A stretch of DNA of 64,000 nt from Cyanophora paradoxa CCMP329. Its lineage: Eukaryota; Plantae; Glaucophyta. This document shows positions 1 through 64,000 of the stretch, in pieces; the stretch's first letter is position 1, and each line of letters starts with the position of its first letter. Location: positions 1 to 64,000 of the forward strand of contig QPMI01000185.1 in assembly GCA_004431415.1 (NCBI GenBank), in the 5' to 3' direction. The notes under the pieces were generated by a model that worked only from the letters and a program-made list of their open reading frames with translations, was not told where the DNA came from and did no database searches. The position numbers and the translations under genes were made by a program.

Positions 1-3000
1 TGGCTATGCCAATGTTTACGACCGCTTCATCAACCTTAACATGGAGCCGTTCGACGTACGTGCGTACAGAGTCCACGCCAACACAGAATGGTCCAGCACG
101 CGACCCAACCAGCGGTTCAACTACGGGACCCTACGCACGGCAACTCGAACTCCAACCAGGACCGGGGACACGCGCAGCGCACCCCCGACACCGGCTCACG
201 GCCCATTGGTCAGCCTCACGACGCAACCACAGCAGCACTGGCCTGAGGAAGCTCGCAATCCCCCGCGGCTGTTGAAGCCAACGACGGTCATCTCGTACCA
301 GTCTCACGAGGCCGGAGTGGTAGACAGCCGTGGCTCCATTCCTTACTTCGGCATCGGCGAGCACGGATCGCCTACGAGTATTTCAATCCAATCCGAGTCA
401 TCTTGCGCCGAATTTACGACCCGGACGAGCAGCGGAAGTATAAGGAAGCCATGAAGATCATCCCTGAGTCATATGACTTCATTGCAGCCCAGCTGGAGAC
501 CAGTACAACCTGGCCCCCCTCATGGACATACCCGACTGACGACGACAAGCGTAACTTTATCGATCTTATGTACGAGCGGGAACGACGCCCGAGCCGAGCG
601 CCTCAACGACCAGCTGGAACCAAACCCCGAACGGCGCCTGGATCCGTGGATCTGACGGCGAGCGTGAACACGGCGTACGACGCCGATTACGCCTTGGGTG
701 AGGGCAAAGGTCCTTACATGGCGGCGGCGCTTACTGGTTACGCTCGAGCACGGGACGCGAAGCGAACAGGACCGCCTCGAGCGCTACGCGGAAATACAAG
801 CCACGACAGTCGGGTACAGACCATCGCGAACAAGATGGAAGATACACCACCGACGTCGTCATCTGAGACCCCGGAACGGACACCTTCACCCCCGTTCAGG
901 GCGACCTCGGCCGACCCAGCCCCAACTCTGACGATCCGGGAGTGGTGTCCTCAGCCCAGCGACAGCGTGGCCCTTGGTTATGGCACTACGAATCCCTCCA
1001 GTCTCATTACCGTCGCCCCGGCCACGGCCGGCGCGCCGCAAACTGAGACGAATGCTACCAACGTAACAATCAACCGAGCCTGCATCTCCGACCCTTACGA
1101 CGCCCTGGAAGCCGCCCCGGCCACGGCTGGCGTGGCTCAACCCGGCGTTATAGGCTTCAGAGCAAGCGACTCGGACATGACCATAACTGTCAGGAGCAGA
1201 CTTTGACACTGCCAACTGACAACGAATCGACCACGACCCCCGCAACTACCGCCCGGCCACGGCCGGCGAGGTAGACAGGTCGAACGTTGAGCCCACGGAC
1301 ACGCCAGCATGACAAACCCGCCGATCACAGCCCTACGCAAGGCCGGATGACTTCATCGTTGAGTCCGAAAGCCTCCAGACCCGACTGGATTGAATGCCCA
1401 GGGGATTGCCGTCCCCGACTGTGGGCTCGCCCACACTCGCGCGCGTGGATATATGCACGTGAATACTGGCGATCCTGGAACGAGGAGGAGCCAACGGCAG
1501 AGGAAGATGCTCGGGACAATTCACATTTCCCGGACTTACCCTACTGTCACTGAGGATCCCAGCGTTACATCCAAGTCGGCGACATTCCCGTCCCGATTCC
1601 GGAACCTGAACCGCCACTTCCAGTCCCGCCGGAGACGGCGCAATCGTGAGAACCACACACTTGGGCAGGCCACTGCTGCAGTTTCACAGCGCCTCGGAGA
1701 CTGTGGGGTCATACCAAGCACAATGCCGGCTACGCAGAGCAGCGGCTGCGGTCGACAATCCCAACCTGTTTGCAACCTATCGCAAGTACACGCCATGGAA
1801 TGCAAGTACGGACCCGTCCAAGACCGGCCTCTACCTCACAAACATTTCCACGCTGCTGACGGACTCACGGAGCTGAAACCCGCTAACCGGCACGTCCTCG
1901 ACAGACTCGCCACGTACGTCGATGTCGAGGAGCAATCAGCGATTTGCTCAAACATACCGCCATCTCCGCGCTGTCGCTTATGCGATCATGAGAATTGCGG
2001 GCACAGCCGACACTACGGATAGCTTGGAAGAGACGCTGCGTCACGCATCTGTCCTCGAGCTGCTGGCCTTGATGCACAAACAAGCAATAACCCTGACGAC
2101 TTCACGGCAAGGAATATTGCCTTGGCTCTTCGACGTCATGATCTCGTACGGCCGAAGCATGCGGGCACAATTCCCTACTTACTTCGACCGCACGGGGACT
2201 ACTATGCGCCTTTCCCCACTCTCGCCGACGCGCTGACGGTCCGCATGACGGCACTGGAACGCTTAATCCTCGAGTCGCACCTGCCGCCGCCCTTCGACGA
2301 CGAATTCGCGCCTTACCCACGCGACACCTCCAGCGCTCGATCGAACATCGCCTCGAGATGCGGGTGACAGCCCTGGCAACGCAATTCACATTGCAGCGGC
2401 TGGAGCACGCATCTACTTCCACTCGAAGCCTCGGAGTTGGAACGGCATCACTCATGGCGCAGCCTTGGCTTCGCTGTTCGGATCCGTTCTCGGCAAAGCA
2501 AATAGGCTGCTGTGGCCGACAAGCCAGACTTCTACTTCACAATGGGAGTCGAAATGGTGGAGTACATCACGCGCGTGCTCAACCTGCCCTTCGGAGGCCA
2601 CTTCGCGAATAGCCCAACAGCTGCTGGCTACCGTCGACCGTACCTTGACCGGACACAGACGCCCCGGAACAGGGGACCTTGGACGTTCCCGGAAGCCCTT
2701 CGAGCTCCACGGTGTATTACTCGACGAGTACAACTAGCGGTGATTGAATGTAACGAGCGACGCCTCGACTACTCCGAAGACCCGCTTTCTCCACTCTGGA
2801 GAGGTCTTCAGGCGTTCCGGACCGGTGCCGAGAACTCCGGCAACGTGTTCGTGACCCATCTCTCCGCGAGACAGCCTAGGGCGTGCCCGCGAGCTCGGCG
2901 ACGTAGCAGCATTCCGACAGGCCTGCGGCTCCATCTGGACCGTTACCGGAGAGAGTACATGAGCGCGTCGGTGCTCGTAGCTACCGAGCAGCTTCGAGCT

Positions 3001-6000
3001 CAGCCGCGTGGAACCGGGACCTGACCTGCAACTGTCACTGGTTGAAGGCTACCTGAGGGCCCGTACACCATCCGTATTCAACATCAGGAGGCGGTACTCC
3101 TCTCCAACCCACGTTGTGGCACGCCACTGTTCTCGACGCATTGTATTGGGCGTTGAAGCGTAAATACAACGGGACAAATGGACGGATGCGGAGGATTGGC
3201 AGGCTCAGTGCCTGGCATACGGAATGACAAACCGCCTTCGACTGATCGACTCCAGCCGAACACCCTAGTCCGGCTCTCCTCGTCCGGGCGATCATGTTCG
3301 GGCCGACAAGATTCTCGGAATTTCCAGTACTGGAACAAGTCGAAGGAGAACCTACTTGCGATCTTACACCTGCGTACCGAACGATTACGTGAATCCAAGC
3401 ACGGCAACCATCGACATTATGCAGGCGTACAACGTCCATTTCCCCGATACGTCAGAGGATCACGGAGTACGGCCTCAATTGGACACCCGCTTCCTCCTGC
3501 GTTGGCAGAACTGACCACGCTCCGAATCCACGATTCCATGTTCTTTACGGCCGACGACGAGACCACACTGCGGAGTCACCCCTCATGTTCTCAGGACGGA
3601 AACGACCGCCCCGGCACCGGTGCAGCAACCACGTAGCACAACTTCAGCTCAACTGCTAAACGCGTGGGCCTGAAAAAGGGCCGCAAGACAGTAATATCGG
3701 AAGACGAGGCTGGTGACGATTGGTTTTACGAAACTGTCGACCTCAGCCGGAACGCCCGGGCCATATTCGGTACCGATATTACTACAAGTTCTTCGGTGCC
3801 GACATCATCGAGAACGGCTACGTTACCGACAAGTTCGAACGCGTCGGATGGTGGGGCGACCCAGGAACGCATCACCGCAAGCAATCATACTCAAGTGCGG
3901 GGACTCGACGACAGCGTCGATACTCAGTGGGCATTTGAGGCGGGCACTCGGGCCTCCAGCACGGAGGGACAACACAACGACTTCCGCTGTTCACGCTGTC
4001 TTACCACAAGGATCTGCCGGCACTCGAACGTCTGGAGGACCCCACTATCCCGAGGATAGTACGGTGCAACTCTACGACGTGACACGCTCAGACACGCGCA
4101 ACGAAGTATACACGATCAACAAACAGCCGCTCGCATTCCGAGGCGTCGAATTCTTTCTCAGTACTCTCAGCTCCGCGATGGCGAGAACATGAGATACACT
4201 CCGTGGTCTGCCGTCCTCGTGGCAGAAATGTGCAGTGCCTCGCAACCTCGGTCCTCGTTCACGCGTGACTTGACGGCATTGGAGGAGTACGTGAATACAA
4301 GCCTGAATGGGAACACCCACTGGCAGAGAGCCAAATTCAGTACTTCATGCACGCGACACGAACATGGACAAGTTCATGCGGAAGCTTCCAGAGTTCAGAC
4401 CGATCCACGCGCTTAACCAGCTTCGTTGGCGCGGAGCACTACAGGCGCTCGACGGCGTGGTACGCCATCGGGCACGCAATCGTTCCAACCCGTACCTGCA
4501 CGGGGTGCAGACCGTGACAGATGACGGCAATACCCGCAAGAACCGTTGCGAGATCAAGTTTACCACCTTGACAATCGCTCCCGCCAATGAGCACAACCCG
4601 TTGAATGAGCTCGGTAACTACCTCACAGCGTTCCGAAGCCCACTCGAGCGCCTCAGGGACATGAAATGGCTCCCCCGCTTGGCAACGGCGGACCCCATGC
4701 TGGCACGTTCCACGAGTTCAACTCCCCGACGATACTGAGCGACACCCTGGAAGTCTTCGCCAACGGCGGCCCGCGAATTTACACAAAGACGCGGACCAGG
4801 ACACCCAGGCTGTCGTTCACGTGTTCGATGCCAACAACCGTGACACTTGGCTCCAAATCGCCCGTTCGAACAGGCCACAACGGCCCGCGACCAGCCTGCA
4901 TACTTCGACTACAATCGCATACAATTCTGCTTGAGGAGACGATCCTACCGGCGGCGTCTGGAAGACCATCGAGAGGCCTACTAGGCCGACGGAGGGTGCA
5001 TTCATCCACGTTATCCCCTTCAAGCCGGAAGTACATCACTGGGTCCACCACTTCGCACATCACGTAGCAGCTTCAATCCGTTTGTACACGGCGTTCCCGT
5101 CGAAACAGATGCCAATCCACGACGGCCTGCTGGAGATTCTCGACGAATACGTGACTTCGAATGCGAGCCTACTACACTTCCGTGTCGACGACGACGGCAA
5201 CATGACCGTGTCTCAGGAACTGCAAGACTGGTACGCCCGGGATTTTGGCACGGCAACACCACCACCCGGCGCCATGTTGCAACGGCCTTCATGGCACTAC
5301 TAGTCACGGCGATTACAACGCAACTCGCGGCAGTTGTCCGCCACGGGCCCTCGGCAATGCCGGGCGCGCCTCCACAACAGCCAAGGAGACATGGCAACGC
5401 TACGAAGATCGCCAGTCGCAGCATGCACACTTTCCCGCTGCCTTCGACCTCCCTGTCAACGTCATCGAGATGTTTGGACACGACGGAACCATGGTCGGCA
5501 ACAGGGGCATGGACAACCTCGGCATGGGCGTGAGCCAATACACGTTCAACAGGAACGAGTTCGAACGGTCCTGGCGTCATTACGAACAGCACGTGGGTCC
5601 GGAGGTACTCCTACAGTACAATGAGATCCACGCGTCCGAGGAAGATTCGATCCCGAATTGTTTCTCCTTGACTACGGCGCAATACTGTTCTCCGACGACC
5701 TCGTGGAGCATCGTACGCGCTGGATAACGCTGGCTTACAACGCTTCCGGCACGTCACGGGACGACCGCATCACCATGACAGCTGAACTGGCACCCCCCTT
5801 GCGGTACAGCGGAGGTCTCACAGAAGCCGACGGAGCAAATCCTAGCCGTTTCGGGCCCCACCTCTACATCGGTGACGACGAGGACGGAGCTCCTCCCGGA
5901 CCATTTGAGGGCGTCGGTTGTCCATCAACCCGCTGCGCGGCGCTCTACAAGTCGACCCCCGATACCCGCGGACGTACCTGTACGACCAGGCGACGGGACG

Positions 6001-7400
6001 ATGGAGCAGCCCAGGCTGGTACGACGGCAGAACGCGGCCGCCGCGAATCCAAGTCTAGCCGGTACGAAGCCGAGGCCGAAGCGCATGAAGGAGACAGACC
6101 TCCCGAACGACGGCGAGAAGGAGCACAAATGGGCCCTGTGGATCACACCGCGAACAATTGACGGTGCTCGGGTCGGCGGCAAGACGCCCGTCGTGATTGA
6201 CAGGGGTGACACGGCTCGGCACTTCGCCTTTGTCGCTTCGACGTCGCACCCGAGTTCAAGCCCCGTCTGCCCCAAACAGGAGTTCACCGCGTTCGCTTCC
6301 GGCGCGTCGCCCGAACACCACCGTAGCGGCAGCGACAGCGACACCACAAGCACGACTTCTCGAACTTCGGCACTAGCTCCACGCGGAAGTAAAGGAGCCC
6401 TCCCGCCTACCTTCTACTTCCGTGCACACTACCGTGACCTCTCCCAAACGCCTGTGGACACCTCGTACACGGAGTACAGCTGGGAACGCTTCGCGGCACA
6501 CGGTCAGTCTCACGAGTCCATCCCCGTACTCTGGCCAGACCTCTGGGACGAAGACGGAACGAACTTCGGACTGAATACGATTTGTATGACTGGAGCGCAT
6601 TCCGAACACCGCATCAGCTCAATGCTGACGCCCTCGTGTCATTGGCTGAGGATCTGCGAGCACGGCCGCCTGACCTCTCCAACTCGGCGGGAGCCTCCTT
6701 GGACGTCGTGCGCACACGCGCCCTGTTCACTCGCATGGCGTTCATCATGAACACTTTGGGGTTCACCGCGTGGGACGCGGTCAAACACGCCTCGCTCGTC
6801 TCCATCCATCGGGACCGCGCTCGATTTTACTTCAACTCGATCCTGCAGGGCGACACCCGCCTACCTCACCAGTGGAAGACGCTGGTCAGCTACTTGCGCG
6901 AGGGCCTCAGTCGCCACGGCCATCATTACGCGGAATACGACACGCTCGTCGACTTCGATCCCAACCCTGACTCGGATGAGAGCATCGCTTACATCTGGTT
7001 TGGCCGGAAGACCAGCGTACACGCCCAATACCTCACAACATCCCCGAGACGAGGACTCGGATTCAGCCGGCAGGACCACAGCACTCGTCCTAGCAGCGGC
7101 CCGGTGCCGTCCAACAGCACCCGCCTGATTCCAAACCGACCTCGAACCTTCGCGGCGGTACATGTTTTCAACAGAGCACATGAATCGGTCTCCAAGGTGG
7201 AGAAGACTGCCCGCATCCGGGTTGCCCGCCTCCCACCTGACGCCATCTCATCGTCACGACCTTTGACGACGCCAGTGGAACGGAGCTACCAGACAGCACT
7301 TCGTGTCCGCACGGCAAGAATGCTCGTTGGCTGGGTGACATCGTGTCTCCTAACGACATACCTACAGCCGAGGATACGGCAATTGGACGTCGAATCGCTC
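1..7400 (+). CDS. Frameshifted long coding region upstream of the retrotransposon protease (unknown domains; possible Gag capsid-like segment at ~6700-7000)
   Basis: A chain of overlapping + strand ORFs with protein-like composition hands over between frames (e.g. 403-1206, 1922-2236, 2512-3024, 4307-4738, 5245-5727, 6582-7406). 'RARFYFNSILQG..LPHQWKTLVSYLRE..DESIAYI' weakly resembles the retrotransposon Gag pattern A..WF..L....W..L...F / ES...Y. Confidence 0.5.
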
Positions 7401-7422
7401 AGCTGACAAAACCGACCGGACA

Positions 7423-7860
7423 ATGAAGCAACGGATTGCAGATGGTCGCATCTGCGTGTCGGTGCGACTCGGGTCCTATGCACCAGGACGGAAAGTCGGA
7501 CCGTCCGTCAAAACTCTGGCGTTGGTGGATACGGGCGCCGCAGCCGACGTGATTGACGGAGACCTCGCTGCGCGCATCGAGGGCCTCCGTTACAGCGCGC
7601 GCCGCCAGTACAACTGACCGGATTTGGCGACGACATGACGGCTTACGCTCGCATCGCCTACATGGCGGTCATGATTGGTCCCGTACGGTCGGTGAGAGAG
7701 GTCCTAGTGGTGGACAAGGGCCTCATGGGGTCTACTCAAATGCTCCTTGGATTGGCGACGCTCATTGCCATGAACGCTCACATCTCGCTCGACCCGACTA
7801 ACTGGGGAATGACGATCACGGCACCTGACGCCGACAATGGCGAACGATACCATGTCCCTT
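7423..7860 (+). CDS. Retropepsin-like aspartic protease domain (frameshifted)
   Basis: ALVDTGAAADVI catalytic motif at ~7518-7555, followed in another frame by QMLLGLATL (xLLGxD-like flap motif). Confidence 0.85.
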
Positions 7861-8919
7861 TTTGCTTGCGGACCAGACCGACGGGGGCGTTCTGGTCCGC
7901 CTCGCCCAAGATGTCACCGTCGGGCCAGGCGAAGCTCTCGTTCGCTGTTACGTCTCGACGGGCCCTCAAGACGCGACTGACGACGCGCCGGAGATGCTCC
8001 TCACGCCGCCGCCGCACATTGTTGGAGACGACGACGGAGCCGACGACCCCGGTGAAGGAGATGAACCGCGTCATCTTGTCCCTCACCAAATACATCGACG
8101 TCCTCGAGGAGGAGCTTTCCTCGCTCAGGTCTGCAATCCACAACGCCGACCCGTCCGCTTGAAAGCGGGGACCGTCATCGCGGAGGCGGAATTCGGCAAG
8201 TGGCCCGAGAGCGAGTTCCGACCCCACGACGACGTCCATCGATACCCGACGGGTACTTACAAGACCTGGTCGAGTGACGAGAAGCGCAAGTTCCCCATCT
8301 CTTCCATTGCCGTCCAAATCCTCTCCAATGTGCAACCCGTGATTGTACCTGGGCGATCACAGCCTCGACGTTACGTATCCCGAGTGCACGAACAGTACCC
8401 TCTGTTTTTGCACGGCCACCACAACCCCAGACCGAGGACCAAGGCCTAGACCCCGCTCACAGAGCGGCGCCGACGCCCCAGTCCTCACTTCCGAAGCTCA
8501 AACCCAACTCTCACGCTTCGTGACTGCGTTCGTCACGCGATACACCCGAGAATCACGCGCGATTCTGACGCCATCGGAGATCAACGAGTTGTGCAAGATC
8601 TTCGAACCCCACTTTGCCGATACCTATCGGCAAGGCAGGCCCCTCCTCAGCCCTGTATGCATCACGTTTGCCCCGACCACGCCGTCGGCGCAACCGCGTT
8701 GCATCACCATCTCCTCCGCTTCACCCGCCGAACCCACGCAATGGAACCTCCTTCGAGCGCCAACGCCACCCCCCACCACAGACGGAGGAGGAGTCCGACA
8801 ACTCGTCGACGATCTCATGCAGCCGTCGAAAGACGACAACGATGTGACGGAGGAGGAGCGTGACCAACTACGTAGCCTCTTCACACGGATGGCGCACTGC
8901 TTCGCGCAGCGCATCAACC

Positions 8920-9760
8920 CCAAAGAGCTACTGAAGTACCGTCACAGCATCCGACTCCTCCCGGCGTACCTACGAAGCATCTGCCTTTGTACAGCGTGCC
9001 CCGGCGCCTCTCTCCCCTGCTGAGAAGGCGGCCAAAGCCGAAATCGAACGACTGCTGCAAGATGGTCTGATCGAACCCTCCAAGCTGGATACGGTTCCCC
9101 AGTGGTACTGGCGCCCAAGAAGGACGGGACAATGAGATTTTGCGTCGATTACCGCAAGCTGAATTCGCTCACGGAGCGCGACGTCTTTCCTCTCCCGAGA
9201 ATAGACGATCAACTCGAACGCCTGCAAGGCGCGACGTACTTCTCGACGTGTGACGCCACCTCCGGTTCTGGCAGCTTGAACTCGACGAAGAATCCAGGCC
9301 TCTGACGACGTTTATCGTGCCCTGGGCATGTACCAATGGCGAGTTACCCCGTTTGGTATTACGAACGGACCAGCGGCGTTCTGTCGAGCAGTGACATCGA
9401 TCTTGGGCAATCTGCTGTCGACAAGCGTTGTCGCTTACGTTGATGACCTCACGGTCCACTCCCCGACGGCCTCACAACACCTTGTCGACCTTGAGGCTTT
9501 CTTCGCCGCGATCGAGCGAGGAAACCTCAAGCTCAAACCGTCCAAATGCCGTTTCATGGTGAAAGAGATCGACCTACTCGGACACCGTGTCAGCCGCAAC
9601 GGCGTGAAGATGGACAAGACCAAGATGGCCCTCATCGAGAAGACCCAGGAAAAAGATCTCGGAACTGTCGAGTCCATTCGCAGCTTCATCGGCATGACTG
9701 GATTCTACAGACGGTTCATTCGCAACTACGCGAAGCGGGAACTGCCCTACGCGACCTAGT
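8920..9760 (+). CDS. pol: Reverse transcriptase domain of Gypsy pol (frameshifted)
   Basis: VVLAPKKDGTMRFCVDYRKLN, FPLPRIDD, YFSTCDATSG(F)WQ, YQWRVTPFGITNGPAAF, AYVDD, LKLKPSKC, LLGHRV, RSFIGMTGFYRRFI. Confidence 0.97.
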
Positions 9761-9844
9761 CACGCGAGCAACACGAGCTGACTCGCTGACGGTCACCTGG
9801 ACGATGACGCTCGACGGGCGCTGGACGACCTCAAGGCCGCCATC

Positions 9845-10262
9845 ATGGAGGATGTCGCACTACTCTTACCCGACTTTGCCAAACCATTCGTCATCCACAC
9901 GGACTGGAGCAAGCGCGCCATGGGGGCGGTCCTCATGCAGGCTGACGACTGCGGACGAGAGCGTCCCATCGCTTTCATCAGCAGGACCCTGACTGCGACG
10001 GAGCGCAAGTTTCAAAGTCCGACGGAAGGGGAATGCATCGCGGTACTCTGGGCGGTGAAAGTGTGGAGCCATTACTTCGAGTGCGGGCACCCATTTACAG
10101 TCCGGACCGATCACTCGGCACTTCAATGGTTGAAGTCACAGGACGTGACGAACAACAAGGCGCTCTGTCGAGCGGCGCTGGACTTCAGGGCTACAACTAC
10201 ACCATCGAGTACCGCGCGGGGCGCACCAACGTTGTTGCAGACTTCGAGTCGCGTCTGGAACC
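9845..10262 (+). CDS. pol: RNase H domain of Gypsy pol
   Basis: PDFAKPFVIHTDWS..AMGAVLMQ..RPIAFISR..ECIAVLWAV..FTVRTDHSALQWL, then YNYTIEYRAGRTNVVAD in the next frame. Confidence 0.95.
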
Positions 10263-11479
10263 GTCACACGACCTCTTCCTCCCAGGAGCGGGTGACGGCT
10301 CAGACCTCACGACTGACATCCCCGACGGAGCTCGAGGATTCGGTGTACCCCGCCGAGGCGATCTCGACGACCCAACCCAGCTCTTCGCGTAGCCCCCACG
10401 GACACGCTCGACGGGCCAGCATGGGCGTTGGCGCCGGGAGCGAAGCGGCGTCGCCAAGCGCCCCTGTAGACGAGCATCGACCCGTTGGCCAACGGCTCGG
10501 TCCCTCCTCTACAGCACCCCAGCCGCCGACGTCACCCCCCAGTTCGCGACGGCGAATTCGGCCCGACGGCGACAGTGACACCGGTGACGAGGACGAGAGT
10601 GCACAGCCCCCTCCGCCCCGACGCACTCGCACTGAGCCTTCGCGACCACCCCACGCGGACGGAGCTCAGTCTCAGGGACAAGAGGGCTGCCCAGCCCCCG
10701 TGCCCCCTTTCCCGAAGCGACCACGTGGACGCCCGCGGAAACTCCCTCCTCCTCCCCCTCTGAACGACTCGTACTTGCGAGCTTTGGAATCCGAACGAGA
10801 TCGGAAACGCCTCCAGGCGCAAGCTGGCCCTTCTACCTCGTCCGTCGGCAACGGAATCCCCGCTCCACCTCCGCGCGACCCGCTCACCGAGCGGCTTGCA
10901 CGTGGTGAGCGAGACAAGGCGAAGACGACAACCAAGCAGCAACGCCGCGAGTCAGAGGAGCAGTACAAGCAGGCCCTCGATAACCGCCGCGAGCAGCTGT
11001 CAGACCAGGCCAAGAGTCGTCACGATGCCAACCGCCGCTCGTGCAACCGACCGGAACCGCCGACCAAGTCGACGCGACGCGAAGCGAGGAACGCCGACTG
11101 GGAAGCGTGGAAGCAGTCGGCAGACACCCCTCAGCGGGCCGCAGACCTGCCCCTCGCCTCCCAGGGAGGAGATCTCGATCCTCTCGCCACTCCATTGCGC
11201 CCCCGCCGTTCTCGACGTCGCCGACGAAGCTGAGTACGAGGCGTACTTACAGCAGCAACGCGACTCTGGAATTCCTCAGCCTACTCCGATGAGCACCGAC
11301 GCTGTCGCGCCGCTGGACAAGTCTCCTATTGGCCCTGCCGGAGGAGACCGCAACAAGCCCGCAGTCATCCATCTACCTGACGACGTGGTGGTGGAAGATA
11401 CGTGGCTGCAGGGACCCCGACCACTGGTCGACGTCCCCGTACCACCGTCTGTTGCCAAACTCGCTGTCGACGGCGCCGC

Positions 11480-12850
11480 CGTCGTTGCAGCACAGGCGGA
11501 GGACCCGCTCTGTCAACTGCTGCGAGCCTTCATCTGCAAGGGCGAGAACAACGCCATGTGCCTTCGGCACCGGCGAGCGGCGACGGTAGAAACAGAGATT
11601 GTGCAGCAATGCATTCACTGCGAGTCTGCGAGACGACGGTTCGCTCGTGAAGCCGAGGGCTACACGATCGATGAGGAGGGCACTGTCCTTCGGCTACCAT
11701 TCCTGCCTACCATGCGAGCTCAAATCCTCGTTCCCCCGTCGTGGCGACGCACCTTCCTCGAGGTGTATCACGACGGGTGGGCACACCGCGGCGCTCCCAT
11801 TGTGGCGCGGCGTATCGCGTCTCGTTTCTGGTGGCCGGGGATGACGAACGCTGTTCACCGCTTCGTGAAAACGTGCCGACACTGCCAGTTCGCAAAGGCG
11901 CAACGCCGCCCGAGAGTCCAACACATGGTGCTGGAATCCGCGCATCCTGGGGACTTGAGGCAGGTCGACCTGTTCCCCATGGAACCTCACAGGCGCGGGG
12001 TCCACCTCTTCACCGGCGTGATAGTCGACGTCGACGCCTTCACCAAGTTCCCGGAGATTATCATGTACACCGCGGCTGACGGCCAGGCCCTGGAGATGGC
12101 GGCACAGATCATCTTCGCGGCTAACGGTGCTCCAAGCGTTACCTCTCTGACAACGGGACGGTCCTCGGACCGAAGTCTCTTTGGGAACCTTCTGGCGAGC
12201 CAAGGGTACGCGCATGATCTACACTGGGATCAACCACCAATCTACCAACGTGGCGCTGAGCGTCTGGGCGGCATCTACAAGCGATTGGTGTACGCGATGT
12301 GCGACGAGAACCACGAGCCTCGCGCTCACTGGCCCTTCCATCATTACAAAGTTCTCTTTGCCTTGAGGACAACAATCCATGCGGCGACTGGGTTCTCGCC
12401 GGCAGTCTTACACTACGGGCGCGAACTGCTCCTACCCGATGAGCTTCGACTCGATCTGGTACTGCGGGAACCAAACGAAGAGTCGATCTCTCTGTACGAG
12501 TACGCGCTGTCGGTGGCGAGGGCCGCTAAGGATCGGATCACTGCGGTGGCCGAGCACCGGCGTCTTTACAACGAGAAGTTGCTCCGTTACGGGACTGGCC
12601 GCGAGCCTACCTATGTCTTCCAGCCTGGCGACAAGGTGTTGGTGTGGATTATCACTGCCAAGACTAGCGCGCGAATCAAGGGCCGAGGAATGGCTGGACG
12701 GGTCCCTACGTGGTGCAGGAGATCCATTCCCGAGGCCTTCTGTACACTGTACGCGGGGAGCCATCGTCGAACATGCATCGATCCAGTCGATCCTTGTTCA
12801 CGTTGACCTCATGATCCCCTTTTACGATCGGCCGGCCGACGTGGCAGAGC
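11480..12850 (+). CDS. pol: Integrase (HHCC zinc finger, DDE core, GPY/F C-terminal module), frameshifted
   Basis: YHDGWAHRG..FWWPGM..VKTCRHCQ, QVDLF, (KRYL)SDNG, GAERLG, HAATGFSPAVLHYGRE, FQPGDKVLV, WTGPYVV. Confidence 0.95.
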
Positions 12851-13819
12851 CTCGACGTCAGGGCGACCGCCTCGAGCCGCTCCCCCTCCGGCCGCGAGCG
12901 ATCCCGACGCCATTGATGGAGCTGTACCCTTGACGACGAGGTCGAAGAGGACGAGGTCGTGGTACCCCGGAACCTGTCGGCGAGGCCGTCGTTGTAGATG
13001 ACTGTGATGTTGACTCTGAGGATGGAGATGCTGACGCCACCTCGGCGTGAGTCGATTGCCACACGTGACGCGGCCACGGCTGCCTCACGCTGATCAGTCG
13101 ACGTTAACGGTTGGGATCCTTTCTGAGCGATGACAAATTGGATGGTGATTTGCTCCCCGTCTCTGAGGCGGTGCACCCTGCACGCGCGCTCCCCTGGAAT
13201 GTGTGGCCCTGGGTTTCCCTGCTACCATTCTGAGACGAGGCGAGTACCGGATCATGCCGGACCGATGTCGCGGGCCGAGGGCCATTGCTCGCGCTAAACT
13301 AAAACTTTTCCTTTGCGCAGCGAGCGGCTGGGTAGCGGCTGTACACCGCTGCTTGGTTTTGCTCTGTCAAGGCTGCAGCGGGCCTCGGGGCCCGTAAGTC
13401 TGTCGGGACGGCCGCCTGGTGTGGCCGCGAGGACGCGACCTAGGGACAAGAGGCTGTTGCCACTGTAGTTTAGCTTGCATTCAGGCCTTCGAGCCACTCT
13501 GTAGTATAGTGCTAGTGCGTCGGCTGAGGCTGTAGCACTTCTCAATAGCTCATAGACTTGCCGGTACCTCCGCAGTGCCTAGGACTCCTCCGGCGTTGCC
13601 GGTTCGTAGACAGATTCTGTACCCCCCCCCTACGTTGTTCGATACCCCCTCAGTCCTGTAAGAAGCCCAGCTGCGACCCGTTCGTGCTACGCCTGCGCGC
13701 CTGCTGCCTAGGCATGGGGCTGGGATCACATTGGGACACTAACTAAGCCTATTTGATAACTACAGTGGCAACAGACAGAAGCACTAGTATTAATATCGAA
13801 GGAAGGGGATCGACAGGGG

Positions 13820-15612
13820 ATGCTCGCGGTCCTCCTCGTCGGAGCTCCAGCTGCAGCTGGCGCGGGCAGCGGCAGCGGCCGGCCCTGGATCCGAGTCGCC
13901 ACGGGCGGGTCGCTGCGCCTGCGGCTGGTGACCGGGCTGAACGAAGGCTCCCGAGCAGCTCTCTCCGCGGATCCGGAGCGGAGTGAGTGGAATCTATGGC
14001 CGGCCGCCCTCTCGCTCGTCGCCGCGTGCGCGGCGGCGAGCGGCGGCCTCGGCAGCGCTGACGTGGAGTGCGGGTGCTCCCTCTCCTCCGGCCCCGGCGC
14101 CTGCATCGGCGACCTCCTCAGCGCCCTCGTCCCGCCCGGCGCCGCCGCCTGCCCCGCGCTCCGAAGCGTGCAGCTGCGAAGCGACCGGCGCGCGGCCTGC
14201 GCCGGCCTCCCGCCGGACCTGGAGCGCCTCCTGTACCCCTTCCCGAACCTCGAGGGGCTCTCCCTCCCCCAGTGCTGCGCGGCCAACCGGCGCGACGACG
14301 TCGCCGCCATCGTCCACCGCCTCCCGCGCCTCAAGCGGGTCGCCCCCTGTACCCCCCTTCCCCCTCCCCCTCCTCCCTCCCCCTCGCCTACTGACTCGGA
14401 CCGCAGCTGGAGATCGCGTTTAGGGACTACCGGGTCGGGGCCGGCCTGGGCGCCCTTTCCTCCCTCGAGTCCCTTGCCTTTGTATGGGTGAAGCCGTTGG
14501 CCGCGGCCGCGGACGGCGCCGGCGGCCCAGCGCTAGCCCCAGCCTACGTTCCCTTGCACTCGCCAGAACGGAACGCGGCGCCGCTGTTGGAAGGCCTCGC
14601 CTCGGGCCCCGCCGCCCTATCCCTGAAAGAGTGCGCGCTCCGATGACGTTGGCTCGCGCCCGCGTCCCGGCGGTGACGTCACGTCGTCGTCGTCGCCTCG
14701 CCCCCGCAGGATCCGGTGCGACGAGTTTCTCTCAGGGGCCGCCGTGCGCGCCCTCGCGCGCCTCGCCGCCCTCCAGAGCATCCAGGGAAGGACCAAGGTC
14801 CGCGCGCCCGCCCGCCCGCCCGCCCGCCCGCCCGCCTGCCCGCCCGCCCGACGCGTCCCGACCCACCCCGACCGGCAGCCGGGGCGGGACGTGGGCGAGG
14901 GCGACGCGGCGGCCCTGGCGTCCCTCCCCGCCCTCCGCGCCCTGGGACCGCTCGCCCTCCTCTCCGAAGATGCGCTGCCCCGTCAGCTCCGCGGCCTTGC
15001 GGCGGCCCTCGAGCGCTCCGGTTCCCTCGAGACGCTCGAAGTGCACCCGAGTGCGCTGCGAGGCCGCCCCGCCCCGTCCCGCACCCGCTGGCCATGGGCT
15101 GAGGGAGGGGCTGCGCGGCTGGGGGGCAGGGTTCACGCCGGTCCCGCGCCCAGCCGAGACCGACGCCCTCGCGGCGCTGGCCCGCGCCTCTCGCGGCCGC
15201 CTTTCGCTCGAGATTTCGCTCGTCCTGCACGCCGGCTACCCCGGGGCCCTCGCCGCGGCGCTGGCGGGCTCCCCGCTCCGCCGCCTCGTCCTTCGGGTGA
15301 CCTCCGACGAGTACGAGCTGCTGAGCGGCCAGCTGGCCGGCCCCCTCGCCACCTTCGCCGCCTGCTCCGCCCGGGACTTCGAGGTCCGGCCAGGCTTAGC
15401 TCAAGCTTTGCGCCCCCGCCCAGATTCGATATACATGCACCCGCGCCGAGATTTGATCGCGCGCCCAGGTCCGCATGCACCTTTCGCTCGCACCGGGGCC
15501 GCGCGAGAACCACGACGAGGAGGAAGCAGCGGCGCAGCGGCGCATCAACGCGGCGAAGGCGGCCGCGGTGCGGGCCCTAGGCCTCCCCGCCGCCCGCGTG
15601 ATCGTTGTGAGA
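13820..15612 (+). CDS. LRR-like protein (F-box/LRR-type fold), spliced; 5' end possibly disrupted by the retrotransposon
   Basis: Repeating CPALRSVQL, FPNLEGLSL, LPRLKR, LAALQSI, LPALRAL, SLETLEV, PLRRLVL motifs, with short introns. Boundaries are approximate. Confidence 0.5.
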
Positions 15613-16358
15613 GATCAAGAGTAGAGAGAGTACCCCCCCGCCCCCCCCCTTCCCCATTCCCCCCCCCCCCCCCCCCCCCCCGCGTCCCGCCCCCGCGGGC
15701 CACCCCGCCCTTCGCACCTCTGCTCCGCAACAGCAGCACGCGGGATCGCACCATCTGTCGATCGCGGCTGCTTCGCGCCTCGTTTGGCTCGTTCGGGGCC
15801 CCCGCGGCAGAGGCCCCGGAGAGAGCGGGCTGTGGAGGCTAGCGGGCCCCGGGAGCGAATCGCATGCGCATTGGGGGAGCTAACGGGAATGTGGCATGCC
15901 GGCTCTTAGCATAGTAGGCTAGTATAGTAGGCTAGTAGCTACTAGGCTAGTTTAGTGCATCCGCATAGGGAGCCATCATGGAATCATGATCAGGGCGCGT
16001 TACGATTGCACAGTATACGTATCGATATCGAATCGAGACACATGCGGGCGCCGGGCTCGACGGGACGCGAAAGAACGAAGCACTTGGAAGGGGACGGAGG
16101 ATCTAGGGCCGCTCGCCGGGGCGCGCCCGCGCCGCGGGCTGGTTCAAAAGAGCAGCAGCGGGATGATCATCGTATCCGTCTCTGGTCCGATCCGCGCCCC
16201 AGACTCTCCGCGCAGGCAGGTCGCCTCAGAAGTCTACAGTCGCGAAGCTTGCAATTGGTCAGGCTGGAGCTCAAGCGAAAGCGGGCCGCGGGCGCCCACG
16301 CACCGCACGGCGCATAGGACCCGCGTCGTGGCGCCCGAGTGCGTCCGCTGCGCCGAAC

Positions 16359-16789
16359 TCACGACCAAGGCCCGCCGCGCTGGGAATCAGAGGCAGCCTT
16401 GGCCTGGCCACCGCTAGCGCTCGCTGGCCTGTCCGGCGTCGCCCCTGCGGCCCGAGCGAGGCGCACACACTCGTTGAAGCGCTCTATGACCTCACGGCCT
16501 GCGCGCGCACGCACATCGACACCGCGCGGCCGCAGGCGACGTCGCGGCGCGACAATTGCAAGCATCGACGCGCGTGCTGTGTACACGCACATGCTTCCTG
16601 CTGGTGGTTTTTGGCTGCAAGGCACTCTTGAATGGCGCAGGCCGCTTTTCGGCACTGCGGGGGCGTCTCATCCTCGTACGACCCCTTGGAGGAGCCGCGT
16701 CCGCCGTCTCCCTGCGCAGAACGACGCGATGAGCTGCTGGCGGCAGCCTGGCGCTGGCGGAGACGGGCCGCGCGGAGCTCATGCACCAT
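16359..16789 (-). CDS. CMC4: Mitochondrial twin Cx9C protein, CMC4/MTCP1-p8-like
   Basis: Removing a GT-AG intron (16590-16499) gives PQCRKAACAIQECLAAKNHQQEAC-REVIERFNEC. This has two Cx9C motifs and matches the CMC4 pattern PCQKxACxIQxCL. Confidence 0.8.
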
Positions 16790-17186
16790 AACCGCTTGCG
16801 GGAGACCTCGCTAGACGGTATGGTTCTGACGTGGACGGGGCCGCGGCTGGCGGAGGCGCTGCCGCGCTATGGAGCTGCGACAAGAACGAAATTCATCAGC
16901 ACGCGTGGAGCTCCTGCTGACGTGGAGACCGGCTCATATGCACATGCGAGCTCTATATACCTAGAGGACGCGAGGCTGCGTTCTCTCATGCGAGGCTTAC
17001 CGGGTGCGCTCCACGTGTCGGAATCGCGTACCCCGTCGTTATCTCATCTGACGCGTGGCGGCGGCTAGAACGAGTTCACTCAAACACCGAGACAGCTCGC
17101 AGGAAGCCACATAGCACCCTTTCAGCCAGGCAGCCAGCAAAGCACTCGCTCGGTAGCATTAACCACTACCTACAGCCGCACTCGCT

Positions 17187-18426
17187 ATGGTTGTGCAGCT
17201 ACAGTCGCAGAAGTACTGGCGCTTTGTATCGCAAACAGGCGGAGAGCAGCATCCGGTGAGCGCGCATTCGCTTGCCTAGGGCCCCGCGGTCGCAGCCGGC
17301 GCCGCCGCGGCCAACCGCGGTGGTTGTGGCGGTGGAGCTGGCTCGAAGGAGGCGCGCTGGACACGGGCTGACTCTCTGCGGGCGCAGGCTAGGCGAGTGA
17401 GTGTGCTGTTCTCTCTCAACCCCAACGCGCCGATGGCGGTGGATTTGAGCAAGGACCTGGGCGACATCGACGGGCGCGGGCCCTCCGACGCGGCCGCGGC
17501 CGTGTCGCCGTCGTCGTCGTCGGAAGGCGCGGCCGACTGGCGCGCGAGTTTGGAGGAGTCCGAGAGATCCAAGGCGCGCCCTACGTTCGAGCTTCCCGCC
17601 CTCCAGCCGCGTCCCGCCTCTGACGTGGCGCCGGCGCGCGCGCGCGCCCTCAGGTTCGGGAGAGCCTCCATCAGGTCTTGAACAAGGTCGAGCACCCCGG
17701 GCTCGGCCCGGAGCGCGCCGGTGCGATCGCCCTGGAGTACGAGAACAAGATCTGGCAGATCTGCACCTCCAAGAAATCCTACGTGGAGGTGCCTTCCGCC
17801 CCCCCCCCCCCCCCCCCCCCCCCCGCGGCTCACCTGAGCCTCCTCACCTCAGATGAGCCTCAAGGCGATCCTGACGCTGCGGGCGTGGTCCTGGACCCGG
17901 GCGAAGCTCTCGCGGGAACGCACCCTCTCTGCCGCCAACGCCCAGAACAGCGCCTCGTCCCCGTCTTCGTCCCCGGCCTCGGCCTCGGCTTCTTCCTCCG
18001 AGGCGGCGGCGGCGGCGCCCCCCTCGCCCTCCTCGCCCTCTTCGGAACGCGAGGGCGGCGCCTCGTCCCCGGCGTCGGCGGCGGCGCGGGCGGGCCGCCC
18101 CGGCCCCGCCAAGCGCGTCACCTTCGCCGAGGGCGTCAAGGAGGAGGCCCCCGCCTCGCCCTCGCCCTCCAGTCCCGCCGAGAACCGCCTCTTCCGGCCC
18201 CTGCCCAGCGTCCGCTCGCTCCTCGTCGGCTCGGCCCGCGCCAACTGGCGGCCGGCCACGGGCCTGGACCTGCTCTGCGCGGCCACCGAGGTCCCCGAGA
18301 TCCCCGTACCCCGCCCCGCCTCGGCCTCGGCCCAGGCGTCCGCCTCGCTCCCGCCCTTCGCTTCGTTCTTCCCGGAGGGTACCCGGGACCCCTCCCTGGC
18401 CGCCAGCCGAGCCCTGGAGGCGGCCC

Positions 18427-18468
<42 letters not shown>

Positions 18469-18854
18469 TCGCTTCGGCCTTCAACGCGATGGCCCCCCGC
18501 CGCCCCGAGGCGAACGCGCCCCGCAAGCGCCCCCGCTCCCCACTCTCCTGCGAGGCGCCGGCCGTGCCCTCGGCCTCGGCCTCGGCCTCGGCCTCGGCCT
18601 ACGCCTACGGCGAGGCGGCGCCCCCCCCTGCCCCCCGACGGGACCCGGTTCCCCTGGACCGCTCGGGCTTCTCGGGCGTGCTCCCGGCCGCCACGCAGGT
18701 GGCGCCCCTCTCCGAGAGCTCGGCCGCGAAGCGCATGCGGGCGCGCAAGCTGGCGCACGGCCCGGGCCCCTGCGGCGCCGCGTCCTTCCTCCTGGCCCCG
18801 GCCCCCTCCATCTCCCTGGCGGTCCAGGGCCTCTCCCTCGCCCCCTCCTCCTAG
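17187..18854 (+). CDS. KIX-domain protein (Med15/CBP-type KIX) with a low-complexity Ser/Ala/Pro tail
   Basis: Spliced exons read DWRASLEESERSK|VRESLHQVL...IALEYENKIWQICTSKKSYVE|MSLKAILTL, resembling plant Med15 KIX (DWR..L...R..I...IA..FEEKIY..A.S..DY...SLK.LT). Confidence 0.7.
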
Positions 18855-20343
18855 CCCCCTCGCGGCTCCGCCCGCCGCGGCGCCCGCCCCGGACCGGACC
18901 GGCCCGACCGGTACCCCCTGTACATGCCCCCTTTTTGCTTTCCATTCTCCAGAACCCCGCCTTGCACATTTCGAGAATACCCGATACGTCCATGCATCAT
19001 ATCCGTCATAACGTGCTTGCAATTGTATTCATATTCGCTGATACTGTACTAGCTATAGGCTGTAGGCAGCTGCACTGCGGCACGTTTATGTCTGTCACTG
19101 TGTTCGTGGAAATCGCAGATCAAAAGTTGATCATGAGCCCTCGAGCCAGCGCTTGTGCGCTCCTATATATAGCTCTAAAACCGTCGCTATTGCTGGAACG
19201 ATAGGCCTTGCGAATGCGCGCGCGCACGCGCCTGGCCCCGCGCGCGACCGGCGCCGAGCGCCGGCGCTGCGGCGCTCGGCGCGAGCTCGAGCTCGTTCTC
19301 TCATGCGAATGCCATGCGCACAGGGCGCTTCGGAGCGCGCACGCAGCGCTACGGCGCGCGCCGGCGCGGCGCGCGCCGGCCGGAGTATGACGTCGACGAC
19401 GTACGCGAGCTGGCACATGGCGCGCCCTGGCACGGGGGCGCGCTGCATATATAGCACGTCCGCGGCGCCGACATGCACTTGCACGACGGCAGATCTATCG
19501 TTATAGGGTCGACGTCGCCGAATGGTCGCCGAATGTTCTACCCCCCCGCAACGTGCCTGCAAAGCCCGCAACCTGCACGTGGAGTCGGATCTACGCGTGC
19601 GGCGTGCCCATTGTCCATCCTAGCTGCCAAGCACAGCGCGGCCTCTCGAGCGATCCGAGCCCACGCTAACTGACTGCCGCGGATCAGTTAGCCGTAGCCG
19701 AGCGGTCATCGTCTTCGCCTTCTAGCATAACGGGTCAAGATGCTGTCCGCGTGGTGTAGTTGCTTCAGCTTGGACACAAGGTTACCCGATGATGGGCCGA
19801 CGCTGGACGCTCTTCCGCCCAAGGTGCCGCCACAGCCAGCCGCGCTTCGCCCGGGGCCGCCTTGCATTGAGGCGCACCCGCTCTGTGGTCCCGCAGCATG
19901 GACCGATGCCCCCAACGAATCGGGGTTTGGCTGGCGAGGACGTGCGCTGACCCTGTCGCGGTCGAATCGATTGGAGCGCTCAGGCCTCCCTCGCCATTGC
20001 GCAGGAGCTCTTTGGGGATGGCGTGCTGGCTATCAAACGGCTCTTCCTATACACTACCCAGTTCGGTGCGCCCGAGAGACGCGAGCTGTGAGCAGTTCAG
20101 CTAGCGCACGATCTCGCGGCGCGTGCCGAGCCGGGCCGGGACGCGTCGTCCCTAGCAGTCCGTATATATATGCCGGGGGTGCAATTCCCGACCACATCGA
20201 GCTCTAGCCGGGCACGGGGCAGCGGCCCTCGCGCGCCGGGCCCTTATCTTTCCCCGACCCTTCGGGAACGTGCAGCCAGCCAGCCCGCGCGCGTTGACCG
20301 ACGCGAGGCGCCTGTGCCTTTGTTCGCAGAGCGGAATCGGGTC

Positions 20344-21735
20344 ATGGCCGGGATGCGGGAGCTGGCGGACCAGGGCGACTTCGCGTTTCTCACGCAGAAG
20401 AAGCGCCTCACTCAAATCGAGGAGGAGCTCATCTCCGCTATGGTCCGATCTCTTCTCATTCCTTTCGCGCTTCCTTTCCTTTCTTTCTTCCTTCCTTTTC
20501 GAGCGACGCCCCCGGCCCGCAGCTCGCGATCCGGGCGCGGGGGATGAAGCACCGGAGGGGTAAGGTGCTCCCGCTCACGGGCAGCCAGACCGAGTTCGTC
20601 GCGGCGATGCGCAACGTCCTGGACGAACGGCAGAAGGCGCCCCGCCCTTCGCGATGCGAATTCGCGGCCTCTGCTCTGCTCACCAGATTTGATCCGCAGG
20701 TCAAGTACCTCATTGAGGCGGAGGAGTGCCGCAGCATGGGCCTCCTGGAGCTCATGTCCAACTCCGAGAAGCTCGAGTTTTACGCGCTCTTCAAGCAGGG
20801 ATTCCGCGGCGACATCCAGAAGAGTAAGCTACAAACTAAACCTAGACATCCTAAGCTGAAGAAGGCCCCAAAACGACATTCAGAACAGCGCCAACCTAGA
20901 CTAAGCTTAAAACGCTGTTGACACCCATAGGAGTGCGGCCGGGCTGCGCAGGCCAAGCTGCGGGCGCTCCTGACGCTAGGGGGGTACAGAGAAGCCCGGG
21001 GTCCTAGAGCTCGTCAAGCTGGCGAAGTGGGAGGCGTGGAGCGGGGTACGGGGAATGAAGCGCGAGGACGCGCGCGCCGCCTGCATCGAGTACGTCCTGC
21101 GCATGAAGTCCAAGTACAACTGTGCGTACCCCCCCTCTTCTTCCCCCCCCTCCCCACTTTGCTGGGTAGCTCAACGCGTCGCGCCGTAGGGCGGAGACCG
21201 ACGACGCCCCTGCCGGCGGGAGTGCTCTGCCCTTCGTCCGCGAAGACAGCGCCGCTGCAGCCGCGCCCCACCGCGCTGCCCTGCCCGGCCGCCCCCGCCC
21301 CCGCCGCCGCCGAGGCGAGGGAGTCTCCCGGCCCGTTCACGCGGCTCTGGGCGCGGATGGGGCGGGATCCGTCCCCGCCCCCCGCGGCCCGGCCGACCCC
21401 GCCGCCCTCCTTCGATATGGGCTTCCCCCGGCCGCCCTCGCCCGCCGTCATTCCAGCCCCGCAGCCGCCCCCGCAGCAGCAGATGCCGCAACAGCCTCCT
21501 CCCCCGCCGCCCCGCCCCAGGCGCCGCAGCCGGCGCCGAGCCGGCGCCGCAGGGCGCGGGGACGCCGCAGGCGGGGCGGCAGTCGCGGGGCAGCGCGCGG
21601 GGCGCGAGCAAGACGATCGGGATGATAGCTGACTCTGCGGAGCGGAGCGTGGGCGGCCTTTTCAAGGTCGTCAGCGACTTTACCCGCCCGGACCCGACCC
21701 CCAAGAAGCGGTCGGCGCCCGCCGCCGGCCAGTAG
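20344..21735 (+). CDS. Acyl-CoA-binding (ACB) domain protein with a Pro-rich C-terminus
   Basis: MSNSEKLEFYALFKQGFRGDIQK|EKPGVLELVKLAKWEAWSGVRGMKREDARAACIEYV carries the ACBP signatures LY.LYKQ..GD and KW.AW..GM..E.A...YI. Confidence 0.85.
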
Positions 21736-22363
21736 CCACCTGTAGCGTCAGTTTACGTATCGTGTGTACCTGTAGGCTCACAGCTAGTACCTGCATTCAA
21801 GTTTATTTTCCGCCGTGTAATGTATTGTATTCGTTACAGCGCCCGGCGGCCGTCGGCCCAGCGCCAGGCCAGGCCGCAGAATAAATCAATTATAGCAAGC
21901 GCGTCCCTGGCACCCTGCAACTTGTGGCAAAGCTTAGGCCTTGCAATTGCGATATATATTAATTGGCGTATTAAAGCTTGTGATGCATATTCAGCAAACT
22001 TGGCAAATTGCGCATGCATTCATGCAGGCAATAAATGGCTGCAAATTGCCTGCAATGCCGCGCGGCCCGCGGCCGCCGGGCCGCGCTGCCCGCAATGCCC
22101 GACGGCGCCGCCGGCGCCGCTGTCCGCGGCCGGCCGCCGGCATGCGCATGTGTTCCGTGTGGAAATGATACCCGTGTGGAACTTTCGGAAATCACTTTTC
22201 CACACCAGGCCTCGTGTTGTTTTGATCATCCATGTGTCCTGGTGTGCCGGCTGTGCCGCGGCCCATGAGTCACACGAGATCTGGCCAATGGGCGCGCACA
22301 TCGATTCGATGTGCCGGCGCAAGCTGCCATGGGCCACGGCTAGCTAGCCTAGTAGCGCTCTAG

Positions 22364-22739
22364 GGCTGTGTTTCGCTGTCGGGAATTTGTATGGGAGCCG
22401 CGCTACGTAAGCACTACGTAGTTAAAACATGATGGTGATGTCACGTTTTGCATGATGTCAGGTTCATTTCGAAGTAATTTCGAGTCTCTACGTATACGTA
22501 GCTAGCGCGGGCGCTAATTCTTTAAAATTTACGATTAGCGCCCGTCATCGGAAGCTACGTTCTTAGGATTTCTAGTAAAACAGCCAATGGGATGCCAGTG
22601 CCGGATGGGTACGCAAAGTATCAGCACACTACGAGCTCGGAGCAAGCGACACCCAGACGGCACTTACATCATGATGGCATCACACTTTTTTCCCCACAGT
22701 TAATTTTCACTACGTAGTGGGCGACAGCGAAACACAGCC
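22364..22739. mobile_element. PIF/Harbinger-like MITE (376 bp)
   Basis: 18-bp perfect TIR GGCTGTGTTTCGCTGTCG and 3-bp TSD TAG (22361-63, 22740-42). The empty site with a single TAG is visible in the opposite foldback arm (~26525-26540). Confidence 0.9.
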
Positions 22740-25033
22740 TAGCTAGGGCTAGCGCTAGCTAGCCGCGCGGGCTACTAGGCTAGCAGCCGCTAGCTAGCTG
22801 CAGCAGCGCTAGCCTCGAGCTCGGCGCAGTGCGCGAGCCCAGCTGCAGGGAGCGCTCGCAGCCCGGATCGAAGCAGCTACAGACCTAGCTAGGATCCGGA
22901 CAGCGCAGCAGGCTCGCTAGCTGGCGCGAGCCTCGCAGCGGCGCGCGCGCGCGCACGCGCGCGGCCCGGCGACGCGCGCGCCACGTATACGTATCCGCGC
23001 GTCCCTAGGCCGAGGCCTGGTAGCGCTAGCGCTAGCTAGGGCGCTCCTAGCTAGCCGCGCGGGCTAGCAGCCGCTAGCTAGCCTCGAGCTCGGCGCTGTG
23101 CGCGAGCCAGGGAGCGCTCGCAGCCCGGAAGCAGCTACGTATACAGGCAGCGCGGGCGCTCTAGATAGGACAGCGCAGCAGGCTCGCTAGCTCGCGCGAG
23201 CCTCGCAGCGGCGTGCGGATCGATATCAGGGGTGCGCGCGCGCGCGCGACGGTACGGTGCACGCGCGCGGCCCGGCGGCGCGCGCGCGGCGCCACGAGGA
23301 TCCGCGCGCCCCTAGGCCTAGGCCTGGCCTGCGTATGCAGTCCGCAGCGCCGGCCCCGCCCACCCCCGCCGCCCCCGGCATGCCCTGCAGCTGCAGCTAG
23401 CGCTGGCCCTGGGCTCCGGCACGTCCCGCGGCCCCACCGGCCCCTGGCCCCCCACCAGCTGCGCATCTATATATATGCATACAGCCTGCGCATGCAGCGC
23501 CGGCCGGCGCCGGGCCCCACCCACCCCCACCGCCCCCCGCACGCCCTGGCCATATGCATGGGCCCCGGCACGCCCCGCGCGCCCCCCGGCCCGGCCCGCG
23601 CGCGCACGCGCCCCGGGCCCTAGGCCTAGGCCTAGGTCAGCAGCTGCCAGCTGGGCCGTCCCAGCTGCAGCTCAGCGGCGCCCTGCTGTGGGTCTGGATC
23701 TCCGCGCACCCCGCCCCGAGCCCGAGCGCTATCCCAGGCCCCCGGGCACGGGCCCCTGGGGGCGCCCCGCAGCGCCGGTCCCACCCATCCCCCGCCGCCC
23801 CCCGGCATGCCCTGCAGCTGTCCATGGGACCCGGCACGCCCGCGGCCCCCCCGGCCCCTGCCTCCCCCAGCTGCAGCGCTAGCCCGCTGCAGCTGGCGCC
23901 GGCGCCAGCTGGGGGAGGCAGGTGCTCATAACCCTGCTTCCCCCATCTGCATGGCCAGATGCAGCCCGCTGGCGCCAGGTGCTCATGATCATGATCAAGC
24001 AGGCCGGCAGCAGGCCCCGGCCCTGGCCATGGGCGCCGTGGCGCGCGCGGGCCCGGGCCCGCGGCCCCCCATCCATCCGCAGGCCTAGGGGGGGCTGCCG
24101 CCCCGCACCCCCCCCCCGCCCCGCCCCTCCCCATGGCCACCCCAGATTGATCCCGCCTCGGCCCTTGCCCGGCCCGCCTCCCCCCCCCCCCCCCCCTCCC
24201 CCCGCCTCATATCGATCCCGCCCCGGTCCCTATGGGCTATGGGCCGCTGAGGGCGAGCCCCGGCCCCATATAGACCTGTCTGCCCCAGGGCTGTAGCCTG
24301 TCCCGGGCCCCTAGGCCTGCCGCTGCCCCAGCTGCAGGTCCGTGGCTTGTCGCTGAGATATAGACGTGGATTTGATCATCATGGCATGAGAAGCTTCATA
24401 TTTGCTTTGTCTCCCACATGTTTGAGTGGCAATATTAATATTACCACATCGGGCACATGTACATCGCCGCGCGCGATCGCGCTCAAGAATGACACGTAGG
24501 GGACACGCTAGAACACGGCATAGCGGGGCGGGGCACATCGGGGCATGGCGGTGGGGCATGGTTGGTCACGTCGGGGCACGTTGGGGCACGGCGGCGGGTT
24601 ATGGTGGGGCACGTTGGGGCACGGTTGCAATTTTTTCTGAAATCTCGTTCCAACAAGCGATGCCCAGTGAGTGAGTGATATATGAGGCTTGTTTCAGCCT
24701 TTATATACAATGTACATGATGTTGTTCAGTGGTAATGGAGTCGCCCACCGAGGTCAGTTTTCATGATGACAGATCTAGATTTGGGTGACACTCAGTTGTC
24801 AAGTTTGACAGCTCGTCAGACATTTCGGCGGGCTCTTACGGGTTAGGTTACTTTGCAAGTCCCGAACTTTTTATATATCCTGAAAGCCCTTTTCATTGTC
24901 GTTCTTTTGATGTAATTTGATTAAATAGATCTAAATTCCATCAAGAGATATTCAGTTCGAAAAGAAACTAATGTGGATGGCACATGGTGCCCTGGTCTCG
25001 CTCTTGCCATCCCCCTAGGGCCCGGGAACCCCG

Positions 25034-25580
25034 GCTCATCTTATAGATTATGAATCCATGTATAATACATGTTGTTTCCCAGTGCTCCGACGCAGGCGCG
25101 GGGCCCGCCCTGGGGAGAACGGGCGCGGTTCCGCGGGCCCATCCCCTCATGTGCCCCCCCCACTCCGTTGAGGCCGGCCTTGTGTCTCACGCGCGGCACT
25201 CCCAGCTCATCTTATACATTATGAATCCATGTATAATACATGTTGTTTCCCAGTGCTCCGACGCAGGCGCGGGGCCCGCCCTGGGGAGAACGGGCGCGGT
25301 TCCGCGGGCCCATCCCCTCATGTGCCCCCCCACTCCGTCGAGGCCGGCCTTGTGTCTCACGCGCGGCGCTCCCAGCTCATCTTATACATTGCGAATCCAT
25401 GTATAATACATGTTGTTTCCCAGTGCTCCGACGCAGGCGCGGGGCCCGCCCTGGGGAGAACGGGCGCGGTTCCGCGGGCCCATCCCCTCATGTGCCCCCC
25501 CCCACTCCGTCGAGGCCGGCCTTGTGTCTCACGCGCGGCGCTCCCAGCTCATCTTATACATTATGAATCCATGTATAATG
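25034..25580. repeat. Tandem array of ~171-bp units (3 full plus 1 partial)
   Basis: The unit starts GCTCATCTTATA at 25034, 25205, 25375 and 25547. Copies are near-identical, with length differences in a C-run. Confidence 0.95.
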
Positions 25581-26658
25581 CATGCTGTCGCGGCCTCGAT
25601 CGCCGGGCCGGCCCGGGCCCGCTTGGCGCAGCAGCCCGCCCTGGGGGTGGACGGGGCCGCGGCCGGGGGCCGCAGGGCACGCCACGGCCGGGCGCCCGGG
25701 AAGACAGGGGCCGGGGGGGCCGGGGGGCGTGCCGGGGCCCAGGGCGTACGCGTGCCGGGCGGCGGCGGGGGATGCATATGGGAAGGGCCGGCGCCCAGGG
25801 CGTGGCAGGCGGCGGCGGGGGGTGCATATGGATGGGGCCGGCGCTGCAGCTGCGGGCTGCATGCGCAGCGGTGGAGGGGGTGCAGGGGCTGGGGGACCAC
25901 GGGACGTGCGGGGCCCAGGGCGTGCCGGGCGGCGGCCCGCGGCAGGGGATGGGTGGGGCCCGGTCGGCGCTGCGGGCTGCACGCACAGCTGGTGGGTGCA
26001 GGGGCCGGGGGGCCGCGGGACATGCCGGGCCGGGGCCCAGGGCCGCGGGCGTGCCGGGCGGCGGCCCGCGGCAGGGGGTGGGTGGGGCCCGGCCGGCGCT
26101 GCCGCAGTGCGGGCTGCACGCACAGCTGGTGGGGTGCAGGGGCCGGGGGGCGCGCGGGGCGTGCCGGGGCCCAGGGCATGCCGGGGGCGGCGGGGGGTGT
26201 TCGGGGCCGGCGCTGCGGGCCTGGGCTGCATGCGCAGTTCATCATGCCAGGCCAGGCCTCGGCCTAGGGACGCGCGGATACGTATACGTGGCGCGCGCGT
26301 CGCCGGGCCGCGCGCGTGCGCGCGCGCGCGCCGCTGCGAGGCTCGCGCCAGCTAGCGAGCCTGCTGCGCTGTCCGGATCCTAGCTAGGTCTGTAGCTGCT
26401 TCGATCCGGGCTGCGAGCGCTCCCTGCAGCTGGGCTCGCGCACTGCGCCGAGCTCGAGGCTAGCGCTGCTGCAGCTAGCTAGCGGCTGCTAGCCTAGTAG
26501 CCCGCGCGGCTAGCTAGCGCTAGCCCTAGCTAGAGCGCTACTAGGCTAGCTAGCCGTGGCCCATGGCAGCTTGCGCCGGCACATCGAATCGATGTGCGCG
26601 CCCATTGGCCAGATCTCGTGTGACTCATGGGCCGCGGCACAGCCGGCACACCAGGACA

Positions 26659-27826
26659 TTTTTTTTTTTTGCAAAAATGACGGTATATTGACGGCACTAC
26701 CACATCAATCTACCGGACCCTTCCGAAAGTAGACAAGTCGAATCTACCCAAAACCGAAGTTTACCAGTCTGCCTCACTAACAAGTAGAGAATAGCAAGAC
26801 AGCTGCCCATGGGCCCATCCTCATAAAAGGTCCTGAAAAAACAGACCTATGTACTGCGGGGAGCAAGGGTTCTCGTTTTCCGATAGCCTGCCCACGTACA
26901 CCTCAGTACATAATAGCCTATATTCCAGGATGCACGAGGCATATCCCTACGAGGAGTCACGAAAGCAGGAAAGGATCTGCGAAGGAACCCAACCTCAGAG
27001 ATAGACGACGAGAAAGAAAGAAACGTAGCGTCGCGCGCGTCGCCTACTCCTACTTCTATATCTAGGACGAGAGAAAGAGAAAGGGGGACGACTGCGGGTG
27101 GCGCGCGGCGCCCCCAACTCCGCCCACGGCGACCCGCGCGGGGCCGCCGCTGGAGCGGTTTGCCAGGGGCGAGCCGCCACCTCGCGCCGCGGTTCCTCCT
27201 CCTCGAGCTCCCGCCACCAGTGCGTGAGAACCAGTCCGCCGCCGCCAGACACCTGCCCCCGATCGCAGCGCGGCCGCGGCGAGGCTCCACCGTCGCCGAC
27301 CCGCCGGCGGGCGCCCCCGGGTGCCCGCAGGAGAGAGACGCGGGCCGCCGGAGGACGAGGACCCGAGAGCGGAGCAGAGAGGAGAGTCCCGGCGCCGGAG
27401 GAGACGCACAGGAGGACCCCCGCGCGGCGGAACCTCGGCGGCCGCCGGTCATTGAGAGGCCGGCGTCATCTGGCGGAAGGAATGGTCCTACTCGCTCCGC
27501 CTCTGCAGCCTTCTACTTTGCCGGGCGCTGTTGGATGGTGCGTCCGAAGAGCAACCTGCGCGCACGCGGGGGATCCGCCGCGCCCGGGGCGTCCTTACGC
27601 GCACGGCGTACGATCCAGGACGAGCCCAGATCGGCGCCGGACCCGCCAGGCGCGGCTGTCGATCCTTCCCGAGATTGCGCTAGCTGCCAGCGGGCGCGAT
27701 GATCCCGGGCTTGCCGGAACGCCAGCAGGCTGTAGAAGACGAAGCTGCTACGCACTGTCCCCCGCGGGGCGCACAAGGGCGCCGCCAGAGGCGGCCCTCG
27801 CAACCCCGTACCCCCCCGAGGGAAAA
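26659..27826 (-). mobile_element. Poly(A)-tailed retroposon insertion (non-autonomous or truncated non-LTR element) with a 20-bp TSD
   Basis: T12 at 26659-26670. The exact direct repeat ACAGCCGGCACACCAGGACA lies at 26639-26658 and 27827-27846, and occurs once (reverse complement) in the uninterrupted left foldback arm. Confidence 0.9.
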
Positions 27827-28390
27827 ACAGCCGGCACACCAGGACACATGGATGATCAAAACAACACGAGGCCTGGTGTGGAAAAGTGATTTCCACACGG
27901 GTATCATTTCCACACGGAACACATGTCCATTGTCCATGGCCACTAGGTACTGCCGGGCGGTACCGTGTAACACCAAATTAACAGCCCGGGGCCCGTTAAT
28001 GCAAGCGCTGCCAAAGTTACTAAGTTTAAGTAAGTTAGCAGCCAACTGGCATGCGCAACTGGCAAACAGCAATTTTGCAAGCCTTTCACTGAGTCACACC
28101 GTGTGACACTGTGACAGTTGCACTGCCGGCGTCTGCCGCATGCACTGCGGCACTGCGGCAGTGCGGGAGTCTGCGGCAATCATTGAATTGCAATTGAAGG
28201 CAACTTTTTTTGCAAGCTGCCAAAAAAAGATCTCGAGCTCAGCTCAGGCTGACGTCGACTCATGCCGCGAGTCCGACGGTCATGCGGATGCGGGTGAGAT
28301 CTTTTTTTGGTTAGCTTGCGGGCAACTAGTACTTGGCGAGTTGCCTGCAACTAGTACTTGGCGAGTTATTCCGAGCAGTCTTGGGAAGGG

Positions 28391-28677
28391 TTTCTAGAAA
28401 CAATAAAGAATTCGGAATCTTACTAGGAATATTCCAGGAATTATTCCTGGAATGGGCAGTTTTTCGGTTAATTCGGAATAACATTAATTCGCTTGCGATT
28501 TGCGATGCGGGCGCGCTCTGCTGGACGCTGTGTGCTGCGTTCTGGCGAAAATCCCGCGTACGAACAAGTACCCCCCCTTATTCGGAACAATTCCTGAAAG
28601 ATCGGCGTTTCCAGCACCATTCCAGGAATCATTCTAGGAATTATTCCTGGAATAGAATTAAAAAATGTTTCTAGAAA
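28391..28677. mobile_element. Small palindromic MITE-like element
   Basis: TTTCTAGAAA at both ends (28391-400, 28668-77), with subterminal palindromic ATTCCAGGAATTATTCCTGGAAT-type repeats at both sides. Confidence 0.55.
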
Positions 28678-29205
28678 GAATGCCATCACTGATTGCAGGC
28701 CTAGGCAATTTCAACTTTGCAGCCAACTGCATGGCAAGCTTGCCGAACTTGCAGTTGCAAGCTTGCAGCCAACTTAAGCTTGCAGGCTGGTGAAGTTGCA
28801 CTGCGGCACTGCGGCAGGCTTGCCGCTTGCATCCTGAGGCGCGCGCTCAGATCGATTCGATGGTAACGGTATTGCGGTACTATTGCCAAGTTAAAAAAAA
28901 ACGTTGGCGCGGGCCGCGCCGCCCGCGCGGCAATCGCAATCGCAATCGCAGTCTAGTCGCAAAAGACTCGCAATCATTGAATCAAGGCCGATCGCAAATT
29001 GATTCGCAATTCATCTAGATCTAGCTCTAGATCTCGGCGATCGCAATCCCTGAGCCTCGGAGTCGCGCCGGCCCGGGCGCCGGCCCCGCGCGCTCAGATC
29101 GATTCGCCAGCGCGAATCGCGATTCGCGATCGGGATTCGGGATCCCGCCCCGCCCCGTCCCGCGGCCGTTACAGTTTTTACAGTTACGTATACCGTAGCC
29201 TAGTA

Positions 29206-30424
29206 CCGTGTAACACTTAAGTAATGCGCGCACTTAAGTAATGCGGTCCCAAATTAACGCGTTTTCCGCTGGCAAAACGCATTAAATTTGAAACCGCATT
29301 AATATCGAAACGCTAAGAAACTGCTGTATGTACTACTACTACGGTACCCCCTTCCAGCAGCCAAAATTAAAGGCTTCAAAACGCATTAATTCGGTACCGC
29401 ATTAATAGCCATAATATTTTTTTTTTGAGAGACTACGGTGGGGCGAACCCCCCGTAGGTAGTGATATTAAAGACAACAAAGCAATCACAAATCAAAGATA
29501 CAGTAAACTAGCACAAAATATATACAGAATCAAGAGGGATCACGAGAAGGGACACGATCAGAAGAACGCAAAAGATAAGGAGAACGAGCACGAGGAGAAG
29601 GAGTAGAAGAGCTCAAGGGCGTCGATGCAGAAGTACTAGTCACACTAGAACGACGAGGAGCACGGGGACGCAGCAAATAAGGAGAACGAGCACGAGGAAC
29701 TACAGTCGAAGACGAAGATCTAGACGAAGACGACAAGACAGAGCTAACAGCAGAACTAGAAGACGTAGTCGCAGGAGGCAAAGGCGGTAGAACAGTAGGA
29801 GAGGCGAAACGTAGGACACCACTAGAGGGAAAGTCGAAGCTGGCGGAGTGTCTAAACGGAATCGAGATTGTAGAGTTGGTAAAACAATGGACGGCTGAAG
29901 ACTAATCTGAGGAACTGGGGACGACACGAGGAAAGGGGCAGAGCTCGGGTGCAGACTCGGAATCGGCAGTATAAGAGGAGGGGCGAAACGCAAGCCAGTA
30001 GTGACAGGGAAGGCAGACGATGGGGCTGAACCAGGCGGGAGAGGCAAATATAGCGAAGTAGAAGAGAGAGAAGGGTACACACGAGGAACGTCACCATACA
30101 CAAAATACTCGCTGCCAAAAACTATACGGTCTGACGGTCGCTGAAGATAAAGAGGCGGAACTGCCTGAGGGCTAACAGTGAGAGATGGAGGAGGAAGAGG
30201 CAGAGCTAACGACAAAGGGAACGGAATCAAAGGTACAGGGAAGGCATGGAATACACGAGGAACTGGAAGGTGGAGGGGGCCAGTGCTCCTAACTAACATC
30301 GATGAAGCATCTGATGGAGGTGACGGCAAAACAACTGAGGGTAAACTAAGTTGAGGTGAAGCGAAGATTGATACAAGGTCCAAAAACGCATTAATTACTG
30401 GCGCATTAATTAAGTGTTACACGG
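29206..30424. mobile_element. Tc1/mariner(pogo)-type MITE with TA TSD, interrupted by a retroposon fragment
   Basis: 24-bp TIR CCGTGTAACACTTAA(G/T)TAATGCGC with 1 mismatch, TA on both sides, and internal CGCATTAA repeats. A related orphan left end TA|CCGTGTAACAC occurs at 27961. Confidence 0.85.
29417..30381 (-). mobile_element. 5'-truncated non-LTR retroelement 3' fragment
   Basis: T10 at 29417-26. The minus strand is pyrimidine-rich with Pro/Ser/Leu-rich ORF remnants (29700-30383, 29530-29781) and a terminal hairpin just before the poly(A). No clear TSD. Confidence 0.7.
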
Positions 30425-31235
30425 TAGTACTACGGACTACGTATACCGCGATCGCGACTGCAAGCCAGTGCAAGGCCCAATTCAATGATTGCAATTTGCA
30501 AGTCTACTTGTACGGTACGGGCCGTACGGCCGCGCCGCGGCGGAGTACTACCGTAGTACTACTAGTACTGTAGTCGTACGGACAGCTGCACTGCAGCTGG
30601 CGGCAGGCGCCGGCAGCCTGGCAGACTCTGAGACTGCAGTCTACGCCGACTCTACGGTACTACGTTTCCGAAGTTCGCAATTCATGATTGCAAGTTCGCG
30701 CATGCATATGCGCGCATCGATCAGCTGCAGTGCAGCCACGATCAGCACCGGTACGTATACGTACTATAGCTAGTGCACGATCGCAATCGATATCGGCGGC
30801 GGCAGCTCGCTGCACTGCCACTGGGCCAGGCTGCACGGCACCGTATACATTTCGAGCAACCGTCGCCACCGACACGCGTACGTACGCGTGCACAGCCTGG
30901 CAGCCCCGGCGCCGGCGGCTCCGTATACATTTCAAAGTTTCGAGCTCACGATCGGTGCGCGAGTTGATCATCGGATATCGATGTGCCGCAGTGCATGCAT
31001 ATGCTCATGACACCAATACCGCAATCATGATCATTGATCATGAATCGTCCTTAAGCTTAGGCCTGATATGTATCGATCATTAGCTCAACTTGTAAGCTCC
31101 GGCTTACATACATATGCGCGCGCAGCTCCGGTCCAGATCTAATTATAACCTAGTAGACCGTACGCGTCGGACGTCGGCTCCGGCACAATCGCGATCGTGC
31201 GCGTGCATATGACGCGTACGATGGCAATCGCGAGC

Positions 31236-34200
31236 ATGTCAAGCTCCGGGGGATCCATCTCCAAGGGCGACAAACTGCTCCAGATTACTGTCTCGGTCAT
31301 CACTGTCGCAGTGCTTCTGCTGGCCCGATCCGGCACCGCCGAGGCAGTGTGCAGGCTCGCCACCGGATGCGAAGACTGTACAAACAGCTTCGACGACGAT
31401 GGTGCGCACATATATGCATGCATATGCGCGCCCAATCGCGCCGGCGCCCCGCCGCAGCGCTAGCGAGATGCGAATGCATATATATGCTAATCTTACGCCA
31501 AATCCGAAAGAATGCGTGTACTGCAAGTCCAAATTCGACTCGGCCAAGTTCTTTTGCTTTGATTTAAACGACGCCGACGACGAAGAAGATTTCGAAAACT
31601 ATTGCTCCACCAAGAAATCGGACGTTGTCGTCTTACCATCCAATTGCCCCAAATCGGGGGGCTCGGGCTCGAGCTCTTCGGGCTCGAATTCGGATTCGGG
31701 ATCGATATCGATATCAGATTCACCGAAATCGAGTTTTTGGTCCTCCGTCAACACCGCATGGGTTACTGTGCTTGTGATTGCTGTCGTATTCCTCCTCTGT
31801 TTTTGTCGGTGCGCAATTTTGATTGTATTATAACTTCAACTATATCTGAATCCGTGCACGATCGCGATCACATGTATTCCCGTGCGCAGTCAATCAAGAC
31901 AGGGGGCGAGGGAGTACGCCGCAAAGGCGGCAGCCGCTCGTGAGCGGATCGCGGCCGCAAAGAGAAAACTGCAGGAAGCGGCTCCCGCCCCCGCAGTTGG
32001 TCCCGGGCCCGCTCTTGCACCGGTCGCGGCTCCCGCGACGTTGGCTCGAGACGGCTTCTCGTACTGCTCGGCTCCCAGCAGCGCGCTCTTCATGATATCC
32101 CATCAATGGACAGAGGTGATATATATGCTTGCGTTCGCACATATATATATATATAGATATCATAGTGTGCCTGGCCATGGGCCTGTGCATGACCCCCAAT
32201 TTTGAGCACGATCTTATTATCTAGATCTGCAGCTGGACCTTTAGGTTAATTTAGCTTGAAAATAATTATATATAAGTTCTGTCTGACATCGTTCGAATTC
32301 CAGAGCCTCGACTCGGACTACTCGCGCAACGTACACAAAATGAAGCCCTTCTTCGAGAGCGTCTTGGGCACGGCCTGCGCCGTCGCGCAGGATGCCGGCG
32401 TTTCCGGGGAAGGCCCCTGGGCCGACTTCTGCTGCATGGACCAGACCGCCTCCGACGAGGTCAAGATGAAGCAGGTCATCGAGTCGTGGGACGGGTGAGT
32501 GTTGAGGCGCGGACCGGGGTGGGACATTGATCACGAGTCGTACGCGTGGGTCAACATTAAATTATTTTTGATATCGCAGGCGCCGTCCTATCATAGTATG
32601 GCTAGGCCTCGCGATCGGCGATCGCGAAATCAGCTATCTTGCTATAGCTAAGTTATAAACTTGAAAATTAAAAATTGACATCCGATGTCGATCGCAGGTA
32701 TGCCGACAAACTGACGCTGCTCCTGTATATGTGTGGCCCGGAGACGGCTCAAAAACTTCACAATTACTTGTACGGTAACGGCATGACCCAAGTCAAGATG
32801 AGACTCGCCGCCGCGAGGCAGCAGAAGAAAGAGTCCAACAAACTCGACTGGAATATCATGAACACGAGCACCTTCCGAGGCGAAGACCACCTGGCCAGGG
32901 ACAGATTCAAGAAGGCAGCGATCAGGGAGTTCCTGTTCGACTTGGTTCCAAAGCGCATTTGGATCGTCGCGGAGCTTTCGCTGATGTACCACAACGACAA
33001 GCTCCTCCAGAATCTCGGCGCGCTTCTAGGATATGTTTAGTTTGCGTGGCCCCGCTTTTCTGCTGCTGACCAACCTAATAACGAATTCGCAGCATTCACA
33101 ATCGCCGTGGTACGCAGGCACTATAAGTGGGTGCGTTAATGCTGTTCTAAATCCTGGAGTAGAGTAGAAAGTCGTATTATATTAGCTATATAAAATTAAA
33201 TCTAGAGACGCATATGGAGGAGTGCGGGGATCCAAATTCGAAACCGAAAACGCTGGCGCCTCCGGTCCCCCGCTCGTCACGGCGTGATCGCCTACCGCAT
33301 CCCTTTAGCTTGCGGCGTGCGCCGCCCTGCCGCTGCCCTTCCATGGCCACAATAAATCACCGCCGCCTATATCTAGGTCTAGATAGGCTAGGATATAGGC
33401 TAGACCTAGACACACACCACAATCCGAAGGAAGGAGAAGGGGGCGCTCTGATTTTCGATCTTACGCCGCCAATGATCACTTCTCGCAATATTAATCGTTT
33501 GCGATCAGAACGAGACGGTTGGTGAAGTCGGTCAAGAATTCGCCGCGTTCTTCCAGGAATGCGCCGGTACCGTCTCGCTCGATTTTCCGCTGGGGAATGA
33601 GAAGAAGGGCTTCGATGGCTTCCGGCACGGCTCCCCTCAAAAGCCTTTCATGGGACGGATCGCATCCACGGGGAAAAAGATCATGTTCATGGGAGGGTTT
33701 TGCGCTCCGGGTTTCTTCAGACCCAAAGGCGTCGATACGTACGAGCCCCTTAACGAATTCGACTGCAAACTCGAGATTGATCGGTGAGCGTGCTTCCCAA
33801 GTTCCGGAACTTAATACGAATTTTTAGCTCTGGAGTGGCCTTGTACATGTCCTGCGTCCTCGAATATTTATAATCGATATCACAGATTCCGTATTGTCCA
33901 TTTGGCGAAAACTGGCCAATGGATTTCATCCGTGGAGATCGCAAAGGAAGAGGCACACAAGCAGAAAGCCCCCTACACGGAAGAATTAGTTCTGTGAGCT
34001 GCATGCGTCTTGATATCGCTATTAGTGTCTTCACTGCCTTTTTCGGGGCTCACTGCATGCGCAGGGCTCGTTCAGACAAATACAGGACTTTTTGGGCTTA
34101 TTATTGGACACATATTACAATGTTTCTTTACCTGGGTCCTCTGATTATTTTAATGGTCTGTGGGATGCTGATAATTCTTGTAATCCTACTTCCTTTAGCG

Positions 34201-34362
34201 TGTTGCGAGAAGTGTTGCCAGCAGAATAATCAGAGTAGTGACGGCACTCAAAGCGGCACACCTTCTGATTTCAACTCCAACTTGGCCAAGTTCCGTCTTA
34301 AAGAGAAGCCTGCAGCGAGCGCTTTTAGCAGCACAGTTAACATCAAAATTGATGACAGTTAA
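31236..34362 (+). CDS. Receptor-like membrane protein: signal peptide, PSI-like Cys-rich ectodomain, TM helix, HET (PF06985-like) domain, further C-terminal hydrophobic helices
   Basis: Signal LLQITVSVITVAVLLLARSGTAEA. Cys pattern C-x5-C-x2-C...C-VY-C...C...C...CP. Ser-rich linker, then TM AWVTVLVIAVVFLLCFC. HET-like motifs ISHQW (32095), WADFCCMDQ..EVKMKQV (32418) and RIWIVAE (32954). Exon joining after 33040 is less certain. Confidence 0.7.
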
Positions 34363-34544
34363 ACGTTTATTATTAGATGAGTAAGCTTATCACGTGATGA
34401 ATAATCATGAATGACCGCCTGTCTTGTCGCAAAATTCAAGTTCTAGATGCGATCCGAGCTACACGTTTTGAACCTTGGCCGCGGCCCGCGGCCGCCCTTC
34501 GGTGCTGTCTTTTCAATTTGGCGCCGAGGGATCGGGGCTCTCCT

Positions 34545-35270
34545 CACCCTGCCTCCCGCCCTCTCCCTCCCGTCCCCCCCCCCCCCCCTCCCCCCATCCC
34601 CTCCCGTCTCTCCCCCGCGATTTTGATGTACAGATGTTCTTTTGCAGTGTGAGCGAACTTACACGTACAGTACGAATATATCGGCGGATAAGTTAATGGC
34701 CCCTGCACCTGGGCCCTGCGCTGCCTGGCCGCCTCGACTTTCCGCAACGTCAACCGAGAGGGCCCGGGGTCACATCTGCATGGACCTCTTATAATTAATA
34801 GAGCTATCAGAGCTTTGAATTCACAAGCGACTATTGTAATGGCTATTAGAGCTTATTAGAAATTTCTTTAATTCGGCTGGTCCGCTTTCCGCAATGCCAT
34901 ATTTAATTAACCGAGAGGGCCCGGGGTCATATCTGCATGCATGCCAGCCGGTGTCAAGCCAGCGGCTAGGATGCTCTGGGGCGGGGCGGGCGGGGTGGGG
35001 GGTGGTGGCCACCCCCCCACCCCCCCCCCCTTCCCGCCCCTCCCAAGCCCCCCCCCCCCCGCCCCCCCCCCCCCTCTCCCGTCCCGTCCCGTCTCCTCCC
35101 GCGATTTCAATGTACAGATGTTATTATGCAGTGTGAGAGAACATACACGTACAGTGCGAATATATCTGCCCATAAGTTAGTGGCCCCCTGCACCTGGGCC
35201 CTGCGCTGCCTGGCCGCCTCCACTTTCCGCAAGCGAGCGGGGCGCGCGGGGTCATATCTGCGTGCCGGGC
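34545..35270. repeat. Diverged local direct duplication (~480-bp spacing)
   Basis: CCCGCGATTT..ATGTACAGATGTT...GCCCCTGCACCTGGGCCCTGCGCTGCCTGGCCGCCTC..CTTTCCGCAA at ~34614-34747 and ~35098-35232. Confidence 0.85.
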
Positions 35271-35369
35271 CGGGACGCGCGCGCGCGCGCCGGCGTCAAG
35301 TCATGATCAGAAGCTAGGATGCTGTGGGGGGAGGGGGGGGGGGGGGGGGGAGGGCGGGCGGGCGCACCC

Positions 35370-36930
35370 CGAGGGCCGATACGGCCGCGGCGAGGAGGGC
35401 CCCTTCGTCTACCCCCTGCGAGGAGAAGGGCGCCGAGGTCAGAGCGGAGCGTAAGAGAAGCGAGCGACGGGAAGAATAGAGTAATATATCACGAATCAAA
35501 GAGACTTCTAAAGCTCTATAATATATCACGAATCACGACCCCCTGGGAGAAGAGCGTCAGAGCGGAGCCCTTAAGAGAAGCGAAGCAAAGGTCGCTTGTA
35601 AATTTAATTCTAATAGCTCTAATAGCTCTAAAAGTAAACTTAAAGCTCTAATAGCCATTTCTCCTCCGGGAGGGCGGGAGGGCGGGCGTGCCTCGTTGCG
35701 GGAGGCGCGGAGGCGCCCGGAGCGGTCCTCGATCGCCTCGGCGCAGTCGACAAAGGCGCAGCCGGTCACGCGCACGCCGCGGGAGGCGCCCGCCGTCATC
35801 ACGCCGGCCGCCGCGATCCGCTCGAAGCGGCAGCGGTCCACCTGTCCGAGGCGTGAGCGGCAGCGGCGGGAGCGGCACCGGGAGCGGCGTGCTCGCCTCG
35901 GCGCATGCGACGTTGCCGAAGACGATACCCGCTCGGCAGTCCAGGACCTGGGTACCCTCCAACCGGACGGCCCCGTCCACGCGCATGCTGCGCACGAAGG
36001 AAAGGAAAGGAGGGAGGAACGAGGGGGGGTACGGTACGGGGGATACCTGAAGAGGCCGGTGCTGCAGTTCTGCAGGCGGCAGTTGCGCACGAGGAGGCGG
36101 CCCGGGCGGTCCCGCGCGTATCCGTCGACGACCCCCGCGGCGCCGCCCCCGTCGATGACGCACGACTCGATGCACACCGTGTGGCCCCCTCCCGAGGTCA
36201 TTCCCTCCACGTACACTGTCGGCGCGGCGGCGCGTATACGTACGCGCCCGTCAGAGCCGCTGCGGTCGCGGCCGTGCGCTCTAATCGAAGCCGGCGCCGA
36301 GGCCGGGCGCCGCACCGGTCCCGTTGATGGCCAGGCGGCTGACGAGCACCTCCGCTGAGAGAGCGATGATCCGCACCACTTCCGTCGAGTTGGCGTTTGC
36401 CTGCGGCGAAAGCGCGCGGGCGGCACCGACCGGTACCGGTCAGCGCGCAGCTTGCGCGGCCCTCGCCGCAGCGCCAAGCGGATCGTACCCGCACGAGCTG
36501 CGTCATCATTCCCCGTGCGTCCTGGCTCCCGACGATCGCGAGCGACCCGCCTTTCGGCGGCCGTAGAAGTGCATAATTTGCCACGGTGTGCACGCCCGGT
36601 TTCAGAATCACGGTCCCGCTGTCGACGCGGTTAGCTTCGTGAACTTAAGTCGAAGAACTAAGCGATGCGCAAGACAGCTAAGCACGCAGTGGCGACTCCA
36701 GGAGCGCAGGGATCTAGAGACAGCGGTCGTGCGCGTGCCCGCGGTCGAGGGCCCCGGCGGAAGCCGTCAGGCACGAACAGGCGCGCGAACCTGCAACCAA
36801 TGGCCTCCAGCGCCTGATCGAGCGTAGTGTACGCCCCCGGAGGAGCAGGTTCGTTTGGCGTCGGGAGGTGTACGAACACGATGGGGGAGGGGAGCGGGCC
36901 GAGACCCTCTGGGAGGGCGTCGGCGGCCAT
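35370..36930 (-). CDS. Right-handed parallel beta-helix (pectin-lyase-like) protein; 3' end uncertain
   Basis: YTTLDQAL, ILKPGVHT, VCIESCVID, LLVRNCRLQNC, VRLEGTQVLDC, VDRCRFERI, VRVTGCAFVDC are typical beta-helix coils across spliced exons. Confidence 0.7.
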
Positions 36931-37150
36931 GATTGCTTGCACGCGTGCGGCAGCCCGCTTGCGGCAGCCGCGTTCACGCTGCGGCCGAGAACCACTCGCG
37001 CAACCGCTTGGGGGCGGCCAGGGACGCTACTACGCGCTTCGGATGAGCTATGAGATGCACTACGCGTTGCACCGATCGGCTTTACTGGGCTCGTCGCTTG
37101 GCTTGCGCTGAGGCTGTACCCCCAGCAATCAGGTTAAACTTGCTAAGAAC

Positions 37151-39613
37151 ATGCGCGGGGCGTCTAACTACACCTCGCTCAAGCTCTTCGCGGCGTCGGC
37201 GAACCGGCCGCTGGCAGAGAGCATCGCGCGGTGCGTACGTGCCAGCTCGAGCGGAGCTCGGCTTTCCTGACGCGCATGCGCAGCGTCCTCAATGTACCGA
37301 TCTCCGACATGCTCAGCGAGCATTTCTCGGACGGCGAAGTGCTCCTCTTTCTGCGCGCTCTTTTCGCGGACCCGCCGCGCGTCACCGTCACCCGCTCGCC
37401 GCGCGCCTGCAGATCCGGGTCCAGATCAAAGAGAATGTTCGAGGAGCCGACGTATTCGTAGTGCAAAGCATCGTACAGGGCGCGCGCCTCCGCCCTCCGG
37501 CCCGGCAGCGGTTCGATTGGAGCTGACCTTGGCCATGGCCGCAGGCGGAAACCCCTCGCCCAACGACAGCCTGATGGAGCTGCTCGTCATCCTCGATGCG
37601 ATGAAGCGCGCGAGCGTCGGGAGGCTCACGGCGGTGCTCGCCTACTACCCGTACGCGCGGCAGGATCGAAAGAACATGCCGCGGGTGAGTGCCGTGTGCA
37701 TGTGAGCGGAGCCCACTTTCAACGCTCACGGGCCGCCGGCAGGTGCCCATCTCGGCCAAGCTGGTGGCGGATCTCATCGAGAAGGCCGGGGCGGACCGCG
37801 TCGTCACCATGGATCTGCACGCGGGCCAGATCCAGGCGCGCGCGCCGGCTCCCGACCCTCCGCCACCCGCCGCCTGCCGCCTGCCTCCCCGACCGCTTAC
37901 TATCGATCGCAGGGCTTCTTTAGCATTCCGGTGGACAATCTTATGGCCCTGGACAGCTGCTGCGCGTTCGCCCGCGATGCCGGCTTCGAGGCCCGTCTCC
38001 AGTCTCTTCTCCTCTTTCCCTGTGCTCATCTCTGAGCGCAGAACCTGGTGGTGGTGTCGCCGGACGCTGGGGGCGTGGATCGCGCGAGGCGCGTGGCGCG
38101 GCGCCTCTCGCGGTCCCTCGCCATTATCGACAAGGTCGGAGCCGCGTTCTTCTTTCTCGGGGCTCTGTCCGGTCTTCTTTCTTAGGCGCGGCGCAGCGTC
38201 GGGACCCCGCGACGAACGCTCCTGCCATCATGCACATCGTTCGCCGGCCCCGCTCCGCTCCGCCGCGAGACCGGTGCGAGCGCGAGGCGCTCGGTCGCAG
38301 GTGGGAGACGTGCGGGGCAAGGACTGCCTGATCGTGGACGACATGATCGACACGGCGGGCACCCTCTGCCACTCCGCCACCGCCCTCCGCGTCCGTCCGC
38401 CTCACCCGAACCCGAGCGAGCGCCCGGCTGAACGGCGCCCTCAGGCGGCGGGGGCGCGCCGGGTGGTCGCCTTCGCGGTGCACGGCGTGCTGAGCGGGCC
38501 GGCTCTCAAGCGCCTCAACGAGGCCCCCATCGAGCAGGCCAGCCAGCGCGCCCGCCGCCTGACTTGGACAGGACGCTCGCTCAGACGCACCTGAACCTAA
38601 CTCGGATGGACGGCTCAGGTGGTGGTGACGGACACGATCGAGCTCCCGGAGGTTTCGCGCCGGGCCTGCCCCAAGGCCCGCCCTGCCCCCCCCCCCCCCC
38701 CCCGGGCTCCGCCCACCCCCCCTTTCCCTCCCCCCTCCCTTCCCCCCCGCCCCCCCCCCCCCCGCCCCCCCGCCGCCCCCCGGCCCCCGCCCCGCCCCGC
38801 CCCGCCCCGCCCCGGCCCACGCCCCGCCCGGGCCCGCCCCGCCCCGCCCAGCCCTGGCCCACGCCCGCCCGCCCCGCCCCGCCCCGACCCACGCCCCGCC
38901 CGGCCCCACGCCCCGCCCGCCCCGCCCCGTCCTGCCCCGCCCCCTCTTCGGCTGCGCTGCGCTCCTCCGCCTATCTGCCTACCTTCATTTGCTGAGCGCC
39001 GCCCCCCGGCCGCCTTCCCGCAGCTGGCGGTGACGCCGGTGGGGCGCCTCTTCGCGGAGGCAGTCCGGTGCGCCGAGCCCTAAGCCCAAGGCCGCGACCT
39101 CCTTCTTCTTTAGGCTTTAGAAGGAGGCTTTAAACCTGAGGCCGCGACCTCCCGAGGCCGAGCCTAAGGCCGCGACCTATTCTTCTTAAGCCGAAGCCGA
39201 AGGCTTAAAGCCTAAGGCTGCGACCTTCTCTAGGCCGTCAGCCTCTTTCTCCTCCTCTTCGTCTACTTAGGCCCAAGGCTCTCCTTCTACTTCTTTAGGC
39301 TTTAGTAGGAGGCCTGAGCCCAAGGCCGCGCCCTCCCGAGGCCCGAGGCCTAAGGCCGAGGCCCAAGGCCTTCTCTAGGCCGTTGACCCCCTCCTCCTCT
39401 TCTTCTTCTACTTAGCCAGGCGGGGGCGGGCAGGCGCATCCACCTCGAGGAGTCCGTCTCGGCCCTCTTCGACGACCCGGGGTACACCCCGCCCCGCCCG
39501 CATCTGATCTGATCTCATCTGACTTCGATTTGCGTAGCGCGGGCGGGCCGGAGGGGCCGGCGCCGGCGCCGGCGCCGCCCCGCAGCAGCGTCGACGCCGA
39601 CCACGTCGAGTAG
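37151..39613 (+). CDS. PRPS: Ribose-phosphate pyrophosphokinase (class I PRPP synthetase), ~13 introns
   Basis: Exons give [21 protein letters not shown]|[51 protein letters not shown]|[42 protein letters not shown]. Confidence 0.97.
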
Positions 39614-39763
39614 GGCCGGCGGGGCGCCCGGCCCCCGAGCCACTCGGAGCGCCCGGCTCCGGAGCCACTCGGAGCCGCCCTCGTCCCCGCCCGGCCCCCG
39701 AGCGACTCGCCCTTCGCTCCCCGCCGGCGCCCCGCGCCGTGTGCAGCATGCGCAGAAAGCTTA

Positions 39764-40182
39764 AGTAAACAACTTCGTTTTGTCATCGATTGCAAGTATT
39801 ATTACAGCGCTGCGCTACACTGGCTAGTAGGCAAACGTACGTACCTAAAAAACAACATGGGACAATAAACTGGGAAAGCGTGCCACGCACATATCTACAA
39901 AGCTAGCTAAGCTACGGCCTCTACCGCCTTCTTCTTGTACATCTAGAGGCGGGAGAACACGAGGACAGCGACGGCCATCAGTGCAGCAGGAAGTAAACAA
40001 CTTCGTTTCGTCATTTGCAAGTAAAAATACAGCGCTGCGCTACACTGGCTAGCTATAGTAGGCAAACGATATCTGCGGCTCCATAATAACAGCTAGGGAC
40101 AATAACCTATCGTACATATCTACAAAGCCGGCGCCTCTACTCTTATTAGAGGCGGGAGAACACGAGGACAGCGACGGCCATC
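39764..40182. repeat. Tandem duplication of the SABATH gene's last codons plus 3' UTR
   Basis: AGTAAACAACTTCGTTT...CAGCGCTGCGCTACACTGGCTAG at ~39764 and ~39992. TAGAGGCGGGAGAACACGAGGACAGCGACGGCCATC at ~39944 and ~40147. Confidence 0.85.
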
Positions 40183-41544
40183 TCGCCGAAGGGACCCGGG
40201 AGGCGGGCGACGGCGGCGCGCACGCGGCCGTAGAGGTCGTCCAGCAGCGCCTTCCGCTCGGCCGCGGGGCGGGCCTTCAGGGCGCCCTCCAGGAACGACT
40301 CAGATATGACCCGGAGGGCCCCGACGGCCGGCGCCGCATAGTGCGCCATGCTCGCCTCCTCGCCGGCCGCGGCGGCCGCCGCCGCCGCCTTGGGCCAGAC
40401 CTGGTCCGGCACGCGCCGCATGGAGAGGACGTCAAGGCGGAGGCCCGGAAACTCTCCCGCCGAGAACGGAGCCTCGAACTCCTCGCGGGAGCGGGTCCAC
40501 CAGGGCGGGCACATAGCCGCGTACTCCTCCGGGGCAAGCTTTCCCTCCTGCACCATCTCCTGCGCCGCCGCGTCCCAAAGGCCCTCCGCCGTCGCGCGCT
40601 GCGCCGAATAAATGTGAGGGGCGGCGCGGCGGGGGCGGGCGGGCGCGGGAAGAGGCGAAGCGCGCGCGGGCGCGCACCCAGTCCGGCGAGCCGTCGTTGG
40701 CGATGGAGATGACGACGAACTTGCCGCCGGGCGCCAGCTCCGTCGCCCGCTTCGCGAGGAAGAGCTTCCAGTCTTCGGCGGCGCGCGCGCTGTGTCCGAC
40801 CGACCGCGGCGCGTGAGGCGCGTCCGTCGGGGCGGGGCGGGGCGGGGCGGACCGGTACGCGGCGAGCTCGTCGGGGGTGAGGGCGGCCTGTGCGAGGCGG
40901 GAGGCCCCGCGGCCGGCGAGGGGCGGCGAGGAGAGCCAGTGGATGGAAGTCGCGCAGACGCCGAAGTTTACGGAGGCGGGCGCGGCGACGTCCTCGTAGA
41001 AGGAGCGGCCGACGCAGGAGAGGAAGACGCCCGGCATGCGCGCGTACGTCTGGGGGTCCTCCTCCATGACCGCCATCGCCGAGTTCCAGTCGTTCGTCGG
41101 CAGGTCCTCCATCACTGCGGGAAAGACTCCGTCGTCAGGCGCGCGGCCCGAAGCGGGCGCGAGGCGAGGCTGTAGCGAGAGCGCACCGACGTTGATCGGA
41201 TTGTTGTGCTTCTCGCGGAAAGTCTCCACGGCCGCGCGCATGAGGTGCACCGAGTTCTTGCCCTGCGCGCGCGTCAGCGGGAGCGCTGCGAAAGCGAGCC
41301 AGGGCGGAGGAGCACGCACTTGGGAGGCGCCGTAGTCGACGAAGGTGACGGGCCCGGCGGCGGGCACGGGGAGCAAGCCGACGACCTGCTTGATGATGGG
41401 GATGGAGGCGGCGACGTTCCCGCCCTGCGAGGTCGAGTGCTCGTTGTACGCGCCCTTCTGCATGCCCGCGATCGTCGCCTTGGCGGACTTGAGCGGCTCG
41501 CTGGCAACGGGGGCGGCATCCGAGACAATCGCCGGCGGGGCCAT
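40146..41544 (-). CDS. SABATH-family SAM-dependent carboxyl methyltransferase (Methyltransf_7)
   Basis: M..GAYNEHSTSQ, FVDYGASQ|GKNS, EDLPTNDWN, VGRSFYE, SIHWLS, DWKLFLAKRATELAPGG, PWWTRSREE. Confidence 0.93.
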
Positions 41545-41835
41545 TGCGTGAGACGAGGCGCTGCTTCTCGCTTAGCTAAGGATGGGATTCCGGTAAGGAG
41601 AGCGGGAGGAGCGTCGGGGCGTGCGGAGGCGCTTGCTGGAATGAGGGTCGGGGCTCGCGCCGGCGAGGTCTACCTCGCGGACCGGATGACAAGGGTCGAG
41701 GTGCATGACAGCCCGCCTCCACGATCCCGTGCATGACGGACGGGTTCGCGCGCACGAAGCCGGACGGCCGAAGGTTTGACAAGGGGGGGAAGAAACGAGG
41801 GGGGGTGGAAACAAGGTCAAGTCGTACCCCGGCCA

Positions 41836-44800
41836 ATGGCCGGCGCAGACGCCGGCACGAGCGCCGAGAGCGCTGGAGACGATGCGGCGATCGCACTACT
41901 CCGCGAGCTCCTCCCCGCGGGTCTTGCGGAGGCGGAGCTTCGCGGGTGCGCCCGGAGCTTGCGCAGGCGCCGGCGTGTCCTCTTAACGGGCGGCGCAGCC
42001 TTCTGAGAGCGCATGGGAGCGCGCAAGCGGCGGCAGACGCGTTCTTCTCGAGCTCGGCGCGTGCGTACCCGATCGGGCGCCCCGCACGCGCGCTCCGAGG
42101 CCTAGCGCCCGCCCACGCATGTATGCAGGTACGGCGGCGAACGCGTCTCCAACGCAGGCGCGCTCCGCGTCGTCCCCGGCGAGCAAGTCTCCCGCCAGCG
42201 CCGCCGCGGCCGCGCGGTCAAAGGGCAAGGCAGCGAAGAGCGCGGGCGCGCCCCAGCGCTCCATCGCGAGCTTCTTCGCGCCGCGCGCGGCGACGTCGGC
42301 TCAGTCGAAGGCGCCCGCTCCGGCGTCGTCGCAGGCGGCGCAGGCCGCGGCTGCGGCAGCAGCCGCGGCAGCAGCCAGCTCGAGCTCGCAGCCGCAGCAG
42401 ACGTCGACGGCGGGGCGAGCGGCCGGCGCGGCGGCGAGCCCCGTCATCGATCTCGAGTCGGACTCGGAGGAGGCGCCCGACGCGGCTCCCGCGCCCGCCG
42501 CCTCCGCGAGGGGGAAGCCAGGGGCGGCTGCGGCCGCGGCCGCCCCACCGCCGCATTCCAAGCCCGCGGGGGATCCCGAGCCGCCGCCCAGCAAGCGAGC
42601 ACGCGGAGAGGCGTCGGCGCCTGCGCCCGGCGGATCCGGGGCGCTGGCGCTGGTCGATCTGGAGGGCGGGGCCGGGGCGGCCGGCGCCTCGGGGGCCGAC
42701 GCGGGGCCGGAGGGGTACGAGCCGGCGCGGGACGCCGCGTGGCCGCCCGGGGCGCCGGTGCCCTACGCGCACGTGGCGCGCACCTTCGCCGCCGTCGAGG
42801 CGACCTCCTCCCGCAACCGCATCGCCGAGCTCCTCGCCGACAGTGCGCGTTTAAGCTAAGAGCTCAAAGCTAAGAGCTAAGAACTCTTAAGCTATGCTTT
42901 GGCTTTCACTTTGCATCTAACTCACTTAACTTAACTTAAGCTCACTAGCTTAACTTAAGCTCTCACAGTTTAGTTCAAGCTTCTTAAGAGCGAAGCTTAC
43001 ACTTTACATCTGAATCTCCGCCGCGCAGTGTTCCGGGCGGTGCTGGCGCGGACCCCGACGGACCTTCTCGCGGTCGTGTACCTCGCCGTGAACCGAATCG
43101 CGCCGGACTACGCCGGCGAGGCGGTGAGCACCACAGGCATCGGGGGCGGGACCCTCGCGGGGGCGCTGGCCGAGGCGACGGGGCGCACCCCGGCCGCCAT
43201 CAAGCAGAGCTTCGACGCTTTGGGGGACCTCGGTGCGAGCCGGGGCGGGCCGGGGCGGGCCGGACCCGCGGCTGTGCGGGGCGAACGTTCGCTTGGCGGT
43301 CTTGACTTCTCTCGGTCACCGACCCTTCCCCGGCCCTGCCCGGGCCGCAGGGGACGTGGCGCTCGCCTCGCGGGCCACGCAGCGGACCCTCTACCAGCCC
43401 CCGCCCCTCACCGGTCCGCCTTTCGCGTACCCCTCTCAAAGAGGATCACCTGAGCTAATTATAATCGAAGCGGCGGGGCTGCTGGGGGAGCTGCGGGCGC
43501 TGGCGGCGACGCGGGGCGCCGGCTCCGGGGCCGGCAAGCGCGCCCGCGTCAAGCGCCTCCTCGCCGCCTGCCGCGGCGTCGAGATCAAGCGCGCCCCTGT
43601 ACCCCCCCGCCTCCCGTTATACCCCCCTGATTTCCCCCCCCCCCCCCCCCAGGTACGTCACGCGGGCTCTGGCGGGGGCCCTCCGCATCGGAGCGACGAC
43701 AGCCTCCGCCGCGGCCGCCCTCGCCCGTGCCTTTGTGCTCGCCCGGCGCCCGCCGGCGCCGGCCCCGCCGGGGCCGCTCCCCTGCGCGTCTGTGCGGAGG
43801 AGGCAGCGGCGCGGGGCGGCCGCGGGGCGGGATCGGCGGGGGGCCTCCTTGAGGGGCGCCTGGAGGAGGGGGCGCGGGCCCTGCGGCGCGCCTACAACGA
43901 GCACCCCAACTGGGACGACATCGTCTCGGCCCTCCTCCTCGTGAGTCTAAGATTGTTCTTTGAGCCCGCTTAAGCTTAGGACTCAGGCTTGGGCGCAGGG
44001 CGCGGAGGAGCAGAGTGAGGAGGACTGGGGCTGGCGGGCGCTCTCGGGGCTGGCGGGGCGGGTGCGGCTCGGGCCGGGCGTCCCCGCGCGCTGCATGCTC
44101 GCGCGGCCCTCCCGCGGCCTCGAGGAGGTCCTCGAGCGCTTCCGGGGCGCCCCCTTCCTGGCCGAGTTCAAGGCGCGCGCGCGTACCCCTCCCCCGCGAA
44201 CCGTGACTCACGAACCGCCTCGAACTCGCAGTACGACGGGCAGCGGGCGCAGGTGCACCGGCTGCCCGACGGCTCCGTCCGCATCTTCTCCCGCCACCTC
44301 GTGCGCCGCGCCGCGCCCCGCCCCGAGGGCCGGGGATCTGAGCGGGAGGGAAAGGATAGCTATAGGCTGCAGCTGGTATCTTCTCCCGCCACCTCGTGCG
44401 TGGGCCGGGGATCTCAGAGCGTTCTAGATCTTAGCCATCTTCGAGTCGCCCAGCCTAGCGACATGCGCCCGGTGCACCTCGGCTCGGCTCGGCTAAGATC
44501 TAGGCCGGTGCACCTTCATCCCGCCAATCTTCATCACAACAGGGCTCATCAATCTTCACATCACAACCTGTGCTAGAATCTTTTCAATCTTAAGATCTAG
44601 AGCCCTGATCTTAAGATCTAGGCCGGTGCACCTAACAACATTCATCTTCTCCCGCCACCTCGTGCGCCAAGCCGCGCCCTAGGCCTGCAGCTGAACGTGG
44701 GCCGGGAATCTTAGAGCCTTCTTATAATTGTTTTCAGGCCTTCTCGATCGATCCTTGTAGTAGCAGAGCCTAACAACATCCTCGAGATCTCCGCCTCCTA

Positions 44801-47800
44801 GGCCTTGGGGTGCGCCGAGCCTCGCGGCGCCCCGAACGTGGGCCGGGGATCTGAGCGGGAGGGACAGGATAGGCTGCAGCTGGTATTCGAATCTGAGCCG
44901 TAGGGTCTAATTACAGCCGTAGGGTCCGCCTTAGGATCTTACAGCTGAACGTGGGCCGGGGATCTTAGGATCCTTGTAGTCGCCGAGCCTAACGACATCG
45001 TCAAAATCTCCGCCTCCTAGGCCTGCCACCTAGGCCTAGGCCTCCGTCACCTTGGGAGCGTGCGCTGACTTCCCCTTGCCGGTCCTTGGTCGCAGGAAGA
45101 GACGACGGGCCGCTTCCCCGAGGTGGCGGCGCTGTTCGCCGGGGACGACCCCCCCGCGCTCGCCCCGGGGCCCGGCGGCCGCCCTCCGGGGCCCCTCATC
45201 CTCGACGCCGAGGTGAGGAGGCGCGAGGAGAATCTTAAGCTTAAGCTCTAGGATCCTGGGGCCAGGCGGCGACGGCGGTGGCGATAGAACTTCGGTATTC
45301 GGATCTAAGGATGGGATAGATGGGATCCTCGACGCTGAAGCTTTAAGTGAGAAGCTTAAGACCGCGGAAAGATCTGGATTTGAGGATCCTGGGGCCAGGC
45401 CGCCGAGGCCTAGGGATAGGGATGGAGATAAAGGAGGGAAGGGATGGGAGGAGCTTCTAGCTCTTGCTCTTGAGCACAAGCCCGCCCCCCATCGTAAACT
45501 CTTCAAGCGCATTTCATTTCATCCCGATTCTCAGCTCCTTTGACTATTTGATGCCCTTAAGCTCAAGCTGCCGTAGTTGCTGCTTTAATTCAAGTTCTTC
45601 GGCTCAAATTAAATCAATTCCGACTCGACACCCCTCAGGCGGTGGCGTTCGACGCGGCGGCGGGGCGCCTCCTCCCCTTCCAGTCCCTCGCCGCCCGCCC
45701 CAAGAAGGCCGCCCCGGAGGAGCCCGGAGGGGGCGGAGGAGGGGAAGGAGGGGCAGGTCAGGCGCAGGTGCGCGACCCTGGCAGTTACGCTTCGCCCGGA
45801 TGTGGCGCGCGAGGTTTAGAGTCAGGTCTCTAGTCAGGCGCAGGTGCGCGCGCGGCCTGCAGCTGGCAGCTAGGCAGTTGGCTTCTTTCTTTTCAGCAGT
45901 TCGTAAGCGATCTAAGCTGCGCCAGGCAGTTGGCTTTAGCTTAGGCAGTTGGCTTTAGCTTAGAAGGAAGTTCTTTCTTTTCAGCAGTTCGTAAGTGAGC
46001 AGGTCGCCCTCTAAGTAAGATGCACACGGCCCCCGCTGGGGGCCCGGGTCCCTCCCTGAAAACTGTTAGCAGGCTTACGCTTAGGTCTTTCTTCAAGCAA
46101 GCTAGAGTAATTAAGCAGTTCGCCCTCTTAACTTCTCCCCCGCGCGCGTGCGCAGGTGTGCCTCTTCGCGTTCGACGTGCTGTACGCGGGGGAGGGCCCG
46201 GCGACGGGGCGGCCCCTGCGCGCCCGCCGCGAGGCCCTCCGCGGGATCCTCCGCGACATCCCCGTGCGCCCCTTCGCTTTAGAGAAGAAGGCCTCGAGAG
46301 CTCATATCGTATCTAAAGTCTAGGTCCTAGGGAAGCTTCTGTATCGTATCTAAAGTCTAGGTCCTAGGGAAGCTTCAGTCGTGCGCTTCAGTCGCTCAAT
46401 AGAGTCTAAACTCTACATTGTATCTAAATCCTGTATCCTGTGTCTAAACTCTAGGTCATCTAAATTCATTAATATTGCGCTTATATTATTATATACGACG
46501 TCCCCGTGTGCCCCCCCGGTCCCCGTCCGATGCGCTTGAAATCCAGATCTTACTGAGAGTTGAGATTGCGCCGAGTAATATATATAATCTCTAGATCGTA
46601 TAATATACGTATATATATTTCGTATTCTACGTCTCATTTAATCTCTAGATCTAGGGAATAGGGTCGGTCTAGAGCCGATAATCTATATTTAGGCCCTCCG
46701 CGACGTCCCCGTGCGTCCCTTCGCTTTAGAGAGGAATGCCTCTACTATACGACTAGTCGGCCAAATCACGATCTTGAATGCGCTTGAATTAGTCTTCTAC
46801 GTCTCATCTAAACACTAGAGGCCAAAATCTAACGGCCGCGGGCGCGCAGGGCCGGTGCGGGGTGGCGCGGGGCGTGGAGCTGGGCCCCGGGGCGGACCCC
46901 GCCGACCTCGCCGCCTTCCTCCACGAGGCCCTCCAGGCGTGCACGCTCGTAATTAATCAAGGTTTCTATGAAGGAATTATAATGAGAAATTTACAAACAA
47001 GCTTGTGGATATCTCCTAGAGCGCTGCGCCCTGCCTTGCCACAACTCGCCTCCGGCCCTCCTCCGATCCTCGAGCTCCCCCTCATCCGTCGCCGCAGTCG
47101 GCGTGCGAGGGCCTGATGTGCAAGGCGCTGGACGATGGGGCGGCCTACGGCCCCGCCGAGCGCTCCGACAGCTGGCTCAAGCTCAAGCGCGACTATATCG
47201 AGGGCGCGCTACCCCCCCGCCCCCTCCCCCACCCTCCCTCCCTCCCTCCCTCCCTGCCCCTCCTCTGAGGCTGGCGGGGCGCAGGGCTGGCGGACAGCTT
47301 CGACCTGGTGCCCATCGGCGCCTTCCACGGCACCGGCCGCCGCGCTGGCTGGTACTCCCCCGTGGTCCGCCCCCCCCCCCTCTTCCCCCCCCTCTCCCCC
47401 GCAAAGCCAACTGCTCTCGACATTTGCCTGCTCCAGCTGCTGGCGTGCTACGACCCGGAGTCTGAGAAGTTCCAGGCAATGTGCAAGTGCATGGCGCGCA
47501 TGCGCAGTCCCGCCCCGCCCCGCCCCGCCCCGCCCCGCGCTCCCTCTGATCATGAGACGCGTTGCACCACCGATCCGGTCCCGGCCGCGCAGACGGGCTT
47601 CACCGACGCCTTCTTCGAGCGGTGCGTTCTTCGAGCGGTGCGGGGCCTTAAGCTTAAGAGATTCAGAGATAGATAGATAGTCTTAGGTGCCACGGTGGCT
47701 TATAACACATTCTTCGAGCGTTCTTCGACAAGCGGTGCGGGGCCTTAGGAGATTTAGAGCGGTGGTCCTTCTTCGAGGACGGGCTTCGGTGCGAGGCCTC

Positions 47801-49046
47801 GCGCGCTATGACGTCGACCTAGACTGCGGCGAAAGCGCGCGAGGCCTCGCACCGCTAGACGGGCTTCACGGACGCATTCTTCGAGCGGTGCGGGGCCTTA
47901 AGCTTAAGAGATTCAGAGATAGATAGATAGTCTTAGGTGCCACGGTGGCTTATAACACATTCTTCGAGCGTTCTTCGACAAGCGGTGCGGGGCCTTAGGA
48001 GATTTAGAGCGGTGGCCCTTCTTCGAGGACGGGCTTCAGTGCGAGGCCTCGCGCGCTATGACGTCGACCTAGACTGAGGCGAAAGCGCGCGAGGCCTCGC
48101 ACCGCTAGACGGGCTTCACGGACGCATTCTTCGAGCGGTGCGGGGCCTTAAGAGATTTAAAGATAGATTGTCTTAGGTGGCTTAAGATACTATAAGATCG
48201 AGATCTGGAGATCTTAAGAGATAGTATAGAAGAGACGGTCTCAACTCTACTGCCGCGCCGCGTGCCGCAGTTATAATTAGCTTGCTGTGTCGGGCTCGCC
48301 GGCCCACAGGACGGAGTACTAATCTAAACTCTGCCATCGCTTCTGATTATTTAGGGGCGGGCAGGTGCAAGGCGTTCTACGCGAGTCGGACGCTGCCGGG
48401 GCCGCGCCCCTACTACGAGACCTCCCCGGACCTCGTGCCCGACGTCTGGTTCGACGCCTCCGAGGCGAGCGAGCGTCCCGCGCGATCGAGCCCTCCGATC
48501 CAGAGCGTTATTTTGAAGCTATATAATTAAGCTCCTTAAGCTTGTAGCTTATGTTTTATTCACTCAAACTTCTCGATCCGTCTAGATATTACATTAGAGC
48601 CCTACCTTCGAGCTCCTAGCCATGGGCCTCTTCAATATGATTTCCGTTGGTTCTGATCGCAGTCCCGTGTGCCTCCGGCGCCGGGCCGGGGACCGCAGGT
48701 GTGGGAAGTGCGGGGGGCGGACCTGACGGTCTCCCCCGTGCACGTGGCGGCGCGGGGCCTGGCCGAGCCCGGCCGGGGCCTCTCCCTCCGCTTCCCCCGC
48801 TTCCTCCGCCTCCGAGAGGACAGGGCCGTCGAGGAGGCCACCTCCGCCCGCCAGGCGCGCGCAGCCAGGCCTTCTAGATTCGAATTCGATCTAGATTCGA
48901 TCCGGGATTTGATCCGAGATTTGATCCGGGATTTGATCCGCGCGCAGGTTGCCGAGCTGTACAGGCGGCAGGGGGCGGTGGCCAACGAGGCGGCGCGGCG
49001 CCGGCGGCACCGCGAGGGCGGCGACGACGACGAGGAGGAGCTCTAG
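41836..49046 (+). CDS. ATP-dependent DNA ligase, LIG1 family, LIG6-type paralogue, >20 exons
   Basis: [19 protein letters not shown], motif I EFK|[84 protein letters not shown] box QRSIASFF at ~42254. Confidence 0.95.
47593..48160. repeat. Intronic ~250-bp tandem duplication containing copies of the preceding exon end
   Basis: GACGGGCTTCAC(C/G)GACGC(C/A)TTCTTCGAGCGGTGCG recurs at ~47593, ~47858 and ~48108. Confidence 0.85.
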
Positions 49047-50273
49047 CAACAGAGTCCAGATATCGATGTGTACTGTAGAGTCAGTGTAGACGCACGAAAG
49101 TCCGCCGGCACTTGCTCCGAAAATCCTGGCGAGAAGTATTTCGCCACGTTTCGCCCAAACCCTTCATATATATACATTTTCGGCCTTGGGGAAAGGAGAG
49201 GCCCTTTGGCGAACGTTTGGCGAACATTTGGCCGATCACAACATCAATGATTGAATCACCAAAAAACTCTGTTCGTGTGAATCGCGATCGACGACCGATC
49301 AACGTCAACGTGAAGACGGCCGATTGGGCCCCGCATCGATATCTGTACCCTTGCGGCACAATTTTGTACCCTCTCACTTGAGTGTGTACCCTTGCCTAGT
49401 GGACCCCCTGTTTCTCCTCCCCCCTCCCCCGGCCCGTAGCCGCGCGCGGTTACGGGCGCCGACCCCCGTTTAAAAACAAAGAGCTGCCACCCTCACGCCT
49501 TGAAGCCCCAAGACCCAAGGCCACTCCTGCTCCGCAGGGACTCGCTTTTATACATAGGTACCCATTTTCGACCCTAGGGAGCACGATGGCGGAGCTACTT
49601 TTCAAATTTGACACCTCTAACAAGCACTAACAAGCACCTCTTACGGCATCCCGGTGATCCACAGACTGCCGTAAAACAGAATATTAAGGTCTGCACTTTA
49701 TTATGTCGTTCCCAAAGTATGTCGCCGAAAACTTGACATGACGACATAATTTGGGGACGACATAGTAGGGCGTGTTTAGTGCTACACCCCCAATTCACCG
49801 CCTCATACAAGCCTGAAAATTTCGTGCCGACAATTGTTTTTTATTTGGGGATTTCATATTTCGCATAGAGAAGGGTCGGTTTTTATAACGACATAAATTT
49901 GACCCTCATATCATTGTCTGTTCGGTCCGGCTCGATTAAACTAGGGGGAGCGATTGGCGAGAGACCGAAGCACTAAACACGAGCTAGTACGTCTCTAAAT
50001 GCATATTTGATGCTCAGTCTCTCGCGGACGCGGTATAGCTATAGCTATAGCCGGATCCGGATCCCGGAATTCGCTCCGGCCGGATCCGGGACATGCGCAG
50101 CTAGCTCCGCATTGCATTTTTTATAATTAAGGGGTTTTGCTCAATCGCTTTTTTCTTGCTTGTTTTCTTTTCGTATAGTAAACTTGAAAGTACCCCCTTT
50201 GCGAGCGCAAAAGCGTATATATGATTGGTACGAGTCCGTTCGAGTCGGTAGCAGTTGCAATTGCAGTCTGCAG

Positions 50274-50514
50274 CACAGCTCGTTTTTTTCACTGATCGAC
50301 CCGACACGGCCGAATATCCGGTTTCGTAAAATTCCCCTCGGGTATAAGGAATTCCCCGGCGCAAGCTAGTGCAATCTACCCGCTAGCTTGCCGGCTACAA
50401 CCTGACGTAGGCGCACTAGCCGGCTCGTAGCGGGTGAAAAGTTATCGCGATCGCCGGCTACCCTTGCCCGTATCCAGGCCGTGTTGGGTCGATCGGTAAC
50501 AAAAACGAGCTGTG
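50274..50514. mobile_element. CACTA/EnSpm-like MITE, copy 1
   Basis: Termini CACAGCTCGTTTTT...AAAAACGAGCTGTG with 3-bp TSD CAG (50271-73, 50515-17). Confidence 0.85.
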
Positions 50515-50542
50515 CAGGCTGCAGCTAGCTGCAGGCTGCACT

Positions 50543-50771
50543 CACAGCTCGTTTTTTATACCGGTCGACCCGACACGGCCAAATATCCGGTTTCGTTAAA
50601 TTCCCCGGCTTTAGCTAGTGCAATCTACCCGGTAGCATGCCGGCTACAAGCTGTTGCGAGGAGACTAGCCGTTCTGCGGCGGGTGAAAACTTAGAAAGTT
50701 ATCGCGATCGCCGGCTACCCTTGCCCATACAACGGGCATGTCGAGTCGATTAGGAAAAAAAACGAGCTGTG
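50543..50771. mobile_element. CACTA/EnSpm-like MITE, copy 2
   Basis: Same TIR family and similar interior as copy 1, with a different 3-bp TSD ACT (50540-42, 50772-74). Confidence 0.85.
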
Positions 50772-51009
50772 ACTGCGGCATGCAGCTACAGCCTACCGGT
50801 ACCGGAGCCTACCGGCGACCACGGCCAATAGGCTGGCGGTATATATACCGGCCGGCGCCGGCCGGCGCCTCCGGGCCGGAACCGCTCCCGCGGCGCGGCA
50901 GTGCGCCGGGCCGGACTCCGGGAGTGGCGCTGACTCAGTGCTGAGCTGCCAGGCTGCCCGGCCGCAGTGCGGCGCTGCCGCAGTGCGCTGCCTGCACATG
51001 CGCATACTA

Positions 51010-51228
51010 CTGTAGGACGGCTTTTTTAGCCGTACGTCGTTTTATTTTGCCGTAAATTGCCGAGAGACCGAATTCGGCAATTTTAAGGGACGGCAATGTT
51101 GCTGGGGGTAGGGAGGTTCCAAGGTCCCCATAGAGCGAATGTCTGGATTCGGCAATTGATCACCACGGCAATTCCGGTTTGGGCGAATTCGGCAATTTTT
51201 CACCACGGCAATTTAAGCCGTCCTACAG
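51010..51228. mobile_element. Tc1/mariner-type MITE
   Basis: TIR CTGTAGGACGGCTT / AAGCCGTCCTACAG, TA on both sides, and internal CGGCAATT repeats. Confidence 0.85.
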
Positions 51229-51835
51229 TACCGTACTGAAGTATATATCATATAGTATGATATGCATTAGTGCACTGAGTGCACTGCCGCAGTGCGGCAT
51301 ATCATACTGTACTACGGTAGTGCATATAGTATGCTCCCGGCGCTGCAACACCTCCGATCCCGCACGTGCGCGCTCGCGCCGGCGCCGGGCGCCCGCTGGG
51401 CCGGCGCCCGGATCGAGGCTGGCCAGAGCGCCTATAGCTAGCCTAGCTAGCGCTATAGTAGACTAGTAGTAGTAGCGCCGGCGCCGCGCACGCGGACGTC
51501 GACGCATACTCGAGCTCGTCTAGAACTTCCGACGGTTTTAGCTTCGAAAGGTACTGCGCGGTGCGCATGCGGTAGACCGGACGGATCAAACTCCCAGCCT
51601 GCAGCTGGGCAGGCTGTCAAAGACTCGAGCTCTGCGAAACTGGTGCGCCGCGCCGGATCCCGGAGCGCCCATGGCCTGCAGGGCGCGCGCACGCGCCGTG
51701 ACCCGAGCGCGCGCCCTGCCGCATTGCAGACGCGCTCCTTACAGCCACGTTTGATTTGCGCAGGAATTCGAAAATTTCGACCCTCGTTCTCTTGCGCGCG
51801 GCCGTTCGCGCGAAGACGGTTGCTGTGATATATTA

Positions 51836-53370
51836 ATGGATCTCGGGAGGATCAAGAAGCTGCCCCTGGGCCTCGCTCCCGCCCGGAAAGCGCCCGCGGC
51901 CGCTGGCTCCGGGCCCGGTACCGGTGCCGCGGCTGCGGCCGAGACCGCAGCTGCAGCCGCGCCCATGGCCATATGCATGACCGCCTTGCCGCGGATCAAT
52001 TGCAATGTCAATTGCAAGGGCGCGGAGGCGGGGCGCGGGCACCGAGCTCGAGCACGCCGGTCGCTGGGGGAGGAGTCGCCGGAGCCGGAGCCGGCGCCGT
52101 GCGTGATTATAATTAGCGACTCCGATTCGGAGCTCCCCGAGGTGCGCCCCCGCACCGTCCCGCCCGCGCGTGCGCGGCCCTGCCGCAAGGAGGCCTCACC
52201 GGCGGCCCCGGGGCGCAGCTGCTCTCCCCGAAGAGCGCGGGGTCGATGGCGAGCGCCGCCTCGTCGGCGGCGAGCTCCCGCGCGAGCTCCCGCTCCAACT
52301 CTCTCGCCCTCGATCGCGAGCCCGGCGGCGCCGCACCCCCGCCCCGCCCCCCCCTCGAGGCCCCCGAGCTCGACCCCCCGGCCATCCGCGCCCGCCTCGT
52401 CCTCAACATCTGGGAGGCCTCCGCCCGCGGCCCCGGCGACCGCCCGGCCTTGGGGGCGGGGGCCGGGGCGGTGCGGGGGCGGGCGGGCGGTGGCGGCGGC
52501 GCTGGGGCGCGCTCGATGGACTTCCCGCGCTACCTCGCCTTCCACAGCGGCCTCCACCGCGCCATCTCCAGCCCCGCCGTCCCCCCGACCCCCACCACTC
52601 CGCCTCCCTCGCCTGCGCCAACTGTGCGAGGGCCCCACCCCCGGCCCTCGATCTCCCCGATCCCCGCTGACGGGGGCGGGGCCGCGGTGCAGGGGCGGTG
52701 GACTCGCGGGGTCGGGGGGCGATGACGCGGGAGGCGTTCGAGGGGAGCCTGGAGGCGCTGGCGGCCGGCTGGGCCGCCGCCGCCGCCCGCGAGCCGACGG
52801 CGGTGCCGCTGCGCCTCCTGGCGGCCGGGCCGGCCTGCCCGACGACCTCCCCACCCTCTTCCTCTTCGGCCTCAGCGCCGCCCTCACCACCGCGGGGACC
52901 CCTGGCCCGCCGCCGCCCCCCGCCCCCCTCGCCCGACCGCGAGGCGCCCCGCATGCGCGCTCTGCCCGAGGTCGTCCCGGCTGCTGCGGCGCCCGCGGCC
53001 TCCTGCGCCTGCTCGCCACGCAGCAGCTGCCCGGCCCCGCGCGGCGGCGGCCGCCGCGCCGCCTCGAGCCCGTGCCCGAGGCCCCGAGCCCGATCGCGAG
53101 GCGCCGGCGGCGGGGGCGGGGCTCGCGGGGCTCCTCGCGGGCGACGGCGACCCCCGCGGCCTGCGCCGCTTCGCCCTCCACAACCGCCTCCGCGCCCTCC
53201 TCCCCGCCCCCGCGCCGGCCTTCGCCGCGGCCCCGCGGCGGGGGCGCGGGGAGGGTGACATCGGCCTCCCCCACACCTCGCCCGCCGCCTCGATCGCGAG
53301 CTCCTCCGGGCCCTCGCGTCGACCTCCCCACGGGCGCTGCCCCCCGCGCTCCGCACCCCCTACCCTCTAG
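51836..53370 (+). CDS. Hypothetical spliced low-complexity protein
   Basis: Coding-like segments (MDLGRIKKLPLG, IIISDSDSELPE, IRARLVLNIWE, MDFPRYLAFHSGL, MTREAFEGSLEAL) separated by intron-like stretches. Exon structure is unresolved. Confidence 0.4.
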
Positions 53371-54190
53371 ATACCGATCCTACGTATACCCCCCGCCGAC
53401 CCCGGCCCCGTGCCGCACTTCTCTTTTTATTCCCTCGGGCTCCGGATCCGGCGGTCCCCCTCCCCCCGCAAAGGAGAGGTCCGGCCGCGGCCGCTGATAT
53501 CGATCATGATCTGATCGATATCGTTTTGCTTTTTGGCCCCTCATTTCGCTCTCTCTAGAAAGGAATATTTCTGCGGACATATCAGAATTCAAATAGTGCA
53601 CGTGACGTTCACTCATCATGGCAAGGCCACTCCTGCTCCGCAGGGACTCGCTTGTAATTTCCCAAGCGTCTTGCAATTGGTTTCTCAAGCCCACGATCGC
53701 GACTTTGCCGTAGAGAGATCAGCCGTTGGTACCCCTCTCTCCAAACAAATTAAACTTGAAAGGCTCAATTCGGATTTCGGATTCGCAAGGCTTCATGAAC
53801 TTTGGAAGGAGAAGAGCTAGAACTTCTTGGCAAGTTCTTGAACGTGACGTTCACTCATCATGGCAAGGCCACTCCTCGGGCAAAGCCACTTCAAGTTCTA
53901 GCTCCACTGATTTTCTGCGTCAAGTATTTTCCTGCCCTACGGAAGTACTAGCTGGTAGTAGCCTGGTACTAGTCACTGAGTCTGGTAGTAGTCTCAGTAC
54001 TACCAGTAGCTATAGAAGTACTGTACTACGGTAGTACGGTACTGGAACACGCCCGCGACGCTCAAGGGCAAAACGCCCGGCACTGGTGGGCGGAGGTACC
54101 TACTTGAAGAGGCCGTCACCGGCACCGGAAAGGTTCGAAACAAATAAGTTCATGTATTAAGATGGTCGATTTAGGTTGCATTCGTTGCAG

Positions 54191-55832
54191 ATCGCAGTGG
54201 TGATCAACGCGAATGCGGCGAAGAACGCGGAGGCGGCAAAGGCCGTCGTGGCGGTGACCGCCGCCGACTCGAACTACCTCGACGTCTCGCAGGAGGTCAC
54301 CTTCCCCATCGGGGCCGCCCCCACGGTGAGCTCGAGCTCGAGCACGGTCGACGTCAGACTTGCTTAAGCTTGCTTTTCGCCGACGTTTTCTTTCGCAGCC
54401 GAGCCCAAGCCCTACCCCATCTCCGAGCCCGACGCCCAGCCCAAGCCCGACGCCCAGCCCAAGCCCGACGCCCAGCCCGAGCCCAACACCCAGCGCTACG
54501 CCGAGTCCCAGCCCGAGCCCCACCGCGACGCCGAGCCCGACCCCAACTGCTGCGCCGGCGCCGCTGCCGGAAGGGGCGAAGAAGAGCGGGGTGACCGTCG
54601 TAGAGACTACGTTGTCCGTGAGCATGCCGACTCGCCAAGACTGCGAGACGGCCGCCGCAGCGCCCGGCAAGGTACATGTCCACAAAGTCAAGGAACTTCA
54701 GTTGGGTGTTTTGTTACTTATTCCGCGGGACAGATTCAAAGCGACGTCGTCAACAGTCTGCGCAAGGCTGATTCATCTGCGAGCTTTGACGACAACCAGT
54801 TCAAGGTACGAAAGGATCCGTCATTGTTTGCAGTTTAATCAACGGTATATCAAGAGAATCCAAATTAGAGAAAACAGATTAATTATCGCATTCATATCAT
54901 GGCCATCAGCTGGGCCATCAGCTGTTGTACTTCCGCCTAAAAGCGCCTCCGGATCCGCAGGTCTCTGGCGCCAAATGCGCTTCAGTAGAAACTCGCCACT
55001 CGCGGAAGCTGCATGCAGTCTCGATGGACGTTTTCATCGTCATTTTCGACAGCCTGCGGTCCACCGCCGGTGGGGTCTCAGCCCGGGATCTCTACAGCAG
55101 CCTGCAGAAGGCCGCAACCGCCTCCGGGTCGACGTTCTCCGTGGCCGGCGGGACCGCCACGGGGGTGTCAAGCCCCGTCGTCAAGGAGAACCAGGCCATC
55201 GTCATGACGAGCACGGTCCGCGGCCTCTCATTCTTCTCCACCCGAGCTCAACGGGTCGGTGATCCCCGCGCGCTCGCCGCAGGGTCCGATCATCGAGCCC
55301 ACCCCGGGTCCGGGCGTCACGTCCGGGTCCTCCACGAACGTCGGCGCCATCGTGGGAGGTGGTGCGCATTTAATTCAAATTATATAATTAGAACATGAAT
55401 TGGCATTGATCATGATGCAAATACCCCCTGTGCGCCACGCCAGTCCTCGGAGGAGTAGTGGGCCTCGTCATCGTCGTCCTGCTCATCGTCTGCATCGTCA
55501 AGCGGCGCCGGAGCGGCGCCGCGCGGAAGAGCAAGAAGCGGGACGACATCGAGGCTGCGAAGCAGCCCCCGGCGCCCGCCCCCGTCATAGCCCCGGCCCC
55601 GGCTCCAGTTTCGGCGCCGCATGCCGGAAGCGTTTATTCCCAGCCGGGCCCCAGATATGGCGATGCCGGCGCCCACTACCAAACCGGCGCAGGCAACGCC
55701 GCTCCGGCGCCCATCAACAATCAGCCCATGAACATTCATTCAAACTCGCAGCCGGAGCCCAGATACCGACACGGCGCCGGTGCAGGCGGCGGCACGGAAC
55801 TCAATTCTGTAGACGTTAATGTGCCCAACTAG
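54191..55832 (+). CDS. Type I membrane surface glycoprotein with (PSPSPT)n HRGP-like stalk; 5' exons not identified
   Basis: [12 protein letters not shown] repeats at ~54400-54550, [21 protein letters not shown] followed by the KRRR stop-transfer, a cytoplasmic tail, and TAG at 55830. Confidence 0.75.
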
Positions 55833-56906
55833 CTATAGCGCCACCGAGCATGTTCCATGAATATTAATACTCTTCAAGGGTTGATTGATATATATGCGCA
55901 TGCGCATATCATCATAGTATGCCGGTTCTCTCGTTTACTAGGTCTTCAGCTCGCGCTCGCCCCCCGCTCGTCTCAGGATGTGCAAGGTGGGGTCTAAATA
56001 ATAAATATAGAGAAAGCATCGATATGTAGATCTATAGCTACAGCTAACGCTCGATCTCGCAGCAGTGCTAGCGAAACCGAAATGGATAATTGTAAGCCGC
56101 GCCGTGGCACAGAATTCAACAATTACTATTAAAAAGCCCCCCGCGCTGCCCAGGCTGCGCCGCCGTCCCCCGTGCCTCCGCACCGCCCGGCCTGGCGGGC
56201 CGCGCCGCCACCCGCCGTGCCTTTATGCTCCAGGCCGCCTGGCGAGCCGCCCCCCGCCCCCCAGGCCGCCGCGCCTCCGGCCCGCCTAGAGCCTCGGAGA
56301 GCCGCGCCGCCGCCCGCCGCGCCTCCGGCCCATCCCGCCAATTGCACGCCGCGCCGCCGCCCGGCGCCCGCCGCGTCCAGGACTCCGCCCGACCCCTCTG
56401 TATTTCGGGGGCGATTCTCCTAGTGTAGCCGGGCGCCGCAGCACGGCGGGCCCGGGGATACGTATACCACAAGAAGACGTATCGGTGACGGGAAAAAGAC
56501 CGACTTGCGAACTGGCCCAGGCGCCGGCCGGCTCAGACGGGACGGGGTATACGTAGGGGGCCGAGGAGGGGGAGGGGCAATTGCAACACTGACCAGCCAC
56601 GTGATACGCATACACGGGGCTGGTCCCAGCAGCCGCGCCACGGATCCGGATTCGTCGCTGGCCTCGGGCCCTGGCCTCAGCGCGGCCTCGCTCTCGGCCT
56701 TTCGTGCTTTCTCTCTTTCTCTATAGCTAGATCTGCCCCAGCTGCAGCTGCTGCGCATGCGGGCGCGCGGAAATGTACATATATATCTGTATATAAATGC
56801 CGCAATGCACACACCGTACATGTCCGAATGCCGCAGAAAATTAAAGGAAAAAACAAAGAATCGGACTATAGCTATAGGTGAGCGACGAATTGGAATACGA
56901 AGTATT

Positions 56907-57657
56907 TCAGTGCCCGACGGGGCGACATCGATCAGAGGAGGGCCGAGCCGCTGCCAGTGCTGTCGTGGTCGGCGCAGAGGCCGGCGTCGAGGAAAGCGTC
57001 CGCCGCCTCGCCGCCCTCCGCCCCGAAGGCCTCGCCGCCCTCCTCCCCCTGCGCCCCGGGTGAGGGGGGGATTCGAAGGGGGGGGGAGGGGGGGGAGGAG
57101 GTACGCACGGCGGCGCCGGTGTCATCGTCGACGAAGCCGTTCGGGACGGCGTACTGGAGCACCTGCCGGCCGCGGGGGGACCGTCGGACGGGGTGCATGA
57201 TCATGAGGCAGATCTCGGAAATTAAACGCCAGGGCATTGCGCTCCGTGCCATGGCCGGGGAACACTTTAAATTTCAAGCGCACCTGCGTGTCCGAGTCGA
57301 GCTTGAAATCGTACGCGTCCCAGGAGCGGTCGATGGTTCTGCACTGGCCATTCCACCCTTTCTTTTGGCTCAGGCTGTACTCGGAGCCGGTCAGCTTCTT
57401 GCATTCTTTGTCGGCGTCAAGGACGTTACTCGCTTGCACGGATTTGTACGAGCCCGTGCCTGCGCGCACGGGCGCCGGCGCGAGCTTCATCATCAGACAA
57501 TTGCAACCCCAGGATGCGCTGCTCACATGAGCGGGCGGGCGGGCGGGCGGGCGGGCGGGCGGGTAGGCCTAGGCCTAGGGCCGCGGCCGCGGGCCGGGGA
57601 GACTCTGAGAACTTGGAACGCACAGTTGGGGCCAGTCCAGCACATGTAAACTTCCAT
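56907..57657 (-). CDS. Small Cys-containing hypothetical protein (spliced)
   Basis: MEVYMCWTGPN|..ASWGCNCLMMKL...DKECKKLTG..WNGQCRTIDRSWDAYDF|VLQYAVPNGFVDDD with plausible GT-AG introns. The 3' end is uncertain. Confidence 0.45.
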
Positions 57658-57789
57658 CTCGTTCGAGGGCGAAGCGCTTGAAGGCGAGGGCGAGGGATGC
57701 TCGGCGGCTGAAGCTTAAGCTTCGAAATGTTGATGCGAACTTGATCTCAGGCCGCGGTACCGGTGTGCACTGTGCACTGTGTAGTCCCG

Positions 57790-58625
57790 GGACCCGAGTC
57801 CCGAGTCGGGAGTCGGGACTCCGGGGAGTCGGCCGAGTCGGGGAGTCGGATTCCGAAGCGGCGGGAATTAATTCGAACTTTGAATTCGGAAAAATCGGAA
57901 GTACTAGTCTGATTCGGAATCGAAGTTCTCATCATGGCATGATCAGATCTAGATCTAGAGCAGTGATGGTATTATTAATTCTTGGCAAATCGTGACCGTT
58001 ATTGATTTTTAGAAACCCCGCTCGGTCCGCGGCTCGGACAGCTAGAGCATAAACGTGCACCCGGCCCAGTCTCCGGGCCTCCTTATAATTACGTATACTA
58101 CCGGCCCTAGGCCTAGTGCCGGTATAAAGTTACTAGAGAGTCCTAAGTACTAGTGGGGTGCGGATCGATCTCCCTGGTACTTCGCGAGTCCCCACTCCGA
58201 CTCCCGACCGTCGACGTCGGACTCCCGACTCCCGCGAGTCCGGTACCGGTCAGTGCGGTCACGAGACTCACGACTCCGGTCACGAGTCCGGTGACTCCGG
58301 TGGGAGACTCGGAGAGTAGTCGGAGTCCGAAATTTCTCCGATTCCCGAGATTCCCGAGTCCCGACTCCCGAGTCCCGATCGCGACTCGCGAGTCCCGGGC
58401 GGCCCCCCGCGTCTTGTCCGAAGTTGTCACGGTCTTGATCATGAGTTTTGACTCTTGATCACGCATTCCATCATTTTCCATGTCATTCCATCATTTTCCA
58501 TGTCATTTTCTGCCCCGGCGGGCCGGCCGCGCCGGCGGCCCGCCGGCCCCCCGCGTCTTGACTCTTGAGTCTTGCAATTGACTCTTGATCACGCATTCCG
58601 AAGTTCCTTCATTCTCCGTGTCATT
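57790..58625. repeat. GAGTC/GACTC-rich imperfect inverted and direct repeat tract
   Basis: Dense CGAGTCGGGAGTC at 57790-57855 and complementary GACTCCCGACTC at 58185-58400. CCCCGCGTCTTG..GACTCTTGATCACGCATTCC is duplicated at ~58404 and ~58548. Confidence 0.6.
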
Positions 58626-59002
58626 TTCCATTTTCCATTTTCCGAGTTCCATCGTTATTATTCTGTTTTACGATACATGTCATGATCATGAATCATGATT
58701 CATGATCACCGTGAACCGTTAAACCCCGTGCGCATGGCGCCGCATGCAAGTGACCTGACCATAACTTGTTTTCATCCATATATAATACGGCTACCACGGC
58801 CCACGGGTAGCAGAGCCGGCACGGCCAGCCGTATAAAAGCGCGGAAGGGAGGCCGCGGAAAGGTTCGAGAGAGATTTACGGGGCAGCGCCGGCCGGGGGG
58901 GTACCGGTGGCCCACAGATCTAGATCACAAGTTCTCGTATATTTTATAGACCGGGGGAGGGAGGGGGCATCCCCGGGGAAGGAAGGGCCCGGCCGGCTAC
59001 AG

Positions 59003-60783
59003 CTACGCGCCGAGGAGGACGGGGACCATGACCTCGTTGCGCCGCAGGAAGGGCAGCGTCCACTGCGCCGAAAGCCGGAGCCGCGTGAGGCGGCGCCGAG
59101 CTAAGAGCTAAGCGCTCGCAGTTCGCCCTTGCTGTTAGCTAATTATATAAGTAGTTCGCAAAGTAGTTAGCTAATTAGTTCGCTCGTGCTGTTAGCTAAG
59201 TAGTTCGCTCGGGGCCGCGCGCGTGAGGCAGCGCCGAGGCGGAGGGGATGTGCATGTGCTCACTGAGTCATATGCCTTAGGCGGACGAGCTCAAGGCGGG
59301 GGGGGGGGGGGGGGGGGGGGCGGGGCGCATGGAGAGCTAACAGAGCTAAGAGCTACACGTGCTTATATGATTTAGGCAGGGAGGGCGGGGCGGGGCGGAC
59401 CGGGGGGTTGTACTGGCAGAGGCGGAAGGCGGCGCCCGGGGCGAGGGCGACGCCGTCCCGCGCCAGCAGCCCCCGCAGCTTCCCCTCGTGCTCCTCCCGG
59501 TTGCTCTCCCCGAACCCGCTGTACGTGATCTGCCCGCGTAGCGAAGCGAGGCGTGAGAGCCCTCTAAGAAACACTACAGGTAATGCCGCAGTGCTGTTTG
59601 AAGCGTTATATATATAATTTGTAAGAAGCTTAGTGAGCGCCGTCGGAGACGCTTAAGCTTCAGAGCCGGGTAGGGAATTCGAAGGCCGGGCGAGGGTCTC
59701 TCTAGTGAAGCAAAGCGAAGTGTGAGCGCCCCCTCTCTAAGAACTACAGGGAATTTAATGCTACTTGGAGCGTCATGCAAGAAGCTTAGGAAGCGCCGTC
59801 GGAGACGCTTAAGCTTAAGCTTAGATTGTACATCCGGAGGCGCGGACCACGGCGAGAGTCTCGGAGGCGGCGCGCTTGATGGCGACCTCGGGGTTCGTGG
59901 GCTTCGGCAGGCTCGCCTCGTCGTACTGGGCCGGCATCACGAACTTCATCTGAGGCGGCCCTGGGCCTTAGCCTAGGCCCTTTCGGGGCTCAGGGCTCAG
60001 GTGAACCTCACCTTGCTCTCCGCCATGATCACCGGCGCCCTGCCCCCGCGCGCCCGATCGTCAGCTGAAGGAGCTTGTGTGGGCTCTCCTTTTAAAAGCT
60101 TAGATGATCGCCGCCATTAAACGTGGCTCCATCGTTAGCTAAAGGTGCTGAGCCCGTACGCGTGCACGTGGCGGAATCGATCGAGCGGAGGCGGGGCGCG
60201 CGCGGGGCCTGGGCGCACGTCATGGCGACCTTGGTGCTGCTCCCGCTCGGCGCGACGTTCTTCCCAAAGATGAAGCCGGCGAGCTGCGCCCAGGCGCACG
60301 CGCGCCTCAGACCGAGGACGGGCCAGCGCGCGGTAGCTATCCCGCGCAGGCACAGAGGCGCTCTGGAGCGCAAGCACTTCCAGTCCATAGCTTATTATAA
60401 AGACGAGCGCGCGCGACTCCGCGAGCCGCGTACCTTGCGGAAGGCCGTGCCCGTGTCCGCGTTCTCCATCTGCACCTCTGCGATGATGAGGTTCGGGTAC
60501 TTCCTTATCTCGTAGCCGTCACACTTCTTGACCAGCTCGAACTTCGGCTCCTCGACCTGCGCGGTTGGCCGGTTGGGCCGAGCAGGTTCGCCGAGGGCAT
60601 GCGCGCGCAAGCCAGCTACTGCAGCGCCCTCTAAACTGAGCAGAGGGCCTGGGGCGCGATGCGCAGCGCATGGCTAGCCCGTGCACGCGCGTCGATTCCC
60701 GGCGCGCGTGGGAGGTGCGGCCCTTTCCGTACGACCACGCGGCCCGCCACGCGCACCGTTTGCACGCCAAAGATGGACGCCAT
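59003..60783 (-). CDS. SOUL/HBP-family haem-binding protein
   Basis: MASIFGVQT|VEEPKFE..YEIRKYP..AEV..AFRK|LAGFIFGKN..KVAMT|APVI..|MKFVMPAQY..LPKP..|CQYNPP|WTLPFLRRNEV*. Confidence 0.93.
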
Positions 60784-61148
60784 GGGTGCTGGTGATGTGC
60801 TTGCGCGCCGACTGGGTGCGGGGACGACGGTTCGCCGAACGATACCAGAGACACGGAGAAAGCGAGCGGCGCGGTATGCGGCCGAGGTCTGCACTGTGTG
60901 GTTGAAGCGCAGGACCCGGGATGCAGAGCTGGAAGGATGTACCCGGAAGTCGGTGCGACAGCTGTACCCCAAATACAGCGCGAAACGCTGCGAACGCACC
61001 CGCGCGGCCTCTCGCGCGGCATCAGCCCGACTCGAAATGATGCCCGCGCACGGTGTAGTTCCGCCCTCCGCCGCGAGCGCGCCGCAGAAGGCGGCACAGC
61101 GCATCAGCATCGCAGCGGCAGGAGACTTGCAGCGCCTCCGCCCAGCAC

Positions 61149-63866
61149 ATGGGAGCGGCAAGCTCGACGCTTATCGAGGAGCCCAACCCCGCATACGCGG
61201 GCTACGGCAGGCAGCAGCACTCGGCGGTCCGCGCCGCCCAGCCGCCGTCGCAAACCGGCCGCGCGCCCCTCTCCACCGGCCCCTCCGCCTACGGCGCTAG
61301 TGAGTGCTCGAGGAGCGGTTTCGGCATCGCCGCGCGGCTTGGGATGAAGGTGTACGACTGCGTGGGCGCGGACGTCGGCCTGACGACGACTTTCCCGGGC
61401 CACCGCGGGTCCCGGGCGGGCCTCGCGGCGGAGGCGACGGCGGTGGACCTGGGAGACGCGGCGGCGTTCAAGGGCTTCTGCTCGCAGACCTTCGTGGAGC
61501 GGACGAAGCGGCCGGCCCCGAGCCTGCTCGACCAGATGGCACTCGCCCGCATCGAGGAGGCCGAGCGGCGCCGCGAGAAGGCCGCCCGCCGCGCCATGGC
61601 CGATGCCCGCGTGCGCCCCTCCGCCTTCCTCGGCCGATTTGAAATTTGAAAGGCCTCGCGCAGGGGAACGGGCTCTCGCCGCCGGGGCACACGGGGCCGG
61701 CGCCCCGCATCCTGAGCCTCTCGGCCGGCGGCTCGCCGCTGCTCACGACGGAGCCCTTCGCGTTCGAGAGGAGCCGGGCGGAGCCGGGCGGGAGGGCGGC
61801 CGACTCGTCGCCTGCCGCGGAGCTGCGGGAATGGGTGCAGCGGGCGCTGGACGCCGAGCAGCAGGCGCGGGAGCAGAAGCGCGTCCTGGACCAGCTGGTG
61901 GAGGACTTCCGCCTCGGGAACATCGGGTCGGCCCCGCGGCACGACTCGTTCGTCGAGGAGAAGCGGCGGGAGCTGGCGGCGCGGGAGGTGCGCGCGGAGG
62001 AGGCGGAGGCGGCGGCGCGGGAGCGCGTGCGGGCGCTGGACGCGCGCGAGGCGGCCGTGCGGGCCGCCGAGGAGCGCATCCGCGCCGACGAGCGCGCCCT
62101 GGGCGAGGTCCGGCCTAAGTTCTTAACTTCAAGCTTTCTATGCTTTGAAACTAACTAACTCTGCTTCCTTCAGATGATGGACGAGCTCCTCGAGAAGAAG
62201 CGGGCGCTGGACCGAGAGCGCGCCGAGGCGGCCGCGGGCGGCGCCGGGCACGGGCGGGATCGGACGGACGAGGAGCGGGAGGCCGCGCTGCGCCGCCGCG
62301 AGCGCGCCGTCACCGATCGCGAAACAGTGCGCCGCGCCCGCCTCGCTCAGCCCTCTGCTCCGATCCTTACTATCGTCCCGCGCCGCAGCTGCTGGCGCAG
62401 CAGCAGGCGGCCCTCGAGGAGCGCGAGGCGGTGCGACGCTTCCCCCTCCTCCTCCTCCCCGCTCTCTGCGCCCCTGACTTTCGCCTTAGGCCGTCGCGGA
62501 GAAGGAAGCGGCGCAGGAGGCGGCCGGGGCCGACGCGAACGCCGAGGCGGAGGCGGAGGCGGCGCGGCGGGAGGCGGGGCGGCGGGAGGCGGAGGAGCTC
62601 GCGCGCTCCGTCCTCCGCGTCGTCGACGCCATCCACGGGCGGCAACTCCCGGGCCTCCCGGACGAGGACGAGGAGGAGGAGGACGAGGAAGAGGGCGAAC
62701 AGGGCGAGGACGAGGAGGCGGAGGCGGCGCCGGAGGCAGTGGAGCCGCGGGGCCGGCGGCGCTGGAGCTCGGCCGAGCGCCTGCTTCGGAGCGAGCGGCG
62801 CTGGGTCCGCGAGCAGCTCGCCGCGGTCACCCGCGTCCTCCAGAAGGCGAGCATTTCGAATTCGATCCGAGATTTGATCTGGAATATGATCTGAAATTTG
62901 ATCTGATCTGAGCTCGCCCAGTTCCTGGCGGAGGGCGAGGCGCTTCGGCGGTCGGCGGAGGCGGCGGAGGAGGGCAAGAGCCACGCGATCCTCAGCGTCG
63001 AGCGCATGCTCCAGCAGCTCACGCGCGTCGCCGCCGACGCCTCCGCCGCACACGTGCGCGAACTCCGTTCAACTTCGTCGTCGTCGTTGGAGTTCAGCTG
63101 ATTTGGATTGCGGGGTACAGGTGGAGGCGGAGCGGCTGCGGGAGGTCGTGGGGACGCTGACGGCCCGCCTCACGAGCGCCCAGACCGAGCTCGCCACCCT
63201 CCGGCCCCGCGCCGCGGTCCGCCCCGCCCCCGCCCCCGCGCCCCGCCCCGAAGACCTCGCCCGGACCGAGCGCCCGCGCAGGGCCGGACGACCGGGACGC
63301 AGTGCGCGTCCGGGTCCCAGCTGCCTGCGATCCCGGAGACGAGCGGGCGGGCGGCGCGGGAACAGGAGGAGGAACAGCAGCAGCAACAACAACAGGCGGA
63401 GGCGCTGACGGCGCGGGCCGGCGAGCTGGAGGCACTTGTGACGCGGTACGAGGGGGAGCTGAAGGAGACGGCGGGGGCCGTCCTGGAGCTCCACGCGGCG
63501 CTGGAGCAGCGGGAGGCGGAGCTGGCGGAGCGGCGGCGCGAGGTCGAGCTGCGCGAGGTCGACGTGATGGAGGCGCGCTACGTCGCCCAGTGCCGCGAGC
63601 GCGAGGCCGGCGAGGCCGAGCGCGCCGCCGCCCTCGCCCGCCGCGACAACCAGCTCCTCCTCCAGAAGGTGCGCTGGATCAAATTCAAATTAGATCTGGG
63701 CCTGACGCCGCGGCCGCAGATCAACGCGATGCACAGCCGGCTGACGGATCTGACGGCCCGCTACGCCCGCGCCCGCTCCAAGTGCTCCTGCCGCGCCTTC
63801 GCGGGCCAGGGCGCCCTGCCCAAAGGCGACCTGCAGCACGAGGCGCCCAGCCGCCGCTGCCTCTAG
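61149..63866 (+). CDS. Coiled-coil protein of unknown function (spliced)
   Basis: Several exons with E/R/A-rich heptad helices (ELREWVQRALDAEQQAREQKR, ELEALVTRYEGELKE, LEQREAELAERRREVEL). Start and stop are approximate. Confidence 0.6.
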
Positions 63867-64000
63867 CTCTAGACCGCTGTGCCCAGCCAGGTAGATGTCC
63901 GCGGGGGTCCAAAAAGCGATTGAAAGCAAACAGAACTACAGTTCACACGGGAGCGAGAGGGACGAGGAAAGTAAGGGACAGCGGGCGGTCGGCGGGGGTC

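Follow-up and report, generated by a model that had tools for sequence, protein, structure and literature searches.

An expressed nine-exon algal gene encodes a two-anchor membrane protein with a probable divergent HET/TIR-like region

The region 31221-34362 on the forward strand of the window (the whole 64,000-nt stretch of DNA analysed here) is a real, expressed gene with nine exons that encodes a membrane protein of 644 amino acids in a GC-rich alga, probably a haptophyte. Residues ~224-310 of this protein probably form a diverged domain within the HET/TIR-like superfamily, as judged from the sequence. We lean towards an explanation of the whole in which a membrane protein with two anchors carries a divergent HET/TIR-like cytoplasmic module and has a proposed role in defence signalling, and in which the gene product may be a surface-linked defence sensor.

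An open frame is kept for 644 codons across the spliced exons (Table 1), which are separated by seven GT-AG introns and one GC-AG intron. There are three in-frame ATGs (31209, 31221, and 31236), and the gene model starts at the second. The initial annotation had placed the gene at 31236-34362; the end of this span coincides exactly with the stop codon, while its start is the third of these ATGs. All eight splice junctions were present in spliced, cDNA-like contigs from four public runs (X1, X2, X5, and X6) of three studies, and these contigs form a chain that runs through exons 1-2-3 (X2 record 6), 3-4-5 (X1 record 2), 4-5-6-7 (X2 record 7), and 7-8-9 (X6 record 17). Because overlapping RNA contigs join exons 1 to 9, the exons for the ectodomain and those for the HET motifs belong to a single transcript, as first proposed and as far as contigs can show. 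The 3' UTR extends to at least 34435 in the RNA contigs. No paralogue of the gene was found within the window by tblastn of the protein model.

Table 1 Features of the gene and its predicted protein (positions in the window)
Feature	Position	Residues (aa)	Content	Support
Exon 1	31221..31401 (+)		ATG 31221, signal peptide, Cys 1-3	Open reading frame and splice sites; junction 31401/31511 in four runs
Signal peptide	31221-31346	1-42	Cleavable-looking; cleavage motif AEA/V	
Cys-rich ectodomain	31350-31647	~60 aa in length	Cys at aa 44, 50, 53, 62, 65, 76, 92, and 106; interrupted by intron 1	
Exon 2	31511..31808 (+)		Cys 4-8, Ser/Gly stalk, TM helix 1	Junction 31808/31890 in X2 record 6
Ser/Gly stalk	31648-31737	107-136		
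TM helix 1	31747-31806	140-159		
Exon 3	31890..32115 (+)		Basic/Ala-rich juxtamembrane segment, Ala/Pro linker, HET-like block A	
Block A	32080-32115	ISHQW at 229	SALFMISHQWTE; in exon 3, carries ISHQW	
Exon 4	32304..32494 (+)		HET-like helix alpha-A region and block B	
Block B	32409-32462	WADFCCMDQ at 274	EGPWADFCCMDQTASDEV; in exon 4, WADFCCMDQ..SDEV	
Exon 5	32698..33017 (+)		Divergent region with RIWIVAE (block C candidate); GC-AG intron next	Junction in X1 and X2
Block C candidate	32939-32986	RIWIVAE at 385		
GC-AG intron	33018-33092			
Exon 6	33093..33130 (+)		38-nt micro-exon; frame kept	Both junctions in RNA contigs
Exon 7	33509..33783 (+)		Cytoplasmic region without recognisable family	Junctions in RNA contigs
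Exon 8	33886..33993 (+)		Cytoplasmic region	Junctions in X1, X2, X5, and X6
Exon 9	34065..34362 (+)		Second hydrophobic anchor, CCEKCC, 47-aa polar tail, TAA	
Second hydrophobic anchor	34087-34218	554-597	In exon 9; ends in CCEKCC	
Stop codon	34360-34362		TAA	

Cysteine positions and hydropathy bore out the order of parts given in the initial annotation, namely a signal peptide, a Cys-rich ectodomain, a stalk, a TM helix, and a cytoplasmic region. Hydropathy peaks at aa 16-45, 135-163, and 560-599 (19-aa windows). The proposed ectodomain with eight cysteines is present and has the spacing C-x5-C-x2-C-x8-C-x2-C-x10-C-x15-C-x13-C, which we take to resemble the PSI pattern, including its CxxC with an aromatic residue (CVYC). 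Exon 1 and exon 2, scanned singly, each had no Pfam match to PSI (PF01437); intron 1 interrupts this putative PSI module. A basic segment, RQSRQGAREYAAKAAAARERIAAAKRK, follows TM helix 1, and the next ~390-400 residues are therefore placed in the cytoplasm. The second hydrophobic anchor had been missed; windows in exon 9 exceed 1.6 at aa 560-581, and at least two membrane segments are present once the signal peptide is removed. A receptor with one TM helix, as first described, does not agree with this second hydrophobic stretch of ~40 aa, and with the additional anchor the protein departs from the ordinary type I receptor plan. Exon 9 also gave a weak, sub-threshold match to the reticulon-homology family in Pfam (16.5 bits, where the cutoff is 27).

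For the HET-like region, a reference set was assembled from 120 metagenome loci containing W[IVM]DxCCIDK. In 84 extracted fungal HET-E-like domains, this core is also preceded by LSHxW at a distance of 44-57 aa and followed by RGWTLQE after 52-78 aa, and these domains served as the source of the profiles. All seven domains tested from this set were identified as PF06985 by Pfam at 44-63 bits, where the gathering score is 22.5 bits, and their database relatives found by profile search were named HET or HET-E-1-related fungal proteins. A model of the fungal HET domain had no Foldseek match in the PDB; an exhaustive aligner alone returned TIR and deoxyribosyltransferase folds.

The initial annotation had reported three HET motifs, and these fared differently. 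The second, in block B, is clearly beyond chance: it scored 20.2 bits by PSSM, a score reached by 5 of 200000 shuffles (P 3e-5), and exon 4 aligned to fungal HET on the expected columns (hhalign P 1.4e-4), with these and the following P-values being somewhat optimistic, since the reference subfamily was chosen after the CC motif of the query had been seen. In a local HMM search, exon 4 scored 13.3 bits against the HET profile at the core block, which was reached by one of 20000 composition-matched shuffles. Among the 547 six-frame ORFs of the window, exon 4 had the top HET HMM score (13.1, with 3.4 for the runner-up). In the ESM Atlas, the nearest named clusters to exon 4 were HET and the nearest unnamed were haptophyte, at a weak score of 0.83. 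The segment has the form of HET block 2, in which WxDxxCIxQ or WxDxCCxDK is followed by S..E[LV], corresponding to beta-B and the start of alpha-B.

The first motif, ISHQW in block A, is marginal (P 0.03-0.05). The block scored 7.0 bits by PSSM (P 0.034), which was the best placement in exon 3 and fell in the expected place, and exon 3 aligned to HET columns 9-22 with an hhalign P of 0.047. The motif agrees, at this marginal significance, with the HET beta-A pattern [ILV]S[HY]xW near the N-terminus of the domain, and it lies 45 aa from WADF, within the 44-57 aa seen in the fungal domains. For the two blocks together, the combined P from the PSSM scores was 4e-5 by Fisher's method. Sequence comparison thus supports a match of aa 224-288, the first ~65 residues of the HET-like region, to fungal HET blocks 1 and 2 at fungal spacing, and the segments corresponding to beta-A (ISHQW) and to beta-B with the start of alpha-B (WADFCCMDQ..SDEV) probably match the fungal HET-E-like subfamily.

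The third motif, RIWIVAE, did not hold up as HET block 3; its best placement as block C by PSSM gave 0.9 bits (P 0.15), and it lies 111 aa past block B as against 52-78 aa in the fungal domains. RIWIVAEL does retain four residues of block C, namely R, W, E, and L, and WIVAEL, with Glu391, has what we take to be the form of the TIR motif W-x-[LV]-x-E-L. The beta-C block (CYVYLxDV) was at chance level at its expected place (-3.9 bits), and the conserved C-terminal half of HET (EDxAYCLLG, LLYGEG..RLQ) was not found in order. One candidate for a C-terminal block, YLYGNG..MRL (hhalign P 0.036), sits before block C and thus out of order, and was taken as a chance match. The rest of the HET-like domain has probably either diverged past recognition or been replaced.

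Searches with single exons returned little. Pfam reported no HET, TIR, or PSI match for any exon at E values up to 10, with the HET-like region being split over exons 3-5, and PADLOC and NCBIfam gave no meaningful match on single exons. Exon 5 recovered neither itself nor any relative from 1.84 billion representatives, and nothing from the ESM Atlas; its sole match, a coiled-coil protein (P0001), was spurious (BLASTP E 0.57). Exon 4 had no candidate in a word-indexed protein search, and exons 2, 4, 5, and 7 gave only noise against PDB sequences. When the fungal HET alignment was used as a profile query, it recovered fungal HET proteins only, with no haptophyte sequences to bridge the two. An origin of this low-GC gene in a giant virus was unsupported, as viral contigs contained no match to exons 4, 5, or 7 or to the motif pattern.

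These null results bear on the foremost alternative, which we regard as unlikely though deserving of weight, that the gene encodes an orphan, lineage-specific membrane protein of unrelated fold and function, with motifs that resemble HET by chance. The significant signal is confined to about 30 aligned residues, the observed HMM score was beaten by a shuffle of the same composition, and neither block C nor beta-C nor the HET C-terminal half is supported, all of which would be expected of such a protein, as would the want of a Pfam match by exon and of relatives in the protein, PDB, Atlas, and viral searches with single exons. The motifs were, moreover, picked by eye in a very large scan, in which some chance matches are expected. 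Chance must nonetheless account for two independent blocks that are correctly ordered, spaced as in fungi, and placed at the very beginning of a globular region after a linker, for which the joint P is ~1e-5 to 1e-6. The presence of HET homologues in haptophytes (PMC4986451) also gives a divergent member an appreciable prior probability.

A further alternative, to which we give a low probability, accepts the relationship and denies the function: a HET/TIR remnant from beta-A to alpha-B would be fused to unrelated sequence in a structural or scaffolding membrane protein, and the two anchors and weakly reticulon-like C-terminus could then reflect residence in the ER or Golgi. The limitation of the signal to aa 224-288, with an unrecognisable remainder, fits a remnant, as does the excess of ~60 aa between blocks B and C, and both the sub-threshold Pfam match of the last exon and the possibility that its hydrophobic stretch is a hairpin would agree with such a location. 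Expression in several studies and an intact frame of 644 codons with eight correctly spliced introns argue instead for a maintained function, and the residues retained from block C may include a catalytic Glu.

The explanation that we lean towards, a divergent HET/TIR-like module in a two-anchor protein, shares several features with fungal HET domains. Blocks A ([ILV]SHxW) and B (WxDxCCxD[KQ]..SxE[LV]) occur in the same order and at a fungal distance, and in each case they are found where the globular region begins on its N-terminal side. In the fungal domains, however, RGWTLQE is strongly conserved after block B, whereas block C is degenerate and more distant here, and the fungal C-terminal half is conserved, whereas it is missing here and Pfam reports none of the single exons. 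Fungal members are also cytosolic and often stand at the N-terminus of NLRs, unlike the domain described here, which lies between two membrane anchors and behind a secreted Cys-rich module.

The architecture had been thought not to be previously known, and in this respect it is less novel, as both of its elements have published counterparts. HET homologues were reported in 2014 in Haptophyceae, including E. huxleyi, along with the resemblance of HET to TIR (PMC4986451). In Gephyrocapsa (Emiliania) huxleyi, genes for ectodomain-TM-TIR proteins, such as cogent1101_i1, are induced early in virus infection and have been proposed as receptor-like antiviral sensors (New Phytol 2025, PMC12489294). 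The genes in that study carry canonical TIR families (PF13676, PF01582, and others) in which the catalytic Glu is clear, and HET (PF06985) was not sought (PMC12489294). The protein described here probably comes from the same kind of alga and shares with the G. huxleyi proteins an extracellular region, a TM helix, and an intracellular module of the TIR superfamily, but its module is HET-like and divergent, its ectodomain is tiny, and it has a second anchor. Animal Toll-like and IL-1 receptors likewise combine an extracellular part, a TM helix, and a membrane-proximal cytoplasmic domain of the TIR superfamily. In contrast to these receptors, the extracellular part here is ~60 aa with eight cysteines rather than an LRR or Ig ectodomain, the cytoplasmic domain is HET-like rather than TIR, and ~250 extra residues and another hydrophobic anchor follow it. 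A simple Toll-like layout is at odds with the second anchor.

In the mechanism that we propose, the HET/TIR-like module would be held at the membrane between the two anchors, and binding or clustering of the small ectodomain would bring such modules together. They could then signal by homotypic association or by NAD+ cleavage, like TIR domains, and so set off defence or cell death, with viral attack and contact between cells as examples of the trigger. Glu391 would be the only candidate for a TIR-type catalytic Glu, and a weakly supported one. The label of Toll-like-receptor analogue in the initial annotation is, like NADase or cell-death activity, something that we infer. The strongest form of the proposal, in which a surface sensor of a coccolithophore-type alga has a small Cys-knot ectodomain wired through the membrane to a HET-type death effector of the TIR superfamily, appears to us doubtful.

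Virus-induced cell death in bloom-forming algae shapes ocean carbon flow. To our knowledge, HET domains have been studied only in fungi. Cell-death induction on overexpression is stated for fungal HET, and a 2025 review still gives the biochemical mechanism of HET domains as undetermined (PMC12881547). If the HET assignment fails, the gene would encode an ordinary lineage-specific membrane protein. If it is true, the gene would couple sensing outside the cell to a HET/TIR-like effector in an alga of a bloom-forming type, and the TIR-based receptor-like genes of G. huxleyi (PMC12489294) would be joined by a HET branch. It would also provide a minimal HET core, reduced to blocks A and B, with which to ask what the domain cannot do without. 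Should the surface-sensor form also be true, the HET domain would be seen for the first time in a membrane receptor, and for the first time a HET-domain protein outside fungi would have a role that can be tested, whether in antiviral defence, in allorecognition, or in the recognition of gametes.

Nine exons were apparent on the plus strand of the window as one gene model (Table). Joining them gives an uninterrupted frame of 644 codons that closes with TAA at 34360-34362, the last base of which is the gene end proposed in the initial annotation. Seven of the eight introns are of the GT-AG type, and the donor of several of these reads GTGCG; the other, between exons 5 and 6 (33018-33092), is GC-AG and was confirmed by spliced contigs of two runs. 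The splice signals, this intron included, are typical local ones. Seventeen public sequencing runs, all under one organism label, contained at least part of the gene stretch, and about half of its words were present in several of them, as expected for spliced RNA. When contigs of four runs from three studies were compared with 31150-34450, all eight junctions fell at the predicted bases with zero sequence differences. Exons 1-2-3 (run X2, record 6), 3-4-5 (X1, record 2), 4-5-6-7 (X2, record 7) and 7-8-9 (X6, record 17) were found joined. These overlapping contigs, which are not one full-length read, chain exons 1 to 9 in agreement with the continuous frame, and thus, within what contigs resolve, the ectodomain and HET-motif exons share one transcript, as the initial annotation requires, rather than lying on separate ones.

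Exons of the gene and best placements of the HET blocks in its product
Feature	Coordinates or best placement	Strand	Score (bits)	P (PSSM)	Remark
Exon 1	31221-31401	+			gene model
Exon 2	31511-31808	+			gene model
Exon 3	31890-32115	+			gene model
Exon 4	32304-32494	+			gene model
Exon 5	32698-33017	+			gene model
Exon 6	33093-33130	+			38-nt micro-exon
Exon 7	33509-33783	+			gene model
Exon 8	33886-33993	+			gene model
Exon 9	34065-34362	+			gene model
Block A	SALFMISHQWTE		7.0	0.034	
Block B	EGPWADFCCMDQTASDEV		20.2	3e-5	
Block C	DLVPKRIWIVAELSLM		0.9	0.15	
Post-alpha-B/beta-C block			2.8	0.29	off expected place

The gene lies in a low-GC island (28000-36000) of about 50% GC (41-60% in 400-nt windows) within surroundings of 60-80%; the rest of the window has 60-74% GC. 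Its coding sequence has 54% GC and its introns 48%, and its GC3 of 66% is below the 73-85% of the window's other long ORFs. Directly downstream, 34540-35240 is a tandem duplication of a roughly 485-bp unit with long poly-C or C-rich tracts, and an inverted poly-G tract (35325-35365) is found near this duplication. Other ORFs of the window include one of 370 aa (40432-41544, minus strand) with a SAM-dependent carboxyl methyltransferase domain (Methyltransf_7, E 2.8e-13) and one (9845-11233, plus strand) with RT-associated RNase H domains (E 1.7e-29), part of a Gypsy-like element.

The gene is expressed, and its product is a membrane protein that combines a small, Cys-rich secreted module with a large part in the cytoplasm. 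Residues 1-42 are signal-peptide-like, with the hydrophobic core LLQITVSVITVAVLLLA and AEA preceding Val43. The ectodomain (aa 44-106) contains exactly eight cysteines, spaced C-x5-C-x2-C-x8-C-x2-C-x10-C-x15-C-x13-C, and is followed by a Ser/Gly stalk (aa 107-136) and a TM helix (aa 140-159). A strongly basic, Ala-rich segment comes next, which places the residues beyond it in the cytoplasm. An Ala/Pro linker (aa 191-215) then precedes the motifs ISHQW (aa 229), WADFCCMDQ (aa 274) and RIWIVAE (aa 385), so that all elements first described from the sequence are present in the translated model, the motifs in order. Two further features had escaped that description: about 150 residues of no recognised kind beyond the three-motif region, and a second hydrophobic stretch, some 40 residues long (aa 554-597; 34087-34218), that ends in CCEKCC and is followed by a 47-residue polar C-terminal tail. 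The predicted TM helix is therefore not the sole membrane segment, and the cytoplasmic part, being followed by this stretch, is tethered at both ends. The second stretch may form a single membrane crossing or a hairpin, and CCEKCC is a possible palmitoylation cluster. A Pfam search with exon 9 singly gave a reticulon-homology match of 16.5 bits, below the cutoff of 27.

Family, homology and Atlas searches were made with single exons. Pfam assigned exons 1 and 3-6 to no family and gave exons 2 and 7 weak sub-cut-off matches, none of them to HET, TIR or PSI; PADLOC and NCBIfam gave nothing useful for single exons. A search of 1.84 billion representatives with exon 5 (106 aa) turned up no real relative and did not recover the query itself either, and a word-indexed protein search with exon 4 returned zero candidates. 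No match to exons of the gene was found among viral contigs or PDB sequences. In the ESM Atlas, nothing was found for exon 5; the nearest entries to exon 4, with a weak score of 0.83, were family-less haptophyte clusters and a HET cluster of ascomycetes. Together with the GC content and the GC-AG introns, these Atlas neighbours would suggest a haptophyte as the putative source organism.

Because an all-Pfam scan cannot reveal weak single-motif matches, genuine HET genes were fetched from metagenome contigs using a degenerate pattern of 27 nt that encodes W[IVM]DxCCIDK. It matched at least 120 loci, compared with an estimated 3 or so by chance; L013, L078 and L112 are among those on contigs with two copies. 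In most ORFs among the matches listed, LSH[TR]W preceded the pattern by 44-57 aa and RGWTLQE followed it by 52-78 aa, and nearly all ORFs examined contained a full HET-E-like domain (LSHxW upstream, RGWTLQE downstream). All seven reference ORFs tested contained PF06985 (44-63 bits), and their database relatives were fungal proteins named HET or HET-E-1-related.

Against an HMM of 84 fetched HET-E-like domains, exon 4 aligned on the core block with 13.3 bits, a score that one of 20000 composition-preserving shuffles reached. Among the 547 six-frame ORFs of the window it scored 13.1, and the runner-up 3.4. PSSMs of single blocks, each tested with 200000 shuffles, gave a Fisher combined P of 4e-5, and hhalign placed exon 4 on HET columns 48-75 (P 1.4e-4) and exon 3 on columns 9-22 (P 0.047). 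Blocks A and B are 45 aa apart, inside the fungal range, at the start of the globular region, and their occurrence by chance is unlikely (joint P about 1e-5 to 1e-6), these P-values being somewhat flattered as the HET-E-like subfamily was picked after the CC motif of the query was seen. HET homologues were reported outside fungi in 2014, Haptophyceae included, with one from E. huxleyi (PMC4986451). Since these are known and blocks A and B jointly exceed chance, aa ~224-288 are probably homologous to HET.

The three HET motifs initially proposed thus fared differently: WADFCCMDQ and, marginally, ISHQW hold in order, spacing and P, while RIWIVAE is unsupported and lies 111 aa after block B as opposed to 52-78 in the fungal set. 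The likeness of WIVAEL, which contains Glu391, to the TIR catalytic motif is not statistically supported here. The beta-C block scored -3.9 bits where it was expected, and neither PSSM nor hhalign block tests supported the domain past block B. The sole hhalign match of exon 5, NYLYGNGMTQVKMRLAA (aa 321-337; 32762-32812; P 0.036), resembles the fungal C-terminal block LLYGEG..AF.RLQ; it lies before putative block C rather than after, and given this wrong order we take it as chance, a HET-like domain of rearranged order being less likely. The cytoplasmic part probably has a HET/TIR-like core at its N-terminal end.

The relatedness of HET to TIR asserted in the initial annotation is borne out in the literature: the best HHpred matches of HET are TIR structures, the likeness being confined to three blocks in the first ~100 aa (Dyrka et al. 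2014, PMC4986451). A fungal HET domain of the fetched set gave a predicted fold of pLDDT 88.8, for which Foldseek found no match in the PDB; an exhaustive aligner did bring up TIR and deoxyribosyltransferase folds. According to a 2025 review (PMC12881547), neither how HET works nor what structure it has is determined as yet. A ligand or contact could drive clustering and bring the cytoplasmic modules together, which might then signal through homotypic association or NAD+ cleavage, with defence or death as the putative outcome.

In G. huxleyi, ectodomain-TM-TIR genes whose induction follows virus addition within 0.5 h were proposed as receptor-like in 2025 (PMC12489294); that study covers canonical TIR families only, whereas the module here is probably HET-like. 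No description of a HET-plus-TM architecture was found in the literature searched, which agrees with the novelty first suggested, but this novelty is limited because HET homologues outside fungi and ectodomain-TM-TIR genes have already been described. If a membrane protein does carry a HET-like module, this would therefore be a variation on something already known and not a new category.
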